DNA of 63,952 nucleotides, counting the filler, from Neolecta irregularis DAH-3 (Eukaryota): assembly GCA_001929475.1 (NCBI GenBank). It is 14 parts of 14 records of this genome, joined end to end, with 100 filler letters (N's around TTAATTAATTAA, not from the genome) between each part and the next. Parts side by side here need not be neighbours in the genome. Positions count along the whole stretch, not along the records: positions 7,055 to 23,742 come from LXFE01000182.1; 13 more parts are not named here. One strand, given 5' to 3'. The notes under the pieces are model-generated. The model did no database searches. It saw only the letters and a program-made list of their open reading frames with translations, and was not told the origin of the DNA. This document shows, in pieces, positions 1 through 63,952 of this stretch. Position numbers and translations under genes: made by a program. Each line of letters opens with the position of its first letter. Positions within the stretch are counted from its first letter, which is position 1.

Positions 1-2355
1 CCCGCAGGCATCGACCTCTGTCTCTCCTGCTGTGACGCCGCCTGCCCTCTCCACGCCCCCGACCACGCCCGCGCATTCAACCACCCCCTCTTCCTCAACC
101 TCGCCCCCCACGGCACTACCCCCAAATGCTACTCCTGCACCTGCACCCTCGATCCTTCGATCCCCCCGCTCCCTTCCCTCATTACTGCAATTGTCAACGC
201 CCCCTCCTCCTCCCAAAAGGCTGCAGCCCACGCCTGGCACCACGAATTGCTCTCATGCTCCCACGTCCTCAATCTCCACCAGCAAGACTGCCCTCCCATT
301 GACCCAGGTACTACTTCCCTTCCTTGTTCCCCTGCCAATGAAAGATCTCCCAAAATGCACCGCATGCAATCTGACTAGAAACTTGTGGCTCTGTCTCACT
401 TGCGGCTCCATCGGCTGTGGTCGCCAGCAGTTTGCCGGTGATCCAGGAAACTCTCACCAGCTCCAGCACTACAACCTCTCCAGTCACCCAATCTCCGTCA
501 AACTAGGAAGTCTCTCTGCAGACTCCGACATCGGCATCTCCTCTCTCATATCATTGCTAATCTCAGACGTCTACTGCTATATATGTGGTGAAGAAAGGAC
601 AGACGACAACATTCACAACCATCTCCTTCATTTTCACATTGACCCAACACAACAAAACAAGACTGAAAAAACCTTGATTGAAAGGGTACCTCTTGCTATT
701 GATTAAACTACCCTCTAGCAAATCGAAGAGAACTTGAAATGGGATTTCTCAACAACCACAGATTCTGGCAACCAAATGCAACCAGTCTTTGGCCCTGGCC
801 TCACTGGCCTCAAAAACCTCGGAAACAGCTGCTACCTCGCTTCCGTTGTTCAGTGTCTCTTTTCTCTCCCCGCCTTTCAACAAAGGTGCATCATTCTCTT
901 ATTCCTGCTCATTTCAGATACTACGGTCCCAACCTCGAGCCCCTTGTCGAAATGAATCCAGCAGACTCGCTCGAATCTCAACTACGAAAAATGGCAGACG
1001 GTCTTTTATCCGGACGCTACTCAAAGAAAATAGATGACCATACGGATGCCCAGGAAGGTTTGCCTCCAACCATGTTTAAAACACTCGTCGGCCGTGGCCA
1101 TCCAGAATTTGCAACAAACAAACAACAGGCATGCTATTTTTCAACATTTACTAAATTCAGGATGCTGCTGAATTCCTCAGACATCTTTTCGACTTAATTT
1201 CAAAAGAAAGTTCTCTTGAAAATCCCGTGTCACAGTTTAAATTCATGTTGCAACGCCGATTGCAATGTCTTTGTTGCAAAAAGGTCCGTTATTCTATGGA
1301 AGAATCTGAAACTTGTGATTTAAATATTCCTGCGCATCGTTTGATGAACGACCTCGGAAAGAATAATCCCGAATTAAACATTCCTGAATCAAATAATCCC
1401 GAATTCGAATCAGTCACTCTTACAGAATGCCTCGATTTATTCACAGCAGACGAAATTATTAAAGATTATTCTTGCCCTGTTTGTGAAAAAAATGTCGATG
1501 CAGTCAGGCACGTTTTGGTTTGTAATGTCTAACATCGCAGGTCTGTTCGCTTTGCAACATTCCCAAAGGTTCTCGTCATCACTGCTCTAAAATTCGAAAT
1601 GACAAATGCTGGCCCCCAAAAAATTGGTATCGATAAACTTGGCAAGTTTAACCACTAGATGTACCAGTCGTCGTGCCACACGAGCAATTGTCTCTTGATA
1701 AATACCTAGGACAGGGCCTGCAACACGATGAAGAAACTCTTCCAGAGTCCGAGTCTTTTAAACCAAACCAAGAGGCCCTGGATACTCTCAAAGCCATGGG
1801 ATTCGGACAAGTAGCCTGCGAAAAAGCACTCTTGTCTACTGGAAATTCAGATGTCGAACAAGCTGCAAATTGGCTATTTGCCCATATTGAAGACTCGGAC
1901 CTGAATGAACCCCATGCAGTCTCCAAAGTAGATCCCCAGAAAAGGGAGAATTTGACGTCGATGGGTTTTACTTTAGCCCAATCTAATCGTGCTTTAAAAG
2001 AGACGGTACGATTTCGTATTCCATTATTGTTGACATCTAGTCTGGTGATGTGCAGCAAGCCGTTGAATGGCTTTTCAATCATGGTCACACGGTTCTTGAA
2101 GACGAAAAGGAACCCTCTATTAATCCGAACAGCTTTGGTTGTGCCAAACTCCCTGCAAATTATCGTTTGGACAGTATTGTGTGCCATAAAGGCCGGAATG
2201 TTCATACAGGACATTATGTATCCTTTATCAGGAAATATTTCCCCGAAACAAACAGTTTTCAATGGATACAATTCAACGACGAAAAAGTCGTTGTCGCGGA
2301 TAATGCAGAAGAGATGAGTAAATTCGCATACATTTACTTTTTCCGGCGGCAGTAG
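1..2355 (+). CDS. UBP14: Ubiquitin C-terminal hydrolase Ubp14/USP5 (isopeptidase T); 5'-truncated, about 8 introns
   Basis: zf-UBP (NLWLCLTCGSIGCGRQQF), Cys box GLKNLGNSCYLASVVQCLF, two UBA domains (LKAMGF...AANWLF; LTSMGF...AVEWLF), His box HKGRNVHTGHYV, FNDEKV, ending AYIYFFRRQ*. Confidence 0.95.
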
Positions 2356-2439
2356 ATTGTAATATATGAGACGTCATAAATGTGGTGGCGTGAAACGCCA
2401 AGTTATAGCCGGGGGCCTCCATCCGCTGATCTACACACT

Positions 2440-4776
2440 ATGACCATCGCCCCTAAGCTTCAGTTCTCACCCTTCGTCTCCTCCGTAGATCCTTTATTCT
2501 TTCTAGCCTTGTCAAAGCAGAAAATCGTAATATCTGTGGACTATATATCGTATCTAAACCGCTTAGGATTACGATCATCTCACTGAAACTACGCGTCGAA
2601 TACTCGGGCGATATCGTGCTCACGTCTCACAAAGCTACCATTGCCGTCTCGAAGTGAATGCGCGGGCTCTTTCCGAGGAACACGGGCAAGCGCCCCTGCT
2701 CTTGCCACCGCGTTGCTGACAACATCCAGTGGCGTGTCAAAGGACGACTGTATCGCAATTGGTACCATCAAAAACTTCAACACCATCGAAGCTTTTAAAT
2801 CTGTCGATAAGGCTGAATTCCTTGATGATGCTGGAGACGAAGTTTTGCAAAACATCGACGATGGAACGTCGCTAGCTGATCCTTCTACCCTGGTCTATTT
2901 CAAACTTCTCACATTCGCGGATCTTAAAAAGTATGTATATTATTCGTGGATCGCGGTTCCGGCTTTACTTATTGAACCTCTGTGGACTTTTGATGGACCT
3001 GATTCGCTCGAGGTTATTCCTCCTTCTGATTTATCATTTCGAGACACCGTTGAAGCGTGGAAACAAACTGTCGAGCAAAATCAATGGGGTTTCTTCCTCT
3101 TCAAACGCATTCGTAATGAATGGGTCATTGGAAAAGTTTGCGAATTACAAGACAAATTTTGGTCGAATACTGCTGCTAAAGATGTACCCTCCTTCCTCTG
3201 GTGGGTTTCAGTAACTTTAGCGAATGATTGGGTTTGTTGATCCTTCCAAGAAGGAATCGAATCCAGGATGGCCTTTACGAAATTTTCTCTCGTTGATCCG
3301 TCGACGTATTGATCTTCAGAGAATCAAAGTTTTGTGTTATCGAGATAGTCCACTATCTGAAACATCAAAAAGTGTGATTCTCCATTTGAGTATCGAAATT
3401 GGACTGGCCGACCCTCGTATGTCTCACCTTTACCTCCAAGACTCATTTTTGCTCCTCCAATTAGAACAGTTGGTTGGGAAAAGAATCAGCATGACAAGAT
3501 TGCTGCAAAAATCATGGATTTAGGTCCAATGATGGATCCTACAAAGTCTTGTTTATTTCTAATTGTAAAGCTAAATTGTTCTAGACTTTCAGATACTGCT
3601 GTCAATCTCAATTTGAAACTCATGCGTTGGAGAATTGCTCCGGATTTGAAATTGGAAAAGATTAAACGCACTCGTTGTCTTCTTGTCGGGGCTGGTACCC
3701 TTGGATGTAACATTGCTCGTGGTTTAATGGTACAAGTCGAAATGGAATGTACTAACCACACAGGGCTGGGGTGTACAACATATTACTTTTGTCGATAGTG
3801 CAAAGATCTCTTATTCAAATCCAGTCAGACAGTCTTTGTATACTTTTCAAGATTGTCTTGACGGAGGGAAACCCAAAGCTGTGCGAGCAGCGGACGCTCT
3901 ACGAGAAATTTACCCTGGAATAGTATACTCCTTTGAATGAATTACCGTTTACCGTTTTAGAGTAGCTCTGGAGTCGAATTGACTATTCCGATGCCTGGTC
4001 ATCCAATTATCAACGAACCTCGATTTCTCATAGATTTCAGACATCTGGAGGAACTTGTTAAAAACAGCGATGCGATATTTTTGTTGACCGACAGCCGGGA
4101 AAGTCGATGGCTTCTCTCTTTACTTGGCGCCGCTCACAACAAGCTCGTTATCAACGCGGCATTGGGGTTTGAGTCCTATCTAGTCATGCGTCACGGAGTT
4201 CCTTCGCAGTCTCCTCGACTTGGCTGCTATTTTTGTTCCGATATCGTTGCTCCAGCAGATGTAAAACCCATTTTTGCAATTCTTACGATATCTAGTCACT
4301 TCGAGACCGAGCTTTTGACCAAATGTGTACTGTTACAAGGCCTGGAGTTGCTTTTATCGCGTCTGGCCTTGCTGTAGAGTTGATGGTGTCTACCCTTCAA
4401 CATCCCGACGGGTATTTCCTTCCTTCTTGAATTCCAGTTTACTTTATCAAGTGTAAGAGCAGACGCATTGACTACTGAAGAGCATGGAAAATCTCCAAAA
4501 TCGTCGCTTGGTCTCGTTCCTCATCAGATTCGCGGATTCTTGGGGTCCTTTTCACAATTAACGTTGAGGGGACCGGCAAATGATCGTTGCTCTGCTTGTT
4601 CACCGGTCGTAATTGAAAAGTATGAAACTGAAGGATCTGCTTTTATTCTGCGAGTATTGGATACACCCGGCTACATTGAAGAAGTGTCTGGTCTTGCAGA
4701 GATTCAACGAAGCGCGGACGCCGCTGAACAAGTCACGATAATTGAAGATAGTGACGACAATGGGGAATTGAACTAG
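2440..4776 (+). CDS. ATG7: Autophagy E1-like enzyme Atg7, 9 introns
   Basis: [75 protein letters not shown]. Confidence 0.96.
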
Positions 4777-5105
4777 GTTTTTGTTGAAATATTGAGAAGT
4801 GGAACATTTTGATATATTGTAAAGAATGACAGTTTAAAAATATACCAGCCACTTTGAGGTTCTATTGATCAGCAATTAATATGTAGATGACTAGTATCGA
4901 GTCCAAGTCCATCTGCAAGAATGAATTTGACAGGGCGCTACGAACGAGCTTTGACCCTTCTCGACACCAGTATGAGATAGTCATTCTATTTCTTATTATC
5001 TGTTTGGCATAACTCATTAATGCAAGATACATCATACCACAAAGAATGGAAGAGTAACAAGCAACATCATCGCGGGAAGAGAAACACCAAATGAGCTTGC
5101 AAATT

Positions 5106-6954
5106 CTACTCGACTCCGCTGATATCCGCTGGATTTTTCTCGCCCTTGAGCCAACCGATCCAGGACCCCTTTCTTTGATAATCCTGTTCTGATTCTGAGA
5201 GCGAGAGACCGTCGTTTGATGCATTACTGTGGATCATTGTCGGCGATGCTACTTTTCGAGCGTGATCTTCAATTTTAGTTTCCGTGGCAAGGGCGAGGTT
5301 ACCTAGCGAATAATCCCACGCTGGGGAACCGGGAGCCCGCCCGATTATTGGAGTGCGCGCACCACTAGACTCAGATATATTCAAGACTAGGTGTACCTCG
5401 AGAATGCCGATGTCTTTGTAGTCTTTGTGGAAACGCCGACTCTATGGGCCAAGGAACGAGTTCGTTGCAACAAGGACAACGATCGTCGAGGGATTGCNNN
5501 NNNNNNNTGCTGGTAACGCCGACTCTATGGGCCAAGGAACGAGTTCGTTGCAACAAGGACAACGATCGTCGAGGGATTGCACTCGGTTCAGCGGGTGTGG
5601 TATTTGCGTGGGCTGCATTACCGTCACCTTCACGAGCAAGAACTGTTTCGAAGCCCTTATGCTCCAACAGTCGCTGGATGATTGTATTAATATACAATGC
5701 CATTCTCTTGTTCGTTTCCTGGAGAGATTGCATCTCTTTGTGCAATTCTGAGATCAGCGCCATTCACATATTGAGCAGACTTGAAATCTCGTCTGAGCCG
5801 GTGAAACTGTGTGCTTGTTCGAGTTCTGCAGCCAAATTTGTGGAATGACCTTCAGGGTCGGGCGAGTGACACGTAGGCGGCGTCTCTTCGTATGACTAGA
5901 CCTGAGCCGGGGTCCAGCGCTGCAATCCAACCTGCATAAAATCGCAATGCGAGATGTCTCCGCTCAGAGTCTATGGACATTAATGCTGGGAGCATGTTTG
6001 CAAACCTTTTCTGCAAGAAGCATTTGGAAACTCTCGTTTTCTTCGAGCAATCCAATGTTAGCGAGAAATGAGTGTCGAGTACCTAGCGTGATCGATTTTT
6101 ATGTCCATGATTTCTTCTTCCAAGCGGCGGTTGACTCGATCTCCGGCCTGGTCAACTTCAGCCAAACGGACATGAGCTTCTGCAAGCTCCAGTCGTAGAC
6201 CGTCGATCAAACGTTCCTTTGCGAGCAGGCTTTTTGCAAATCCGCTGGCAGGCAACTGGGGCGAAGAGGGAGTGGGAGCGAAATGGCCCGGGAGGTCTGG
6301 AGGATCGAGTTCCTTTGCAGAGACTTGAGATCAGCAAAGACGGGGCTGAAGGGTACGGGAGATTCTCAGGGGATTGTCGCACACGCTGGACCGTCTTGAA
6401 GAGGACCGTTCATTTATGATTTCCTTGAGTGCTCTCAGCTGCAGACCGAGTTCCTCGTCTTTGATCATCCACTCTTCCTTGTCTTTTGCGAATTCGGCGC
6501 GCTATGGAATGAACAAGGTTTGGATACAGAGTACCTCTGTCTCGATGGCCTTTTCGAGGTCTTTCTTTGCCCTGGCGAGGTCCTTGACTTCCGCGTCCAA
6601 TTGGAGGCCGCGGATATCTTTCTGGTTCACATGTTCTTCCAGTCTGACCTGGGCCGTCAAACTGGAGCCGAGCTCGACGCGCAAGGCTTTGATCTGCTTT
6701 TGCAGCTGGACTGAAGTGGATTCTGAACGAGCGAGCTGTCCTCTCAGATCGTCTAGTTCCTGCAACTTGAGAGCCTGATTGTCGTCCAAGTCTTCGTTCT
6801 TTCTGACTGCAGGTTTTGTGGGCTTGAGGGGAGAACCACCTTCTCTGACGGTGTGTCTGCGGGAGAGCGAGGACCCTGTTGGACTTGAGCCGAGTTGTGG
6901 CAGCACGGAAGCCCTTCTTGAGAGACTCTTTTGGGGAGTGAGATGCTTCGTAGC
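5106..6954 (-). CDS. Fungal coiled-coil protein with C-terminal Rab11-FIP RBD-like motif; 5'-truncated at contig end, 10-N gap near 5500
   Basis: Spliced heptad-rich frames (LQELDDLRGQLARSE; LIDGLRLELAEAHVRL; ARLLEENESFQMLLAEK; LQETNKRMALYINTIIQRLLEH) joined by short introns; 3' end uncertain because of the gap duplication. Confidence 0.7.
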
Positions 6955-7054
6955 NNNNNNNNNNNNNNNNNNNNNNNNNNNNNNNNNNNNNNNNNNNNTT
7001 AATTAATTAANNNNNNNNNNNNNNNNNNNNNNNNNNNNNNNNNNNNNNNNNNNN
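6955..7054. other. Artificial contig linker N-TTAATTAATTAA-N (first of 13)
   Basis: Same six-frame-stop 12-mer inside N runs at about 6999, 23787, 25112, 28951, 30187, 32539, 36341, 45338, 47037, 48717, 51894, 61429, 62881. Confidence 0.97.
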
Positions 7055-7511
7055 TGTGGGGCGGCAGCGATTGCGGGCGCGGAGCTGGGCGTGCTGCTGC
7101 TGTGGACGCTGGCTGCTCACCGCCCGCTGCCCGCGAACCCATGGCTGTACTCTTCGGTGGCAGCCTGGCGCAGCGTCGCCTTTGCGGTTGCCGATGCGCT
7201 ACTGGCCCTGGCCGTGCACTGCTGCTCGAGACGGGCGGGAGAGGCAGGAGAGATAGACGGGAGAGGCGGGCGAGCCAGGTAGGCGAGACAGGCAGGCGAA
7301 GCGGGCGAGAAGAGCGCGAGTAGGGTGAGATGAAAGAGGCTCGCGAGATGGACTGGCAAGGCGGGCAGGCGAGGCGGGCAGGCGAGGCCAGTAGGAAGGC
7401 GGTTACGGAGGAAAGAATTATTTAATATCACGTGAAAAAGCCCGTTTCGGCCCATGTACCGATGGGCCGGATATTTTTCTTGGCCCGGCCCATGGCCAAT
7501 TGCCAACACTG
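7055..7511. mobile_element. End of non-autonomous hAT-like DNA element (GGCG/AGGC low-complexity body, TCACGTGA, terminus CAACACTG)
   Basis: Ends in CAACACTG (reverse complement CAGTGTTG, a hAT-type TIR start); same subterminal layout at 8300-8393 and 27460-27587. Confidence 0.5.
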
Positions 7512-7589
7512 CCCCTTCCACTAGATATAGAACATTATTTTTGAAAACTCATCAAGTGTGAGGGCATAAGGTAGATCCTGATTTTCCAC

Positions 7590-8393
7590 AACACCCTCGC
7601 CTACCCGCCTTGCCTGCCTCTCCTATCTCTCGCGCCTCTTCAGCCTTGCGCACCTGTCTCGCGCCTCGCCAGGCTCTCCCAACTCGTGCTCCTGCCTCGC
7701 CCACCTTACGCTCCTCGCCTTCCTTGTCCCGCCCGCCTTTCCCGTCCCGTCTGTCCCTCCTTCCTCTCCCATCTCTCCCGTCCTCTCCTGTCCCGCCCGT
7801 GCCTCCTCTCCCGTCCCACCTCGCCCATCCCGCGCGTCCAGTCCCGCCTCGCCTACCCTGCGTGTCCCGTCCCCTTTCGTGTGTCCCGCGCTTCCTGTCC
7901 TGCCTCGCCCGTCCTTCCAATCTCGCGCCCCCCTCCCATCTCGAGCTCCTGTCTCGCCCGCCTCATGCCTGCCCATCCCGCCCACTCGTCCTGCCCGCCT
8001 TTCCCAACCCTTCCGTCCCTCCCATCTCGCCAATCTCACCCGCCCGTCTCTCCAGCCCATCCCACCCACCTCACATGCCTCGCCCGCCCATCTCTCCCGC
8101 CTCTCAAACATCACACTATGGATAAGAAAGGGGAATGGAGAGGGACACAAGTACTAGAAAGTATATCATGTAGAAATCTTTATGAACATATCAATTCTTC
8201 GAGTCTGGGAATGATCACTATTCTATAATCTACTACTACAAAAGTCTAGATAGTATCTCAATGTATAACACTTTGGCATCAGAAAGCTCATATTAGGGAA
8301 ATGGTAGTCACATGATATGCATGGACCGTCCATGGATTGGGCCTGACCCTCAGAAAAGCCCATGGGCAGGACTTTGGTTCATCTGCAACACTG
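7590..8393. mobile_element. hAT-like non-autonomous element: C/T-rich low-complexity tract plus terminus CAACACTG
   Basis: CCCGCC/CTCGCC-rich repeat 7590-8105; TCACATGA, CCATGG repeats and CAACACTG at 8386-8393. Confidence 0.45.
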
Positions 8394-8674
8394 CATCATA
8401 TCTGGATGTTTCAAAGAAGCAACAGGCGAATTAGGTTTGTAAAGCAGAATTCAGTCAGCATGTTAGGAATTTAATTTCTATGCTGAATTTCACAGGTTGA
8501 AGATTGGAGCTGTTCCTTAAGAAAGTCTTTACTGCGTTTAAGTGCTCTGAGTGGAAGGTTTATTTGTCCGAGAAGGGTAATGCGCCGCTGTAAGATCAAA
8601 ATCAAGCAGACCTCCAAAAAAGACATCAGACTCCACATCATCTTTGTCTTACATGATCAACATCTTTGCAAAAT

Positions 8675-11600
8675 ATGGACAATTTGATCACTTATATTGT
8701 AAATGAAATAACCTATGAGGGACCAAACGGTAAGCTATTTTCGATTCTTTACCGGTGGTGGTGGAATGGTGCAACAGCGCCCGCTCAATTTGGATTCTCC
8801 ACAAAGAGAACTCTTGCAATAAAGTTCTAGAAGAATTAAAATCTTCTTTGTCGTATTTCGAACCGTTGCCGGAAACTTTGTCCGGGGAAGTACGTTATAT
8901 AGAGAGGGCCGACGGTTCGAATCTTGGGTATGCTTACTTTTCTGTAGGATGTTTGCTTTCGCAACTGTGGTCATTTATATCGAATTACACCGAAAAGCAC
9001 AACCAGGCTAATTCAGTTTGGGACCTTGTTATACAGCATCATCTTGATCACACATCTAGGTTCTGGATGATGCACTCCGAAGTCTCATTTGGAAATATCT
9101 CCTTCAGGAAGATAGTGTTTTGGTCAAAAAGCGAGACCAATCATCTTTATTTGACGTACATGTGCTCGGCGAGATCCAGTTGACCGTATTAGAAAACGAG
9201 CAGTCATGTTTCGAACTATGCCAACTTGATCGGGAAGGATCACGATACGCAGGTTTTAATTGCGGAAGAACGTCGATGGATAATTCTGACCGGCCATGGA
9301 GTCGACCATACCAAGGTAATTTCACAACCTGCAAAAGTGACGAGGGTAATCTGTATAGGTTTCTCCTTTAGCATTTGCTATTCTCGAATGTGCAACCTAT
9401 GGACGTAGCCAGGGAATGCCGCAAACAAAGATTGCAGCTATGACAGGTCAAGAACCTCGAAGCTTTCCTAGCAGAGTTAAAGCTCTTGTACATGCAGGAT
9501 TAATGTACACTACTGAGTCTCTGCTATTTGACTGAAACTCCAGTCGCAAGGAAAAGTGTATTGCGGACGGAGCCAAAACCTTTCGTTTGACACATACGAA
9601 ATTTGCTCCCCCGAAAGCAGTTACAAAGCAGCTAATTGATACTGCCAGAGTAGAGTGTGGCATCATCGAGAAGTTGGGTGTTGCACCAGATCATACCTTG
9701 CCTTACAGGGAAGTCCGGGATAGTCTCGTATGTTCCACTTTTAATCAGTGCTTGACATATATTTTAGGGCTACGAAGGCCCCAAATGGTATCGCGTATTC
9801 GCTGCAAAGATTCGAGAATGGGAAGAGGAACGCCTCGTTCTCCGATATTTTATTGAAGGAGGCAAAAAGCAAATCAGAATTAAATATCTCAGATTAGGAA
9901 TACCTTTTGAGAACGCCCTACACACGATTTTGGAACGCCAACGACGAGGATATACACAAGCTATCTTATCTGACAGCGAAGATGAGAGAGACCTCGGCGA
10001 GGATGACCTTGAGGATGACCTCGACAATGTCAATGATCACATCAAAGTTTTATACGATGATGTTATTCGCGAATTTCCTATTGAAGTACAACTGTTCAAC
10101 TTTATTGCTGCATCTGGAACAGAAACGGTGTCTACTAATGCATGAGGTCTCTTTTCATAAGCCTGTGTAATATTCTAGGATATCATACAACGATTAAATT
10201 TTAACTTTAATCGGCGGAGTGTCGGTCAAACTCTTGAAAGGATGACATTTGATCCGAAAAAACCTCCGATTCCTCAATGCGCAGATCGCGTTTTATTTCG
10301 AGAGATTGACGGTCATGGAAAAACCTCATTTTATCGATATGTTGTGGCTGAACATCACGCGAACTATAGAAAGAGAATCGGTCTTGATTCCAAAGGTGCT
10401 GGAGACCTTCCTTCCGTAGTCGGAGAATTTAGAATTCCTCCGATAAGCTTGCTTCCTCCACAAGAGCCAGTACGGACTATGGACCACGAGTTGAAAGGTT
10501 CCGGAGTGCACGATTATAGCAAACTGACTGATAGTAAAATCAGTCCGAGGAAGACCGCGTAAGACAGTAAAAGCTCTTGATGTGTCTAAAGACTCTCATC
10601 CTCGTTCAGATGGCTTGGAGACTGTTAAGAAGAAGGGTCGTCCTCGCAAACACCTAGAGAGCGAACAGGGTGATGCATTTCTGCAGTCTAGAAAACGAGT
10701 GTTGGCGAAGAATTCGGAAAAAATGTTGCCGTTGCGAAAACGTTTAAAGGTTGGAAGTAAAGAGATAGTGGAGCACTCTGGGGTTGATCCTGATATTCAG
10801 ACTTCTCAAAACACGCAAAATCTCGAAAAGCAAGGTCCTGTTGCAGAACGCAGAAAGGCAGGGGAAAATCCAACGACTGAATCAAAAACGGGAATGCTAA
10901 AGTCATACCTAATAGATTCAAGCGAAATCGTCAATAGCAGGGATTCTACTTGCCATAAAGCCGATAACTTGATGTCGAGGGTTATCGAACGTTCCCGAAT
11001 CAAGTCCCTATCAAAGTGCTATAGTTCTTCGGAAGCCGAATCTTTAACCTTACCTGGTCTTCAAATTCCATTTACCTCGGCTTCCGGGGATCCTTATTCT
11101 GCCATGGTTAGTGATAGTGTCCAATGTCTCGGACATGTTGATAACTGTTGCGATTCTCAGTTCCAGTCTTCACAGGATTTCAGGAATAATTCTGCACAGA
11201 ATCAAAGTACTGATGGGTTTGTATCAAACAGTTACACATCTGTCACTCAACAACAGCTCCAGACAGATCATTTCTCAGAATTACCCAACCTTTCGTTTTC
11301 GACGAATGGTTCCCTGAATGCAACCGCAATGAAGGAGGACTCAATCGCCGATATTTCCTTTGTAGCATCACGAGCTGCTGCCAACCCAGTGTCGATTGAC
11401 CCAGCTCTAATGATGGATGATCCAGCCCCTTTCTTGGAAATATGCAACGAACCTGTTGTTGACATCACCGAGAATACCGGACTTGTCAAAAGCTGCAATC
11501 CAAGAAGTAACAAACTCAGGCACTCAGTTCAAATGATTCATCGACAACAAACGATCAAGGAAATTCTGGACTCCCAAAGCGGTTTAGTTGAAGGAGGGCA

Positions 11601-13993
11601 GAATCTGGAGCAATTGTACAATGCGAATCTTGCATCTAAAACTACCTCTGGAAAGCCTCTTACAATCGATAGACGCACATTAAGATCAACTATTGCAGCC
11701 ATGGTGAATGCCCGAAAAATCAATGAAATCAAATTGTCACTGACCGATGCGAAAGGATGTGAGGTAAAGACCAATCTCATCATTGACAGTAAATATGATG
11801 CCCTCGGGCCCGAGGTTAGTGCCTTTCAAGAGAATCTTCGTGATCTTTATCGAAGAAGAAGATTGCTTATCAAGCCAATGAAGAAAATCCAATGCACCAC
11901 TCAAGAAGCCGTCGCTCAGTTGTCCAGACGGCTACAGAAACGAGCAGAAGCTACAGACGAAAGAGCCAATCAAGCCACTCGAGGTTGTCACCTTGATTCA
12001 GAAGCCCAAATTCGAGCGAGAAAGCTTGTTGCTGAGCAAATGAGAACTTTGGAACAACGACAGAAGGCAGCTGAAGAAGAGACACAACAGTCACGTTTCT
12101 TGCTCTCGAAAATTGATACGATAAATCACAAGATCAAACATACACACAGCGAGAAACTTGAGGAACCTCTAATCCCCGGTCAAATTTCATTCAAGCAAGA
12201 TGAATATCAAAACCTACTCGACCTCGCTTTTGCACCCGTGCCTATTTCGTCTCGACCTTCAGGTGAAATGGAAGCGAAAGGACCGAAAGTCAGAAAGCGA
12301 AGAATGCCAATGCTTTTAGCTTCTGACGTTGTATCACCGGTCAACAGAGTTCCATCACGACGCGCATACCAGGACGAAGCGCAAGAGGAGGCTATCCTGG
12401 ACATGAATGATCCGTCCGTCCTTGACCTCAATGAAATTTGTGAGACATCCTCGGTAGAGCACTCTTGACGTTTGTAGACACAAATGTCCCGCTTCCTAGG
12501 AGACGGCATGTTTACGATGACGAAGAGAACCGATTGATTATTCGCCTAGTAATAGCCGCTCGGTGTCTATTCCAATCACATATCATTAAATGGGATATTG
12601 TCAAGAGAGCTATTCCGGCTCGCGAGCGCAATCAGGTCAAGGTTCGGTGGAGTAATCTTCGCAATCAACCATTGTGGAGAACCTATACCGCCCAACAAGC
12701 AAAGCTGTTCCCAGCTGCCTATAGAAAAGGTCTTCAAGAAGGTATTTTTGTGTCACCTAATTTGGAGGATGAAGAGAGCATTGATCTTCTTCCATATATC
12801 AGCTATCTGGAGGAACTTGAGGCGGAAGGACTTGAAGAGTATATCTCGTAACCCGCTCATTTTCTAATCTGCCAGTGAACTAGATGATCAACTGTCAGTC
12901 TTACCGGAAACTATGGAAATCTTGAAAACTCACTTTGACATAACAAAAATCTCAGCAACCGAGAGTTGGCAAGACAAATACGATGCCCTGCTTCCCTACA
13001 GTCATAGAAAGCAATGCTTCGTTGATCATGCGTTCTATATGGCAATAGATCCAGAGATCGAACCTTCGGTCGATGACAGAGATGTTCAGCGCAAGATCAA
13101 GGTGTTATCACATGTTAGGAAGTCTGAAGGAACTGACTAAAAGTCTATCCTCGCTACTCCCCAACATATCTACGAAAAGGATCTAGCCGCAAAGATTTTA
13201 GAGGGTCATACTACACACGACGTGCAAGATGCTATTGATGCGCTATGTTTACGACGTACAGCCGTTCGAATGAAAGCGAACAGTGGGAGGATTGTTCCTG
13301 GTCGAAACTTTCAGCTATCGGAGCAATTCTTTATTTCTTTGATCCCTCAATGGAACCTGAAATTGTCAACACTTTCCAACTTCCAGCGGCTCATATTGGA
13401 AGCATTCAAGAAAGGACGAGCGAGTATTCCATTTTCACCCTTATCAAACGATAGTACAGTTGCTTCCATTCTGAACCTGGTTGCGTCACGAAAGGTAGCA
13501 CCAATATCTGAAATATATGTACTGATATATAGATTCGAATCCAGCCCGCTGAGGAATTTTTTGAAAATATGGATGCTGCAGACAGTGGATATCAACGTTA
13601 TGGTATAACGACCCTTCGAATCTGACTTACGTCCCAGATCGCGAGCAACATGATTTTGGGGTTGTCATCAAACGCGGAGAGTCATATATCTCGGATGAAG
13701 GAATGTCACAAGACCAGAGCAAGGTCCAGGAAGATCACCATTATGTATGGACAAATCTCGCAAAAGAACGCATCCCTGCGATGTGGAAAAAGGTGGACGA
13801 TCGTGTAATTTCTCTAGTTGTGGGTCATCCTGGAATATCAAAGGCTCGGATCGCCAACCAAGTGTCTGTTTCCCTGGATGGTGCTGAACTAGGTCGAATT
13901 CTTCAAGGAATGCTCGAGCAGAATCGAATATCTTCCCGGGTGATATCAAATAATTCTTATTATTTTTCTACAGAGTTTTGGTATATCTTGTAA
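8675..13993 (+). CDS. TFC3: RNA Pol III transcription factor TFIIIC B-block-binding subunit (Tfc3/Sfc3/tau138), about 13 introns
   Basis: Spliced N-terminus MDNLITYIVNEITYEGPNGCLLSQLWSFI...VLDDALRSLIWKYLL; winged-helix B-block region GRSQGMPQTKIAAMTGQEPRSFPSRVKALVHAGLI; FREIDGHGKTSFYRY; AT-hooks RGRPRK/KGRPRK; C-terminal wHTH (VISLVVGHPGI...FWYIL*). Confidence 0.85.
8759..8924 (+). promoter_or_regulatory. Pol III A box and paired inverted B boxes inside TFC3 intron 1
   Basis: A box TGGTGGAATGG 8759-8769; B box GGTTCGAATCT 8914-8924; opposite-strand GGTTCGAAATA 8854-8864; all within intron 8730-8947. Confidence 0.6.
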
Positions 13994-14301
13994 TTAAATA
14001 GGCCATGGGCCCATGATAGAATGAGGAATGCAACATATTTTCATATCCCGATTGTTTCTCAGAACCTCGACGATGAGAGCCAAGTTGAATCAATACTCAA
14101 CTTCCTATTGGAGAATATTATTGAAGGTGCTCCAGTAAAATTCCGTGGTGTAGTAGCATGATTGCTCGTGCTGAAGTTAAGATTTATATAAGAAACATTA
14201 AACGAGAGATAAAACAAAACACTTTTCTATATTCAAGTTTCCTATCACAATTAACTCCATAAGTCTTATTAGTACACAGAAACCCTAGATTACTTATATG
14301 G

Positions 14302-16378
14302 CTATATCCTATTGCGACCTTGTTCACGAAGGTAATCATATGCCCATAGCCAGCCTAATGACTCAATCTTACTGATAACCGAGAATCTACTGATTAAACT
14401 TGGAGTGAGACGACGCTCCTTCCGAAGCTCATCGATGACATCGCAAGCAGGTTGGGTATGTTCGTTGTGAACCAATTCGGGAATTTCGCAAATCACGTGA
14501 TATGCATTGTCGATTAGAGACCAAGCTTCCAAATCCTTCGAAGCAGTGATGATTAGTTCGCTCCCCAGTACAACAGTGGCAAGAAATGGCATCGACATCA
14601 TCCAGGTGGCCCCTAGCCATCTGTAGGACTCGATATCGTCAGCCTTAGAGTGCAAGAGATGGATTGCTTTCAATAGACGCTTTGCTGAGGACACGATGCG
14701 TTCTCGAGACAACTTATTTTGCCGATTTTGAAGGAAGGGAAGATGAATGCAAAAGTAAAGCCGTGGAATAATGGAATCGAATACAATTCCTCTCCATACC
14801 ATTTCAGGTGCACCACTGCTATTCTGAAAGGTCAATTCATTGAGAGCAGTGGATTCTGCTTTCTGCAGTTCAGCATCTAATGCGATGATTCGAGTGAAAG
14901 ACAAGGGTCTGACAGACCGTATCTCTCGGGAAACAGGTCCCAAGAATGTGATCAATTTTGAAAGATAGATATTCCACATGACGTTCGAGCAGTCATGTTC
15001 ACTACGACCATCCAGGGCAACATCATACGAAGGATCAAGGCAGTCGTAGTCACCAGGGTGAATTTGAGAAGGAAGCCCTTCTCCCCATGCATTTGAACTT
15101 GTCAATCAGCCTCATGAAAGGAAGAGAAGAGACTACGGCCTTACGTTTCACAGACAACAATGCACATCCACAGGCGCCGCCGGAATTCCCAGTCTTTCTG
15201 TGGCAACCCAATGTTGGCAGGATCACGGTGAAGCCTGACCAATAAGCAAAGCCCTATGTTAAATAAATATACCCGAGACTTTGAGCAATATGCACAAGCA
15301 TTCCCGTATTCATCCATACCACAGCTAGGCAACGTTAGCAGATCCCAGGATAAAACCAACGTACACTTAGGTGCAATATCAACATTCAGCTGATTTACAA
15401 GCAATGCTTGCACTACATCCAAATCATAATTTTCCATGAACTTTCCCACCTCCAGAACTTCCTTCATTCCTTGTTTTAGCGCGAGTCGATATGCTGATCT
15501 TTCCATATTTACAGCGGAAAGGACTTTTAAAATATCCGGGTGATCATCACGAAAATATGTACGAAGACTAGCGGATAAGATTGACAAAAGAAGTGCGAGC
15601 CAAAAGGGCCGATTAGCCTCTGGAAGAACATCACCGTGAGTGAGGTAGAAACGTTTCCAAAAGCTTTCATGTTCGCGACGAAATGATGGTAAATGAATGT
15701 TGAATCTCAAGAAGGAATTGGCGGTTTCGAAATGATTGATCAGAATATCACAGATGAGTTTTGATGGAACAAGTGTTTTGACAAGGTGGTCAAAGACCCC
15801 GCGCTGATGCTCTTGTAATGTCTCGCTATATCTTCCCGGTCGGATGCGAGCAGGAAGACATCGATAGATCTATGCTTAGAGCGGGCCATGAAAAGTGATG
15901 AATACGTTTTGGGTGGCGGCCGACCTACTATGATATCGAGCTCCAGTGGCCTGGTCTGTCGAAAAGTCACCAAAAGCTCGAACTGCCATCAAAACCTTGG
16001 CATCTCTTGCATTACTTTCCCTAGGAAAGATATTAGAATTTGACGAATGGGATTTTGAGATATCCTGTAAACGAGAAGCATTGAGTTGTCGTAACCGAGC
16101 AATTTCTCTTTCTGCGGCATATAACCGTTGTTCGATCTCGCTATTGTCGACTAGGATCACGCTACTACGCGATCAGAGGTGCTATTCAACTACGAGACCC
16201 ACGGATCCTCGTAGACACATTCCTCCTCACGACGAAGACAGGCCTTGAGCTTTTAGTCCACAACATATCACGGTGGAATTAATACCTCGCAGGGCTGATG
16301 ACGATCACATTTTGACTTTTTGACCCTGCAGCCCTCACAGCTCTGTGGAGTTCTTTTACGCTTGTATTGGCCAGACAT
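14302..16378 (-). CDS. Zn(II)2Cys6 transcription factor with fungal-specific TF (middle homology) domain, 6 introns
   Basis: MSGQYKRKRTPQSCEGCRVKKSKCDRHQPCE|ACLRREEECVY; GLHRDP...EFRRRLWMCI. Confidence 0.92.
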
Positions 16379-19300
16379 CACCACTGTAATGCTTAGAATA
16401 ATGATATGCCAATAGTCGGAGATACGTAAGCAATAGACAAGAAAGGAGGAAGGCTGATGTGTTGAAGAAAAAAACGAGCATACGACCTAGTTTTGAAGAG
16501 GCGGAAAGAACTAGTCTTCGGTTCAAGCGGTCTTCCGGACCTCAATACTGCCAGTTTTATGGTCGAGGCAGGTTCATTGGTCGGTCTTACAATTTGTCCG
16601 ACCTGTATAAGTGGCTCCGAGGCTGTCGCATTGGTGCTTGCAGATCCTTGTGAAGGCCGATTAAGCGCGTTTCCTATTCTCAAAGATGAAATGGCAACCC
16701 TGGCGAGTCTAACTGGTGTTGGCTCTAAGCGGAGTTTGACCACCAGGTTTCATTTTGCAGCGTCATCGTGGAGAATTGAAAGTTCAAATGAGCCGTAAGT
16801 CGGCACAATCGCTCGATGTCGTCAAATTAGACCACAAATGTCGAAGGGGTACATTTATGATATGTTTGAGGCCCGTAGAAAGTTTCCAGTTATGGTATCT
16901 GATCCCGGTCGGCCTAAGGACTCATACTGAAAATGACTGGGTTTTCAACAAGCAAGACTAACTGCACTTCAACCCTTTCGGGAGTCAGCTGGTGGTCTGT
17001 ACAGAAAAAGCTATGCTCGAATTCCTCAGCCAGTATATATCAAGCAAGGGAAATCGAAGGATGCTGTATTCTACTAGACCGATTCATCCTTACCTATGAG
17101 GTTGAAAGAAAGCACCACTGTATGATGGTGAACTGAGAGAAGTCCGCATAGAAGAGATGAGAAGTATTCATAGAATCAAAGTCTGATTTCTAGCTTCACG
17201 ATCAACCTCTTCGATGAAACGTTTAGCGATGTTCTGAAAAGATTATGATTGCCCTCCGCTTGATAATGAATACAGAGGATTGCCGTCCATCCCTAATTCA
17301 AACAGCCTCTTGAACTAGGTCTCAAGTCGTGAAACTGGATTGATTCTGCTCAACAGTTTCAAAGACAAAATGTTTACTCCAAGATATTAAAGGTCAACGC
17401 CTTCAAAAACGTGGCTTGGGGGAGCTAGGGTAAGCGCCAATACATATTGTCGAACGATTGACGTTGCTATCGTAAACCTGAAGTCGGATGACTTCACTAA
17501 ATCGCCAGGAGGCGTTAGTATGAAACACCGAAGAAATGCTCGAATTAGACATAGTCCAGTCCCTAGGGCAATGTTCCCTAATTTTCCCTTTCTCCTTAAC
17601 ATAGCTCCGACGATCCGTTATTCTTCCGGCAGTTTCAGCCTACTCATTTGTCAGCACTGGAGCAAAATACGAAAAACCACATCAGGAAACATTCCATCTT
17701 TATCTCAAAATTCCTCCAAGGAACCCCACGCTCCATGTCTGATAAAGGTGGCGTAAAGAGCAGGCGGCACAAATTTTTATCCTAATGCAAGCACGTAAAT
17801 ATGTTTCACAGCTCGCTCTCTTCTGTTAACAGCATGCATTTGCTATCCGCTGAACATCTTTATAACTATAGACATTTCGCAGAGCTTTTATCTTCATATA
17901 CTACTTGGAGGATAAGAGCCATGGCCTCTGTCCCACGTGGCGTTATCGCTCGTATCGCCCAAACTGGCCCCAATTTTCCTGTTTTTTATTTTTTCGTCTG
18001 TTGCTTCCTAACTCATTATTCTCTTAGTTTACTATTTGAAACCTTATTCGCATTCTAATATCCCAGATCACCTGCCTTTAGCCTCAGAGTTCACAGGTCT
18101 GGGCCCTCATGTAATTCCGAAGGCCAAACAGTCCGTTCCTCATTATTCAAAAGCGATACACTCCCAGAATGGCTGGAAATCAGAATACTTGCATGATGGA
18201 TTTTTATTATCTTTCATGTCCATCCTGCTCACGCTCTTGGGCCTCAAACGCTCCTATTTTGGCTAGGATATCACATAACCGAATACGAGATCTCTTGATT
18301 ATCGGTTCTTAGAATCTCTCTGTTTCTAATGATTGCCAGCAGAACGACATTCTATGTCGTCATTTTGAATTACGGCCCTATTCCTGTTTCCAGACATCGG
18401 AAAGTCCCATGTAGGAATACCACCAAGCGCGCATTTTATCAGATTCAAAGTTAGAGGGGGGAGCTAGTTCATCTTTTGGACGGATTCCTAGAACCAGTTA
18501 GAACCAGCAAAGGCCAAGTGCTGAGATTACTCAGATAACGGAGTATCCTATCCTTGTACATATCACTTACATTGCAGATGTGATAGCAGAAAGAATCATG
18601 ACACTCGTTGAGTGTCGCTGCTGCCAGTAACAATTCACTAAACCTGTACAATAGTCATGCCAGTGATCATTTCCAACAATATTTACAATATGACACAATA
18701 TCTTCCATCTTTCATATTTAATAACAAATTAGTCATCCCGATCAACGAGTATGAATGTATGATTCCTTAAAATCCCCAAATTCGAAACATTCCAACTGGA
18801 AAGGCAGTCCGGATAGGGTGATACCCGTCGTATCCACATCTCCGTGCACAGAGAGTAACTGTCGAAGGACCATAGGAAATAATCGAAGACATCATGAAGG
18901 AATATTTAACGACTCTTTTTCTTGAGGGAGAGGACTAGGGCGAAAGCCCTTATATAGTTCCGGCAGGGTCGCTACATGTAGGACTCTGAAGAATGAAGAT
19001 GAATGTGAAGTATGTCTACAATTGTCTTGCGAGACAGTTGAAGAGTAGATCTATGAAGACCCCTTTGTATGCATGAATGACCATCTTTTTGGGAAATGTC
19101 TCAGGACATTGTTCGGTATTTCAGAAGCATATTCTCCAGGTTCAAAGGCCATTGCCAGAGAAATAACGCTAGCCGCGCCGAGAGGACGGGCTGTGATTAT
19201 TTTATGAAGGAACAGTCGTTTTGGAATCGCATATTGTTAGGAAGTGTTCGGATGAATTAATTTTCAGGAATCGACTGGTCAGAGAACCAGAGCCTACTCG

Positions 19301-20192
19301 TCAAACTAAATCAAACTATCAGTTTTAATGATTTCTTGATCTGCAATGACATGTACATTCGATAAAGCAAAAAAAATAATCAGACAATAAAAGTGAGGGC
19401 AATGAAAAACTTGGTTTTTCATTGAAGTAGGCTAGTACATGTGTTCCGCGCGAAACGTAAAATCCGCGAAAGGCAAAGGGAAATAACCACCGCCATGAAT
19501 GAAGTCGACCTTTTTAAGACATGAACAGACACGCAAGATCCATAGCATGTAAATGTTAGAGAGGAAAGAGAACACATCTATTATTGCATCACTGAGGAAT
19601 TCCACATGGAAAATCAAGGAACTGTCAAAAGATGAAAGTATTCTCTGATTCAATGCAAGATATTGTACAAAGTAGATTCTGACAGTTCCCATAATTCTGC
19701 AAGCTATATTTGATTTACATGAGATCCGAAAAACTTTGCAGCGTCATACGATTAGCTGATGGTGCAGCTCTCCTTGTAGACTTGCCAATGGGGAGGATGT
19801 GGGGGTGGATTCTTAGGATCGAAACGTTTTTCATTGACGATTTGTTGGTTTTCTTTGAGCATTGTAGAATTAACTAGCATCGTAGAACTGATGAGCCGAA
19901 AGACGACAAGAGAGGGGTCTATATAGACAAGCGAGATAATGGATACAAGCCACCTATTGTCCGTTTGAGTCAAATTTCGAGGTCTCGCGAATTCCAAGAC
20001 ACACAAAATGGATTTTGAAATCAGAAAGAATGCCAAGTTAATCTCAGAAAGGAATGCCATTCATATAAATGGCGAAAAAGGAAGTTCAAAATAATAACGA
20101 TAGCTCTGTGGTTCATGAAAATAATGAATAAAGGCGATCAGAAATGATGATGTTTCGACAATCAGCAGAGGTATATTCAATATCCAAATCGT

Positions 20193-21345
20193 CTAATCAA
20201 ACAAGCCAAATGCCATGTCCTCATCAGACTCCTCTTCTTCCTCAGCAGGCTTGTCTTCCGGCTTAGCAGACCCGAAGGGTTCAGCCGCAGCAGCTGGAGC
20301 GGCCATGGCGAAGGCAGATGGATTAGCAAGATAGCCCTTGATCTAGAGTTGTTGTCAGTCGTGTTTGATAAAGGAGAAAGAGGGGTACGGGGTCAGTAAA
20401 AAATTAGAGTATAGATTTTAGACATCACATTTCAGGTTAAAAGAAACATCATTCCGCCGTACGAATAGAATAAAACATACCTGTTCGCTGCCGTCAAATG
20501 TATAATCTGTCGCAATACTAACGCCGAGGACATTCTTGTAAGAGTTGACGAGAGAATGCATAACTGAGACAAGAGTGGGGTAACCTGTAGCAAGAGAGAT
20601 CGAGGCGATAGTGGTCACGGCACTGAGGAAGTGGGAGATCAGAGTATCTTCGGTGATATCGAGGATCGCGGGATTGAAGACTTGGCCACTGTCAAAAATT
20701 TGCTCTACAGTCTAAGCAAGTTACTATTGGGTGTTTTTGAGAGGGAGAGGAACCATTCCGTAGGTGAACGGAGAGATGTTGAGCATATTGAGCAAAGTTG
20801 CTTCTGAGGGACCAACTTTGTTGCCTGCTTGACAAATGTGTACCTGCGAGATGATTTCAATGGTTCCTCTAGAGATCTTTGTAGATATTCCAAGTGCCTG
20901 GAAGAAATTGGTCTTCTCAGGACCCATTCCGGTGTTTCCGGGAGGGATATAGACATCTAACGGAGCGATTGCGCCTGATCGTGCAGGAGCGAGGAGTCTA
21001 TTGGAGACGATTTTCTCTCTGATGACTTTGAGATCGCCGTTGGTGAAGACGAAGCCAACATTTCCGCGGACATAGGGCAGAAGACGTTCGAATTGGGGGA
21101 GTTCGTCCATAAAGTCACGAATTGCCCTTCTGACCATGGTGTTCTTGCCCATGAGGAGCTTTGCCTCTCCTCTGAGGGACTTGCGGATCTGGTGGAGCTG
21201 GTTCGACGATACATTATCGACGCTATCTGGTCAACGGGAGGTGTATGATGGGAAGATGCGTGACAACTAAGATGGACTTGTATTCCTTGAGGTAGGAGCG
21301 GAGTCTGACAAAGTATTCAGACTTTTTTTCTTTTGTGGCCCCCAT
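20193..21345 (-). CDS. RPP0: 60S acidic ribosomal protein P0 (uL10), 3 introns
   Basis: [48 protein letters not shown], acidic tail [14 protein letters not shown]. Confidence 0.97.
20385..20462 (-). ncRNA. Intronic box C/D snoRNA in RPP0 intron 3
   Basis: Minus strand: stem GTACGG, C box ATGATG, D' CTGA, C' GTGATGT, guide ACTCTAATTTTTT, D box CTGA, stem CCGTAC; host intron 20343-20480 is 138 nt versus about 35 nt typical. Confidence 0.8.
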
Positions 21346-21414
21346 TCTAGCTATGTGCGGTCTGCAGACTAGATGGATATTTCAGGCGAAGACGGTGGGT
21401 GGGTCGAAAAATGC

Positions 21415-21422
21415 TGTGACTG
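21415..21422 (-). promoter_or_regulatory. Homol-D box (CAGTCACA) upstream of RPP0
   Basis: Exact TGTGACTG/CAGTCACA 70 nt upstream of the RPP0 ATG; the known fission-yeast ribosomal protein promoter element. Confidence 0.75.
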
Positions 21423-21637
21423 CTCAAGCACATGGCGGACACATACCGCACTCCACCATACATTGCAAGCGGCTATTCTGCTCGAGAAGCACAGATAGAA
21501 GAGAATGTACCTCCATAAATGTAGCTGCATCTGCGAAAGAAGCGCGGCGAAGACGGTGGAAGACGCGTCTGCACTTATAACGCCGGTTTGGCAAACTGCA
21601 AGACCAGCAGCAACCACCCAACCACCATTTCTCGCCC

Positions 21638-23032
21638 ATGGTCAAAGACACAAAGGTACTCCTGCGTCCTCTTTTCCAGACTTCTTTGTCTAATTGCCAG
21701 TACTACGACAACCTGGGTATCTCGCCTGGCGCCTCTGATACCGACATCAAAAAGGCCTATCGTAAATTGGCCTTGAAATACCATCCTGACAAGGCACCCT
21801 TACCTCCTTTGGATCACCGTTTCTGATCCTTGCAGAACCCTGATGATCCCCACAAATTCAAGGAAATTTCTCACGCTTACGAAATCCTCTCAGACCCGGA
21901 GAAGCGCTCACTCTACGATCAGTATGGTGAGGACGGCCTTTCCAACAAAGGCGGCATGGGTGGCATGGATGCCGAGGACCTCTTTGCCCAATTCTTTGGT
22001 GGAGGCTTCCACGGCACTAGAAATCGCGGCCCACCTCGTGGCAAAGATCTCGTTCACCCCATAAAAGTCACCCTCGAAGATCTGTATAGGGGTAAAGTCT
22101 CAAAATTGGCCCTGCAAAAGAATGTCATCTGCAAGACTTGCGATGGAAGAGGCGCGAAAGAGGGTTGTGTGAAGAAATGCGCTCACTGTGGCGGAAACGG
22201 CGTCAAAATTGTTCATCGACAACTCGGCCCAATGATCCAGAGAGTTCAGATGCAATGTCAAGACTGCGAAGCTTCAGGCGAGGTCATCGCCAATAAAGAT
22301 CGTTGTAAAACCTGTCATGCAAAGAAAGTTGTCTCTGAAAGAAAAATTCTCGAGGTTTTCTTTTGCCTACTTTTGCTCTGCTTTGCTGAATAATATAGGT
22401 CCATATCGACAAGGGTATGTCTGCAAGCGCGCAGGTTCGATTCCAGGGAGAAGGAGATCAAGCACCTGGTCTCATTCCTGGCGATGTCATCTTTGTTCTC
22501 GATGTCGCCCCTCATCCTCGTTTCACTCGCAAAAACGACGATCTTTTCTATGTTGCAAAGATCGATCTTCTGACTGCTCTTGCAGGTGGAGAGATTTATA
22601 TTGAGCATCTTGATGAGCGCTGGTTAAGGATTCCTATTCTCGCCGGCGAAGCAATCAAACCTGGTGAAATCAAAGTTGTTGAATTTGAAGGAATGCCGGT
22701 TCAGCGGCATCATAATAATGGGCAATTATATATTCGGTTTGACGTCGAATTTCCTGAGTTCGGCCCCTTCTTCCAGTACAACACTAACTGGGGATAGTCC
22801 ATATTGGACCAAAACTCAAACAATTTCCCTTCTGGAATCCATCCTGCCTCCGCGAAAGACCGACATCCATCTCCCACCTAAAAAAGCGGTTGTCGATGAA
22901 GTTGTTCTGGGTAATGTCGATCCCATGCAACAAGCCCGGGCAAGGGGTGCTGCAAATGGCGATAGTAAAATGGATGTTGATGATGGTGATGAAGAAGGTG
23001 GACAACCAGGTGTTCAATGCGCCCAAAGTTAA
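21638..23032 (+). CDS. YDJ1: Type I DnaJ/Hsp40 chaperone Ydj1/Mas5, 4 introns
   Basis: J domain KYHPDK, G/F region, four zinc-finger repeats ([32 protein letters not shown]), CaaX tail CAQS*. Confidence 0.96.
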
Positions 23033-23842
23033 CTGGTGTATGCCGTTGACAATGGCGATAAAGGCGGGCAGCCAGGGGTTCAATTTGCTCAAAGTTAAAC
23101 TTTTGTTTTTCTTTCTTTTGATGGGTTGTTCGGCGATGATAGAAATGGCTTGACTTGCAAATATATATCAAATAGAGTTTTGCTCCTTCCTCACCCCAGC
23201 CTGCTATATAATACATTTCTAGTTCTTCGCCAAGGTTACTCAGAGTAAAGGTGTTGCATCAACAGCGTAGCTTCCCCTCCCTTTATGGGCGACAAAACAG
23301 CGACATCAGTGCTTGACTCTAAATTATTTCATCATCGCAACCTTTCTTTTTCCCATTGACAAATCCATAGTTTCTTTTTCAAAAACACAGATCATGTAAC
23401 TGAATTGGATATACCAATTAAACCACACAATCCAAGCTTCCATAAAAAAAAACAACCCCACAATCACAAGAGTAAGCCCCATCGAGTTTTAAAACTGCAT
23501 GACTATCACTCAGGACGAAAAAGGCCGCCCCAAGGGATGCTCATCTCTTTGCGTGCAAGGGGAGGACAAGCCGTTTTTACACGGCAGTCTTGGGACTACT
23601 ATATGTCCGGGGACTTTCCCCCGAGCTTTCTTCAAATTTTCCCTCCGAAATTGGGGGAAAAAAGCGTGGGTATGCTCGGATGCAGTCCTTTGTGTTTGTG
23701 ATGGGTGTTAAGTGGAAGAAGTTTTCAACATGCCTGTTGTTANNNNNNNNNNNNNNNNNNNNNNNNNNNNNNNNNNNNNNNNNNNNTTAATTAATTAANN
23801 NNNNNNNNNNNNNNNNNNNNNNNNNNNNNNNNNNNNNNNNNN

Positions 23843-25067
23843 ATTTTATGTACCTCAAGGAGTTGCAAATGACCTTATAAGGTCTTTCAGTGCTGATAAA
23901 TTCAAGAGTAAGGTTGTTAAATGGATAACTACCAGAAATCATCCTCTACGAGAGGTGGAAACTCCTGAATTTCATGAAATGATAGCAGCTGCCAATATTG
24001 ATGCCAAACCTCATATTTTTGCGAATCACCAATCAATTCGAGATCATATTCTCTCTGAATACCACTGCAACAAAGGGATAATCACTGAACATCTAGCACA
24101 AGCTCAATCAAAGATTCATATTACATTTGATAGCTGGACTACTCGTAGTGGACAGCATGCTCTCACTGGTATATGTGTCCACTACCTTGATGATCAGGGT
24201 CAAGTTCGAGACTATTTGCTTGCCCTACCAGAGCAGCTAGGACAGCATTTTGGTATTAACTATGCTGAAGTTATTGGCAATGTAATTGCTGAGTATAACC
24301 TCATGGATCGTATTGGCTACTTTGTTTCTGATAATGCCAGAAACAATGACACCTGTTTAAACCACCTTGCTGTGGAATTTGGCTTCAATAAAAAGGAGTG
24401 ACGGCTCCGTTGTGCAGCTCATATCCTCAACCTTGTTGCTCAATCTATTCTATGGGGAAAAGACAAAGATGCTTTTGACAATGAGAATAAGAATATACCT
24501 GTAAGCTAATCCTATCAGTAATACAAATAACTTTATATCTAATTCTATATAGGATGAGGAGAAATTCTTAAAGGAGTGGCAAAAGGAAGGCCCACTTGGT
24601 ACACTTATTGATATCCTGTTTTCAATCAATACCCCATTCAAGCATGAGCTTTTCAATAGTTACCAGGTTGCTGAAAATAATCTACTACCGAAGAATGAAT
24701 TTATACCTCTCAACATAATTAAACCAGTCAAAACTAGATGGAATGCATTTCTTGATTCTTTTGAACAAGCAATCCAACTACGTGGCCCTATCGATTCATT
24801 TGTGCAATATCATATCAATAAGTGGCAGAGAGAAACAGCTTCATTACGGGTGAAAGGAAAGACAATCCCCAAACCATCGCTTTATATTCAACTTGGAGGC
24901 CTTAACTCGTATGATTGGGATGTTATTAGCAACTATATTGCAATCCTACAACTACTCAAGGAAGCTACCAAGAAACTTGAAGCCAGAGGCAGAGCTGGTC
25001 GTCATGGAGCTATCTGGGAGGTTATTCCAATAATGGATTGGCTGCTAAGGACATTTGAAGAAGGAGT
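23843..25067 (+). mobile_element. hAT-family transposase, partial and inactivated
   Basis: IHITFDSWTT, GYFVSDNARNND, RCAAHILNLVAQ (CxxH), KTRWNA, LKEATKKLE; in-frame TGA at 24399-24401; one intron about 24501-24552; truncated by linkers. Confidence 0.92.
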
Positions 25068-25253
25068 NNNNNNNNNNNNNNNNNNNNNNNNNNNNNNNNN
25101 NNNNNNNNNNNTTAATTAATTAANNNNNNNNNNNNNNNNNNNNNNNNNNNNNNNNNNNNNNNNNNNNTTCCTACCACCTACCTATAACTCTATATTTCAT
25201 GTTGGACAACTCCAGGGGACGTAATCAGGCCCCAAGATCCGACAGGCTGTCGG

Positions 25254-25330
25254 GACTTACTTGCTTACTTGCTTATAAACAAGTAAGCAAGCAAGTCTGA
25301 CTTGAACGACTTACTTGTTAGTAAGTCTGG
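25254..25330. repeat. Palindromic GACTTG/CAAGT subterminal repeat (family A)
   Basis: CTTGCTTACTTGCTTATAAACAAGTAAGCAAG hairpin; related copies at 26584-26720, 28345-28510, 36570-36700, 45185-45290. Confidence 0.85.
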
Positions 25331-26583
25331 TCCGGTTAGACCCTACATGTATACAGACTCGGCACATGCGATTGCTACCGTTGTCTGCCTGTTCACCTCC
25401 CTATTGAGTTGCCGGGTCTGTAATAGGCTGGAATGGGCTTCCCTGTGCTCCTCCCGACAGTTGGGTGGTGGTAGTGGCGACCTGGTGGGACTTGCTGGGG
25501 TGCGGTAGACAGGGTTGCGCCCAGTCGCACTCAAAAAATAACACATTGCAACTGAGACCATACAGGAGCACCCCGAGGCAGACTGCCATCAGCATATAGA
25601 TTGCCATTGTTGAATGCTGGTGCTTAGACTTCAATTTTGTTTGGCACATTAATCCATTTCATGCCACAGAGTCATCATCATGGCATCGTAGAACCAGGAT
25701 GAGATATAGACGACATTCTAGGCTAGTATCCTGGTCCTAGGCGGGAGAAAAAACCATGAAACATTTTCTAAGTATTGCTCATCAATTACTCAGCACCCCA
25801 ACTAGGGATACTACGTCTTGGATGATCATGAACTCCATTGGCTAGTCATGTCTTGTAGTGTGAGAGAAGTCGTTGATGGAAACTATTCTACTATCGTAAG
25901 ATACCACACGAGCCAGACTCTAGTAGAATGTGCTCTAGAAAATGTTCAAAAGATAAGAGCGCCCACCTTCCTTCACCTGTTGAATTGCTTCAGTTTCGAC
26001 ATGCAATTTCATTCTGCCTTTGCCCTTTCCTTTGGTGTATTGTTCGCTTTATCATTGAGTATGTTCTCTATCAATTCATTTCTAACTATTTGTCTCGGTT
26101 GTGTTTGCGATGTCACAGGATCAACTTGAGAATGGGGGACGTAATGCCCACCCATGGTGTGTAATAAATCCTTGCATACCCTGCGCCAAGGGGACCACTA
26201 ATTGCTACAATGTGTATTGTGTCCCGTCATTAACATGAAAGATAACTTCCGGTAGTATTTCCGGGAGCTAGATTGAAGGGTTTTCAACTTGTATGCTCTG
26301 TGACACAAGAGAAATACCAATACTTTGAATTTAGAGAGGGCCTTCAATATAGTTATCCACAATTGCCCCAATGATTTTACTATGATTAGATTCCAGTGAA
26401 GAATGTACATGTAACGGAGACTCCCTCCTGGAGCAGGTCTGGATAGTGTGAAGGAGAGGTATAATCATATCCCGGTGGAAGAACGCTGCACAGCCCAAGC
26501 ACTAAGCACAGGTATATAATTAGCACCATGTGGACGGTAGCCGTCACTATGTTAGTGACGACTCACGGCCACATAGGTATGGA

Positions 26584-27587
26584 CAGACTTGCTTGCTTAC
26601 TTGTTTATAAGCAAGTAAGCAAACAAGTCTGGAAGACAAAAATTGGCAAGTAAACAAGTACAACAATATAGACTTGCTTGATTGGACTTGATAGACTTGA
26701 CAGTTTAAGACTGTTGGTGAGACATTGAATATTTCTTAATACCTCTACCAAAAATTGTCTGCATTGTCCCAGGAGATATTATCATATTGAAATGTCAATT
26801 CCAATCGTCAATATGGATTCCAGAGATCTTACCACATCGAATATTTCAATTTTTCAAGACCAGACACCTTCAATATCACTCAGTGAGATTTATATTGATA
26901 TATCAACCCTGGTCATGAACTTAATGATGATGATGACAACTATGATGGCACAGGCGATAACGGGTGAGGAGGGCGAGGCAGGGTTAGGAGGGCGGGCAGT
27001 AACAGGTGAGAGGGCAGGGACGGTAACGGACCAGGACGGGGAGTAGTAACGGACGAGGTGGGCGGGGCGATAGCAGGCAAGGAGGGCAAGTGATAACAGG
27101 CGATAACAGGCCAGAGGGCGGGGCGGTAACGAGCGAGGAAGGGAGCAGTAACGGGCGAGGAGGGCGGNNNNNNNNNNGACAAGCTAGACTGTATAAGCAG
27201 AGATCATCATAGTGCATGTTCAGTTGGAGAATCATGTCCGTAGTAATACAGCAATTTAATCTTTGCTGGGATCTGACTNNNNNNNNNNTGATAACAGGCC
27301 AGAGGGCGGGGCGGTAACGAGCGAGGAAGGGAGCAGTAACGGGCGAGGAGGGCGGCGATAATGGGCAGGGGAGTGAGAGGAAGCGAGTAGGGGAGTAAGA
27401 GGAAGCAAGCAGAGCCTGTTCCATGTCACTTTGATAAAAGCGATAAATCCATACAATGTAATATCACGTGATACATACCATTAGGGCCATGGACCATTGA
27501 CCGGGCTTTTTCCATAGTCCAGTCCATGGACTTTATCCATTGCCTTTTAATGGACTGGATCAAGTCCATGGTCCATCCACAACACTA
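26584..27587. mobile_element. Composite non-autonomous DNA-transposon relic (family A end, GGCGGTAAC low-complexity repeat, CAACACTA end)
   Basis: 48-bp near-palindrome 26584-26631; shared block TTCTTAATACCTCT...ATATGGATTCCAG; TCACGTGA and CAACACTA at 27580-27587; contains two 10-N gaps. Confidence 0.55.
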
Positions 27588-27769
27588 TGGAAGGATTAAT
27601 ATGCCGGTCGCTTGCCAGAAAAATCTGAACAGTCCGCCCGCCGGAGCCTCTCTGGCGGGTGGGGCCTCTTAGGCCGGATTTTTATGCATCCCGCCTTCAC
27701 CAAGAGATCAAACCACCCACCTGAAGAATGCTCTGGCAGGCTGTTAGGTTGTATGGCGGTTTGGTAATT

Positions 27770-27970
27770 TCATCCATGTGATGCTTCCTCAAAGGTCCAC
27801 TTTTGACTTTCTTGTATTGAATTTGTTGGCAGACCATTAGTTTTGCCTTTAAACTCTGATCCCCATAGTGTTTGTTTCGTTTGAATACGTTGGTTGGTTG
27901 TTCAACTGTGAATTGATTGCCATTTGCTCAAAGTTACACCGTAGGATTTGTGACGGATCACGTGATAAAG
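27770..27970 (-). repeat. Dispersed degenerate repeat homologous to 32785-32970 (inverted)
   Basis: Reverse complement aligns (GCAAATGG...CAACCAACCAAC...TTCAAA...TTTAAAGG...AAACTAATGGTCT...AAGAAAGTCAAA); both preceded by TCACGTGA. Confidence 0.7.
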
Positions 27971-28107
27971 TGATCAGGATGATAGGACATGAACTTTGTA
28001 TGTGCAGTATACTTCACTAATGAAAGTAATGGCCAGATAGAAATCATTTTATGTTAGCAATTTTGGTTGTTTAGTGAATAATGTATTGCACCTATCCTAA
28101 TTGTCAA

Positions 28108-28510
28108 AAAGAACGGTTTGACCTGCCCGCCCGCCTGCCGGAAACGGTTTGACCGGCCAACCCGCCCGCCTGCCGGAGATTGATTGACCTGCCCGCCTGC
28201 CGGAGATTAATTGACCTGCCTGCTATTTGCTGGGGTAAGATTGCTGGATTCCATATTGCTAATTGGAATTGACATGTAATAATATCTCTTGGGATAACGG
28301 AGATAATATTTGGTAGATATATTGAGAAGATATTCATCATTACAAGTCTTAAACAGTCAAGTCTATCAAGTCCAAACAAGCAAGTCTAAATTTTGGACTT
28401 GCTTATTTTTGTTTTCCAGACTTGCTTGCTTACTTGCTTATAAACAAGTAAGCAATAAACAAGTAAGCAAGCAAGTCTGACTTGAACGACTTACTTGTTA
28501 GCAAGTCTGA
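28108..28510 (-). mobile_element. Family A repeat copy, inverted, with short GACCTGCCCGCC tandem units
   Basis: Reverse complement of the 26584-26830 block; terminal CTTACTTGTTAGCAAGTCTG shared with 25310-25330. Confidence 0.65.
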
Positions 28511-29006
28511 GTACGAATACTTAGGCTAGGTATTACACTTGGTATTATCGTACTTCTAAGCGCATAGCTTACAGCCCCTCCGCCAAAGTCTGTGTGTCTG
28601 TCGTCCCATCTGCTCCCTCCGTCCATCTTCTCTCTCCCGGCGCTGGCTGTGCCAGGTGTCCTGCGTACAACAACAAACAGGGCACTTTTCGAGCAAAGAG
28701 TTTTGTTCAACAAGCTAGACTGTATAAGCAGAGATCATCATAATGCATGTTCAGTTGGAGAATCATGTCCGTAGTAATACAGCAATTTAATCTTTGCTGG
28801 GATCTGACTTGGACCAGAAGCTGAAGCTGGCCATTTGGCACGATGCTTGCGATGACACAATGGGCACGGTGTGCGAGAGTCGGGGGCAAAAGTGCACTGG
28901 GGCGGGNNNNNNNNNNNNNNNNNNNNNNNNNNNNNNNNNNNNNNNNNNNNTTAATTAATTAANNNNNNNNNNNNNNNNNNNNNNNNNNNNNNNNNNNNNN
29001 NNNNNN

Positions 29007-30142
29007 AAGCGGTTCAAGCGCAATGTCTGGCTTTAAATAAAGTCTTTGTCGAAGTCGGTCGTCTTGCACCCGGAAAACTTCAACAAGTCCCCGTCGTCGT
29101 TCAGGGAGAAGAAGATGCTGGTACCTCTGCATTTACTATCGACCTCGCAGAAAAGTTTGTTGCCGAACATTTCGATCGAATGAAGCGCAGCTTGTTGTCA
29201 CAGAACCGCCTAAATAGCAGCAAAGCATTAAAAGATGCCAGATCTGCTCTCATTGAACAACTCGACCTGGCGAAATGTACCCGAGAAATTGAACAAGTAC
29301 GCGTAATGTCTGCTGCTGCTTCCGCTTTTGTCGCCATGGGTCAACTTCCAAAGAAACTAAATCCTGTCATCCGTAGTATCATGGACAGCATCAAGACTGA
29401 AGACATCGAATACCTCCAACATCGGTCTGCCAATGCTGTGGCGGATTTGATCGAAACATGTTCTACATCTGGCAAAATCGTCGCTGTCGACAAGTTAATA
29501 AAAAACCTTTGTCGCTTTCTCTGCGTCGATACCTCCGAGTCTCCTGAATTCTTTCGAAACGAATCCCTCAAAGACATTATACTCTCTCTAAAACGCGACG
29601 AAGAGCGAGGACCAAAAGATACCCTGAACCGCGAAGCCGAAGTCAAAGCAGCCCGCATCAAACGACGAGGCGCACAATTTGCTTTAGCAGAGCTATGCAC
29701 GAGATTCGGAGGCGATTTGTTAAGCAAAGTTCCTAAATTGCACGAATGTATGATACAGCCGTTGACTGCAAATTTCGCATTACCAGACCATGTCCAACAT
29801 TTTGAACCAGAAGTAGGTCAGGATATCGTCGATTCACTTTCTATTCTCCGGTCCCTGATTCCTCAAATTCATCATGATCTGCATCCACAAATCATCGAGG
29901 TGTTTCCTCATATTATTAAAGCACTCGAGTCGACGTTTTCAGTTATCCGTCATGCTGCTGCGCGCGGGTTCGCAGCGATTTGTAAATATATTCCCATCAA
30001 AGGACTTCAAATCGTCATTGAAACGATTCTTCCCATGCTCAACGATGCCGACAACGTTAAAAGGCGGCAAGGGGCAATTGAATTTATCTTTTGTAAGCAC
30101 TCTTTTGCAGCTTTGAAACTGAATCTAGATCTCGTGCAAGTA
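29007..30142 (+). CDS. MOT1: TBP-associated SNF2 ATPase Mot1/BTAF1, internal HEAT/DUF3535 fragment (truncated both ends)
   Basis: LPKKLNPVIRSIMDSIKTE, KLIKNLCRFLCVDTSESPEF, RRGAQFALAELC, RRQGAIEFI. Confidence 0.93.
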
Positions 30143-30320
30143 NNNNNNNNNNNNNNNNNNNNNNNNNNNNNNNNNNNNNNNNNNNNTTAATTAATTAANN
30201 NNNNNNNNNNNNNNNNNNNNNNNNNNNNNNNNNNNNNNNNNNTCGATATCACCGAATATTGCAATAAGTGGGTCAATATTGTGGCTGGCGAACGCACCCT
30301 TATTTATACGCCGGGGTTTT

Positions 30321-30698
30321 CTATGACGCAATGGTTATTTTCGTTGCTGGCGAACCGCATCCTTTACCCGAAACCTGCACGACATTATTACACACAGCAA
30401 AGTCGGAGCCTGAGTCGGAATTGAGATATGTGAAGATTTTTGAAAACGAAGTCGCCTTTTGGGTCCCACAACCCTTAGTTCCAAAGCCGATGAGACCACT
30501 CGATTTGATGCAGGCCGCATCATTTTTATAATGCAAATGGCTATTGTAGAAATTGAAGTCGAATACCTCATGGTTGTCTGTGTCATCAGATTTGAGCATG
30601 TTATTGTCGATGTAGGTCGCGTAGCCGTCAATTGTAAGGATGAAGGACACACCCTGGGAGATTGCAGCAAAAGCGACGAGAGAGGTGGCAAATTTCAT
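30321..30698 (-). CDS. Small secreted Cys-containing protein (125 aa)
   Basis: Signal peptide MKFATSLVAFAAISQGVS, 4 Cys, intronless ORF, C-terminal FAVC...C. Confidence 0.75.
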   Translation of the reverse strand: MKFATSLVAFAAISQGVSFILTIDGYATYIDNNMLKSDDTDNHEVFDFNFYNSHLHYKNDAACIKSSGLIGFGTKGCGTQKATSFSKIFTYLNSDSGSDFAVCNNVVQVSGKGCGSPATKITIAS

Positions 30699-31398
30699 TA
30701 GGAGAAATTATTCTGGAGGCACTGGGGAAGTTTATCGATGGTGTCCCTTGATACAGGCGAGTTGTAACTTTGGAGATTCGCGATTATCTTTCTTGTACGC
30801 TTTGTGGGAAAAGATGCGAAAATAAGGCTTGAATTGAGGGTAGGGACCCGAAATAAAATGAGCAAGTGAACTTTGAAAGGAGGAAAATTCACAGATTGTG
30901 TTCTCGCTATCGAAAAAGAGTACCTCCAGGTCCATATTTATAAGAAAGGAAGTCCTTAGCGCCCTTCCCCTATAGAGTAAGCTGTTTAAAGAAAGTCAAA
31001 TATAAGGCAACGTTATCTAAAAAGTAACGGGAAACAAACCACTGGTTATTTAGTGCTTATCAAATCCTGAAGATGGGTATGTCTGAGATTAGGCAATTCC
31101 ATGGATTTCTCTAGTAAACAGGATGTATTGATGGTTGTTATTAACAGTTTGGATAGGGAGGGTAGATTATCGTAGCTGATTACGTAGAGGATTCCAACAT
31201 AGCTTTGGGGGTAAAACCAAACAAAGGGTGAAATTTGTGATTGTAGAAGTTTAAGATAAATAGAAGCTTAAGTAATCAGCGGTTTCCAGAGTCGCTTTTT
31301 GAAAGAAATGATAGAAGATAAGGTTGCTGTTGGAAATTGATTTGGTGGAGGTGAGTAATGTAAAGTGAAGCAGATTCAGTGAACTTTGAACCACCGCC

Positions 31399-31911
31399 AT
31401 GCCCAAAGTCCGTACACTGCGCACCAAGAAACCACCACCAGGTTCCTTCCACCATCGCTCTCATTAACAACAGGATATGCTGAAATCGAAGCAACGTTAC
31501 TTGAATTTTCACGTAAAATGAAAGACGCAGAGAATACACCACACGAAGGTCTTTCTAAACGGCAATCACTGTGGCCTATATTCCAAATCTCACATCAACG
31601 AAGTCGATATATATACGAACTATTCTATAAACGGGAATCAATTTCCGAGGATTTGTATCAGTGGTTATTAAAACAAGGCTATGCAGACGGCAAACTTATT
31701 GCCAAATGGAAAAAGGTACGATTAATTATCTTGGGGACAGGGCTTATTTGAGAATGGGTATGAAAAGTTGTGTTGTTTGCAGTGTATTCAGAGTAAAGAG
31801 ACGAATTTTAATGGAACTTGTATATGCAGAGTTCCTCGAGCTAAAGTCGACACGGACAAAAATGTGGAGTGTATTACGTGTGGCTGTCGCGGATGTTGTA
31901 GTGGTGATTAG
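31399..31911 (+). CDS. BUD31: Splicing factor Bud31/Cwc14 (G10 protein), 2 introns
   Basis: MPKVRT..., LWPIFQISHQRSRYIYELFYKR, LIAKWKK|NGYEKLCCLQCIQ, CITCGCRGCCSGD*. Confidence 0.96.
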
Positions 31912-32160
31912 CCAAGGTGGTTTCAAATGTGCAAGAGTGAAAGTACAAGTGACTGGGTATTATAGTCTCTGACGGATCAATATGGAAGAGATCTGTATTA
32001 CGAGAGTATTCTATACAGATATGTAATATGGCAAGAGAAATGCTCTGCGAAACAAAGAGACAAATTAAGAAAGACAAACCAGGACGAGAAAGACATACTC
32101 CATTATCCGAGCACAATCCAAACCAAGACCAAAGAGACCCAAGAGAGACAGAGAGAGAGA

Positions 32161-32494
32161 TTAAAAGGTGGAAGAGTAGCTTCTGGCGAGGCCGTGTTTC
32201 TCTTGGAGCGCACGGCGCATGACATCGCAGACATCCACGCCGAAGACGTCTACGACGTTTGCCTCGTCTGCAAATTCGCAGAGACCGGAGATGAGGGAGC
32301 GTCTGACTGCGCGGCGTTTGTCTTCGCGCTTGTCCGGGCTGCCGAAGCAGAGGCGGGAGATGATGTCGTCAGCCTCTTCTGCGGCCTGGGCGGACTGCGC
32401 CCATGGATTGTCCTCTGTGAGCGGGATGCGCTTGACGGGGGACGCGAGCCACTGGGAGACATGCAGGCGGTGTTCGCGCAGAGTAGTGGCGGGG
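32161..32494 (-). CDS. 3' end of an unidentified gene (truncated by linker)
   Basis: GC-rich open frame PATTLREHRLHVSQWLASPVKRIPL...ARSYSSTF* running from the contig edge. Confidence 0.5.
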
Positions 32495-33261
32495 NNNNNN
32501 NNNNNNNNNNNNNNNNNNNNNNNNNNNNNNNNNNNNNNTTAATTAATTAANNNNNNNNNNNNNNNNNNNNNNNNNNNNNNNNNNNNNNNNNNNNATCTCA
32601 ATATCACCAAAAATTGCAATAAGTGGGTCAATCTTGTGGCTGGCAAACGCACCCTGATTTCAATAGCTTATTAGGTTAAGATTCTCACTTTCTAAGATAT
32701 CATAGTTTGCTAGAATTTGCAAGGCTATTTAATGTAAGTAGGTTGCACACACTCACAATTTATAAAGACGATCGGTCTAGTATGTCACGTGACCCATGCC
32801 GAATCTTGCAAGCAGAACATCAAGCAAATGGAAATCATTCTATAGTTATACAACCAACCAACAGATTCAAATGAAACAACAACTATCAGGATCAGAATTT
32901 AAAGGTGAAACTAATGGTCTACCAAAAATTTGACTTAAGAAAGTCAAAGGGTCACCTTTAGGGAAGCACAGAACTGCCATCCCAATGTGGCTAGAATGCA
33001 GTAGCAGTTAATAAGCTACAAAGGTTATACCATAAGTTGTCCTTCATGAGGGATAGCACAGTGGTATAGCAGTGTCTTTTGTGGTCTGCAGTAGTCTGAC
33101 AGCCTGGGGTCAATTCCCAAGAATCGCAATACGCCCGACTCGCCCGACTCGCCTGCCCGTCTCTCCCGACTCGCCCGCCCGCCTCTCATAGTTTATAGTA
33201 ACAATTCAAGCTGCTATTTCTCAAGTCTGTGCATGAAATGGAGGATGTCCTNNNNNNNNNN

Positions 33262-34541
33262 ATGGTTTATGATTTTCTGAATGCGGAAATATATTGTCCC
33301 ACTCAAGGGTTTAATGATGAAGATAAAAGCAAGTTACTAAAGGTTACCGAATGGAATTCAGAAGATTCATTGGGCGGCTTTGTGCCAAGCACCGGGAAGA
33401 TTATTTGTGAACTATTTCCTGGAGACGATGGTGAAGAGAATGCCCACATCTTGGAATTATGCCACGATGCTGGAAGGCGAATAGCAGATGTTGTCTCGAT
33501 TCGAGAAAATATCAAATTGCTGGTCGGTCGTGTTCCAGGATATGAAAAAGGTGAAGAATATGGAACAATAGCAAGTGCTCGCTCTGGTACTTACATTCCT
33601 GTTTTGGATCTAGGCAATGAAATAAGGTTACAGTGCATTGCAAAATCACAAATTTCTTACGATTCAGGTACTATCCTCAGCCACTTGTGAAGAATATGTT
33701 TTTCCCAGAGGATTACGAATCGTTGCAAGCACCATTTATGGAATATGATGGTTTGATAACTCTCCATCCCGCTGGAAAATGGGACGACGTATGTTCAACT
33801 TGTCAAAGTATGCTAAGATTAATGCAGAACGGTTGTTCTGAAGATCACATTGAAACCCTGATGCACGAAATGATACACATACTTGGCTTCGCCTTTAGAT
33901 GGAAAGAGCACAGGCCACGGTATGCGAAAGAGTACAAGTTAAAGCCTCAAGTTTCCCACTATGTGAACGACGTGAATACTGGCGAAACAATAAGCAGTCA
34001 ACATTATGACTCTGCTTACTGCAAATTCATCAAGTTCAAGTTTGAAGATAATTGGATAACAACAGGTGAGGTAAGAAGGATTCTAAGCAATCGATGGGGA
34101 AATGAAGCCAAACATTGGAAAAACTATAAGGGAGAAGGCGAACATTCTTCCGAAAATTCTTTTCCCAACAAGTTATCAACTGCTTTCCTATCTGCAACGA
34201 ATTCAGAGTGGCCAGGAGAAGTGGTTTTCAACGCAAATTTGCCTAATGGCCGAGAGATCGATCTAAGTCAAGATGTCTCACACGTCGCAGACTTCGAGGC
34301 TGACTATTTGATGAGTCCTTCCTTTGTCGGCAAATTACAACGGGGGTTTGACACTATCGGCTTGATAGGGCCAAAAACCAGAGCGATACTAGGTGCAATG
34401 GGATACGGAATCGCAGGACTGAAAGGTGTTGGCGCAATTGCTGTTTACGATGACATGAAAAGCATACCACCTCGACCTATTACTACCCCGACTAATGAAT
34501 CACAAGATGATGACGACGAAGAAGTATCCGCTCGCCTGTAA
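33262..34541 (+). CDS. Zinc metalloprotease (HExxH, Met-turn-like); start uncertain, intron 33627-33667
   Basis: Splicing gives GNEIR|YYPQPLVK; LMHEMIHILGF; distal SHV...YLM; IGPKTRAILGAMGY. Confidence 0.75.
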
Positions 34542-35840
34542 CCGGGGTCCAAAATCGATTTGGTTGATAATCACTTCACGTTTGATCGCTTTTTGGGAGA
34601 TGATCGTTTATTGCTCGAGGAAATTACACATGGCATTCGTGGGCTGGCACAGCCATCGCAACCGGCACTTGAATATGGAGGTGGACTGACAGATGATGGT
34701 AGCTAGCACATGTGCTGATTCTGTATATAAGTAGCGTCTAGCCTGATTAGCAGACTAGACTTTAACTTGATATTCATTATATGTCGTACTCTAATTTGGA
34801 GTACCTATGCCAGAGTACCCAACCAAATTTCCCTCTGCTAAGCTATATGAAAAAATACAATGTAAAGGCAAGACTATATAAAGAGTCTCGATTTCAATAC
34901 TGTGAAATCAGTGTTGATTAGTTACATTTGTATTGATAAAAAGGATTTTGAAATATGGTACCGAACTGATTGACTTGAGGCCAGGGATAGGTATCTCAAA
35001 TCATGAAACAGTTCAGGTTTTTCGTTCTGAGAATGGTCTATTCTATCTAATTTCAGTGGGAATCTCTTGAATGAGATTCTGAGGAAATGCGATTTAGATT
35101 TTGTGCAGAGTGTGAATGAAAATTGAAGGGTTCGTAAGGTGGTCATGGAAATTGAATGAATTTTGGAAATTTTGGAGGCCAGATGAAAAGGTCGATTGTA
35201 CGGACGGTTCAGATTTCTTCGACGGTCGGACGGGCGGTTGGACATACTGTGCTTGAAGCGGCCTCGACACTTGGCTTATACCTTGATGCGACAAGTTATA
35301 TTTGGAACAACTATATAAAACCCTGCATTAAGAAAGTGAAATACATGGCAACTTGGGCATGGAAGTTTTTATTCATTGAGTTGGTGGGCAGATTTTGGTA
35401 ACCACAGTCGACGGTTTGTCGATTAGGCTGGCAGAGGAGGACGTGTCAACAAGTGTCATTCGACGTTCCTCGCTGTCAACTTTGTGTTGATCGACTTGCT
35501 ACGATCCCCTATGCTCCAGAGAGGAATATGGTTACTGTCCCAAGAAATGATAATGGGACAAATGACGATGAAGAGATTGCAGTACTCGCATTGATCATCG
35601 TAACAGAGACAGCCATTGACGCTCGATCTTCTATCATAGAATTCGTCGCGGGTCACCTGACACTGTGTGCTGACCACTGTGAACGTTGTGAGTATGCACT
35701 GCATACTTACAAGTACTGATGAGTCAGCCCTTAATAAGATACATGGCATCTTACAATCTGGGATTATTTCTCGCGTTTTTTCGATGAATATTGCAAAGTA
35801 AAGTTGTAAGTTGCGTGGCGCCGAACACGGCAACAAATTG

Positions 35841-36190
35841 AAATATCTCAATATCACCAAAAATTGCAATAAGTGGGTCAATCTTGTGGCTGGCAAACGC
35901 ACCCTGATTTGGAATATCTTGATATCGCCGAATATTGCAATAAGTGGGTCAATCTTGTGGCTGGCGAACGCACCCTCAGTTATTTGCTCTTTCCGTAGTA
36001 ATTTCGAACCACATGCCCACATTCAGACACATCGGGGTGGAAGAAGAGTCAGCCATTTGCTCTTACGCATTTGCGAGCTGCATTCAGAAGCAAAAATGAC
36101 TGTCATTTGCTCTTTCCGTAATAATTTCGAACCACATGCCCACATTCAGACACATCCGGGTGGAGAAGAGTCAGCCATTTGCTCTTCCGT
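35841..36190. repeat. Tandem ~66-nt units followed by tandem ~118-nt units
   Basis: TTGCAATAAGTGGGTCAATCTTGTGGCTGGC..ACGCACCCT twice (also at contig starts 30243 and 32595); ATTTGCTCTTTCCGTA...CACATTCAGACACATC twice. Confidence 0.85.
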
Positions 36191-36396
36191 ATTTGCCAAA
36201 TTTTCTAAAAAACTATTTAACCGTGAGGTGCCCGTTCTGACTCTGAATCGTTCCCAACTTATCACAAATCATGTTATCGATTTTGCTTTTCATCGCNNNN
36301 NNNNNNNNNNNNNNNNNNNNNNNNNNNNNNNNNNNNNNNNTTAATTAATTAANNNNNNNNNNNNNNNNNNNNNNNNNNNNNNNNNNNNNNNNNNNN

Positions 36397-37290
36397 ATTT
36401 CTGCTGTGAATTGCGCTGTTGCATATAGCGCAAATAGCTCTGTTTGACTAATGAAATGGGACAAAACTAATAACCGCACAGTCGAAGAAGCCATAACTAG
36501 GATTGTTGTGAGTTAGTTGGGACGAGGTATGACGAAAGGTCGTAGTTATTTTTGGTGCTAGCAGTAGACTGACTAATAAGTAAGTCTGGCGGACAAAAAT
36601 TGGCAAGTAAACAAGTACAAAAACGTAGACTTGCTTGAATGGACTTGATAGACTTGATAGACTTGATAGACTTGATAGACTTGATAGACTTGATAGTTTA
36701 AGACTTTTAATGAGGCATTGAATTCTTTCTTAATACCTCTAATATTGCTTGCATTGTCCCAGGATATGTTATCATATTGAAATATCAATTCCAATCGTCA
36801 ATATGGATTCCAGCATACCTCAGGAGCTTACCACAGCCAACATTTCTAGGCTAGCACTACGAAATTCCCAAGTTAGCCTGTTGTACTCTTAGGCAATGTG
36901 CTTCCTCTTTTGGTGCTGTCAGCACGCGATCTTGGGTTTGGTGGTGGGCGAGACTGTGGTTGGGTACTCGGACGTAGGTACTTGAAGTACAACTNNNNNN
37001 NNNNGACATTGAATTCTTTCTTAATACCTCTTCCAAATATTGTCTGTATTGTCCCAGGATATATCATCATATTGAAATATCAATTCCAATCATCAATATG
37101 GATTCCAGCATACCTCAGGATCTTACCACAGCCAACATTTCTAGGCTAGCACTACGAAATTCCCAAATTATCCTGTTGTACTATTGGGCAATGTGCTACC
37201 TCGTTTGGCGCTGTCAGTACGTAATCTTGGGTTTGGTGGTGGGCGAGACTGTGGTTGGGTACTCGGACGTAGGTACTTGAAGTACAACTG
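36397..37290. mobile_element. Family A repeat copy with (GACTTGATA)n array and internal duplication across a 10-N gap
   Basis: 36397-36712 nearly identical to 45017-45293; about 6 GACTTGATA units; 36715-36994 is repeated as 37005-37290. Confidence 0.7.
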
Positions 37291-38674
37291 CCAACGTATG
37301 TTGAATGTCAGGCTGGAGTGTAGTCTGCTAGTCAGGCTAGACGCTTCTTGTATACAGAATCAGCACATATACTCACTACTGTCATTTGCAACTAAAACTA
37401 AGTGTGGGAACTCGGAAAAAGGAAGATATTTCGGCCTGTGATGGCCCAGAACGACTGGGCCGCGATGCCTGGTGCTTCCTATGACAGGCCTGTTACACAC
37501 AGGATGTAGATCGCGTATAATAATAGAAAAACCCATCAGATAACCGCAAAATACTACGTGGACCATTTTCCGGTGACAGGCCCTTCTGCTACCCCCAGCG
37601 GTTGGGGGCTGGCGTGAAGGCAGGTTTCCCGATCGGCCCGAATAGAATCCGAGACGAACGAATGTTGGGTGCAGGTGGGTCTCCTGCGTGTTCACCAAAG
37701 TGGGTGGCTGTTCGATCCTCCATCTTCTGTGTTCGGTCTCTTGTGGGAGATATTTGGAAAGCAATGGAATGATCTGTCGAACTGCGCAAATGCAAACGGG
37801 CTCCCGCTTGAACACAGTCCGTAGCTGACAATCTGGTCGGCAGCATTATGGATAGGATAAGCCCTTTCAACATTTCTCTCCTACTCTCGCCGCAGAACGC
37901 CCCGGTGACTTGCTGGGAATTTCCGGGCCCCTAATTCTGGAGAAATGTCTGATATCGATAGTTCTGTTGAAAAAGAGTTTCTGATAAACTCTCCCTTCTC
38001 GAAGCACACAAGTCCAAGAACATCGGCCAAGGATGAGCAAGACACTAATGTTGGGGTATACTGAGGAATCTTCGCAAATCATGTCGCCCAGAGGCGAATC
38101 GTGGCCAAGGAACAAGTATTTTGAAATTGTAGAAAGTCGAGTTGTGATCTTTAGGCCTGTGCAGTCAAATACCCAGAGAGTAGCTGATATAAGTGTAGCA
38201 TAAGGTGGCGCCGATGTTTGAAGAGGACTGCGGCAATCGGACCGTCAAGTAACCGTACAGGGATATGTATCTACTTGGAAGTAATTTTTCCCTCGCTGGG
38301 CAGTGGGTCGGGGGAGAAGACCTGCTCAAGTTAAATAAAATCGAAAATAATGAATTTCGCTCGAAGTTCAACCGAGAAAAATAGAAATCGGTAGCAAACA
38401 ACGACCCAAACCTCATGCAGATCCAACCAAGTCGAACGGATCAAAATCGAAGGGTTATCTCAAGAAAAAGATACTTGAGTTAATCCAACCAAGGGTCATG
38501 AATACAAACCTCGATTTCGATCGGACAACCAACGAGACTATGCATCTTACCCAGACAAACCCAAGGAAAGATAAACTAAAATGCCTTTATTCTAATAGAT
38601 ACAGTTTTGCTTTTTTATTAAAAGCATACACTTCTTACTCGACTTTCAATGTTATCACGGAAAGGACAAAAATA

Positions 38675-39163
38675 TTAAACCCATTGAATCTGGAGTAAAA
38701 CAGACAAGCAATTTGGTCCATATGCATGCACCGCGCTGTAGTATAGGCCAGAGCCGCATAGCCAGAAATCATCCGTCCCTCTGTATAACAACTGAGATGT
38801 CCCAGAGGCATCCGCGGTTATGGAGAAGAAATCGTCTGCCGGGAACCTGTTCGTGTTTGGGGGCGTTAAGAGGAGTTGATAGCCGTCCTTCTGTTTGGAA
38901 AAGTAAGCGGTCCGATGTTGATCTGCATTTATGGCTTGAAGAGTTCCGTCGCCAATGAGTGCAAAAAAAAGATAGTTCATCGACCATCCGTAAACCACCA
39001 AAGTTTTTTTCTCCAGGAAGGGGTCCATAGTGCCAACGGGCAAATTTGAACAGATTTCAATAGCCCTGTCGCATTCTTTGAGAGTGAATATTCCGGAGGG
39101 TACTTGGTTATGTGCCCCGAGAGCACAGAGAGCGATGGTGGCGAACAAGACGAAAATCTTCAT
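38675..39163 (-). CDS. Small secreted protein (162 aa), PhiA/cell-wall-protein-like C-terminus
   Basis: Signal MKIFVLFATIALCALG; FSIT...LLYRGTDDFWLC...PNCLSVLL. Confidence 0.78.
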   Translation of the reverse strand: MKIFVLFATIALCALGAHNQVPSGIFTLKECDRAIEICSNLPVGTMDPFLEKKTLVVYGWSMNYLFFALIGDGTLQAINADQHRTAYFSKQKDGYQLLLTPPNTNRFPADDFFSITADASGTSQLLYRGTDDFWLCGSGLYYSAVHAYGPNCLSVLLQIQWV

Positions 39164-39798
39164 TGAATGTTTGAGAGTGCACGTAGAGCTACGAGACTAG
39201 GTTTTATAGAAAACAACATCACTAATAGGATATGGCTCCATCCGATTATGGCCCATGACTACAAGCGGCCTATATGTAACATTCTTCCAAGTTGTTTCAA
39301 CGAGTTTAGTTTGATATGGCGACTTCGCATGTTGATGGTGAAGGTTGGCAGTGCCCGTTTACTGTATCATGACCAGAGACGGTTCGTCCGGTGACGGGTT
39401 ATTCCAGGCATTCACTTGAATCTCTTGACTGCGTTTGTATTCATATCTGCCCGAATTTCTAATTGCACGAGTGAATACGACAAGACAAGGCATAGGTGAA
39501 ACCATGCTAGGGTAGAACCCCTTTATTGTATACATGCAGATCATCCCTGGAATGTCTTTCAGATGGCCGTGACTATAATATAGCGTTCCAGGATTATAAA
39601 TCTGCGGGATAGAGGAGACCACTGCCGAGGTCTTGTTGGTTGGTGTAGCACCATGGACTGCATCTGCGAGTACATACAAGGCCAGAAATAGTTGAAATAG
39701 AAAGCTTTCGCCTTTGGTATGATTGACACAAAGCAGCGTCTAATTCTATATGGCGGTGGCCTATCTGTGTCACGGGAAGGCGCGCGGAGTCTTGCACC

Positions 39799-40376
39799 AT
39801 GCTGGACGTGCAATTGCGCTCGCGGTCGCCGGATGCCGTCGAGTTTGCATGCACTTCTGCTCCGCCGCTGTTTGTTGTGCTTCTGGTGCGGTTATCGCAT
39901 GCAGTTCTGGTTGTATCTCTGGTCTCGCCTGCAGTTCGCTCGGCGGTGGGGTTTCCCTTTGCCGCTGCTGCACTGGTCTACATCTGGCTTTCGGCCCTGC
40001 TCCTGCCCCGGCGTAACTGCTAATCTCCAATTCCTACTCACAATCCTAATCCTTAAAGGCGAATCGCTCCTCGTTATCCGCTCCCTCGGCCTGCAGGTCA
40101 CCGCCCACTCTCCTTTCCGCACCTCCACCCGCTTTATTCCCCTCGAACGCATCCGCGACATCTGGATCCACGAGGCATTCTACCGCGGCTGGTGCGTCAA
40201 GCACTACATGTGCATCGTCGTCGACGATCAGGAAGACCTCGTCGTCGTCTTCGAGGTTGGCCGCAGGTCGTTCTTTCCCATGCTAACCTCCAAAGAGCCT
40301 CCTACCGCCCCTGGACATCTTGAAACCAGTCTGGAGGGAAACAAGAAAGATTCTCTTGCTTGGAAAGCATCAGTGA
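39799..40376 (+). CDS. GPI15: GPI-GlcNAc transferase subunit Gpi15/PIG-H, 2 introns
   Basis: MLDVQLRSRSPDAVEF plus two TM segments, then ESLLVIRSLGLQV...FIPLERIRDIWIHEAF...LVVVFE|SLLPPLDILKPVW. Confidence 0.9.
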
Positions 40377-40458
40377 GCATTGCATTCGTCTATATTCTAG
40401 CCTCTTGTCTTCCACAGAAATACAAAAACCCAAGTATCCATCGCGCATCTCTCTCAAT

Positions 40459-40832
40459 TCACAAATCCTTGCCTAGATAATCAGTTGCTTTCTTCCCATT
40501 AAACCATACCTAGCCTTGCCAGATGGTAGTTCATTGACCCTCCCTTTTTTACCGGCATTTTCTAAACAGTCAACTTTGGTCTCTGTGAAAGCACGAACCC
40601 TGTTGGCCATGCAACGTTTCAGCGAATTCGCCAGTGAGGCACACTCAACAGCATCCGGGGTTGCCGATTGTTGCGACCAACAACTCAGCAGCAACGACAT
40701 TTCCACTCCACAAGGGACACCAGCTAGATTTCGTTAGTATAACGAGTGTACTAAAACATTGATACGAGTATCTTTGCGATTTCGCAGGCGGAGACGCGGA
40801 ACAGACAGACGAGGAGGTGTTCTCACTGGCAT
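40459..40832 (-). CDS. MRP10: Mitochondrial small-subunit ribosomal protein mS37 (CHCH domain), 2-3 introns; not visible as one ORF
   Basis: Spliced MPVRTPPRLSVPRLRLRNRKDT|PGVPCGVEMSLLLSCW...CASLANSLKRCM...|SMNYHLARL; twin CX9-10C. Confidence 0.85.
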
Positions 40833-40925
40833 GATGATGGCGGCCAATGTCTGAGAAGGAAACCTCAGTTCTTCCTATGTTGGAGTTCATTCAAATAGCC
40901 AACGAAACTTTGAATCAAAAAGTAT

Positions 40926-41053
40926 GGTTCGGTGGTGTAGTGGCTATCACGACTCGTTTACAGTCACGCAGTAATGCACTATCTGAGCGTTGGTCACAAT
41001 CCTCAGGTATTTAGACACCGAGTCGGTCCCGGGTTCAAACCCCGGTCGAACCT
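40926..41053 (+). tRNA. tRNA-Val(TAC) with 55-nt intron (40963-41017)
   Basis: Acceptor GGTTCGG/TCGAACC, A box TGGTGTAGTGG, anticodon stem ACTCG/CGAGT, loop TT-TAC-A, T arm GGTTCAAAC, T-run terminator. Confidence 0.9.
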
Positions 41054-41220
41054 TCTTTTTGGGGAAATTTGTCTAATTGTCGCTTAGTTCCCTTTTCGCC
41101 CAACTCGCGGTCGGAGTTTAAAGTTTATAAAGAAAAAAGTTACCAGTCGGAAACACCCCAAACGATTCAGCTTTCTTTACAATTCTATGTTTGCTCCGCT
41201 ATCACAGTAAACTCCTAGAA

Positions 41221-42390
41221 ATGACCTCTCCCATTCCCAAGGAGTCACAGATTCCATTATGGAAGGTACTTTCTTATGCATCCTCCGCCATTCACACACA
41301 GGTTATGATTTCTGGTGGAATTGGCGGATTGACTGGAGATTTTCTAATGCATTCTATCGATACCGTAAAGACTCGTCAACAAGCTGCTGTCAATGTCCTT
41401 AAATATCTCAACATGAGTACGGCTTATCGCACAATTTACCACGAAGAAGGAATTCTCAGAGGCTTGTATTCCGGCATTACTCCCGCTTTGATGGGCAGTC
41501 GTATGTTTTCCGGGTCTTGAAGCATCCGTTGACTTTTCTAGTTCCTGGTACTGTTCTTTTTTTTGGAACATATGAATTTTCGAAACGGCGGCTGTTAGAT
41601 ATTGGTTGTCCAGAGACTCCCACTCATCTTTTATCAGGTACCTTTAAACACCCAGCCTTTGGCTTCATTTCTTGCAAAGGACTAATAATCAGGCCTTCTC
41701 GGCGATTTATTCGCGTCTATAATCTATGTCCCTTCTGAAGTGCTGAAAACGCGGTTACAACTTCAGGGACGCTATATGAATCCTTATTTCCATTCGGGGT
41801 ATAATTACCGCTCTACATGGGATGCATTTCGCTTGATCCGCAAGAACGAAGGGTCGAAGGCTTTGTTTCATGGATACAAAGCCACATTATCCCGCGATTT
41901 ACCCTTTTCCGCTCTCCAATTTGCATTTTACGAACAATTTAGAGCATGGGGCCAGCGATATTCAGGGCATGACAATATCGGAATAAAACTGGATTTTTTG
42001 ACAGGAGGGATGGCGGGAGCTTTCGCTGGATTTTTAACTACCCCTTTAGGTATGTATTATATCATTGCATCTTGAACGGGTGACTGACCATTTCTAGATG
42101 TAGTGAAAACTCGGTTGCAAACTCAGAAACCTTTCCCAATATCAAGAACAGTGGGGTTACAAAGAAATATCAGCATATCACCACCATCAACCACCCCCCC
42201 ACAAACCCACCTCATTCGATTAACCACACAAAGCGTTGTTACTGGGCTCTCCACGATTTACAGGACTGAAGGATGGATCGGCCTGTTTCGTGGGGTAGGG
42301 CCTCGTGTAGCGTGGACCTGTTCACAGAGTGGGTTTATGTTTGTCATATATGAGAGTGTATTGCGCTTGTTGAACTATGATGGACGGTAA
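41221..42390 (+). CDS. MME1: Mitochondrial carrier family protein, Mme1/YMR166C-like, 4 introns
   Basis: [65 protein letters not shown]. Confidence 0.88.
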
Positions 42391-44413
42391 TAGCTGTACA
42401 TTTTGGGGGTGCGTTTGTATTTTGGTCTGGCGTTTTGTGTAGATAGATATCATTGTAATAAATCACTGTTGGGGTGGAAAGTAAAGCAATAATGATCCAA
42501 ATCTTTGAAATTTTCTGTTTGTATGAATGGGTTAGTTAGTTAGTCACTCACACCTATCATCGCTATCCACCCCAAACCCCCAATTCATCTCAAAAACACT
42601 TAAGATTGAAAACATGGATGATGAAGAAAGAAGTCAACAAAATGCTGATTAAAATTTTGGTACTAATTAATAGCCTATTAACAATAGGATCTAAACCCAG
42701 CGCTGCGAATACCCCACCCCACATTATCCACCTCATGCCCGGGGTTAGGGTGCCGCGGTTGGGTATTCGGAGCACTGATTGAACCTGCACCTGAAGACGC
42801 CATGAGATTTCTCCTCTCATGCATGCCATAACCGTTCGGCCATGCTGCCTCTGAATATATTTCAGTAACACAGGCAAAAAAGAGCAATACCAGTAAAACG
42901 GGTCTCAAAGATGGTCAAAGGGTATCCCACTTAAGAAGGCACAACACCAAACTAGTTTATTCAAATTAGAACGCATCCTTATTTTGATTGTCAAATCTAG
43001 CTTCAAGGATCTAACCTAATGCAAACAAAATCAAAAACCAATCACTGCTATTGAGTAGAATCTGTCTCAAGCTTTGAAATCCGGTAGGGAGGGTAGAAGA
43101 GTGTCGATAGTTATAAATTGTATAGATAAAGTTTGTGCGTTGGTTAGTAATAAATTGTTCAAGTTGTCAAGATGAAAGAAAAGAGGGGCAGAAGACTATC
43201 CCAAATACTTGCAGAGTCCGTCATACTTATGACTAGCAAGTGGGTACAGGCGGACGATCGTTGCACCATTGCCGGAGGGTGAGAATGCTTCCTCTAAAAC
43301 CAGGCGCCCATCTTTATATACATTTCTATCTAATGTCTTATTTCTTTCTCTGCCACTTGCTGTATTGGTGTGGGTATATCCGGTAATAGCGGGGATATAC
43401 CCTTACCATCCTTTTAACTATGATCCTCTTCAGATGTCACTCAGCCATTGAAATGTATTAAACGCTGAAGTAGCGAAGCAATAGAGCTTCTCGTATCCCG
43501 CCCTGTGATGTTCCATACGCAAACAAGTAACTCATCTCTGTGCGCCTCTCTAGTTAATCCGGGTTTATACTGCGACAAGATTTGACTTTTGACCAGCAAA
43601 ACAATGACTGGCCAAGAGGAAAAACAAATTGTCACACCTCGTAAATGGGAGATATTCATCATTCTAAAGACTATAGCTCTCGTCACAAATTTCTTGATCA
43701 GNNNNNNNNNNGGGCGTTAGTGCAGCTTTGGATAACCGCACAATAAGTCCTTTTGTATAAAGACCTAGTGGGTTTACTGAACTAATACTTGAAAATAAAT
43801 ATCTAGTCCACATGTGGGATGATACGGTCGAAGACTGATTGAGCGATAGCGGGGAAGCAGGGTGAGGATGCTCGAGCAATCCGAGTTCCCTCTTTTTCCT
43901 CGATGTTTCCAGAATCCTAAAACCTCAATGACGCTACAACTACAGCCTGTGTGTTAACAAGCATTATCCAACCGTCCTACAAATGTGCAGATACAGGACT
44001 AATAGATTTACAAGTATGAGCCACGTCATTGTAGAAAATCAAGGAAGAGAAAACTCATCAGATAACCGGAAAAACCCACATGTACCAGTTTCTTGCGACA
44101 AGTGTTTGTGATGGCCCAGTACTATGCAATGTCCTCGTTCTGGCGGCTATGTTTGGGAGCGCGTATTGGGTGATATTGGCACAGAGGTATTGACAAAAGG
44201 GGCCGATGGAGACTGAGGCAAGGATAGTGAGAGGTAGCGGATAGCTAGCTGTATTGAAGGAGAGCAAAGGCCGATTCTTTGCAGTGAAATTGTAGAACTT
44301 GGTTTGGTCAATGATATTAACGAGCAGCAAACAGTTATTCATTGCAATATTCAGGAGTTTGCATATGGCTTGCTAATTATACATTGACATTCTCGATCTG
44401 CGCGCTATTTTGC

Positions 44414-44881
44414 TCAATCCGTGCATCCTTCCATAACGATCAAGTTAACCGGTTGGCAATCACCATCGACCTGATTGAGTGACAGTAAATATTGGTTACC
44501 GATGGCACAAACAGCGAGCTGTCCTTGAGTGGTAGAAAACTGATCTCCGACGATAGCAAAGGTGGCTTTGACTGCCTCAACCGAACGGGATTCGAATGTG
44601 AGACAGGGCATCGTACTCCCATCTCCTAACTTGACATCGTACCACGATGCAGCAGAAGTGCGGAAGTCGTCCAAAATATGAGTACCATCGAACGGCACTG
44701 GTACTTCATTGCCCCCAGATCCCACCATTGCGCATTTAATCGATGGCGACCCTTCAACAGTCGAAAATCCGACACTATATCCCTGGTAGGTTCCTCCATT
44801 TACCGACAGGCTTATCGAGCACCTGTCGCCAAGGCAGACTGTAGCGAAAAGGACCGCAAATAGGAGAGTAGGAAACTGCAT
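44414..44881 (-). CDS. Small secreted Cys-containing protein (about 155 aa)
   Basis: Signal MQFPTLLFAVLFATVCLG; C-terminal LAVC...DCQPVNL. Confidence 0.75.
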   Translation of the reverse strand: MQFPTLLFAVLFATVCLGDRCSISLSVNGGTYQGYSVGFSTVEGSPSIKCAMVGSGGNEVPVPFDGTHILDDFRTSAASWYDVKLGDGSTMPCLTFESRSVEAVKATFAIVGDQFSTTQGQLAVCAIGNQYLLSLNQVDGDCQPVNLIVMEGCTD

Positions 44882-45016
44882 GTTCAAAGACATGATGATT
44901 TTTACCGGCCAAAGCATGAATTATATACTGGATTCCGGCAATCTTGCAACCCCGTAACAGTTTCAGCCTAAACATTTCTAAAATAAATACTTCCCATAAC
45001 TTGAGTAGAATAGGTC

Positions 45017-45293
45017 ATTTCTGCTGTGAATTGCGCTGTTGCATATAGCGCAAATAGCTCTGTTTGACTAATGAAATGGGACCAACCTAATCACGGCACA
45101 GTCGAAGAAGCCAAAACAAGGATTGTTGTGGGATAGTTGGGACGAGGTATGACGAAAGGTCGCAGTTATTTTTGGTGCTAGCAGTAGACTGGCTAATAAG
45201 TCTGGCGGACAAAAATTGGCAAGTAAGCAAGTACAAAAACGTAGACTTGCTTGAATGGACTTGATAGACTTGATAGTTTAAGACTTTTAATGA
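45017..45293. repeat. Family A repeat copy (near-duplicate of 36397-36712)
   Basis: Direct alignment with several substitutions and fewer GACTTGATA units. Confidence 0.85.
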
Positions 45294-45393
45294 NNNNNNN
45301 NNNNNNNNNNNNNNNNNNNNNNNNNNNNNNNNNNNNNTTAATTAATTAANNNNNNNNNNNNNNNNNNNNNNNNNNNNNNNNNNNNNNNNNNNN

Positions 45394-45708
45394 TTTGTTG
45401 TCTCGAAAAAGCGCACAATCAGGAAAGCTCTCGACAAGATAGCGACAGACATCGATGCAACCTTCTACAGAACGACTACCACATTAACCCCTGCAGTTAG
45501 CAGAATGATAAACCTGCCATCTTGAAGGACGACTTTTGGATTCTTGGCCTCAATAATTTTCACAACCAGACCTTCCGGGTATATTTTGATGATAGAAGCA
45601 GCGGCTATAGCTGCAGCTTACAGATAAGCGTACGGGCAAGTATCAGGCAGTCCAACCGTAACCATTCGCTTGTGAGGAAACCTCTATGGTCAAGTTTTTT
45701 GCGTCCAT
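45394..45708 (-). CDS. 5' part of a gene with GST-N-like start (possibly an aminoacyl-tRNA synthetase such as GluRS); truncated by linker
   Basis: Two GT-AG introns join MDAKNLTIEVSSQANGY|AAAIAAASIIK...VVLQDG|SRSVEGCIDVCRYLVESFP; divergent from IMG1. Confidence 0.5.
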
Positions 45709-45901
45709 TGTTGGAGTGAGGTGATATGGCGGAAGTTGAAGAATAGAAATGAATTCACAGGAAGAAATAAGGAGTATGACAGTCAGAGGTTATTTGGAAT
45801 AACGGTAGATAGATAGGTCTGGGTATTGTGGAAAAGTGTGGTAGTCCGGAAGCCTATTTTCTCTATAACGAAAGTTCTGTTTTTCAGCCCAGTCTGAATA
45901 C

Positions 45902-46440
45902 ATGGCCGCGACCTCAGTTTCTCACCTGAAAGGTAATCTCTGCATTTGCATTCTCTTCTCATGCTCCCAGTCACTCCAAGGCTCAAGAGAGCTCGTATTC
46001 CCGTCTTTCCTGCCCTTCCGGCCCCTGTTCCCAATGTTATTAATGCCTACCACAACAAACAGCTGCGAGTACTAGATCCCCGAAATGAGCGGCGGTTTCT
46101 TTTCGATCGTTCTTCCGCGTCGTCTATTCGCGCAGGTGCAGTTGTGCAAGTCGACTATCTCAATTACCCAACGAAAACGCAATCCAGCTTTACTGGTGTC
46201 ATCATGGCGATCAAGCGACGAGGAATAGAAACAAGTTTCCGACTAAGGAACAAGGTTTCAACCACGGGCGTTGAGATTGTATTTCCGCTCTACAGTCCGA
46301 TGGTTCAAGGAATAAAGGTTTTGCAGCACAGCTGGCAAAAACGGACACGACGAGCGAAACTATTTTACCTTAGAAAACCAAAGCATGATATCAAGTCGTC
46401 CATCAAGGTTAGCCAAAAACCAATCATGTCAATTGCGTAG
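45902..46440 (+). CDS. IMG1: Mitochondrial ribosomal protein bL19m, 1 intron
   Basis: IRAGAVVQV, FTGVIMAIKRRG, SFRLRN, GVEIVFPLYSP, RRAKLFYLR. Confidence 0.93.
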
Positions 46441-46539
46441 TTTCAATTCAACCGTGTTAACAAGTATCCAAAGAGTTCAAGGATGTCAGTCACAGTCATC
46501 TGTATGCAAGCAGCTGGTGAGTATACCATAAGCAAGAGG

Positions 46540-46992
46540 TAAAAGTTTGTTAGATATCATTAATTTAATCATTTTCAATATCTCACTCATTATAACACTG
46601 CACCCTACTAGAATGTTTTATTGTGGTCATGAATTTGATAATAACTGGAACCTCAATTCCAGCTATTTTGTAACAAGCTGGGAATCATTGCAACGATTCC
46701 TAATAGTTAACACCAACCAGTATGATGTTAGAAAACTGATTCATAAATCCATATTTCTTGAATCTGATTCTTATTCAATACTTTAGTCGAAAGGTTCTGT
46801 TGGTAGTGTTGTCAAAGTTGAAGAAGATAGGATTAGTCATGACAACTGGCAGAGGAGCATCTGGGAGGGGGGTATATTGTAGATGATGACTGAGTATGTA
46901 ATGTTGTGGAAGGGCCGTGGCCTACCCGCAACATTATTTCCCGCCCTCGCAAGATGGGAAATAATCAGTCAGCCTCTTCGCAGCCTTATATA
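46540..46992 (+). mobile_element. Degenerate LTR-retrotransposon 3' end (polypurine tract plus start of LTR)
   Basis: AT-rich, CpG-poor stretch, then GGGAGGGGGG followed closely by TGTAGA at about 46863-46885. Confidence 0.35.
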
Positions 46993-47486
46993 NNNNNNNN
47001 NNNNNNNNNNNNNNNNNNNNNNNNNNNNNNNNNNNNTTAATTAATTAANNNNNNNNNNNNNNNNNNNNNNNNNNNNNNNNNNNNNNNNNNNNGGCTAATT
47101 GCCTCAGCTTTGGCCTCTATTTCGTAATTTGAATTTGAATTGCCTAAGTTCTAGGGGCCACAGGCGACGTTTTGCTGAGAGAGAATGTGAAGAGGAGTTA
47201 ACATTTGGCTAAAGTCTGCAAGATTTTCTTATATTCAAAAGTCCGTGTGACTCGATCAAGTGATTTGTAGGGATTGGTGAAAGTTCTTGGTGCATAACTC
47301 CTAAAAATTGTTCTACCGCAAGGCAGGCTTTTTATTTCCCCTTTCTCCCAAGGAAAAATCTACCGGATAGGCGCTCTTAGCGCGCTTGAGATCAGTCATA
47401 TCATAGTATATTCTCTGGCTCCCGAAACTTCATAATCGTTCGCACTAACTCTAAAACATTCTGCAAACACTAGTATGTTTTTGTTT

Positions 47487-48550
47487 TCAGGGCACAACGG
47501 TAGGATCCCAATCTTGATGTATGAGAGTTAACAATCAGATTGACATACCTATGACTCGATACTCATCCAAGGAGTTAAGAGCCTCTACATCCTCTGGAGA
47601 AAGACAAAAATCAAACACATCAGAGTTCTCAATTATTCTCTCTTTCGTGACAGACTTTGGGAGAACAACAAAACCCTTGATAATAAAAGGAGTAGTTTAA
47701 TAATAAGGCATACTCGTTGAAGACACCATCTTATCAGAAGATGGACAACCGACTTTGGCTTGTACTTTTCGGCAATTGAAACAAGCTTAGGATCTCTTAA
47801 GTAGAGTCCGTGCGTAAGAGGAGAATAAGCCCATCCTTAGCACGACGCTTCGTTGGGTAGTACCTCTATGACGATGTGATGTTTTTCGCAAAAAGAAACC
47901 TGGAACTTGGTCAGTCGTCTGAATATTATCTTCCATACTATATCATTTCGGGTAATAAACGGGTTGATCTCGACTTGATTGACTGAAGGCAGTATCTTGG
48001 GTTTTGCGTCGAGAAGTTCTTGTAGGTGATGGACTCCATAGTTGGAGACGCCGATACTTTTGATTATTCCTTGGGCAACAGCTTCTTCCATCGCCCTCCA
48101 GCTCGCAAGTCGTTTCTCTTTACCTGGATTCGGCGAATGGATGAGGTAGAGGTCAATATATCCGAGATTACATTCTCTCAGGGATTTATCGATAGCTGCT
48201 TTGGTTCTTTCGTAACCATGGTCTGGATCCCAAAGCTTTGTGGAGAAAAAGACTGCTAATAAGCAGCAATTCAAAGTCGGTATACCCTCTGACCGCTGGT
48301 TACCACTCTTCTTGAGCCAAGAGTTTATTGCAATCCCGCATTCTTTCTCATTGTGATAGCATGAAGCACTATCAACTGCTCGATAGCCAGCTTCGAGAGC
48401 CCATGCAACGGCATCGACACATTCCTTCCCTTCAGACAAATAGACACCAAGAGCAATTCGGGGGAAGAATCTCCCGTCACTGAGCTTTTGTCAGATAAAA
48501 GCGAATTTCCTTTTTACTTTGACCGTGGAATCTATCAAATATTTCGACAT
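47487..48550 (-). CDS. Aldo-keto reductase (AKR5 / 2,5-DKG reductase-like), 6 introns
   Basis: [59 protein letters not shown]. Confidence 0.93.
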
Positions 48551-49343
48551 GATGGTGGAACCGTCGCTTTTTTTTCCAGACATGCCATCAACGCAAAGCA
48601 CCTTTAATATACATCAAAGTGAATGATTGTGCCTGAGAGACAATATTCTGAATATAAAACAGCCCAAACAATNNNNNNNNNNNNNNNNNNNNNNNNNNNN
48701 NNNNNNNNNNNNNNNNTTAATTAATTAANNNNNNNNNNNNNNNNNNNNNNNNNNNNNNNNNNNNNNNNNNNNATAAAAGCTATCAGCTGTTCGAATTATC
48801 TCGTTACGAGGCCAGAATAAATGCACTGCTATCGTTGCCTCGCATTTATATCACTGACTGGAAAGAAGAAAGAGTTGTAAAAAGATCGTAGATTCCATAT
48901 TTTTAGGTATTTTAATTAGTCTTATCCGAATTTCCGAGGAAATTCTCTTTGACGACATAGTCGTTCCGAAAGAAAATACAGTCCAGAGCTTTCAACGTAT
49001 AGTGAATGAGTTGAAACTAGTGACAAGATTAACTTAGAATCAATCTAGCTCATCTCAGAAAGGTATGGAAGATTTCGTCCTAAACTTCTTCAATGAGAAC
49101 TGACCGGAGGACTTTATGTATTGCTTTCTTGATTGTTGCTTCATTCTGACAGAAGGTAAATTTTGCAAAACAACTGATGAGATTGCTCAATGATATTGTA
49201 GTGTACCAAGTGAATTAGGATATACAAGCTGCTATGCTTCTACTAAAATTGTAAAATATGAAAAAATTGATCCCTTCAGATTTTCAGACGATTTAACAAC
49301 ATTAGGAATGAATACAACAAGAGACCACATTAAATATGTTCCT

Positions 49344-51102
49344 TCATTCTATTCCCAACGTCGATAATCCTTCATCTTCACCAAAGGCTTCAATCAAACA
49401 TTCAACTGTCATCTCAACTTCATCTCCACAGCGACCATTCAGTTTCTTGGGTGGAAAAATAACAGATCGGACAGTATGGATCACCCCGTTCTGGGCCATA
49501 AGATCAGACAGAGTAACAATATTTTCCCCGTTAATCTTTACATCAAGAAATCTACTGAATCTGAAAACGTCGATGCTAATCGTACGATCTTTCTAGTCTT
49601 TATTAAACAGGTTGTGGGAGAAGAAGATTTACAAGGAGCGTCTGAACATCGATATGATAGTGGGCATTGCTTTGCACAAGGGCGTCGGTATACGCAATAT
49701 CATTCGGGACAAGATGATATTCGAGTATCTTCTTGAGAACCCCTTCTCCCCTCTTTGAAAGCAAGAAATTCCGGATTTTCCTCCTATATTTAATTAGTTT
49801 CTTTTGTGAAAAGAGATCGTACGGAAGTGAGAAGAAGGCTTGGTTCGATGGCATGAAAACAGTCCCCTTCAGTTTGTTGATCAAACCAGTCTTGTAAGCT
49901 GTATACAGGAACAATGAAGAATGCTCAGGAAACAATTCAATGACTTCCCTGATCTCTGGAGGTGGTTCGATAACCGAATCGACAGTATAGATGATTCCAT
50001 TCTTGGCATCAGCCCCTTTGCATTTGACATTAGAATGCAGATTTAATGTCAGCCCTTGTAATTCAACGGATACTCGAAGACGCTGAATGAGGCCATTCAC
50101 TTCATACATAGTCGGAAGCGTGCGAGATGCGAAAAGATCTCGAGGGGCATAGAAGCTCGGGGATATATGATATGGGATGAACCCAATCAACTCTTCATCG
50201 GAGACATGATCTGTGAGACGATCGAATGCTTTGTCTGTTGGCGCAAATAACGTTATGCTTTTATCCTTCTGGCTTAATAAAACGAAAAGATCCTTGTCCT
50301 GAGTAACGAGCGCGTATAGCTTCTTGTGACTGCGAATATCAATCCATAATCACGTAAGGAAGATGAACATTGGGCTAATCTCTAACATATCCAATAACGT
50401 CATCTCCATGTATTCGCGGGAGCCATCATTCTGTCTAAAGCAAACAAGCTTGTCAATCTCTGACGAATCTTCACTACCGGATGCCAAAGGTTGTAGTGTA
50501 ATAACATTATCTGTGAAAGGAGCGTCGAGTACCTTCGCAAGGTGATCTCGCACCTCCTCAAGTAAAGGTTCATACATATCTAGCCGATTAGGATAACTTG
50601 AGCTGTGAAACTGGCCGTCACGGATAAATCCAAGATCTGATCCTCCAACTTCCCCAGATCCCTTTTCTGGAAATTCGGAAGATGTGCTTGTCCACTGATC
50701 ATATTCGTCGGNNNNNNNNNNTTGGCCGTCACGGATAAATCCAAGATCTGATCCTTCAACTTCCCCAGATCCCTTTTCTGGAAATTCGGAAGATGTGCTT
50801 GTCCACTGATCATATTCGTCGGCATCTCGGATTTGCGATATAATCAATCTAGGAAGTACTACATCTGTAATCCGATCAGCCGCAAGGTCATATTGGATTA
50901 TCTCTTCATTATCATCGACAATATGATATTCTTCCGGATCCCATTCGTCTTCAGAGCATTGGAGATGTTCTTCTGCCAGGAAATCAAACTGGTCCAGTTT
51001 TCCTGAACATTTCTGAACGACAAGGGCACGATACTGATCATCGCCTGGGATCAGGAACCCCAGAGCAAGAGGAGAAATAAAAACAGGTAGATATGGCTTC
51101 AT
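49344..51102 (-). CDS. Secreted fasciclin (FAS1)-domain protein, about 3 introns
   Basis: Signal-like MKPYLPVFISPLALGF; TLFAPTDKAF, AKNGIIYTVDSVI, TVFMPSNQAF, ILEYHLVP, AQNGVIHTVRSVI; ~100-bp duplication across the 10-N gap at 50712. Confidence 0.88.
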
Positions 51103-51949
51103 TGCGACTTGAAGGATGACAGGCCGCAGAAGATTATTAATAAATGTATGATCGGCATGCGCTTGGAAGTGATTGACAATACAATCCAATAGAGGCGGGG
51201 CCAAGTTGGACGCAGGCCTAGCTAGAGTTTCACAAGAAACACGTGTAGCAAAGAATCCCTGAACAGCATTCCATTTTATATGAAATACGGTCGGTTGCCT
51301 CATGGGATTTTGTTTAGGCTTTTCTCCTTTTTTTAGTCTCTCCTCTTTTCTTACTTCATGTGTTCTACGGTAAAGCTAAGCAGGCCCTCTCTATTTTAAG
51401 ATCTCTACTCTGATTATTCGTCAGCAGCTTCACTTATCAATCTGAAAAAAGCTGCACCGTTCACTTCCCTCTCTTCGCTTCGAATTTTTAGAACCTGCGT
51501 GGTGTGTCCCACAACTCGTGACGATAACTATCCCGCCCTTTCGTTATCATGTGTCATGGTTCGCGCTGACCGCAATTGAATTTGGGACCGGGCTTCAAGA
51601 ACTGGATTTGATGATTCTGGGTGAGAAAAAGATTAGGATGCTGCAGATAAGCAAGCTGTAACAGAGCAGCATCAGTTTAGCTTTCAGTGTCGACAGTGCC
51701 TTTCTCGTGTGGTCTAATTATGCCGAGCCTTCTACGAAGACGCAATACAACTAGACCTGCGGTTCTACAATATATATGACATTCTAAATCACATATTTCT
51801 GTTCCAACTGATATATCTGTTTCAAAGCTGCCCGGTTCCTACTTTTTTTNNNNNNNNNNNNNNNNNNNNNNNNNNNNNNNNNNNNNNNNNNNNTTAATTA
51901 ATTAANNNNNNNNNNNNNNNNNNNNNNNNNNNNNNNNNNNNNNNNNNNN

Positions 51950-52268
51950 CTATCCCAGAATCAAGACGTATATAATGACCAGACTGTTGACGGCAATCAA
52001 GGGTACTAGTGAAATCAATATTCAACTTGAAAAGAAAACATACTCCGTAAAACTAACCTTAGTGCAACAAGTAGACTTCCTATCCTCTGTTTAACCCCAG
52101 CTTCGCCAAATCCTGGTTCCGATTTCGCAGACATCCCGACTTTTCGTTAGAAATCACTACAACAGCTCAAATACTCCTCGCAAGAAATCGTTCTTCATTC
52201 AGAATTGTTACCGCGTTGACCAGTAATAAAATGATATAAAATAGGGTTCCTAGACTGAAAAAGAACAT
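51950..52268 (-). CDS. YOS1: Yos1/IER3IP1 ER-Golgi transport protein, copy 1, 2 introns
   Basis: MFFFSLGTLFYIILLLVNAVTILNEERFLAR|IG...LR|IPLIAVNSLVIIYVLILG*. Confidence 0.9.
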
Positions 52269-52334
52269 TGTGGAGATTGGTAAAGTCACGACATGAACTC
52301 CAAATTCGAAACACCACGTCGACAAGGTTTCACT

Positions 52335-52625
52335 AAAATTGATACAACTGTATAACTGACTATCCCAAGAGTATTTCGTATCAATAACCAAGGTATTGAT
52401 TATTATAAGCAACACGACGTCGTTGATACAACTGTATAAATGACTATCCCAAGAGTATTTCNNNNNNNNNNATTGATACAACTGTATAACTGACTATCCC
52501 AAGAGTATTTCGTATACAATAACCAAAGTTGATTATTATAAGCAACACGACGTCGTTGATACAACTGTATAACTGACTATCCCAAGAGTATTTCGTATAC
52601 AATAACCAAGGTATTGATTATTATA
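52335..52625. repeat. ~80-bp tandem repeats made of the last exon and 3' UTR of YOS1 copy 2
   Basis: TTGATACAACTGTATAACTGACTATCCCAAGAGTATTTCGTAT about four times, spanning a 10-N gap. Confidence 0.8.
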
Positions 52626-52898
52626 AGAGGAACTAGACTCATTAGCCCTATTCTCAACCCCTAAAATACTCCTCCCAACCATTCGTATCGCCGAAACCAA
52701 AAGTATCGTTCGTCTTTCAACAGTCACGTCCAGATCATACGTTCTCAAGCTATTTCGAGGCGACCAGCCAACTTGTACTTAATAATGTTCATTTGCTTCG
52801 GTACCTCTCACCAGAAACCGATCATCATCAAGCACTGCAATTGCATTCACGAAGAGGACAAGACATTGAAAAAGTCGGCCAATGCTGAAAGGGAACAT
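52577..52898 (-). CDS. YOS1: Yos1/IER3IP1 paralog, copy 2, 2 introns (alternative ATG at 52916)
   Basis: MFPFSIGRLFQCLVLFVNAIAVLDDDRFLVR|VGW...SAIRMVGR|IPLIIINTLVIVYEILLG*; same intron positions as copy 1. Confidence 0.85.
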
Positions 52899-53371
52899 TG
52901 GCGCAATAAGATTCATATGGCCACCCCTGCTTTTAAAAATCAGTCAGTCAACGTGGTCTCCTAAGCCCCGTCACCGCTGTTCAACCATTCAGTCAACGTG
53001 GTCTCCTAAGCCCCGACACCGTGTACAAGCCCCGTCTTTCAGATCATCGTCTGGTCTTGGTGCATTCAGTGACACATCATTCGAAATTTCGCACCATAAT
53101 TCCCGTCTGATGCCCTTTGGGACCTTGAATAGAATCACTTTCAACCGTTGTGCTAGTACAAATAAGACCATGTTTAATCGTTCAACCTATGTTCTATGAC
53201 AGATTTGTTCCTTTTATATCCAGCAAACTACTTTTTATTACCTCGTATATTGAATCGTTGTAATTTGGTAATCGTCAAATGGCCAGGTCTATGGAGATAA
53301 ATCTATTGACAAGCCTTCCTTGTTACTCCTGTATGAGCGCATTTTGTTTGAATGCAAAAGATATTGAAAAA

Positions 53372-53468
53372 TGCTAACTGCAGGGTTCGAACCTGCGCCC
53401 ATTTCTGGAATGCCATGCCCGGATAAGGAGCCTGAAGACATCGGATTAGACCACTCTCCCAAGTTAGC
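53372..53468 (-). tRNA. tRNA-Leu(CAG) with short intron
   Basis: GCTAACT/AGTTAGC acceptor, discriminator A, D loop AGTGGTCTAA, TT-CAG-G loop, long variable arm, GGTTCGAACCC. Confidence 0.9.
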
Positions 53469-53744
53469 GGAATTTTGGAGTCTTGGAAAACTTGCAAATA
53501 TTATAGTATTGGAATCATCCAGCGGAAATATTTGGTTTGTTTTCCCTTTATGAACCACAGCGCCAGTCAAAATTTGCTCCGGCAGAATGTCTCAGCATAC
53601 AATCCAAAGTCGGGAAAACTTTTCACCCTCTATCATGTCACTGACATAGTCAATGTTATAAAAGAACACGCCTCCCTTATTTGTAATATACAATGAAGCC
53701 CCTAAACTTTGAGGAAAAACAAAAACGACAGTAATGCAGTATAC

Positions 53745-54870
53745 TTAGCAGAACTTCCACCTGGGATGTTAGATCTCAAGCGAAAAATATGCCATACCTA
53801 TTACCACAGTGGACACACTCACAAAAGGTAGTCATTGGTTCATCTGCAGATCTAGTTTGTAGCTGAAAATAAGTATGAAGTCTCATTTGAGGGTCCATAC
53901 CTGGTAATAACTAACTTTCCTGTGTTTACATTTACCACACAGAAACATATCGGTAACGGCTTTATCTTCTTTTGCCCCAAGAGTGTTGAACATGTTGGCC
54001 TCTTCTAATTTTTTGTTAGCTTCCTTTCTTTCTTCTGAAGCCATCTCAGCAGGAGTCATTGTTGTTAATCTCGAAGCACTAATTTCTCCGCTGACTACTG
54101 CATGGCGAAGACTAGGATTCTTTTTGTCTTTCAAATTGAGATATAACGACCGCATCTTTTTTCTATACTCGCCATCTACTTGGTTTTTGAGATTTTTGAG
54201 GACTGTCTCTTCTATTGTTCGAGCTCGTTTAAGGATTTGGTCCGAAGCTAAAGCCTTGTGAATAAAGACGACTGGACATAAACCTACGGGAGAAAGAATC
54301 CGAAGACAGAGCATTATAAACAAGCAAGATGCATTGATCTCGAGTTTTATCTTTGGTTAACTGACAATCAATTCTATCACCTTTTGCGTCTCGTTCTTTC
54401 GAAGAAGTGTTTGGATTTGAAGTAGAGCTATTCGAGCAGGGTTTTGTCGAAACACAATTGGAGGTTGAAACTGTTGGTTTCGTACTCGAGATAGTGTTAG
54501 ACGGGGTTGTGCCAGGTGTATGAACAAATGCAGGGCCCCCTTTGCTTGCGCTCACATCATTCTTCCATTTCTTTACGAGAGACTTGGCGAGTTCTTGAAC
54601 TTCTTTCTCAGCGTGCGTGCGAAGTTTTCCAACAGAGATGCCGAGTTTTGTCTCCTATCGAAACATTAAATTTTCAATTCTGGGTCTCATATATACCCTC
54701 AACAATGATGCCGTAGCAACAACCCCTACACGAAGCTTCTCTAAAAGCTCCAACACTTTCTTAAAATGCTAAGTCGTGCGAGAAAGTCGGTTGAAACATA
54801 CAATGGGCGAATTTGCCTGCACAGCGTGATCTAGAGCTTTTTGAGCTTCTTTTATCTCTGCGATATCCAT
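53745..54870 (-). CDS. DST1: Transcription elongation factor TFIIS, 5 introns
   Basis: [35 protein letters not shown]...[28 protein letters not shown]. Confidence 0.96.
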
Positions 54871-55110
54871 CACTTTCTGCCCGTCTTTCCGGAACAACTG
54901 CAAGAATTAAATTTTTTTCGAGTGGCAGCAATGAAACGCCAAAGACTCTTCTAGGTTATGGAGTTTGATTAAAAGTTGTGGTTGAGTTGCGGGAAACCGG
55001 ACTTTTCTACAGCTCACTCAAGGTAGCATTGTTGCAATTGGGTGTGCCGATTAAATTCATAGATACAGTCAAGATATATCTAGATAGCGATTCTACGTAG
55101 TTTCTGAAAA

Positions 55111-56172
55111 TTAGGCAGATCTTCCCGACAAGTCCCGGACCAACTCTGCCTGTATCTTCTTTCCTTCACGCTGTTGAGATAACGGGGCCGGGCCTTGAAT
55201 AATGTAAGCAAGACCAGAATCAGAGGCGCTTTACTTCTCAGATCATTCATCACATCCTATCTGTAAGCTATGACTCGTTGAGTACAATAGGAATACCTTG
55301 ACTTTACCAAAGTATACTTCTTGCAACAGATTCCTCATTTTGAGTTCCATATCCTCAATCATCCGTCCGACGTTCGCAATGTGTGAATTTGAGTCCTCAA
55401 TTGCAAAATCCTGTTCAACCTATCATTGACAATAAGAACGTGTATGAAAAACATGGCTGAATAGCATACATGCCGGGTCATATTTCCACCGAGATCCATG
55501 TCACCAAGTTCAGGGCTATTGCATTTCATATGTAAGATGATAGTGCTAGTGAGCTTGTAGTGAGCCGTCCGGCTTCGATCTAATGCCTCGAACACATGTA
55601 TTGAATCCCATCCTCCTTCTCCTAATTCTGTAGATGAGCCAGCTAGAATGTTAGTTATAGTTCCAAGACGAGCTTGCATTTTTTAAAAAGAACAACTCCA
55701 GCAAATCCGTCGTCAAGGTCCCAAAAGTAAACACTCGAAAGTCCGCCTTCGTAATAGCTAATTTGAAGTTATTAATCCAGTTCGATTACGCAGTAAATAC
55801 AGGTCCCGGTAAACATCGAAAGCCTCATTTGCCGAAATTTCGAGCTTTCTAATTTTCTCGCTTGGCTGGGCACCATCAGGCAAAAATGGATCGTAATCGC
55901 TACTCCAAGGCGACCGGAAGGAATCTCCGTCGCGATTGTAATCGCAAACAAGATAGTCTTTAGAGGTCGATTTGCATTTCTTTACTGCCAATGGCTGATC
56001 GACAGAGGATAATATGTCTTCGGTGAGATGTGGTACGAGTTGCAGTAAAGTATTGACGTTCGTAGAGATATGCTGAGGTGGAAGCCTCCTCATTAGATCA
56101 AGAGCCGAATCAAATTCATCAACCTATCTGTTCAGACGATTTCTCTTGAAAGGATTAAGATAAATTCACCAT
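55111..56172 (-). CDS. CAP2: F-actin capping protein beta subunit, 6 introns
   Basis: [62 protein letters not shown]. Confidence 0.96.
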
Positions 56173-56299
56173 AATGAACAGGGCAGTCGCCGCACAATTT
56201 TGTCTGGAAGGTAATTGATGGAGGTGAAGTTGGTGAGGGCACCCTGTATCCTGTTCCGCATCCCCAGCTTGAAATAGTTATATTTCTTCAAGGTAGTAT

Positions 56300-59200
56300 T
56301 TAGAGATAAGAAATAGATCTATCTAGTTCTAACATATCGTCCAGCAACCGTGATAAGGGGATCCCCAGTTTTTTGGCAACTGTTTGTTTCTTGTCTTCCG
56401 AGAGTTGCAGAAAGTCCAAGAGGAGTTGCCCATCTAGAATCCCTTTCATTATGTTGCGATCTTTCTGCTCTTTCATAGGTGCCCTAAATAGTCAAGCCAG
56501 GTCTCAATATGGGAACTCACCGATACGATCTTGGATTTAGCCCAGCTAGATGATCCGCAGAATTGACCATCAAGTTATGCAAGAGATATAACCGACGATA
56601 TTTGCGCTCCGATACAGGGCACAATGAATGGATAGAGCCATCAACGGCAACGTATATATCAAGATACTGATATGGATCGTTTTCGGGAGCTTCCTCGCCT
56701 TCCTCCACTGGTTTCCTCTCAAGAGGCATCTTGACCGTCATGGTTTGTTCGACCAAAATAGTTCCTGTATTGAAATCAGCCTTTGGCACGAGTCGATGAC
56801 CCGATAAAGAATTTGGATCTGACTTGTCAATAATGACAGATCCGAGAACCTACTCTCTGGGTCGTATTGTAAAAGTCGTAATACTCCATCTGCATCGCTA
56901 ACCGAGATATAAGCGGAGCCATTGTCAACGAGGAAATCTGCACAAACTACTGATAGTTTGTGTACATCCTTTCCAAAGACAGTAAGCTTATAAGGATCGA
57001 ACTATGAAGAATCAGAGGTAACTGGATAGTTGGACTTTACCGTAAACCCGACAAGTATCACACTATCATCGAAATCACCAATCAAAATAAGGTTCCCCAA
57101 ACACTTGACTGTCTTGGTGTACTTTCTGAGGTCTAGAAAGGCCACTCCGACGAGGTGATCACCATCTTCCAAACCACGAATTATCATCTACTCATGAAGC
57201 ACCTCAAAAGATTTAAGCTTACTTTTTGTCCCTGTATTGATAACAAATATCCACTGATATCACACAAAGAGGTGATTGCACCTTTAACTTCTTCTGCATA
57301 GATTAATTTTAACTTAAGATTTGTCTCCGGGCGACCCGGTTCTGGCACAACCCCGATGGTCTCAAAAAGATATAACTTTCCGCGCATCGCCAAATCCTCA
57401 CCTCTAAAGACACCGGTCCCGCATGCAATATATGGTTTTCTGGCTTTGCTATGTTCTGAGATTTCTAGATTGACAGATTTAACGCACAACGCATATTCAT
57501 TTGACGCGAATTCGTATTTGTCAATGGTTGACCAGTTGGCCGGTGATATTAGTTCCAGAGATCCTTGAAGAGCTGCTGGCAAGAAAAGTTGATCGTTTTC
57601 TCGCTGTCAACGTTGCTACCTTTGTTGACGTACCTTCACGATCGGCTATTGGCTGTCCCTCTTCGTCATGGAGTTCAAACGAGACTTCAGTCGATGAAGA
57701 TAACACATAAACCTCTTGCGACGAATGATACGTTATAGCATGGACATTGCGCCCGAGTGATATCTTCCTTGTAGTCATTTGATTGTCAAACCTGAAGTCT
57801 GAAGGGATTTGAGCTATCCGCATGACATCCTTAAGATCAGTAGAGATGGATGAGAATTCTTTCGTTACTTTGTCATCTGAATATATCACTCCGTGGGGAG
57901 ACTCCGCCGTATGGCATGGAGAAAGCCCACGAACATGTTTACTTGCAAAGGGAAACAAGCGCGGTATTGATTTGGTGTCCTTCAATATCCAATGTGATTC
58001 CCGACCCGCAATAAATACAGCATGATAGCCCGAGACATCATTGATGTTCAAAAATCGTGATCCTTTCGATATCGAATCGGATGAATAGCCTTTCTCGACC
58101 CCGCTCGTCAGATGATCGCCTTCGTCTGGCAAGGGTGAACGGGTTGAACGAGAATTCCGAACCTTACGAAAGGCAATTTCTTTTTCCGATGAGCTTGGAT
58201 TCGAATACAGGGACCTAGAGAACGGCTTGTAGATTATAATGTCATTTGCTTCCGTTCTGACCTACGCGAAGTCAGCGGCTCCTTCTAGGGCAAAAATAAG
58301 TACCAAAAAGAAAAGCTCTTTGTTCCCCACTGGTCCCAAAGGTGACAGCGATATTTCAGCAATCAAGGTGTTTCTTCTATTCTCAATATCCATTGCGTCG
58401 CTATCATGCGAAATAGTCAAAAGGGAAGGAAAGATGGCGAAGTCATTGAATTTTCCAATCAACTTCCATTCAGGAAGGGAGACGATCTTCATATCAACTG
58501 AAGAATGAAAGAAGTCACAAACCAAGAGAACCCCAGAATCATCTATTGAAAGACAGAGATGGGTTAAGTCAGCAGTCGAATTCGACAAATTACTGACATT
58601 TAATTCGTTCACAGATATATTAGTTATGCGATTCTCCTCTGTATCTGCCCCCTGTGGTGCTACATTATTTGCCGTACCAGATGCAGAGCATTTTGCAGTC
58701 AGACCGATACTAGATAAATCTTGAGTCGAAGCGGCATAAAGGCACCCAGTAATAGTTCTTCCGGGCTATGATGTAAGCGAGAGAATGAAGTCAACTGATA
58801 TACGAAAAGTCCTTGTGGCTTCTCAACTTCTTCCAACTCCTTAGACAAGAAATTAGCAATAAAAATTGCAGTATTCCCATTCTCAAGGATCAGGAATACA
58901 TATGGATCAGCAACACTTGCGAAAACGATGTTAACTTCCACATCGTTTTCCAGATCATAGAGCGGTAATAGCTGGGCTAGACGAAGGTCTGCTTAATCAG
59001 TATATGCAGATATGCACACGCGTATCTGGATCGTAGAGACGAATATCATTCTGGCATACTTGAACAATACGGGTGTCGTTGAGTATGGAGCTTACAGCCA
59101 ATGTTGAACCAGCAGAATCAAATTCCGAAGCCGTGACCTCCTCAAAAGTCTGTCCAATTGTGAATACAAGACTATTTTCCCGTGTGGATATTATTAGATA

Positions 59201-61136
59201 GGAATCAAATTCATCATCGATGATCTGAGATTTCTCTCTTGAAATGGCGTTAATGGTTCTATTGCGAACACGAACCGTCCAAAGACCCTGACATTCCGGG
59301 AAATCAAATCGGCCGTGAACTTGAGGCACAATGCTGTTCTAAGAATGAGGAGTTGTTATTTTCAGAGCAAATCATACTTTGTGAATAGATAAAGCTCCAG
59401 ATAGATTTGCCCCGGAGATACTGATTAATTCTACGTCAGATTGCGCATTTTTCTGACGAGGCTTATCTTCCTAGGAATGTCAGGATGGCAGAACACCTAA
59501 ATCATACTGCGCGAAAGAACTGCCTGCCAAGCGAGAAATCGAGAATAGGACCACTATTGGGAAGAGAATCATGGAGACGGAAGATAATTTTTTCGTGGTC
59601 GTCCGCAGAAAAGGTAGATGATTGAGTAGTTCCACCATCTCCATATATATGATCCAGCTCGTCAGGATCTTCGACTTGACTAAAGAGAATCTTAGATTGG
59701 ACATCCTCGACCTTTGAATCTTTCTCTTTCCGCCATCCAAGCAACATTGAATCTCCTATGAGACTTGTGAGGAATAAGCTATTTTCGCCGAATGTGAGAG
59801 CAGTATTAATTCCACTTTGAATGAGATCTCCGCCGTCGTCTAGTAATACTCTTTCGATGATCATTGAGCTTACACTCCGCCCGTTCATTTTGAAGTTCAA
59901 TCTAAGCATTTCCCCCTGGCGAGTAATAACCAGAACAACATACGGAGATTTCGGAAGATATATGGGAATCGCCCCTTCCAAACAAAGCTGTAGGGCCTCG
60001 TGACTTTCCATTCGAAACAAGCTTGATAGCTTCGCATAGGCATTTACTGCGATACAAATTGGCCTCCCAGCAGGATCGACATGGACAATCTCGTTTGCTC
60101 CTAGTAAAATACAACCGCCAATAGGAGAAGGCAAGGCGCATAGACTGAATATGTCTGACGGCAATTGAGTGACCGAAAAAATTGATGTGGAAGCTTTTTG
60201 TTGTAGATCTATAGTTACAACTACTAATGCTTTTGTATCTTGACGAAATTTGAGGAGACCGGAGTTCGTTCGGTGAGGTTCGTAAAGTATTGCGAGTGTA
60301 GGTTCTTGGTATTCATGGAGAAATTTAATATCTTGAATATGATGAATGCTTTCGTCTAATTTAGATGCCTCGAGGACGAAAGATGAGTAGAATGGAATAT
60401 CCTTTTCTTCTAGGCCTGATTTGGCATGCAACTCGTCAAGATCCATGAGATCGAGGGTATCAGCCTGCCGAAATGGTATTATCGCCAACATGTCTTCGTA
60501 AAATTTCAGTAAACCGCATCGGCTGTTAGGATCTTGGACGAGAAAGCACTCTGGAGGATTTTCGGACAAAGGAGAACAAAATTCTTCTTGTTCGTAGTAA
60601 TGAATACTGACGGTCGACCAGGAGAATTCCTCAGGATTCCATTCCAAAAGTGATACCTATTAATTAAGAAATTCGATTCCCATTAACTAAATACTTTGGC
60701 GCTCTTAAAGGAAACAAGTAGATAGTCCTTAGAAGCGCGCTTGATGGATTTTATAACGACTGGGGACATGGATGTAATCGTGCCGTACAACCCAACTTCT
60801 GCCACGAGTTGTAGATGTGATACCAAGCGCCTTCTCGACAGCTGTAGATGAACATCTGGCACATTAAAAGTCTACCATGAGGTCAGTAAGCTTCATGGTG
60901 AATAAGATATTCTATACATTTCCCTCTTCTACAATTAGATTTCCCGAAATTTCTGGATCTTCCTCATTTGGGTATTCCATCCCTTCGTCCTTCTCTTGTG
61001 AAATGACTCTGAATAGCTGAAGCATAGATGACCTGGAAACAACAAGACAAATGGAACCATCATGCATAAAGCGTCCGCTGGCAGCACAGTTGACAGCAGA
61101 AGGTAACGATAAATCACACCACACTGAAGCGCTCAT
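56300..61136 (-). CDS. CFT1: Cleavage and polyadenylation factor Cft1/CPSF160, about 13 introns
   Basis: SFKSAKVSLLEW, VSIHYYE, FLHEYQEPTLAILYEP, LPSPIGG, IACGTGVFRGEDL, EVKGAIT, AGLNPRSYR, ILDGQLL. Confidence 0.95.
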
Positions 61137-61641
61137 ATTCGGCAATGATATTAATTTTTGTTTACCGACTGAATTGTTTTTTTATGCTGTGGTTTCATTG
61201 AGTAGGGTCGAATGAAAGTTTCAAACTCTTTCCTGTTAAGATCTGTGTCCTTACGGCAGGAAATGAACTCTACCTGTGATATTCCAGAAGTGATGAAAAT
61301 TAGCCATTGTATCATGCTAGTCACAATTCCATAATTCTATGTATACTTGTTAGGCTTGCTTTTGAATAATAATATAAGATCCATNNNNNNNNNNNNNNNN
61401 NNNNNNNNNNNNNNNNNNNNNNNNNNNNTTAATTAATTAANNNNNNNNNNNNNNNNNNNNNNNNNNNNNNNNNNNNNNNNNNNNGCACAATATGTAAAAC
61501 CAAAAGTTAACAATACAGATAAGGTTCAGAGAGTAAATAACTTGCAGATAAAGTTAAATGATTGTTGATTAAAAGTATTGAGTGTTGAAAACAAAGAATC
61601 CATACCACACAGTGCGCAAGTGAATCAAGGTCATCAGAATC

Positions 61642-62535
61642 ATGGACAATGATTTTTTTGGGAATATAATGAGCCAGGTGGCAAGCACCATTGGCTCTAG
61701 CATTTCTTCCGTTATGGAGCAGGTAGCTACCCAGCTGAACGAATGGCACATGGATTATATGGCAGCTATGGAGCAGCGATTTTCAGCTGCATTCACCATA
61801 GCTGTAAAAGACACTGCATTGGCAGTGCAAAAGGCAGCTCAGATACCTAAGCTACCAAAGTTCTCTGGAAAAGAGGATGTGAATGACTGGTGGTTCTCAG
61901 TCATGGAAAGTTTACAAGGCTACACTCTAAATGCAGAAGAAACCAGATGAATAATTTTCAACTCCTTAGTGGGATATGCCAAGGAGTGGTGGAGAGACAA
62001 TAAAACCACTATTGAAGATGCTGCATCACCTGAAGCATTAATTGATTTATTCTGGGCTGAGTTTATACCTAAGGGGTACCTATTTAAACAACTTGTCTCT
62101 TTCGATGAGTTAAAAGTTAAGGGATCAATTATGGATTTCATTACTATATTCCCAAGGTTGAAACTACATGTTAGTTACCAAGAGTTAATGTTTGTTCACC
62201 AGTTCATTAAGTCATTTTTGACAGTTCCGGCCTGCCAATTGAAGCTAATTGACGGGGATCGTAAAACTGTGTCAGACTCAATTAGAATCACCAGGGAATT
62301 CGAGTTAAAGAAAGTGTTTAGCTCTTTGACTAGGGAGACCACACCTATGGAGGTGGACAATGTCTCTAGACAAAAACCTACCTGCTATTCCTGTGGCAAG
62401 ATTGGACACAAAGCAAACAAGTGTCGTAAAAATCTTAAGACTAAGAGAGTTAATAATGTAGAGTCAGGAAACACAAAGGGGATTTGCCAAGAGGAAGACA
62501 CTGTAATCGTAATTTCTTGCTTACAATACTACTGA
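61642..62535 (+). mobile_element. Ty3/Gypsy gag remnant
   Basis: LPKFSGKEDVNDW, LVGYAKEWW, PMEVD, zinc knuckle CYSCGKIGHKANKC; in-frame TGA at 61948-61950. Confidence 0.88.
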
Positions 62536-62936
62536 AGCCTTTGGAATTCAGAATAACTTGCTACCGTTGTCAATGAAATACCTCTTGGGTGTTTTGCTGA
62601 ACCAGGTTATGTGAAGTTAACCAAACTTACTGAACCTGATATACTTTTGCAGGACTCAATACCTGACACAACCTATAAGAGCACTCAGATAACTTAACAG
62701 CAACCAGACTCAAAAGATCCTACTATAGAACTGTAAGGATTGACTAGCTAGGTGTGTAGCTCAGTGTGAGGGTTACACACACAGTCACATGTTAGTCACA
62801 AGCCAAGGCATGTGACACTACACCCCTGTCATGTATNNNNNNNNNNNNNNNNNNNNNNNNNNNNNNNNNNNNNNNNNNNNTTAATTAATTAANNNNNNNN
62901 NNNNNNNNNNNNNNNNNNNNNNNNNNNNNNNNNNNN

Positions 62937-63952
62937 ATGTCAAAGAGTAAAGTCAAGTACTCAGCCGCCAGCAGGATTTCTTTCATCATTACCAGTACCC
63001 GAGTCCAAATTTGATGAAATCGCAATGGACTTCATTGGTCCAATGAAGGATTCAAAGGGATATAATGGGATGCTGGTAGTGACTGATCGACTTTCTGGTC
63101 TGGTAATAATCGAACCAATTAAAATGACGATATCTGCAGCTGAAGTGGCAAAATGGCTTTGGCAAAATTGGTACTGTAGATATGGACTACCCAAGTCCAT
63201 CGTTTCGGATCGAGACCCTAGGTTTACAGGACAATTGTGGAAAGAACTGCATTGAATGATTGGAGTCAATCTAAAGATGAGTACGACCTTTCACCCTCAA
63301 ACGGATGGATGGTCAGAGCGATCGAAAAACAATTATACAGATACTCCGGACTTGTGTAGATGAAACACAAGAGAATTGGTCAGACTATGTTCGTTCAACG
63401 GAATTTTGCATTATTAACTCTCTCAACGATTCAACAGGATTTACGCCATTCGAGTTGGTTTATGGTTGCAAGCCAAGAGTACTGCCCAGTATACTGCCAA
63501 CAGATTCTAGCACACCGAAGGCCCAAGAGATTGCAGAAAACATGAAGATTTATTTGGAGGTCGCAAGAGATACTTTAGTGATCGCTAAGGCTAAGCAAGC
63601 AATTCATGCTAATAGGAGAAGAAGAGATCATATTAAATATGATATCGGCGACAGAGTTCTGTTAAGCAGTGAGAATTTTCGGAAAGCCATGGCAAAAGAA
63701 GGAAAATCAGCCAAGCTACTACCACGTTAGATCGGACCCTATCGAGTTATAGAAGCCTGGCTAGATACTCATACCTATAAACTCGAATTGCCGGTAGAGA
63801 TGAGTCTCCGTCACCCAGTTTTTCATGCTAAACTTCTGAAACCGTTTAACGATAATGACTTGGAAGAATACCCAGACCGGGCGTTTGAGCAACCAGTAAT
63901 CCTAGAAAGTTATGAAGATGAGCATATTATTGAACAAATACTTATGCATCGC
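62937..63952 (+). mobile_element. Ty3/Gypsy pol integrase remnant
   Basis: IAMDFIGP, VVTDRLS, YGLPKSIVSDRDPRF, STTFHPQTDG, TGFTPFELVYG, GPY/F module KLLPR*IGPY, HPVFHA; stops at 63253 and 63728 and a frameshift near 63305. Confidence 0.93.

Follow-up and report, generated by a model that had tools for sequence, protein, structure and literature searches.

A 31-nucleotide GT-GG intron in a conserved Neolecta irregularis coiled-coil gene

Can an intron whose last two bases are GG rather than AG be removed precisely to give a productive mRNA, and what would then mark its 3′ end? The question is raised by a short segment within a coiled-coil gene of Neolecta irregularis DAH-3, on the minus strand of the 63,952-nt stretch of DNA (filler included) whose whole length we refer to as the window. 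The window consists of separate public contigs linked by 44 N, TTAATTAATTAA and a further 44 N, with joins at 6955-7054, 23743-23842 and 13 further places; genes on either side of a join are unlinked, and the coiled-coil gene belongs to the first of these contigs (1..6954). The original prediction placed an intron with GT and GG ends at minus-strand positions 6082..6052, and the window sequence agrees with it in letters and coordinates: the segment reads GTACTCGACACTCATTTCTCGCTAACATTGG (31 nt), comes after ...CACGCTAG and before ATTGCTCG..., and has ATTGCTCGAAG directly 3′ of it. The main text of the Neolecta genome paper (PMC5309816) contains no occurrence of intron, splice, RNA-seq or transcriptome, and among the matches listed no literature on Neolecta splice sites was found by title or abstract.

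Evidence on the use of this segment comes from two runs of a single study, X1 and X2, both aligned to positions 5510-6950. X2 consists of contigs, not reads (20,248 contigs, 11.1 Mb in total), and is labelled “DNA?” by guess. One of its contigs (1691 nt, depth 224.7) aligns with no mismatches in seven pieces separated by six joints; read on the minus strand, five of these joints skip segments with GT..AG ends, and the sixth skips the GT..GG segment exactly, joining 6083 to 6051. The GG is thus used in this contig in preference to the downstream AAG or GAG, as had been proposed. Because six intron-sized pieces are gone at splice-like borders, the contig is cDNA-like despite its label, and we infer its RNA origin from these six precise skips. 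Chance resemblance to an intron is not at issue for the 31-nt segment, since it is absent from this transcript-like contig.

Together with the reading frame, the X2 contig defines the structure of the gene on the minus strand. The first exon (6535..6954, 140 codons) starts where the genomic contig starts, leaving the coding sequence 5′-partial; it is followed by a 33-nt GT-AG intron (6502..6534), an exon (6357..6501), a second 33-nt GT-AG intron (6324..6356, with the branch motif CTGAT and its acceptor at +7, counted from the putative branch A to the terminal G) and an exon ending in ...KIDHA plus AG (6083..6323). Beyond the GT-GG intron come a 46-nt exon (6006..6051; A followed by LLEENESFQMLLAEK), a 35-nt GT-AG intron (5971..6005), a 39-nt exon (5932..5970), a 36-nt GT-AG intron (5896..5931), an exon (5781..5895), a 33-nt GT-AG intron (5748..5780; CTGAT, +6), and finally an exon that carries the conserved C-terminal block and extends past the aligned stretch (5510..5747). 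With the six skips removed, a single open frame of 415 codons runs from the contig end to a 10-N gap at 5498-5507, and removal of the 31 nt keeps the frame as predicted, with ...IDHA, the arginine codon AG|A and LLEENESFQMLLAEK read in succession. The 10-N assembly gap lies in the 3′ part of the gene, and about 66 nt are duplicated on both sides of it (flanks 5430-5600); this duplication probably arose in assembly, distorting the final part of the coding sequence.

Many non-canonical junctions called from RNA data are artefactual, as illustrated by FlyBase, where more than 500 exceptional calls compare with 79 accepted (PMC4528330), and the 31-nt skip could likewise reflect a fault of library or assembly, through template switching by reverse transcriptase or contig collapse. 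Several properties of the skip weigh against such an origin. Its ends (CC..AC on the plus strand) share 1 nt, which is too short for template switching, and the 46 nt aligned on the shorter side are the whole of the next exon; it starts at a GT in the GTAC[T/C]C context common to two neighbouring introns, ends 6 nt past a perfect CTAAC, restores the frame exactly inside an invariant protein block, and shares its contig with five clean GT-AG joints. An artefact is, in our judgement, highly improbable. That GG is tolerated, as the original prediction held, is accordingly true of the assembled, high-depth isoform; support for the junction comes from one contig of one study, and contigs conceal minor isoforms, of which the frame-shifted ones (acceptors TG at +5 and AG at +17) would fall to nonsense-mediated decay.

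A different doubt concerns the genomic letters themselves. If the transcript came from an AG-bearing allele or nucleus, splicing would be canonical, and the assembly would show GG through polymorphism or through an error in its consensus. X1 bears on this directly: an unspliced X1 contig of 6375 nt spans 5510-6525 with two differences from the window and no gaps, and it reads GG at 6052/6053; an error peculiar to the consensus of this assembly therefore does not account for the GG, although X1 possibly originates from the campaign that produced the assembly and is not fully independent of it. With the GG joint of the X2 contig, both tests named as able to refute the original prediction have thus come out in its favour. 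A second X1 contig adds one further difference. All three differences (6187, 6196 and 6595) are synonymous in the spliced frame, and X1 therefore represents a second haplotype or isolate, GG-bearing like the window. The material is evidently polymorphic (3 of about 1330 aligned bases), and contigs drop rare variants, which could hide a minor AG allele; yet both DNA versions have GG despite their three differences at other sites, and the X2 contig equals the window haplotype exactly over its seven pieces, such that an AG allele would require a third haplotype with identical exons. We regard this explanation as very unlikely.

The segment also looks like an intron in its signals. Its 5′ splice site is a GT (6081..6082, minus strand) in the context AG|GTACTC, and a donor start of the form GTAC[T/C]C is found in three of the six introns of the gene. 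A branch-site motif, GCTAAC, occupies 6062..6057, with the putative branch A at 6058 (its second A); here as in all introns that we measured, branch points were assigned by motif. Six bases follow this A up to and including the terminal G, the distance given in the original prediction, and the last of them form the terminal dinucleotide GG (6052..6053; trinucleotide TGG), for which X1 has the same letters. Considered as a U2-type intron, the segment shows precise removal with exon ligation (given the RNA origin of X2), a 5′ GT, and a motif of the fungal CTRAY type shortly before its 3′ end; what it does not have is a terminal AG, in the window or in X1. GT..GG ends, otherwise U2-like signals and transcript support are hence found together, the combination that characterises the rare U2-like GT-GG class.

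The register of the joint is ambiguous by 1 nt, and cleavage one base over, giving an intron at 6083..6053 with GG..TG ends, would produce the same mRNA. This register would depart from the rules at both ends, as against one departure for GT..GG; it would forgo the donor context AG|GTACTC that the GT register has in common with the introns starting at 6534 and 6356, and a GT start is found in all 19 other introns examined. We consider it very unlikely. Minor-spliceosome introns have varied 3′ ends and short branch-to-acceptor spacing, features that would fit the segment if it were of U12 type. The U12 donor consensus is RTATCCTT, which the 5′ end of the segment, GTACTCGA, matches at only 4 of 8 positions, and on this motif U12-type identity was rejected; moreover, the five neighbouring introns are of the same size and look, and all are plain GT-AG. 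The minor spliceosome is not known from ascomycetes, and a U12 identity is scarcely credible here. An intron of the HAC1/XBP1 type, cut by Ire1, was also considered. In such introns both cut sites lie in short stem-loops with the loop motif CNG|NNG; the 5′ cut context at our locus is CTAG|GTA, with T and not C at position -3, and this candidate was rejected by motif.

Which other acceptors lay within reach can be read from the sequence past the branch A, where the G-ending dinucleotides are TG (+5), GG (+6), TG (+10), CG (+14), AG (+17), CG (+23), AG (+25) and AG (+27); no AG occurs from +1 to +16. Of these positions only GG at +6 and AG at +27 keep the frame. The three downstream AGs (within 6031..6042, minus strand), which end at 6041 (+17), 6033 (+25) and 6031 (+27), are all unused in the X2 contig; the first two are out of phase and the third is in phase. 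Use of the AG ending at 6031 would make a 52-nt intron and remove seven codons of the invariant block, rather than the six residues stated in the original prediction.

The consequence for gene annotation is substantial. The gene in the window is 100% identical to the public model NEOLI_004429 (Neolecta irregularis DAH-3), whose product ends in ...KIDHARYSTLISR, having read into the intron and stopped at the TAA within GCTAAC. The model stops short because the intron ends in GG and not in AG, and it lacks at least 146 residues compared with the spliced frame, including the two most conserved blocks of the family. A HMMER search with this 276-residue public model as query returned 150 proteins at E<=0.001, 44 of them at E<=1e-10, and in the long homologs (about 580-840 aa) the match to it breaks off at residue 269/270, where the exon ends. 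The protein computed from the spliced frame was then aligned with 30 HMMER matches, the first by rank among those of at least 440 aa. In this alignment, of the kind that had been called for across the junction, none of the 30 homologs has a gap at the splice junction, which falls inside the block that is best conserved in the family, N-A-R-L-M-E-D-N-E-S-F-Q-L-L-L. The residues of the Neolecta protein agree with this block, and E272, N274, S276 and Q278 are identical in 30/30. The second conserved block is encoded by later exons. The family is a coiled-coil one, spread across ascomycetes; its named members are hypothetical proteins of Pezizomycotina, and the automatic UniRef name is “M protein, serotype 2.1”. 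Pfam assigned no family to the four exons submitted, the first exon giving two sub-threshold coiled-coil matches only, and none to four homologs either; a word-index search with the C-terminal exon gave no match.

We next consider the distance between branch point and acceptor, which the original prediction took to be the same in the GG intron as in the canonical introns of this DNA. The motif cited in its support, GCTAAT followed by CTCAG (about 556-566, plus strand), lies inside an intron that is itself predicted; the claim does hold for the transcript-supported intron 5780..5748 (minus strand), where CTGAT and CTCAG give the same 6 nt. Across the coiled-coil gene, the five GT-AG introns (33-36 nt) have distances of 8, 7, 9, 7 and 6 nt, a range of +6 to +9, compared with 6 nt in the GG intron. 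For a second gene, the public cft1 protein, 100% identical to Neolecta irregularis DAH-3 cft1, was mapped back to the window. It gives 15 exons, and all 14 annotated introns are GT-AG, 34-46 nt long, with branch-to-acceptor distances of 11, 3 (7 if another TTAAT is taken), 9, 7, 20, 8, 7, 10, 7, 7, 7, 10, 8 and 8 nt, where the branch is ambiguous in introns 2 and 5. Over the 20 introns of the two genes, of which 19 are canonical and supply the basis for the spacing, the acceptor sits approximately 6-11 nt from the branch (mostly 7-11 in cft1, with intron 5 an outlier). The GG intron, at 31 nt and +6, is the shortest of the 20 and fits these local mini-introns of about 31-46 nt and +6 to +11. 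Selection of the GG by its distance from the branch, as originally suggested, is consistent with this local anatomy, in which +6 is the position of the GG and no AG comes before +17.

Two features of cft1 deserve mention in their own right. In three of its 14 introns (introns 10, 11 and 13; 57633..57600, 57222..57188 and 56853..56819, minus strand), an AG located 3-4 nt past the motif-assigned branch A is skipped and an AG at +7 or +8 is used, which hints at a minimum branch-to-acceptor distance. In intron 5 (59019..58977, minus strand), the public model has 43 nt and an acceptor 20 nt after CTGAT, passing over in-frame AGs at +5 and +8; at this site 12/12 aligned orthologs carry 4-5 residues that the public model leaves out, in agreement with an acceptor at +5 or +8. 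Judged from these alignments and the local sequence, the public acceptor of intron 5 is probably an annotation error, and the true intron would be 28 or 31 nt long.

Taking these lines together, we consider it highly likely that 6082..6052 is an ordinary U2-type mini-intron that ends in GG and is removed precisely to yield a productive mRNA, which encodes a coiled-coil protein conserved in ascomycetes. Under this explanation the 5′ end would be the GT and the branch point the second A of GCTAAC. The GG would be taken because it ends in G and lies at the customary short spacing, +6, in a setting where acceptors sit approximately 6-11 nt from the branch. Between its terminal G and the first base of the intron the canonical contact could still form, and the short tether may make up for the contact that an A at position -2 would have provided. 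As to origin, a tolerated AG-to-GG mutation would be the simplest account.

The correction of the gene is itself of value, with NEOLI_004429 regaining at least 146 residues, and gene finders that require AG will make the same error elsewhere in the Neolecta genome. In an ab initio survey of the window we sorted ORF-rescuing introns by terminal dinucleotide, a noisy procedure in which AG was hardly enriched (at the middle threshold, for instance, AG made up 38 of 324 candidates); of 114 candidate clusters, 73 contained none with AG, the majority of them evidently spurious. The cluster at 6082..6052 has the top flanking coding scores among the clusters without an AG candidate. Two more GT...TGG candidates with CTRAY motifs and coding-like flanks, at 42633-42660 and 11362-11416 (both plus strand), may be due to chance. 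Elsewhere in the window, 7100-8230 is GC-rich and of low complexity, with long open frames in all six frames, and two long ORFs, 23799-25119 and 61951-63730 (both plus strand), resemble, from their translations, a transposase and a gag/pol-integrase of a retroelement; these transposase- and retroelement-like ORFs include a zinc-knuckle-like CYSCGKIGHKANKC.

GT-GG introns are rare but documented in animals and fungi, and 6082..6052 is a further case. Because such introns are already on record in both, the general picture of splicing is unchanged, and the GG intron by itself demonstrates no new mechanism. In animals, the best comparison is human BANP, which has a U2-like GT-GG intron that is conserved in vertebrates and has AG in fish (Parada et al. 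2014, PMC4176328). There, too, the GG acceptor serves the normal product, and it is derived from AG, as the Neolecta acceptor would be. It differs in that the BANP intron is of ordinary vertebrate size, with no short branch-to-acceptor tether described for it, and in that its GG is conserved across species, whereas the Neolecta GG is known from two haplotypes of one species. Drosophila melanogaster has six annotated GT-GG introns, five of which have RNA-seq junctions (FlyBase, PMC4528330, Table 3), and five of the six have a similar canonical alternative nearby. In Neolecta, by contrast, 11 nt separate the GG from the closest AG, which would break the frame, and it is the GG junction that yields the conserved protein.

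Among fungi, 38 GT-GG introns (0.041%) are listed for Ganoderma lingzhi (PMC11590231, Table 1), and the curated annotation of Fusarium graminearum contains GT-GG introns (PMC3577648). These resemble our case in being fungal, RNA-supported GT-GG introns overlooked by automatic gene prediction; they differ in belonging to other fungal groups and in that the sections of the two reports dealing with them do not give their size as about 31-46 nt and treat neither the spacing nor a mechanism. A change of position -2 with the final G kept is also seen in the TG 3′ splice sites of U2-dependent human introns (Szafranski et al. 2007, PMC2374985), which are alternatives beside an AG, unlike the GG in Neolecta.

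The most instructive comparison in terms of mechanism is with Saccharomyces cerevisiae. Yeast without Prp18 uses UGG and other B-G acceptors and sites whose distance to the branch is below 10 nt; Prp18 and Slu7 can be dispensed with at short branch-to-acceptor distances, and contact of the terminal G with the first intron base aids the docking of such sites (Roy et al. 2023, PMC10711555). It is tempting to generalise from one locus to the whole organism, and to suppose that the Neolecta spliceosome is generally relaxed at acceptor position -2, with GG and TG both used, the cause being a tether of approximately 6-11 nt on which the ruler and proofreading steps of Prp18/Slu7 type described in yeast would not be needed. 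We offer this only as a tentative and rather doubtful extension. Were it true, Neolecta would be a natural counterpart of prp18-deleted yeast, and many productive B-G acceptors, as well as many truncated public gene models, would be expected in its genome.

The GG intron itself is a clean natural case, with a UGG 6 nt from a perfect branch site, a productive mRNA and no nearby AG competitor, and from studies of Prp18 in yeast this combination would be expected to be permissive. Since UGG near a branch site here gives productive mRNA, Neolecta could be used to test to what extent proximity can replace the A of AG. Yeast and Neolecta are alike in the UGG trinucleotide, the very short branch-to-acceptor distance and the retention of the final G, the shortest distance in yeast being 7 nt and that of the GG intron, counted alike, 6 nt; they differ in that the non-YAG sites described for yeast (PMC10711555) are minor, mostly unproductive and dependent on the mutant, whereas the GG site of wild Neolecta gives a productive mRNA.

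Follow-up and report, generated by a model that had tools for sequence, protein, structure and literature searches.

The output of tRNA and 5S RNA is set by TFIIIC, which has a further role in the organisation of chromatin. To our knowledge, the way in which its own level is set is understood for just one subunit gene, TFC6, in one yeast. Plant TFIIIA is regulated by an exon that mimics 5S rRNA, with control exerted at the RNA and splicing level through the structured mimic. In S. cerevisiae, TFC6 is repressed through ETC6, a B box that lies in its promoter (Kleinschmidt et al. 2011, as summarised in PMC3334521). The ETC sites of this yeast and the COC sites of S. pombe are described as lying mostly in divergent intergenic regions and as being conserved between species (Moqtaderi and Struhl 2004; Noma et al. 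2006; both as reported in PMC3395662), and the same account gives the S. cerevisiae ETC sites a conserved 10-base 3' extension (PMC3395662). ZOD1 and RNA170/ETC5 are presented as ancient tRNA-gene relics that are weakly transcribed by Pol III (PMC5356446). In mammals, the first intron of Polr3e contains an antisense MIR, a tRNA-derived SINE, which is occupied and transcribed by Pol III, is conserved, and lowers host expression at elongation (PMC5358760).

Here we analyse a B box in the first intron of a Tfc3/sfc3 gene from Neolecta irregularis DAH-3, within a stretch of 63,952 nt that we refer to as the window. As at ETC6, the element is a candidate B-box-only site near the start of a gene that encodes a tauB subunit, and TFIIIC is proposed to repress this Pol II gene, one of its own, directly. 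In contrast to ETC6, however, the gene is TFC3/sfc3 rather than TFC6, the site here is predicted from sequence, and its counterparts in relatives show no conserved extension beyond the core, as judged by information content. Moreover, promoter occlusion cannot be the mode here because the site is inside intron 1, at about +240 from the ATG. The ETC and COC sites likewise combine a B-box consensus with the absence of a Pol III gene and with conservation between species, but the present element is bound to the 5' end of one gene, where intronic placement is possible. As in the case of the Polr3e MIR, a Pol III-machinery-type element occupies the first intron of a gene whose product belongs to that machinery; whereas the MIR is a full antisense Pol III unit, we find a lone sense-strand B box with no tRNA-like body. 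ZOD1 and RNA170/ETC5 also have a B box outside a recognisable tRNA, sometimes with a T run downstream, but no A box or tRNA remnant is detectable here or in the relatives. As with plant TFIIIA, the gene for a Pol III factor would be controlled by a copy of the motif that the factor itself targets, although neither an RNA structure nor a mimic is supported in Tfc3 intron 1. Our literature search, which reached neither subscription-only papers nor supplementary files, returned no paper describing a B box at TFC3/sfc3.

The Tfc3 gene and its first intron

The gene occupies positions 8675..14161 on the plus strand, its end being that of a deposited 1588-aa model. It is identified as the Tfc3/tau138 orthologue by a match to Pfam B-block_TFIIIC (E 5e-8), together with a DUF6581 match and a weak eWH match. 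The product of the large exon is 100% identical to the deposited protein P0001, which one source names tau subunit sfc3. Exon 1 (8675..8729, plus strand) begins with the ATG at 8675 and comprises 18 codons plus 1 nt, so that intron 1 is in phase 1, within a Gly codon. The intron (8730..8947, plus strand) reads GTAAGC...GCTTAC...TAG and is followed by exon 2 (8948..9015, plus strand), which carries on the conserved N-terminal motif up to LW. Translation of both exons agrees with P0001. In contigs of run X2, position 8729 is joined directly to 8948, skipping 218 nt with GT..AG ends, and the P0001 model has the same junction and restores the reading frame. We read X2, a run that carries the label 'DNA?', as a cDNA-like library, an interpretation based on the fact that all its listed joints in the Tfc3 gene are canonical introns. 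Intron 1 is thus a genuine spliceosomal intron. A coding reading was considered and rejected: going back from exon 2, its reading frame has no stop as far as 8734 (71 open codons, for which we estimate a chance of about 3%), but it contains no ATG, and both the cDNA joint and the deposited model skip the intron.

The thirteen introns, taken from the X2 joints and the model, measure 218, 44, 37, 43, 39, 40, 39, 37, 38, 37, 42, 38 and 35 nt in order. The unusual length claimed for intron 1 in the original prediction, about six times the local norm, is therefore borne out at about 5.5 times, the other 12 introns being around 40 nt. A putative branch site, GCTTAC followed by TTTT (8931..8940, plus strand), begins 7 nt past the B box described below; it looks suboptimal, given that other introns of the gene have TGAC-type branch sites.

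A single B-box core in the 5' region

The candidate site is GGTTCGAATCT, at 8914..8924 on the plus strand, with the core GTTCGAATC at 8915-8923. Compared with the B-box consensus that we assume, GGTTCGANTCC, in which G53, T54, T55, C56, A58 and C61 are taken as invariant, it has one mismatch, at position 62; the invariant positions are all present and the core is intact. It lies about 240 nt downstream of the ATG. The 5' region of the gene contains exactly one B-box core, which is intronic and on the usual strand, and none upstream of the ATG. The same 11-mer is found, letter for letter, upstream of the ATG in four of the relatives introduced below (L012, L018, L034 and L069).

We also asked how often such motifs occur in the window. 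The pattern GGTTCRANYCY has 5 matches against 1.09 expected, 3 of these lying within two tRNA genes, while the looser GTTCRANNC has 16 against 16.9 expected, its expectation in the 423-nt 5' region being about 0.1. Other matches to GGTTCGAA in the window fall in a 123-bp tandem repeat (36003 and 36126), in a coding region (22434) and in real tRNAs. Judged within the window alone, the motifs are statistically weak and only suggestive; significance comes from the relatives. Such counts, at or near chance, are what would be expected if the motif were fortuitous in this species, with a non-functional B box in an intron that is long for some other reason, such as other regulatory DNA or an old, weakly spliced intron. 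The strict core GTTCGANTC, however, occurs just twice in 64 kb.

Conservation and placement of the B box in relatives

Word-based homologue searches returned the gene's own protein only, and relatives were obtained through a profile-free HMMER scan. They are metagenome loci encoding Tfc3 relatives, picked by the peptide pattern [GD]QD[KN]RS[VL]PK and thus blind to B boxes. A 41-sequence alignment was too diverse for locus finding, and a 15-sequence subset was used. The 71 loci fell into 49 clusters; exon 1 was found in 40, and 37 of these, with at least 150 nt of upstream sequence, form the counted set. The 9 clusters without a detectable exon 1 and the 3 with less than 150 nt upstream were left out of the counts; in two of the latter a B box is nevertheless seen, at −116 in L008 and at −89 in L069. 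We judge the relatives to be filamentous-ascomycete-like because of their intron signals and the similarity of their proteins; they cover one part of the fungi because a single peptide pattern retrieved them.

Intron 1 is present at the identical codon and phase in all 24 lineages where it could be delimited, as G/GT...AG/G in the homologous Gly codon. Its median length is 209.5 nt (24 introns, including that of the window's gene). The Tfc3 first intron is presumably also among the few that budding yeast has kept.

A match to GTTCRANNC between −150 and −50 from the ATG was found in 30 of the 37 lineages (binomial P ~1e-39, against a background of 87 matches in 293,605 nt, or about 0.03 per interval of this size), and a match by the strict B-box criterion in 19 of 37 (P 3e-28; 31 matches in 298,984 nt, about 0.01 per interval), although these P values overstate independence because the clusters share ancestry. 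The sequence GTTCGANTC is present in this interval in 18 of 37 lineages. The upstream core matches are on the gene's strand in 30 of 33 cases, as in the window's gene. Conserved columns are confined to the core, at 2.0 bits, and the flanks reach 0-0.8 bits apart from one column at 1.2. On the 3' side of the core, the information content of the 18 anchored sites is 0.4-0.8 bits, with no conserved columns.

The placement of the core is complementary. Six of the seven clusters that lack an upstream core have one in intron 1, and the seventh, L043, has the near-core GATTCGAATCC there; only 4 of the 30 clusters with an upstream core have an intronic core as well (Fisher P 5.6e-4). In this comparison, some of the intron ends came from tblastn starts. 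When mapped on a tree built from the B-block region, the intron-only state requires 5 changes, with at least 3 of them imposed by branches that are well supported. The 5' region of Tfc3 therefore carries a B-box core or near-core in 37/37 lineages, 30 upstream and 7 in intron 1. By its sequence, the window's gene is placed in the intronic class. Conservation in relatives, on which the original prediction had made itself depend, is thus present, and its central idea, a candidate TFIIIC site in the gene for the subunit that binds B boxes, gains support from the same placement data.

These counts also bear on the possibility that the motif is fortuitous. Long first introns occur in relatives wherever their B box is located, and the B box does not explain intron length, since lineages with an upstream B box have the long intron too; both the long introns and an unremarkable intron fold (see below) would fit a chance motif. 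On the other hand, a B-box-like element recurs in the same 5' region of 37/37 relatives, and the window's gene, with none upstream, has a single intronic one, which shares its strand with most of the others and its 11-mer with four relatives. We regard a chance motif as quite unlikely. The site might instead bind TFIIIC for chromatin or genome organisation, as a boundary, an insulator or a tether to the nuclear periphery, with no feedback on Tfc3. The B-box-only architecture would be identical, and ETC sites are described as insulating loci and tethering them to the nuclear periphery (PMC3395662). A generic boundary, however, would be unlikely to track one gene in 37/37 lineages, or to move between promoter and intron while never straying more than about 400 nt from the ATG and in most cases keeping the strand of the gene. 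A purely organisational role therefore appears distinctly improbable, no better placed than chance, and a site that acts on the Tfc3 gene itself remains the reading that we prefer.

A box, tRNA-likeness and Pol III transcription

The original prediction had described the intron as a candidate tRNA mimic containing an A box and two inverted B boxes. The A-box-like sequence TGGTGGAATGG (8759..8769, plus strand) is 155 nt away from the B box, and appears to be a chance match: the pattern is common in the window (20 matches against 11.5 expected), and an A-box-like match 15-110 nt upstream of the B box was found in 2/27 relatives, against a background of 3.5%. The A box of the intron is thus at chance level. 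Of the two B boxes, the one at 8914-8924 is good, but the opposite-strand element GGTTCGAAATA (8854..8864, minus strand) is a partial inverted copy with 3 mismatches to the assumed consensus. It fails GTTCRANNC because C61 is absent, and is probably not a B box.

Searches for a tRNA-like body were uniformly negative. ARAGORN reported zero tRNAs here and none in the 71 relatives' loci; Rfam gave no match at the gathering score for positions 8500-9200, and none even at E<=10, and no match in 16 relatives' loci. Around 8914-8924 only 2/5 pairs of a T-stem can form, as worked out by hand. The description as a tRNA mimic is consequently unsupported. A tRNA gene or a tRNA-derived SINE was likewise rejected: there is no cloverleaf or T-arm, no second copy of the intron 1 element was found in the 64-kb window, and the genomic contig of run X1 is unbroken over 8678-9260 at a depth of 350, compared with about 440 for the rest of the gene, which is a single-copy level. 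With this depth, no second copy in the window and no Rfam family, the intron does not match a multi-copy SINE or a known ncRNA; such a match would have counted against the prediction. A snoRNA or other known RNA was rejected in view of the lack of an Rfam match, and no C/D-box motifs were seen by eye in intron 1.

An active or decaying Pol III unit, derived from an ancient tRNA gene, could nonetheless interfere with the host gene through Pol III transcription itself, its B box bringing in the complete Pol III machinery and not TFIIIC alone. Precedents are the Polr3e MIR (PMC5358760) and, as far as they are described, ZOD1 and RNA170 (PMC5356446). The A-box-like match lies upstream of the B box, TTTT follows 13 nt past the B box and is absent between 8743 and 8936, and in 17/27 relatives the B box is followed by a run of four or more T residues, frequently between +31 and +40, compared with a background of 10%. 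Against this, the window and the relatives give no cloverleaf, Rfam or ARAGORN match, A-box-like matches are frequent in the window and at background in the relatives, and pyrimidine tracts, belonging to Pol II core promoters or, in the window's gene, to the 3' splice site, could explain the T runs equally well. Furthermore, a rough reading of the binned X2 depth over intron 1 reveals no excess relative to the flanks. Overall, a Pol III unit is an unlikely explanation, if somewhat less so than chance or genome organisation.

Proposed control of Tfc3 by TFIIIC

In the reading that we favour, the element at 8914-8924 looks like an ETC-type candidate TFIIIC (tauB) site, B-box-only, given its conserved core at the Tfc3 5' end with neither an A box nor a tRNA. 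We consider this reading, in which the site would provide negative feedback on TFIIIC, somewhat more probable than not. The intronic B box would represent the form taken here by an element that seems to be retained near the start of Tfc3 in ascomycetes, usually between −150 and −50 but, in several independent lineages including the present one, in the conserved first intron. When free TFIIIC is plentiful, tauB (Tfc3 plus Tfc6) would occupy the B box and Pol II output of the Tfc3 gene would fall. Upstream B boxes would act by occluding the core promoter, whereas the intronic B box, some 240 nt past the ATG, would form a roadblock to elongation, a mechanism that we find plausible; either mode would amount to negative feedback on how much TFIIIC is present. 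Neither the A box nor the second B-box-like copy would play a part, and the same holds for the hairpins and a tRNA-like RNA. We infer that TFIIIC occupies the site, that a roadblock results and that regulation is negative, this sign being taken by analogy from ETC6 at TFC6 and from the Polr3e MIR.

The gene whose product reads B boxes thus starts with a B box of its own, and the fact that this shifts its place among 37 diverged lineages but is never lost (as a near-core in L043) suggests that self-regulation of TFIIIC is old and general. The element offers a 9-bp mutable target for testing TFIIIC self-regulation in model moulds, and the natural promoter and intron versions allow occlusion and an elongation roadblock to be compared. 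A more speculative extension, which we hold only tentatively and think doubtful as a whole, is that an ancient ascomycete TFIIIC 'self-sensor' exists, consisting of a lone B box that is kept at most a few hundred bases away from the start codon of Tfc3 and has moved repeatedly between promoter and first intron. The long, fixed-position intron may then persist as part of the control. In intronic lineages, the present one included, bound TFIIIC might halt Pol II shortly ahead of the 3' splice site. The amount of TFIIIC would then be coupled either to termination at the roadblock or to retention of the intron and its premature stop.

Inverted repeat, intron RNA and intron cover

The inverted B boxes had been said to form a 12-bp inverted repeat. 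A perfect repeat of 10 bp is present (8857..8921), with one arm at 8857-8866 and the other at 8912-8921 and with the palindrome TTCGAA as its basis, but the extension to 12 bp has one mismatch. Perfect inverted repeats of at least 10 bp arose in 36/2000 dinucleotide shuffles of intron 1 (1.8%), which makes the repeat mildly unusual. This, and the cover of intron 1 in X2, could point to an RNA-level element, in which the intron RNA would adopt a tRNA-like or other fold, be bound by a factor such as TFIIIC, La or RNase P, and so govern splicing in the manner of the 5S-mimic exon of plant TFIIIA. Over 8688-8947 the binned X2 depth is higher than the spliced contig could account for, from which we infer that some X2 contig covers intron 1; by the same reading of binned depth, eight other introns that were checked have zero cover. 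Retention of intron 1 would place a stop at 8828-8830.

The fold itself argues otherwise. The minimum free energy (MFE) of intron 1 has a z-score of −1.39, equally stable folds arose in 17/200 shuffles, the B-box inverted repeat is unused in the MFE fold, and no tRNA-like fold is seen; the RNA-structure switch put forward originally is not upheld by these values. A shared-motif search of the 24 orthologous introns found nothing in common beyond lineage-specific blocks. TFIIIC is, moreover, a DNA-binding factor, and the B box need not be in spliced-out RNA, since it is upstream of the ATG in most relatives. We consider an RNA-level element highly improbable, the least likely of the explanations weighed here, and prefer a DNA site for TFIIIC. 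As to smaller features, the hairpins AGAACT/AGTTCT, AGAAGA/TCTTCT and CCGGA/TCCGG noted originally are all present in the sequence of intron 1.

Identity and structure of the gene

The plus-strand gene at 8675–14161 is orthologous to Tfc3/tau138/sfc3, which codes for the TFIIIC subunit that binds B boxes. Its exon at 9359–9502 matches the Pfam family B-block_TFIIIC above cut-off (E 5e-8), its C-terminal exons match DUF6581, and its large exon, which also gives a weak match to extended winged-helix families, agrees at 100% identity with a deposited protein of 1588 aa, named at source 'Transcription factor tau subunit sfc3 [Neolecta irregularis DAH-3]'. The ATG lies at 8675 (+) and exon 1 ends at 8729 (+), within a Gly codon. 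Contigs from a genomic run (X1) and a second run (X2) were aligned to the window. X2 contigs join 10139 to 10179 across a 39-nt intron with GC..AG ends (region 10128–10178), whereas the donor implied by the deposited protein is a GT at 10128; the deposited model may therefore be short of four residues. The gene model has an uncertain 3′ end (13940–14161): an X2 contig ends at 13940, the deposited model runs through one more intron to 14161, and an in-frame stop at 13991–13993 would terminate the protein before the deposited end. Positions 9459 and 9481 are A and T in both X1 and X2, compared with G and A in the window.

Intron 1 is real, unusually long and perhaps partly retained

Intron 1 (8730–8947, plus strand, 218 nt, GTAAGC...GCTTAC...TAG) is a real intron and a length outlier. 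X2 contigs placed on 8300–14100 skip it exactly, with GT..AG ends, and also skip eleven other short introns of the gene. As originally predicted, its length is exceptional: 218 nt, compared with 35–44 nt for the remaining introns (in order 44, 37, 43, 39, 40, 39, 37, 38, 37, 42, 38 and 35). We read X2 (tool label 'DNA?') as a cDNA-like library, since every listed joint is a canonical intron and since, in eight bins with introns from 9728 on, depth equals contig depth multiplied by the exonic fraction. Binned depth suggests that intron 1 is partly retained. X2 depths of 8.5 over 8688–8881 and 12.2 over 8882–9075 are higher than contigs for the spliced form (depth 4.8) and for exon 2 (19.1) could yield, implying that some X2 contig spans the intron. 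A transcript retaining it would meet a stop codon at 8828–8830. The putative branch site, GCTTAC as opposed to the TGAC type of the gene's other introns, could by itself be a sufficient cause of inefficient splicing.

A single B box withstands scrutiny within the intron

All of the motifs originally predicted in intron 1 are present and correctly placed, including the B box at 8914–8924 (+). Several nevertheless lose their proposed meaning. The second, minus-strand B box (GGTTCGAAATA) does not have C61 and does not match even the loose core, and the A box cannot be upheld, its pattern having 20 matches in the window against 11.5 expected. The inverted repeat, described as 12 bp long, is perfect over 10 bp and reaches 12 bp only with one mismatch; a perfect 10-bp repeat is seen in 1.8% of shuffles, and the palindromic TTCGAA contributes to it.

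A tRNA mimic had also been proposed. ARAGORN predicts no tRNA anywhere along the window, and the Rfam matches over the window (two intron-containing tRNAs and RNase MRP) all lie outside Tfc3 intron 1. At E<=10 over 8500–9200, Rfam returns nothing beyond four noise matches, and a T-stem is unable to form around the B box, which argues against the mimic. Neither is a role for RNA structure borne out, because the fold of intron 1 (−60.7 kcal/mol, z −1.39) is equalled by 17/200 shuffles and its MFE leaves the B-box inverted repeat unused. A multi-copy SINE was ruled out as the identity of the intron, since there is no second copy within the window and intron 1 lies inside one unbroken X1 genomic contig at single-copy depth. 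The window alone gives the one good B box no more than suggestive weight: GGTTCRANYCY is matched 5 times against 1.09 expected, three of these inside tRNA genes, and GTTCRANNC 16 times against 16.9. A chance motif remains as a rival explanation.

Most relatives carry a B-box core upstream of the ATG

Close relatives are lacking in protein databases, where word-based searches find only the protein itself. An exhaustive HMMER scan with residues 1–428 gave 526 matches at E<=1e-3, the nearest at ~30% identity. These share the N-terminal motif E-I/L-A-x-x-G-x-x-G-x(5)-LW, whose second Gly is split by intron 1 in the window's gene. The peptide pattern [GD]QD[KN]RS[VL]PK, derived by aligning 15 sequences from a single well-populated subgroup, retrieved 71 metagenome loci with Tfc3 relatives (49 clusters at >=90% identity), and exon 1 was located by a small HMM of its peptide in 60/71 loci, or 40/49 clusters. 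From protein similarity and intron signals, these relatives look like filamentous ascomycetes.

Upstream motifs were counted between −150 and −50 in the 37 clusters whose sequence extends 150 nt or more before the ATG. The strict criterion (at most one mismatch to GGTTCGANTCC, or exact GTTCGANTC) was matched in 19/37 clusters (background 31 in 298,984 nt, ~0.01 per window; P 3e-28), GTTCGANTC in 18/37 (16 in 293,605 nt; P 3e-31) and GTTCRANNC in 30/37 (87 in 293,605 nt, ~0.03 per window; P 1e-39), these binomial P values assuming independence among clusters that in fact share kinship. Despite this non-independence the sample is deep, as unalignable flanks and long branches show. The gene's strand carries 30 of the 33 upstream GTTCRANNC matches. 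In a motif-anchored alignment, conservation is confined to the core columns (2.0 bits), the flanks staying at 0–0.8 bits except for a single column of 1.2.

A full Pol III unit at the B box remains as a rival. ARAGORN finds no tRNA genes in the 71 loci, Rfam has no match over 16 of them (139 kb in total), and A-box-like matches 15–110 nt 5′ of the B box occur in 2/27 relatives, against a 3.5% background. T4+ runs lie within 45 nt 3′ of the B box in 17/27 (background 10%), often at +31 to +40; they could represent pyrimidine tracts of a core promoter or remnants resembling terminators.

Some relatives have paired or palindromic B boxes, recalling the inverted partial copy in the window. L014/L037 carry two B-box-like motifs 23 nt apart upstream (in L014, GGTTTGATTCC and GGTTCGACTCC), and fully palindromic forms (GGTTCGAACC, GGATTCGAATCC) occur in L027 at −75 and in the L043 intron at +20.

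The B box alternates between promoter and first intron

Seven clusters lack an upstream core. Six of these (L009, L025, L028, L029, L044 and L061) have GTTCRANNC in intron 1, and intron 1 of the seventh, L043, bears the palindromic near-consensus GATTCGAATCC 20 nt inside it; an intronic core is also found in 4/30 upstream-positive clusters (Fisher P 5.6e-4). When the 'intron-only' state is mapped on a maximum-likelihood tree of the B-block region, five changes are needed, at least three of them forced by well-supported branches. The strict motif is matched in 4/24 delimited introns, with 0.51 matches expected in 4,941 nt (P 0.002). The window's gene fits the intronic class, as it has no core upstream of the ATG, one sense-strand core in intron 1, and an 11-mer identical to the upstream 11-mer of L012, L018, L034 and L069. 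The original proposal stands in part: its central idea, a TFIIIC site in the gene for the factor's own subunit, is supported by a B-box core or near-core at the 5′ end in 37/37 lineages, and the A box and tRNA are absent.

The intron itself is shared. In 24/24 clusters with exon 2 placed, a phase 1 intron interrupts the homologous Gly codon (G|GT...AG|G), as in the window. Lengths range from 71 to 280 nt (23 representative introns; median 209.5 nt, the window's gene counted), and one additional delimited cluster has a first intron of ~490 nt. Introns in such fungi are mostly 50–70 nt. The Tfc3 first intron is old and long. In L021 the gene beyond it is a single open frame of 1941 aa. The S. 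cerevisiae TFC3 intron presumably occupies the same codon and phase as intron 1 of the window. PMC3983031 describes an alternative, non-productive 3′ splice site in that intron, its product amounting to 27% of spliced product and being degraded by NMD. A block, AGACCCACTTT(N)CTCA, lies ~25–45 nt inside intron 1 in L002, L003/L004 and L008; it is specific to the lineage of these three related genes, the remainder of their long intron having diverged, and may be a conserved element other than the B box.

A candidate feedback site

The most fitting reading of the element is a candidate B-box-only, ETC-like TFIIIC site, apparently kept by selection at the Tfc3 5′ end whatever its precise place there; a boundary function of the B box remains as a rival. 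For an ETC-like site the natural role would be feedback, in which the Tfc3 product, as part of tauB, would read the B box in its own gene. The direction (repression) and mode of feedback we infer by analogy with two precedents, ETC6/TFC6 of S. cerevisiae and the Polr3e intronic MIR. At TFC6, the ETC6 B box of the promoter causes an approximately twofold drop in TBP occupancy and TFC6 mRNA (PMC3334521). That site belongs to the promoter of a TFIIIC-subunit gene, whereas the window's candidate is intronic and in TFC3/sfc3. Upstream sites have a T/C-rich tract ~35 nt downstream and are favourably located for competition with the pre-initiation complex of Pol II. The window's B box lies ~240 nt past the ATG and 24–34 nt before the 3′ splice site, and could act only on elongating Pol II; such an effect could add to the unspliced RNA suggested by X2.

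Regulation of TFIIIC or Pol III genes through a TFIIIC site is already known in kind. What appears new is the gene concerned (TFC3/sfc3), together with the breadth of B-box conservation at its 5′ end and the repeated switching of the B box between promoter and first intron. Searches of the main texts of open-access papers returned no description of a B box at TFC3/sfc3.

Other features of the window

The RNase MRP RNA gene lies at 23460–23700 (−) (RF00030, 88.8 bits, gathering score 50). Two tRNA genes with long introns, 40926–41053 (+) and 53372–53468 (−), 128 and 97 nt in all, were found by Rfam (44.5 and 42.9 bits) and missed by ARAGORN. A tandem repeat of ~123 bp at about 35990–36240 (−), with GGTTCGAA in each unit, adjoins N runs and has no relation to tRNA. 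The window holds 1224 N in 34 short paired runs (e.g. 6955–7054, 23743–23842), so that parts of it are masked or gaps. One X1 contig has three letters in place of 8623–8668 (depth 164, compared with 340 for the reference form), so that the Tfc3 5′ leader has an indel variant, and an 889-nt X1 contig shares only 8678–8718 (exon 1) with the window before diverging. Upstream of the gene, a short multi-copy element at about 8328–8376 has many loose contig ends on both sides and a summed contig depth of 203 in X2 and of 2850 in X1, where the gene itself reaches ~440. It contains a palindromic GCCCATGGGC-like motif that recurs near the 3′ end of the gene, at 14003.
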